The notes: generated by a model from the letters alone, not told the origin. DNA of 7,542 bases from Promethearchaeota archaeon (GCA_048939465.1 JBHLPL010000095.1:1-7542), one strand, 5' to 3'; shown: positions 1 through 7,542, numbered from the stretch's first letter. Numbers and translations are program-made.

Positions 1-62
1 GGCGACGGCGGATCCTCTGGGCCCGGATAAATCCGATTCAAGCGTTTTCTTTACTTCAAATG

Positions 63-106
63 AATTCGTATTCATCCCGCGCTGCAAGCAGCGGGGAATT
101 CGAATT
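63..106. repeat. Long imperfect GC-rich inverted repeat (REP-like or IS200/IS605-like terminal hairpin)
   Basis: aattcg-t-attc-at-cccgc-gctgc-aa-gcagc-ggg-gaat-t-cgaatt folds into a nested stem, located just beyond the last attC. Confidence 0.5.
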
Positions 107-122
107 TAAACGCGCCAACCCG

Positions 123-191
123 CCTCAACACTCAGAATAGCCAGCAGGATAAGAAACGAGCCACTGGAAAATAGCACACATCTTGTTCTAC
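123..191 (-). other. attC site of YdeI cassette (degenerate)
   Basis: Minus strand GTAGAAC-AAGAT...CCAG...CTGG-CTATT-CTGAGT-GTTGAGG. R'' matches the cassette's core GTTCTAG at 6/7; L-box pairing is poor. An alternative R' GTTGGCG lies at 113-119. Confidence 0.6.
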
Positions 192-193
192 AT

Positions 194-760
194 TCATTTC
201 ATGCCCAATTTCTGACCTTGCTCAAGTAGAGTAATCGCCTCTCTGAGTCGTCGCTCCCTTGTCTCCTGACGCTTGGCGGCTGAGATCCAGCCCATAAATT
301 GCCTCTGATACGAAGAGGCTAGTTGATCGAAGAAGCTCTTCGCCTTTTTGTTTTTTGCCAGTGCAGAGGCCAACTCCTTGGGAATGTTCGATGGTATTCG
401 TGGCCTATCCGGTTTGTCCCACAGCCCAGATGCTTTGGCCTCCCGTATCTTCATAAGGCCGGCTTCAGTCAAAAGGCCTTGCTTCTTGAGTTCCATGATA
501 CGCTTCTTGTTTAATTCCGACCATCGACTATCAGCTTTACGAGGTGTCATCTTTCTCACATATTTCTCATCATCGATCTTCTTGATAACGCTGTCAATCC
601 AACCAAAGCATAAAGCTTCTTCAACCGCCTCATCATACTCGAGCGTGGCCTCACCTGTATGCTTCTTGTAGAAAAGCAGCCATATCCCATTGCTCTTATC
701 ATAATGCTGATTGAGCCAGTCTCTCCACTCCTTCCGCGTTTTTACGTACACTTGTTTCAT
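194..760 (-). CDS. YdeI/OmpD-associated (bacteriocin-protection-like) family protein
   Basis: 188 aa with family-typical segments 'WRDWL..H', 'EEALCFGWIDS', 'TPRK..S.WS..N', and C-terminal 'F..LA.SYQRQF..WI..AKRQETR.RR'. GGAGAG RBS follows core GTTCTAG. Confidence 0.88.
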   Translation of the reverse strand: MKQVYVKTRKEWRDWLNQHYDKSNGIWLLFYKKHTGEATLEYDEAVEEALCFGWIDSVIKKIDDEKYVRKMTPRKADSRWSELNKKRIMELKKQGLLTEAGLMKIREAKASGLWDKPDRPRIPSNIPKELASALAKNKKAKSFFDQLASSYQRQFMGWISAAKRQETRERRLREAITLLEQGQKLGMK

Positions 761-768
761 AGTCTCTC

Positions 769-830
769 CTAGAACGTAAGAGCTGAGGGGTAACCCGTCT
801 GGGATTTCTCAGCGGATGTCTTTGTTCGGA
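769..830 (-). other. attC site of ADP-ribosylglycohydrolase cassette
   Basis: TCCGAAC-AAAGACATCC-GCTGAG...CTCAGC-TCTTAC-GTTCTAG. R'' is the exact complement of the upstream core GTTCGGA. The site overlaps the last codons of the gene. Confidence 0.72.
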
Positions 831-1606
831 AATTCTGGTGAACCATACTTGGCTGCAAATTCTACAATTATATTTTGAAATGATTGAGGGATCTTACTCC
901 ACGCTTTCTCAAGTATTGAAGAAGGGATGCCTCTGTAATATGCCTCTGCGATCGCCCCAGCAATAGCTGCTTGAGTGTCAGCATCGCCCCCCAAAGAGAC
1001 TGCGTTACGGATTGCGTCTTCAAAGTCTGTCGAGTCCAAGAATGCAATGATTGCTTCAGGTACTGAACCAGGGCAAGTCAGGTTGATACTATAATCTGGT
1101 CGAATTGAATCCACTGTCCTATCAAGATCATATTCGAATCTTCCGGTGATCTGCCTTCGTATGTCTTCTTTTTCTGCACCTGACCGAGCTAAGTATATGG
1201 CTAGTGCAGTAGCCTGGGCACCTTTAATGCCCTCAGGATGATTGTGTGTGCACTCAGCACTTTTCTTCGCGTGCATCAGAACAGACTCGTCGGAATCATA
1301 GGCATGACCTACGGGACTTACTCTCATAGCTGAGCCATTTCCAAGGCTGTTATACGGTTCGATGCCCGACGATCGTACCCACAACATGAATCTAGGCCCG
1401 TAACCTCGCAGAGGGTATCGCCTTGCATAGGACTTGATCGTTTTACCGTAGCCTTTTCCATTCAGAATTGCATCTGCGACCGCGACGGTAAGTACAGTAT
1501 CGTCGGTATAGGTGCTAAGACGCGGGAATAGCTCGAAATCCTTACACTTGATGCGAAGGTTCTCACGAGTTGAGCCTATTATATCGCCTACTATTGCCCC
1601 TAGCAT
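809..1606 (-). CDS. ADP-ribosylglycohydrolase (DraG/ARH family)
   Basis: 265 aa with MLGAIVGDIIGS, TDDT, SLGNGSAMRVSP, THNHPEG and GGDADT metal-binding/catalytic motifs all intact. Confidence 0.95.
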   Translation of the reverse strand: MLGAIVGDIIGSTRENLRIKCKDFELFPRLSTYTDDTVLTVAVADAILNGKGYGKTIKSYARRYPLRGYGPRFMLWVRSSGIEPYNSLGNGSAMRVSPVGHAYDSDESVLMHAKKSAECTHNHPEGIKGAQATALAIYLARSGAEKEDIRRQITGRFEYDLDRTVDSIRPDYSINLTCPGSVPEAIIAFLDSTDFEDAIRNAVSLGGDADTQAAIAGAIAEAYYRGIPSSILEKAWSKIPQSFQNIIVEFAAKYGSPEFPNKDIR

Positions 1607-1625
1607 GTCGTCTCGCTTATGTTAT

Positions 1626-1678
1626 TCCGAACGCTTCATCTAACGCGCAAAGGAAAGGCAGGCTCAGCGCCGTTCATC
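1626..1678 (-). other. attC site of transglutaminase cassette (left half degenerate/uncertain)
   Basis: The right end GCGC-GTTAGAT-GAAGC-GTTCGGA is attC-like and there is an AACGGCGC...GCGCGTT stem. No convincing R''/L'' matching the cassette core was found. Confidence 0.45.
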
Positions 1679-1743
1679 TTCGAATTGCTATCATCTTTCT
1701 TGTTTTTATATTCCAGTGTAATGTCAACGTCCTGAAATTTCTC

Positions 1744-3264
1744 TTAAATTGCATTCCTAGTCTTCCTTTTCACTGCGTTTTCAAGCTTTTCAAAGGTGAA
1801 TTTCGGGTATCCTTGTGCTTCAGCCACGCTGAATTTCACACTGGAAGAAGCGTTCCTTGATGAGACAACTTCTACAGGGAAAACAGCGATCATTCTTTTC
1901 TCTATGTCAATTGTTGGTTTTACAATCCAGTATAGGATTTTTCTTGTGTCTGGTTCCATTAGGACCATTTGAGTATTTCTCCCCATGATTTCTAAATCAT
2001 TGGGAGTTTGAAGGGATATGTCTGTGATCACATAGAATTTGTGAGGATTTGCTACAGTTGCTTCTACAACGTTATAAGATCCTACATCTAAGTTGCGATA
2101 CCACACTGTGGGCTTTATTTCCAAAAGTGGGGTGATAGTCCCTGCTCTTTTCTTGATCTTTGTTCTTATTTCGAGATCTTTGATGGAGACAAGTGCACTA
2201 TCTGATTTCCATCCATAGGAGTTGGGTGGATCTGAAATATCAACAGATTTCCATTCATAGGAGGTAAGTGGGTCTGAAGTATCGAAAGATTCTGTGAGTT
2301 TTATATGGGTCGCATCAATGAAACCCAGTTGGTTGTATGCTACGTCAAAAGGAATCCAGCCTGCGGATGGAAAACAGACTTCCGCCCAACCGTGTGGCTT
2401 GAAGTGGATTGTATCGTTGTAATTTATACCGACAAGACCGATTATGAACTTAGCTGGAATTCCCAATGATCGGAGAAATCCAATAAATAGATTAGTCTTT
2501 TCATCACAGACACCTTTCCGATTTTCAAGAACCCATGAAGCTTTTTGCGAAGTCGAAATGGTAGAGGTATCAATATGGGCTTGCACATTTTCCCTCACCC
2601 ATTTACTCACTTCAAAGACAACTCTGTAGAGGTCATCTTCTCCTTGGGCTATAGATGAGGCAAGGGTGCGTATTTCCTCATCGTCTGAGTCAACAATCAA
2701 ACTTGGTCTTGCATATTTGATTTGCCTTGTTGGGATGGCCTGTAACGGGAAGGGTATTTTATCCGTAACTTGATAGAATTCATGCCTTGAAACAGTCTCT
2801 GCTTTTAGCCTAAATTCGTGGCGTCCTGGGGGTGGAGCATCTAATTCGAACTCTATAGAGCGGTCAACAATCTCGCCAGGTGGTATGATTTCAAGATCCG
2901 ATATCTTCTGTCGGCCATCACTCACGGGTAGAATCCTAAGGTTTGCTTTCAGATATTCTACAAAATAATTCGGTGTTTCTTGTGAAATGATTATCTGTGA
3001 ACATATCTCTGTTTCTAATGTCAGTTCTTTGGCAATTCGAAGCCTTTCACGATATTGCTCCATCATTTCTTCAGAGGACTTTATCGCAAGAGTTCTTGAT
3101 GCTGAGGGTTCGTTGATACTACAGCCAGTGTTTAACATAAGCACTGAAAATATCAGAATATTGGTCACCCAGGTCCTTCCTACTATGGTAGTGAAACAAA
3201 ACTCCATTTCCCTGCTTTCTTTGAATCTGAACACTCGATTGGCTTTCATGACAAATTTGAACAA
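1744..3264 (-). CDS. Transglutaminase-like (Cys-His-Asp) domain protein, putative lipoprotein
   Basis: 506 aa from a TTG start; the true start may be the ATG at 3249 or M20. Triad motifs are GVC253DE, PH291GWAEV and GWIPFD307. A hydrophobic stretch ends in 'LMLNTGC48' (lipobox-like). The C-terminal region is beta-rich. Confidence 0.85.
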   Translation of the reverse strand: MFKFVMKANRVFRFKESREMEFCFTTIVGRTWVTNILIFSVLMLNTGCSINEPSASRTLAIKSSEEMMEQYRERLRIAKELTLETEICSQIIISQETPNYFVEYLKANLRILPVSDGRQKISDLEIIPPGEIVDRSIEFELDAPPPGRHEFRLKAETVSRHEFYQVTDKIPFPLQAIPTRQIKYARPSLIVDSDDEEIRTLASSIAQGEDDLYRVVFEVSKWVRENVQAHIDTSTISTSQKASWVLENRKGVCDEKTNLFIGFLRSLGIPAKFIIGLVGINYNDTIHFKPHGWAEVCFPSAGWIPFDVAYNQLGFIDATHIKLTESFDTSDPLTSYEWKSVDISDPPNSYGWKSDSALVSIKDLEIRTKIKKRAGTITPLLEIKPTVWYRNLDVGSYNVVEATVANPHKFYVITDISLQTPNDLEIMGRNTQMVLMEPDTRKILYWIVKPTIDIEKRMIAVFPVEVVSSRNASSSVKFSVAEAQGYPKFTFEKLENAVKRKTRNAI

Positions 3265-3286
3265 CCTTATATGATCCAGGCCAACC

Positions 3287-3369
3287 TCTAAACAAACACT
3301 CAGGCTGACCCGCTTGCTGGAAGCACGGAGGCGCTTTAGGCAAGTCCGCTGTTTAGCCGGGTGTTATAG
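3287..3369 (-). other. attC site of GNAT cassette
   Basis: CTATAAC-ACCCG-GCTAAACAGCGGAC-TTGC...GCAA-GCGG-GTCAGCCTGAG-TGTTT-GTTTAGA (alternative R' GTTGGCC at 3279-3285). R'' matches core GTTATGG at 6/7. Confidence 0.72.
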
Positions 3370-3391
3370 TTTCTTACTCAGGTTTTATCTG

Positions 3392-3937
3392 TCATCCATC
3401 CAATTCTAGGCTCATCCAATGGTGATCATAATACTTGCCGTCAATGAATATCTCCTTTCGGATTGTTCCCTCTTTCAGAAATCCCTTCTTCTCATAAAGC
3501 GAAATAGCGCGAGTATTATCAGTACGAACACGCAAATTGATCTTCTTTATGATGTGAGTATCTCTTGCCCAAGCGATAGCAACATCAAGCATCAAGGTTC
3601 CGATTCCCCTTCCCCAGTATTGCCTTTTTACCGTCATTCCAAGTTCACCGCAATGCCTAATACGAGGGCGCTGTCCTCCTGAGAAATTCAAGACACTCAC
3701 AATTCTGCTGCTTATCAATCCGAGAATGACAAGTCTGTTTTCTGTTCCCCTATTGTTTTCTATAAATTCTTTCTCTTGTTGTTCGTTAAGTCCGAACTCT
3801 CCAGGACCGAATGTGAGGAAATCGGATTCTCCACAGACTTGTTGGACATAATCAAGTACTGAACGGGAGTCTTCAGCTGTTGCTTCACGGATAAGTAGTT
3901 TAAGACCATCATCTAATTCATGTGTTCTTGGTTCCAT
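3392..3937 (-). CDS. GNAT family N-acetyltransferase (RimJ/RimL-type)
   Basis: 181 aa with 'IREAT.EDS', acetyl-CoA motif 'YWGRGIGT', and 'V..DN.RAI.LYEK.GF..EG'. Confidence 0.92.
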   Translation of the reverse strand: MEPRTHELDDGLKLLIREATAEDSRSVLDYVQQVCGESDFLTFGPGEFGLNEQQEKEFIENNRGTENRLVILGLISSRIVSVLNFSGGQRPRIRHCGELGMTVKRQYWGRGIGTLMLDVAIAWARDTHIIKKINLRVRTDNTRAISLYEKKGFLKEGTIRKEIFIDGKYYDHHWMSLELDG

Positions 3938-3953
3938 TTTATGAATCTGTAGA

Positions 3954-4025
3954 CCATAACGATTCTTTCACCTAGTGGTGTGTAGCGCCAGCGGAACACC
4001 GATCCAGTGCAGAAATTGTGTGGGT
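3954..4025 (-). other. attC site of cytochrome c cassette (R'' degenerate)
   Basis: ACCCACAC-AATTT-CTGCAC-TGGATCGG-TGT-TCCGCTGGCGCT-ACA-CACCACTAG-GTGAA-AGAATC-GTTATGG. The AAC of R'' is replaced by CAC. Confidence 0.75.
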
Positions 4026-4064
4026 ATCTTCATTCCTTCAATGAATCATCAACATTATTCCGTA

Positions 4065-4526
4065 CTACCTGCCAGTCGGTTCTTCACCGTCCGGCGCGAT
4101 TATTTGACCCTTTTTACTGTTACGGATGATATCCGTGACAATCCTATGTGCATCTTCCTCGGTAAGTGCACCTTCGAATCTGGGCATGGCCAGTCCGAAG
4201 AATTTCCCCTTCAGGATGGTCATCACCATTTCCTCGTCTCCAGTGTTGCGCCGCCAGTCCTGGTCTGTAAAGTCCTGGCCCCTGAGTTTCTTGCCATCTG
4301 CACTAACGGCAGAGCCGTCTGCTCCATGGCACCTAGCACAGTTCTGTTGGTAGAATTCCTTCAGATCCGTTCGCTTAGGACCCTGTGTCAAAGCAGGCGT
4401 AACCCAAAGGGCAAAAACTATGGCAAAAATTAGTGCAATATTATTTGTCAGTCTGACTGGGCAACGGTATCCGATAATCACATTTCCGGATTTGCTCAAA
4501 ATATCTTGCTCCACTGATCGTTCCAT
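4065..4526 (-). CDS. Monoheme class I c-type cytochrome, exported/membrane-anchored
   Basis: CARCH heme motif, distal 'AMP' candidate Met ligand, and N-terminal hydrophobic segment 'IALIFAIVFALWVTPALTQ'. Start moved from 4598 (inside attC) to the ATG at 4526, which has GGAGG upstream (153 aa). Confidence 0.85.
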   Translation of the reverse strand: MERSVEQDILSKSGNVIIGYRCPVRLTNNIALIFAIVFALWVTPALTQGPKRTDLKEFYQQNCARCHGADGSAVSADGKKLRGQDFTDQDWRRNTGDEEMVMTILKGKFFGLAMPRFEGALTEEDAHRIVTDIIRNSKKGQIIAPDGEEPTGR

Positions 4527-4571
4527 TCTATTCCTCCATCTCTCTTTGCCATTGGGCATTTCACGTCCCTC

Positions 4572-4634
4572 TCCCAATGCACTCATCAAGGCCAGCATGA
4601 TTTATACCCTGTCCCTTCAGGCAGACTGTTGGCT
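4572..4634 (-). other. attC site of membrane-protein cassette (R' degenerate)
   Basis: AGCCAAC-AGTCT-GCCTGAAGG-GACAG...CTG-GCCTT-GATG-AGTGC-ATTGGGA. The crossover GTT reads ATT. Confidence 0.62.
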
Positions 4635-5043
4635 ATAGATTCCATTTGCTTAGAACTGTATGAAAGAATATTGGTATTGTGAATGATATAACTAAATAGA
4701 TCACATTCCCTGTGAAGCTATAGACTAAACCACACGAAAGCAAGAATAGTCCTATTAGGCCACACGCAAATGAAATAGTGCCTTGGTATCGTGATTTTTC
4801 GTAAGGATTTAGTTCAAAAAAGAATTTAATAAAAAACGAAGGGCTATATAAAGAGACAATTATTATAGTTGAACCAATACCACTAATGATTAAGCCTGTT
4901 ATTAATATTGTATTTAGTTTTGTGTATTTTTCCAACACGGGTGAAATGCCAAAATTAACGAGGAACCATAAGAAGATAATAAATGAATATATCACCCAGT
5001 TAATGGTTTTCGATGTTATGTTCCTCTCATTTTTTCGATTCAT
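4633..5043 (-). CDS. Hypothetical integral membrane protein (~4 TM segments)
   Basis: AT-rich ORF with four hydrophobic stretches. The track start at 5079 is a TTG inside attC; the first ATG after the core GTTCGGC is at 5043 (136 aa, MNRKNERN...). No family recognised. Confidence 0.7.
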   Translation of the reverse strand: MNRKNERNITSKTINWVIYSFIIFLWFLVNFGISPVLEKYTKLNTILITGLIISGIGSTIIIVSLYSPSFFIKFFFELNPYEKSRYQGTISFACGLIGLFLLSCGLVYSFTGNVIYLVISFTIPIFFHTVLSKWNL

Positions 5044-5052
5044 TTTGCTGTA

Positions 5053-5127
5053 GCCGAACCTGCAAATAGCCGGATGCAAATGAAGCGTAGCGGAATTTCC
5101 AGCCCGAGCTAATTTGCTTTGTTAGCT
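5053..5127 (-). other. attC site of GT2 cassette (best preserved)
   Basis: AGCTAAC-AAA-GCAAAT(T)AGC-(T)CGG..GAAAT-TCCGCTACGCTTC-ATTT..CCG-GCTATTTGC-AG-GTTCGGC. It has intact AAC/GTT boxes and paired L boxes with one extrahelical base. Confidence 0.9.
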
Positions 5128-5756
5128 TTCTTATCGAACTTTATAAAAAGCCATGGCAATAAATAAAAAAACTGCCTAAAGTGGAACCACGCGATTTTCC
5201 GTGGTTTGTTAATTTTTTGTAATGTAATAGGTATTTCTACTATTCTCCCGCCTTTTGAAACCACTTCTAAAGAAAATACACCACAGATGCAAGCGCCCTT
5301 TATTTCCAATGATCTAGCCAAGTGAGTTCGTATCGCACGTAAGCCCGTGCCAGAGTCTCCTACTGGGGCTTTCTTTTGAGCCAACCAAGTTAGAACTCGT
5401 TCTGATGGTCTGGGGATGATGTTTCGATGTCCCTGAACCATATCAGCGTAACCATCAATAAGCGGTTTGAGCAAATCAGGGACTTCTTGAGCTGAGAATT
5501 CTCCATCCGCATCTAGTGTAATGACAATTTCACCACTGGCTTCCTTGAAACCATATTTAATTGCATTTATATAGCCTTTGTTTTTTGGTTGAGTTAAAAC
5601 ATTAGCTCCAGAATTTCTTGCAAGATCACCAGTACTATCTGTACTGGCATCGTCCACTACGATGATTTCATCAACAAATGGCTTAACCTGATTTAACGTT
5701 TGAACAATTCTATTAGCTTCATTATATGCAGGTATTACAGCAGTAACTGTCGACAT
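5109..5756 (-). CDS. Glycosyltransferase family 2 (DPM-synthase-like)
   Basis: 215 aa with 'VIPAYNE', 'IIVVDDASTD', 'NKGY..AIK.G', DxD motif 'LDADG' and 'GDSGTGLRA'. Confidence 0.93.
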   Translation of the reverse strand: MSTVTAVIPAYNEANRIVQTLNQVKPFVDEIIVVDDASTDSTGDLARNSGANVLTQPKNKGYINAIKYGFKEASGEIVITLDADGEFSAQEVPDLLKPLIDGYADMVQGHRNIIPRPSERVLTWLAQKKAPVGDSGTGLRAIRTHLARSLEIKGACICGVFSLEVVSKGGRIVEIPITLQKINKPRKIAWFHFRQFFYLLPWLFIKFDKKANKAN

Positions 5757-5778
5757 ATACTTTTTCCTATCACTGAAA

Positions 5779-5853
5779 ATCTAACACTATGCTCGGCTGT
5801 GTTTAGGAGCGGCAAAGCCGCGAGTAAACATCAGTTGTAGCAACTTGCTATGG
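5779..5853 (-). other. attC site of GAF cassette (R'' AAC>AGC)
   Basis: CCATAGC-AAGTT-GCTACAACTGA-TGTTTA-CTC-GCGGC-TTT-GCCGC-TCC-TAAACA-CAGCCGAGC-ATAGT-GTTAGAT, a clear nested stem. Confidence 0.85.
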
Positions 5854-6561
5854 TTTCTTTTTTCCTTTTTGATACCAAGGCTCATCTCCATACAGAGCGT
5901 CTATGCATTCTTCACAAAGTCCATGACTAAATTGAGCGTTTGAATGATCTTCAATATATTTCTCGACCTGAGTCCAAAAACCTTCACTATCTCTAATTCT
6001 CTTACATCTCGCACAGATGGGGATGATCCCTCTCAGAGTCTCTATTTCATCAAGATAGTCCAAAAGCCCCTTATTCTCCTCTCCCAAAATAGTATTCATA
6101 TACACAAGCGCTAGCTGGGACTGGATTATGTCACGAAAGTTTATGATTAGGTTTTCATAAGTATCTGAATAGGCATTTTCTTTGTTATCAAGCACGCATA
6201 TAGTCCCAAAAGGTCTTCCATCTGGGAAAAGAATTGGAAATCCCAAATAAGAAATCATATTCAATTTTATGTCAGGATTATTTTTCCATTTTTCATTTTT
6301 AAGCGCATTGGGGACTAGGAGTTTGTCGTTTGAACCAATCACGGTTTCACAATACAATCCAGATCCCAGAAAATGCTCACGATTTCCGGGATTGTAAGGA
6401 TTTCCCTGGCTTTTGCTTGAAACAAAAACCTCGATATCAGTTTCGACAAGCCGCATGATGAGTGCGGAAGGAATGCCAAGCAAATCCGCTAAGATATCGA
6501 CAATATTTTGCCATCTGTTTAATATATCTTTAGGTATTTCAATTTGATTATTTACGTACAA
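5848..6561 (-). CDS. GAF domain protein with C-terminal Cys/His-rich domain
   Basis: 237 aa, TTG start with GGAG 8 nt upstream. GAF signature 'LYCETVI....LLVPNA....W..NPD....MISYLGFPI..PDGRPFGTICVLD'. The C-terminus reads 'LRGIIPICARCKRIRD..GFW..VEKYI..HS.AQFSHGLCEEC...LY'. Confidence 0.88.
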   Translation of the reverse strand: MYVNNQIEIPKDILNRWQNIVDILADLLGIPSALIMRLVETDIEVFVSSKSQGNPYNPGNREHFLGSGLYCETVIGSNDKLLVPNALKNEKWKNNPDIKLNMISYLGFPILFPDGRPFGTICVLDNKENAYSDTYENLIINFRDIIQSQLALVYMNTILGEENKGLLDYLDEIETLRGIIPICARCKRIRDSEGFWTQVEKYIEDHSNAQFSHGLCEECIDALYGDEPWYQKGKKKP

Positions 6562-6571
6562 TGTCTTGACT

Positions 6572-6642
6572 CCACAACGGCTGAAAATAATGACCCGGCG
6601 GTCTTTTCCCCCGGCCCCGTTGTTTTCGATGCTGTGTTGATT
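6572..6642 (-). other. attC site of DUF2750 cassette
   Basis: AATCAAC-ACAGC-ATCGAAAA...GGCCGG-GGAAAAGA-CCGCCGGGTC...TTTTC-AGCC-GTTGTGG with intact AAC/GTT boxes. Confidence 0.8.
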
Positions 6643-6968
6643 CAGTGCAGTATATGATTTAGAAATTCCTCTTTTGTGAGAACTAAATTTTTTGTGTCTT
6701 CTGCCATTGGATTTATTATCAATTCATCAAAATCCATACCTCCCTCACTTAGCCAGACTACTCTAAAAGTACTTAAAGGAATTTCAACTGGTCTAACTGA
6801 ATCGATAGATTCATTTGAGATATAATCTACCGCATTTTCCTTGTTGGGCCAAACCGGAAGAGCTGAGTTTCCTTCATCGTCAGATAGGATTAGCACATCG
6901 ATATTTTTAATTGCTACCCATACATTTCCATTTTCCAATACTTCTTGAAAAAATTCATCTTTGTTCAT
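6642..6968 (-). CDS. DUF2750-like small acidic protein
   Basis: 108 aa; 'FF.EV......VW', 'ALPVWP..E.A' and 'VEIPL..F...WL' resemble DUF2750. GGGAG lies upstream. Confidence 0.62.
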   Translation of the reverse strand: MNKDEFFQEVLENGNVWVAIKNIDVLILSDDEGNSALPVWPNKENAVDYISNESIDSVRPVEIPLSTFRVVWLSEGGMDFDELIINPMAEDTKNLVLTKEEFLNHILH

Positions 6969-7000
6969 GACTTCTATAACTCCCTTTTTCGAAACACACT

Positions 7001-7067
7001 AATCAGCTTGAGGAGCGTAAGAGAAGCAGTAGCGTAACTCTCGTCCTTCTCTAAGCTCTTGTTGGGC
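7001..7067 (-). other. attC site of AAC(2')-like cassette (R' end apparently deleted/decayed)
   Basis: GCCCAAC-AAGA-GCTTAGAG-AAGGA-CG-AGAG-TTACGCTACTGCTT-CTCT-TACG-CTCCT-CAAGC-TGATT. L'' and L' pair, but L' runs directly into TGATT with no spacer or GTT. Confidence 0.7.
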
Positions 7068-7088
7068 GAATATTCATGAATTTCGCCC
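7064..7088. repeat. Near-perfect 25-bp palindrome in cassette 3' UTR
   Basis: gggcgaa-t-attcatgaat-ttcgccc; it overlaps R'' of the adjacent attC and has no U-tract on either strand. Confidence 0.6.
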
Positions 7089-7103
7089 GATCCATCTGAA
7101 GGA

Positions 7104-7542
7104 TTACCAAGGAAGGGCACATAAATCTATCGCTCCTGTTTGCCATGGTATCTGCCCACGTTCAAAAACCATCATAAGTCTTGGGAATATCATTTTACCT
7201 TGTGGCTGATAGAACGAAGTAGGACCATCAACAACCTTCCATCCAAGTTTTTCATAAAAAGAAGCTACTTCATCTCTGCAAAGCAATAGTCCAAAATCAA
7301 TATTAAAATCGCTAGAGATAAATACCGCCGTGTTTTTGAGCATACAACTGCCAATTCCATTTCTTGTACATTCAGATCGGGTTATTACGCCGGTAATTCC
7401 GCCCACATTCAGAGAATGCTTATTAAAAGATATCTTACGCTCAAGGATATTTACCCTCCTGATTATCTCAGAGTCAGATGTTGAACGAACATAATATTCC
7501 GGTTGAGCCCATTGAATAGGAATGTTGCCGAATTCTTCATTG
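7104..7542 (-). CDS. GNAT acetyltransferase, AAC(2')-like/Eis N-terminal type (5'-partial)
   Basis: The frame stays open from the track's GTG at 7406 to the window edge (…NEEFGNIPIQWAQPEYYVRSTSDSEIIRRVNILERKISFNKHSLNVGGITGV…). Motifs are 'GGITGVIT', 'RNGIGS', 'FYEKLGW', 'GPTSF.QPQG' and terminal 'IDLCALPW'. Confidence 0.82.
   Translation of the reverse strand, partial: NEEFGNIPIQWAQPEYYVRSTSDSEIIRRVNILERKISFNKHSLNVGGITGVITRSECTRNGIGSCMLKNTAVFISSDFNIDFGLLLCRDEVASFYEKLGWKVVDGPTSFYQPQGKMIFPRLMMVFERGQIPWQTGAIDLCALPW

Follow-up and report, generated by a model that had tools for sequence, protein, structure and literature searches.

Results

The window, the whole 7,542-nt stretch of DNA analysed here, carries ten co-oriented open reading frames (ORFs) of unrelated families on the minus strand, as the original prediction had described. 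From right to left, ORF calling and Pfam identify a GNAT protein, a DUF2750 protein, a GAF protein with a Cys-rich tail, a GT2 glycosyltransferase, a membrane protein, a cytochrome c, a second GNAT protein, a transglutaminase-like protein, an ADP-ribosylglycohydrolase and an OmdA/YdeI protein. Each unit consists of a single gene without a promoter and, downstream of it, an imperfect inverted-repeat site, and nine whole cassettes and one truncated at the contig end make up the array. The G+C content of the units ranges from 0.33 to 0.51. An Rfam search of the window returned no match, and no junction repeat is common to its cassettes.

None of the window proteins reaches an NCBIfam resistance cut-off. 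The best scores, to AAC-type resistance families, are 19–24 bits against cut-offs of 250–400 bits, and other resistance families gave no match. The predicted lack of any known resistance cassette is thereby upheld, and these results support an environmental cargo without a known resistance gene, not a clinical class 1–3 resistance integron.

Integron cassettes join at G|TT, within an R′ core of the form GTTRRRY. Homology breakpoints against five sets of contigs (L107, L136, L118, L217/L289 and L218) fix seven of the ten joints, six of them on G|TT (6995, 6578, 5785, 5059, 3265 and 775) and one on A|TT (4578). The other three joints, at G3960, G1632 and G129, are putative. The GTT core predicted at every boundary is therefore seen by homology at most of them, with one A|TT exception. 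The joints lie 15–29 nt ahead of the next start codon.

Cassette 10 (6995–7542) holds a GNAT gene (Acetyltransf_9 in Pfam; 7541–7104) that is cut off by the contig end and is present in L217/L289 as a complete 170-aa form. Its 3′ site runs from R′′ GCCCAAC (7067–7061) to R′ GTTTCGA (6995–6989), the latter located by the point at which the DUF2750 homology block begins. An L-box stem containing a single bulged A can be read from the sequence, and the R boxes are unpaired in the predicted fold. Cassette 9 (6578–6994) comprises the DUF2750 gene (6968–6642) and an attC-like site (6642–6572; R′′ AATCAAC, R′ GTTGTGG), in which CAAC pairs with GTTG in a hairpin. Positions 6993–6576 match L107 5288–5705 at 89% DNA identity between unrelated flanks. 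In L107, a canonical attC (17.2 bits with model R1, described below) supplies the G|TT at which the block begins; the block ends at GTT in both contigs.

Cassette 8 (5785–6577) encodes the GAF-domain protein with a Cys-rich C terminus (6561–5848), and its attC (5853–5779) has an R′′ (CCATAGC) that overlaps the stop codon and an R′ of GTTAGAT. Its bottom-strand fold has a z-score of −3.05. The window at 6578–5799 matches L136 2066–2849 at 85% identity, with the block beginning at G|TT. Cassette 7 (5059–5784) pairs the GT2 glycosyltransferase gene (5756–5109) with an attC at 5127–5053 (R′′ AGCTAAC, R′ GTTCGGC). Positions 5785–5064 match L118 672–1389 at 85% identity between unrelated flanks. The two copies begin alike at G|TTAGATTTTC, and in L118 all seven bases of R′′ (ATCTAAC) are complementary to the start of the cassette. 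Neither L217/L289 nor a contig of run X6 contains this cassette.

Cassette 6 (4578–5058) encodes a membrane protein that belongs to no known family (ATG 5043 to 4633) and ends in a weak 3′ site, from R′′ AGCCAAC (4634–4628) to ATTGGGA (4578–4572), for which folding gives no convincing hairpin. Its left boundary is the end of the L118 homology. It is missing from L217/L289 jointly with cassette 7, the deletion extending from after G5785 to before T4577.

Cassette 5 (3960–4577) encodes a c-type cytochrome with a signal peptide, probably starting at GTG 4481 or ATG 4559 and stopping at 4065; the annotated ATG at 4598 falls upstream of the boundary of its own cassette. The cassette start, TTGG(G/C)(A/G)GAGGG, is preceded by A in the window and by G in L217. 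The proposed site runs from R′′ GAAGAAC (4085–4079) to R′ GTTATGG (3960–3954), and the right-hand boundary is putative. The X6 contig fuses position 3968 to 4081, so that variant has lost or replaced the interior of this site. Cassette 4 (3265–3959) carries a GNAT acetyltransferase gene by Pfam (3937–3392) and a proposed site from R′′ CTATAAC (3369–3363) to R′ GTTGTTC (3265–3259). The R′ is set by the start of the transglutaminase block shared with L218, and the R′′, read from the sequence, agrees at 6 of 7 positions with the complement of the cassette start (TTATGG).

Cassette 3 (1632–3264) encodes the transglutaminase-like protein (ATG 3249 to 1744), which has a 97% identical counterpart in L217. 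It matches L218 1427–2977 at 86% identity, and the homology stops at R′′. Its proposed site, from R′′ TAAAAAC (1708–1702) to R′ GTTCGGA (1632–1626), folds poorly. Cassette 2 (775–1631) consists of the ADP-ribosylglycohydrolase gene (1606–809) and an attC at 830–769, with R′′ TCCGAAC inside the 3′ end of the gene and R′ GTTCTAG. GAAC pairs with GTTC in the hairpin (z −2.1), and the R′′ complements the proposed cassette start, G|TTCGGA, at 7 of 7 positions. Homologues of this gene in Competibacter and Verrucomicrobiota sit between attC matches. Cassette 1 (123–774) encodes the OmdA/YdeI-family protein (760–194) and matches L218 3051–3640 at 86% identity, beginning one base before G775|TT. Its proposed site, from R′′ GTAGAAC (191–185) to R′ GTTGAGG (129–123), has no hairpin, and the left end is putative.

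The units behave independently in related DNA. The DUF2750, GAF, GT2, transglutaminase-like and OmdA genes recur elsewhere at 84–89% DNA identity, and single-gene units with unrelated flanks are found in five other contigs; L107, L118 and L136 each hold a single cassette in a foreign context. L217/L289 are 95.5–97% identical to the window and lack 5784–4578 (G|TT to |TT), exactly the GT2 and membrane-protein units, and the X6 contig has the same joint. In L218, the ADP-ribosylglycohydrolase unit is missing, and the OmdA unit comes directly after the transglutaminase unit. Such recurrence, with insertions and deletions at G|TT joints, is the behaviour of integron cassettes. The predicted integron-type array with no integrase in view is thus supported, and on stronger evidence than before, because changes in cassette presence and in neighbours break exactly at G|TT.

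The recombination sites themselves are atypical and not canonical attC sites. We built two attC covariance models, distinct from the model of IntegronFinder: R1 from 14 class 1 sites (aadA2, catB3, aac(6′), blaIMP and others) and R2 from 23 environmental sites. Control attC sites from integrons outside the training set score 14–41 bits with these models. In the window, the best R1 match reaches 9.6 bits and lies inside the DUF2750 gene, and the best R2 match reaches 11.7 bits (E 0.26). The covariance search that the original prediction had proposed as its check therefore gave no significant site in the window with either model. With R2, the site of the GAF cassette scores 10.6 bits in the window, against 21 and 17.5 bits for its homologous copies in L136 and L217/L289, respectively; the model that scored the L136 and L217 copies was trained on other loci.

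An AAC…GTT hairpin is predicted at four of the ten sites (6642–6572, 5853–5779, 5127–5053 and 830–769), where the original prediction had placed an inverse core and hairpin at every unit; the other six lack it. Bottom-strand folds of the four have z-scores of −1.0 to −3.1, the other six range from −0.3 to +1.1, and the median for 15 control attC sites is near −3. Most junction folding energies are no better than those of shuffled sequence. In the predicted folds of the four, the R and L boxes pair and a central spacer stays unpaired, with bulged bases on the R′′–L′′ arm at 5853–5779 and 5127–5053. The proposed sites are heterogeneous in sequence and length (62–136 nt), and their geometry is unusual, with long unpaired stretches on the L′–R′ side at 7067–6989 and spacers of 8 versus 4 and 10 versus 6 nt. 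AAC and GTT triplets are by themselves too common to be counted as cores. Complementarity of R′′ to R′ is 7/7 in L118 and L136, where homology fixes R′. In the window it is 7/7 for cassette 2, 6/7 for cassettes 7, 4 and 1 and at most 5/7 for the others, and is alone weakly significant since each junction offers several candidate triplets.

An integron integrase was scored as a TIGR02249 match above cut-off adjoining the array. The window contains none, and none above cut-off occurs in the whole metagenome-assembled genome (MAG). The near-identical sister contig L289 continues to the right of position 7542, where the original prediction had expected attI, Pc and intI. It holds one extra cassette-like gene and then, about 1.2 kb past 7542 and in the same orientation as the cassettes, a C-terminal intI remnant of about 35 codons. 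This remnant (LDHLDVKTTMIYIHF...VKSPLG) aligns with the C termini of IntI1 and of the IntI of G028, the one Asgard MAG among the relatives with an intact intI. There is no intact intI, attI or Pc in L289, contrary to that expectation, nor does a tyrosine recombinase occur in the 10 kb upstream. None of the related contigs found has an intact integrase or attI, and none of five Desulfobacterales genomes bearing the repeat described below has intI above cut-off. The array is not a complete integron of intI, attI, Pc and cassettes. CALINs (attC clusters that lack an integron integrase) and decayed sedentary chromosomal integrons were reportedly defined with IntegronFinder by Cury and colleagues in 2016. 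With no integrase in the window or MAG and only an intI remnant in the sister contig, the array is therefore a CALIN or a decayed chromosomal integron.

Beyond the last cassette, a palindromic, dispersed, REP-like repeat of 47 nt (64–110, no strand assigned; core CCCGCGCTGCAAGCAGCGGGG at 76–96) serves as a host marker. The core has 54 exact matches in GTDB representatives, all in Desulfobacterales-type MAGs, and two Desulfobacterales-type genomes hold at least 23 and at least 34 copies of the repeat. It is absent from 300 other Asgard genomes. Read depth at the repeat end is 30- to 200-fold above the rest of the window, with many different flanks. In L289, the array adjoins an Hcp-HD-Fer4 block, which shows synteny at 65–72% with two Desulfobacterales genomes and practically no match among Asgard relatives or in the remaining MAG; Hcp is a transfer-prone gene whose archaeal matches are only a few percent lower. 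The cytochrome c and the GAF protein both have their nearest relatives in Desulfobacterota, those of the cytochrome being Desulfatiglans and Desulfobacterales (58–73% amino-acid identity). Genomes of the same genus as the MAG show no synteny with the window. The repeat, the flank and these relatives agree with the earlier guess of a Desulfobacterota-like host, although the contig lies in an Asgard MAG. Judged from these sequence comparisons, the host is probably not the Odinarchaeia archaeon of the MAG.

Discussion

We consider the locus an integron cassette array or CALIN whose carrier is most likely an uncultured marsh or sediment bacterium of Desulfobacterales type (Desulfobacterota), the 7.5-kb contig having been mis-binned into an Odinarchaeia MAG (probability about 0.8). 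An integron integrase would have created its joints by recombining folded attC bottom strands, crossing over between the G and TT of the R′ core, and transcription from a promoter upstream would read through its genes. The local integrase has since been lost, leaving cassettes that could now move only if an integrase comes in trans. Several degenerate attC sites fit decay of the array. The integron reading has its limits in the lack of a significant attC model match, the six of ten sites without an AAC–GTT pairing hairpin and the single A|TT joint.

The array could instead truly belong to the Odinarchaeia genome, as an archaeal CALIN of the kind described by Ghaly et al. 2022 that was perhaps recently shared with Desulfobacterales. 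The MAG is 91% complete with 3.8% contamination, and the tetranucleotide profile of the contig, at the 90th percentile of distance within the MAG, is not flagged as foreign. Canonical attC sites are present on another small contig of the MAG (C97), G028 has its intact intI, and enrichment of integrons and CALINs in Asgard MAGs has been reported (PMC9668308). We nevertheless regard an archaeal host as unlikely. The 47-nt repeat and the chromosomal flank of L289 are of Desulfobacterales type, and on both the array falls outside archaeal integrons as Ghaly et al. 2022 describe them. The nearest protein relatives are bacterial, and canonical attC sites are absent from the same-genus and same-order genomes, including a closed one, and from every closed Asgard genome among 40 relatives. 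There is a very slim chance that a near-identical array resides in both a Desulfobacterales bacterium and the Odinarchaeia archaeon of this MAG, which would imply a very recent cross-domain transfer within one sediment community.

An integron-like system with a different recombinase and a divergent class of site would explain the failure of the canonical attC models, and the unpaired L′–R′ side at 7067–6989, the uneven spacers and the A|TT joint are in its favour. We think this highly improbable, as the cassettes meet at the canonical G|TT, their first bases complement R′′ in the way seen in attC, one of them adjoins a canonical attC, related copies of one site pass the attC model, and the sole recombinase trace is IntI-like, with no junction repeat shared across the window. 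The slightest probability goes to an ordinary accessory island or operons, with hairpins that are terminators or REP elements and contig differences that reflect generic deletion or illegitimate recombination: noise-level attC scores, the empty Rfam search, folds like those of shuffled sequence and the genuine REP-like repeat at 64–110 speak for it, but not the seven independent breakpoints on G|TT or A|TT directly ahead of a ribosome-binding site and start codon, the single-gene units with unrelated flanks in five contigs (one starting at a canonical attC), the 17.5–21 bits of homologous copies of one site or the intI remnant at the head of the sister array.

As an integron cassette array, the locus resembles CALINs and decayed chromosomal integrons in its co-oriented promoterless single-gene cassettes, G|TT joints, 3′ imperfect palindromes, lack of a nearby integrase, variation among close relatives and environmental non-resistance cargo. 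It differs from CALINs in sites that fall below significance with our two models, several of them without an R/L-box hairpin, and from many sedentary chromosomal integrons, whose attC sites are homogeneous. Class 1 cassettes share its G|TT joint, R′′/R′ inverse cores and short 5′ untranslated region, but the window has no intI1, attI1, Pc, 3′ conserved segment or resistance gene, and its sites (at most 9.6 bits, versus 27–68 bits for the class 1 training sites) are far from the class 1 consensus in sequence and geometry. Integrons with ‘reverse orientation’ IntIs, in which intI is oriented as the cassettes are, are typical of Spirochaetota (PMC9668308). The L289 remnant likewise points toward the cassettes, and the intact G028 intI has attC matches downstream on its own strand; the L289 gene differs in being reduced to its C-terminal codons.

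CALINs are also described in archaeal genomes, where the commonest form in one study is a cassette array on a short Asgard MAG contig without intI (Ghaly et al. 2022, Sci Adv, PMC9668308). The window has just this appearance, but unlike those arrays its contig is traceable to a Desulfobacterales-type bacterium. In that study, archaeal origin could be confirmed by marker genes on only seven integron-bearing contigs (PMC9668308). The array described here almost certainly comes from a sulfate-reducer-type bacterium (Desulfobacterales) and ended up in an Asgard bin through a binning error; it is therefore an unremarkable environmental integron array that carries a warning about binning.

Gene content of the contig

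Contig C26 (7542 bp), which the window covers from end to end, belongs to a MAG of 152 contigs (1.96 Mb). Ten ORFs occupy the window's minus strand. In order, Pfam assigns these to a GNAT truncated at the contig end, DUF2750, a GAF protein, a GT2 glycosyltransferase, a membrane protein belonging to no family, a c-type cytochrome, a second GNAT, a transglutaminase-like protein, an ADP-ribosylglycohydrolase and OmdA/YdeI, with G+C varying from 0.33 to 0.51 per unit. At the gene level, ORF calls and Pfam agree with the original prediction of ten co-oriented, unrelated genes, and its statement that no known resistance cassette is present was borne out, as all of the window's proteins lie far below the curated resistance cut-offs and none approaches them. 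An exact-protein look-up of two of these proteins, with the records of their own genome left out, returned no match. Within the transglutaminase-like gene (1744–3249), a 42-nt tandem duplication at 2204–2287 (copies 81% identical) repeats a stretch of 14 residues. Close relatives of this protein (54–97%) are cassette-borne; the next relatives (35–41%) are about 650–690 aa long, and while some are named from Woesearchaeota and Nanoarchaeota, most are nameless.

Cassette joints revealed by related arrays

At the level of sequence, comparison with related DNA settles the cassette question and needs no model. Units of the window are present, absent or re-neighboured in related contigs with breakpoints at G↓TT (the arrow marks the cassette joint), which upholds the predicted integron cassette array or CALIN (a cluster of attC sites without an integron integrase). 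The DUF2750 protein is 86% identical to a protein on metagenome contigs, and its unit (window 6993–6576) matches contig L107 (5288–5705) at 89% DNA identity between unrelated flanks. In L107, a canonical attC site (5223–5293; 17.2 bits with our attC covariance model R1) supplies the G↓TT where the block starts, and a GTT found in both L107 and the window marks its end. The GAF unit (6578–5799) is 85% identical to contig L136, the match starting at G↓TT(G/A)TGGAG and the upstream DNA being unrelated. Both copies of the GT2 unit (window 5785–5064; 85% identical in contig L118) start with G↓TTAGATTTTC, and their homology runs out in the short 3′ spacer of the attC site, approximately 5 nt short of the following G↓TT.

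The sister contigs L217 and L289 (JGI contig Ga0568874_0000899, 33.9 kb) carry the array at 95.5–97% identity, exactly without window 5784–4578. There, the cytochrome c unit, whose first bases are TTGGCGGAGGG, directly follows the GAF attC site, which ends in CATAGTG. A contig from the marsh metagenome run X6 has the same joint, and the GT2 and membrane-protein units thus constitute a two-cassette insertion or deletion. The X6 contig also joins 3968 to 4081; window 3969–4080, which forms the interior of the site behind the cytochrome c gene, is thus missing or replaced in that population. Contig L218 has no ADP-ribosylglycohydrolase unit between its transglutaminase unit (86%) and its OmdA unit (86%), the second directly following the first; these blocks start at window G3265↓TT and G775↓TT.

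Independent evidence fixes seven of the ten joints: six fall on G↓TT and one, at 4578, on A↓TT. Cassettes usually have their start codon shortly after the joint, and here the distance is 15–29 nt in every complete cassette; for cytochrome c this holds only if the start is ATG 4559, not GTG 4481. ATG 4598 was rejected as the start codon of cytochrome c, being located upstream of that unit's cassette boundary (4578). As expected of cassette circularisation, the R″ core box in L118 (ATCTAAC) and L136 (CCATAAC) is fully complementary to G followed by the six opening bases of its own cassette. In the window, the ADP-ribosylglycohydrolase cassette matches at 7/7, three others match at 6/7 and the rest less well; since each junction offers several candidate triplets, these values alone are weak evidence. 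Several core-box assignments, for instance R′ at 3297 for the second GNAT cassette (cassette 4) and CGAAAAC or AAACAAC as R″ for the DUF2750 cassette (cassette 9), were revised in the light of the breakpoints. In more diverged copies of three cassettes (L218, 2978–3050; L121/L122; L135), homology ends at R″ (window 1708, 5121 and 5849), meaning that the gene is kept and the attC site differs.

attC models and folding

The original prediction further placed a core, an inverse core and a hairpin at every boundary. The GTT joints were confirmed, but model scores and folds confirm a uniform hairpin and inverse core only in part, and by structure and model score alone this architecture is not established at all boundaries. 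Rfam contains no attC family, and an Rfam scan of the window gave no match. We built R1 from an alignment of 14 attC sites that follow named class 1 cassettes on plasmids (five records; A1), and a second model, R2, from 23 environmental hits only; a MAFFT alignment of 34 attC sites was left out of model building because its L′ boxes were misaligned. R1 scored 32.7 and 24.1 bits on unseen attC sites beside the intact intI of the Asgard MAG G028, 29.3 and 27.0 bits on those of a cyanobacterial and a Tenderia integron, and also recognised attC sites adjoining homologues of window genes in Competibacter. On the window, its maximum was 9.6 bits, located within the DUF2750 coding sequence. R2 gave 11.7, 10.6 and 10.3 bits (E 0.26–0.56) at three junctions on the correct strand, the rest being noise.

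An AAC–GTT paired hairpin forms in four of the ten proposed sites (6642–6572, 5853–5779, 5127–5053 and 830–769), with z of −1.0 to −3.1 compared to a median near −3 for 15 control attC sites. The other six fold no better than shuffles, as is mostly the case when whole intergenic regions are folded, and RNAalifold on homologous attC copies (2–4 sequences) was uninformative. No repeat common to the junctions occurs in the window. The GAF-cassette site scores 21 bits with R2 in L136 and 17.5 bits in L217/L289, whereas the window copy, in which the R″ AAC has become AGC and two L-box pairs are altered, scores 10.6 bits.

A remnant of the integrase

A search of the MAG with TIGR02249 found no integrase above cut-off. 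L289 reaches 10.9 kb past the right end of the window, where one further cassette-like gene (190 aa) is followed by a 420-nt gap. In this gap, tblastn with the G028 IntI matches residues 287–313, and the translation LDHLDVKTTMIYIHFRNKSKLEVKSPLG aligns with a 28-residue stretch of IntI1. This intI remnant consists of the tail only, has the same orientation as the cassettes and adjoins a HAD hydrolase gene. The intI predicted to the right of 7542 is thus correct in place but not in state, as only a C-terminal tail remains. Upstream of it, L289 carries a series of small co-oriented genes, after which come Usp, Fer4, HD, Hcp, a cold-shock protein and a PAS kinase; this stretch contains no recombinase. 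Judged from these sequences, this is a decayed integron, and its array is to be classed as a CALIN.

A probable Desulfobacterales-type host

The contig is best read as Desulfobacterales-type DNA mis-binned into an archaeal MAG, a reading drawn from a dispersed repeat, the chromosomal flank and the closest protein relatives. The repeat is a palindromic, REP-like element of 47 nt (window 64–110). When contigs of four runs were aligned to the window, depth at the left end was 30- to 200-fold higher, with many different flanks at 63–70 and 109–110. A CRISPR repeat was ruled out, since the copies are single and dispersed, without an array. The 21-nt core has 54 exact matches in 185,579 GTDB species representatives, all of them in Desulfobacterales, Desulfobacteraceae, Desulfatibia, Desulfatiglandales or 'delta proteobacterium' MAGs, and the full element occurs in at least 23 and at least 34 copies in two Desulfobacterales-type genomes. 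Allowing up to two mismatches, the repeat was found neither in 300 other Asgard genomes nor in the rest of the window's MAG. A search for intI in five Desulfobacterales genomes with the repeat gave Xer-like scores only.

The Hcp–HD–Fer4 block of L289 is syntenic with two Desulfobacterales genomes (65–72% DNA identity), and a search of 20 Asgard relatives gave a single small match to it; no part of L289 outside the array was found in the window's MAG. The window itself yields only two short matches in the 20 Asgard relatives, at chance level or from gene fragments. Cytochrome c is closest to Desulfatiglans and Desulfobacterales proteins (up to 73%), the GAF protein to one of Desulforhopalus (78%) and the ADP-ribosylglycohydrolase to those of diverse bacteria (up to 75%). 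Tetranucleotide distance between contig and MAG falls at the 90th percentile, which is not discriminating. The Desulfobacterota-like host, originally guessed from the cargo, is therefore supported by repeat, flank and protein relatives, although composition did not show it.

A second short dispersed repeat (L289, 5424–5470) lies between the chromosomal genes and the co-oriented gene row, with several matches in one 'delta proteobacterium' MAG (G043). In a Candidatus Desulfatibia MAG (L273, contig G045:C101, approximately 1500–2850), GAF and ADP-ribosylglycohydrolase homologues are adjacent with a weak attC hit between them (12.2 bits), which suggests that this genome, itself a carrier of the 47-nt repeat, has a related cassette array.

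Other arrays in Asgard MAGs

Another small contig of the window's MAG, C97 (locus L117, 1–4193), is a cassette array whose minus strand bears canonical attC sites (R1 41.5, 15.5, 13.9 and 11.8 bits). Its cassette proteins match no Pfam family, and a 60-aa ORF (3290–3108) matches the integron integrase C terminus. In G028, whose estimated contamination is about 9%, contig C94 (L014) encodes an intact integron integrase (7052–8353; 429 bits; 46% identity with IntI1); attC hits follow downstream on the intI strand, at 9303–9372 and 13651–13722. Among 40 relatives searched, canonical attC hits occurred in multi-contig MAGs only and in none of the closed genomes, a small sample.

Discussion

Environmental CALINs with GNATs, DUFs and small enzymes are common, and the architecture of this array is of that known type, ordinary as such and of modest interest. 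Its cassettes have clearly moved at G↓TT, but models built from canonical attC sites miss most of their 3′ sites, so that model-based surveys may under-count decayed or divergent arrays. Comparison of near-identical arrays offers a model-free route to them, and the 47-nt repeat is usable as a lineage marker for stray contigs.

Integron arrays have been reported in 75 archaeal MAGs, mostly as CALINs and enriched in Asgard, with archaeal origin verifiable by marker genes on only seven integron-bearing contigs (Ghaly et al. 2022, PMC9668308). The published Asgard enrichment rests mostly on short marker-less contigs (PMC9668308), and such contigs need linkage or coverage checks. The restriction of attC hits to multi-contig MAGs, together with the present case, likewise calls for linkage checks: the window illustrates how a cassette array binned in an Asgard MAG can pass composition filters and yet be traced to a bacterium.
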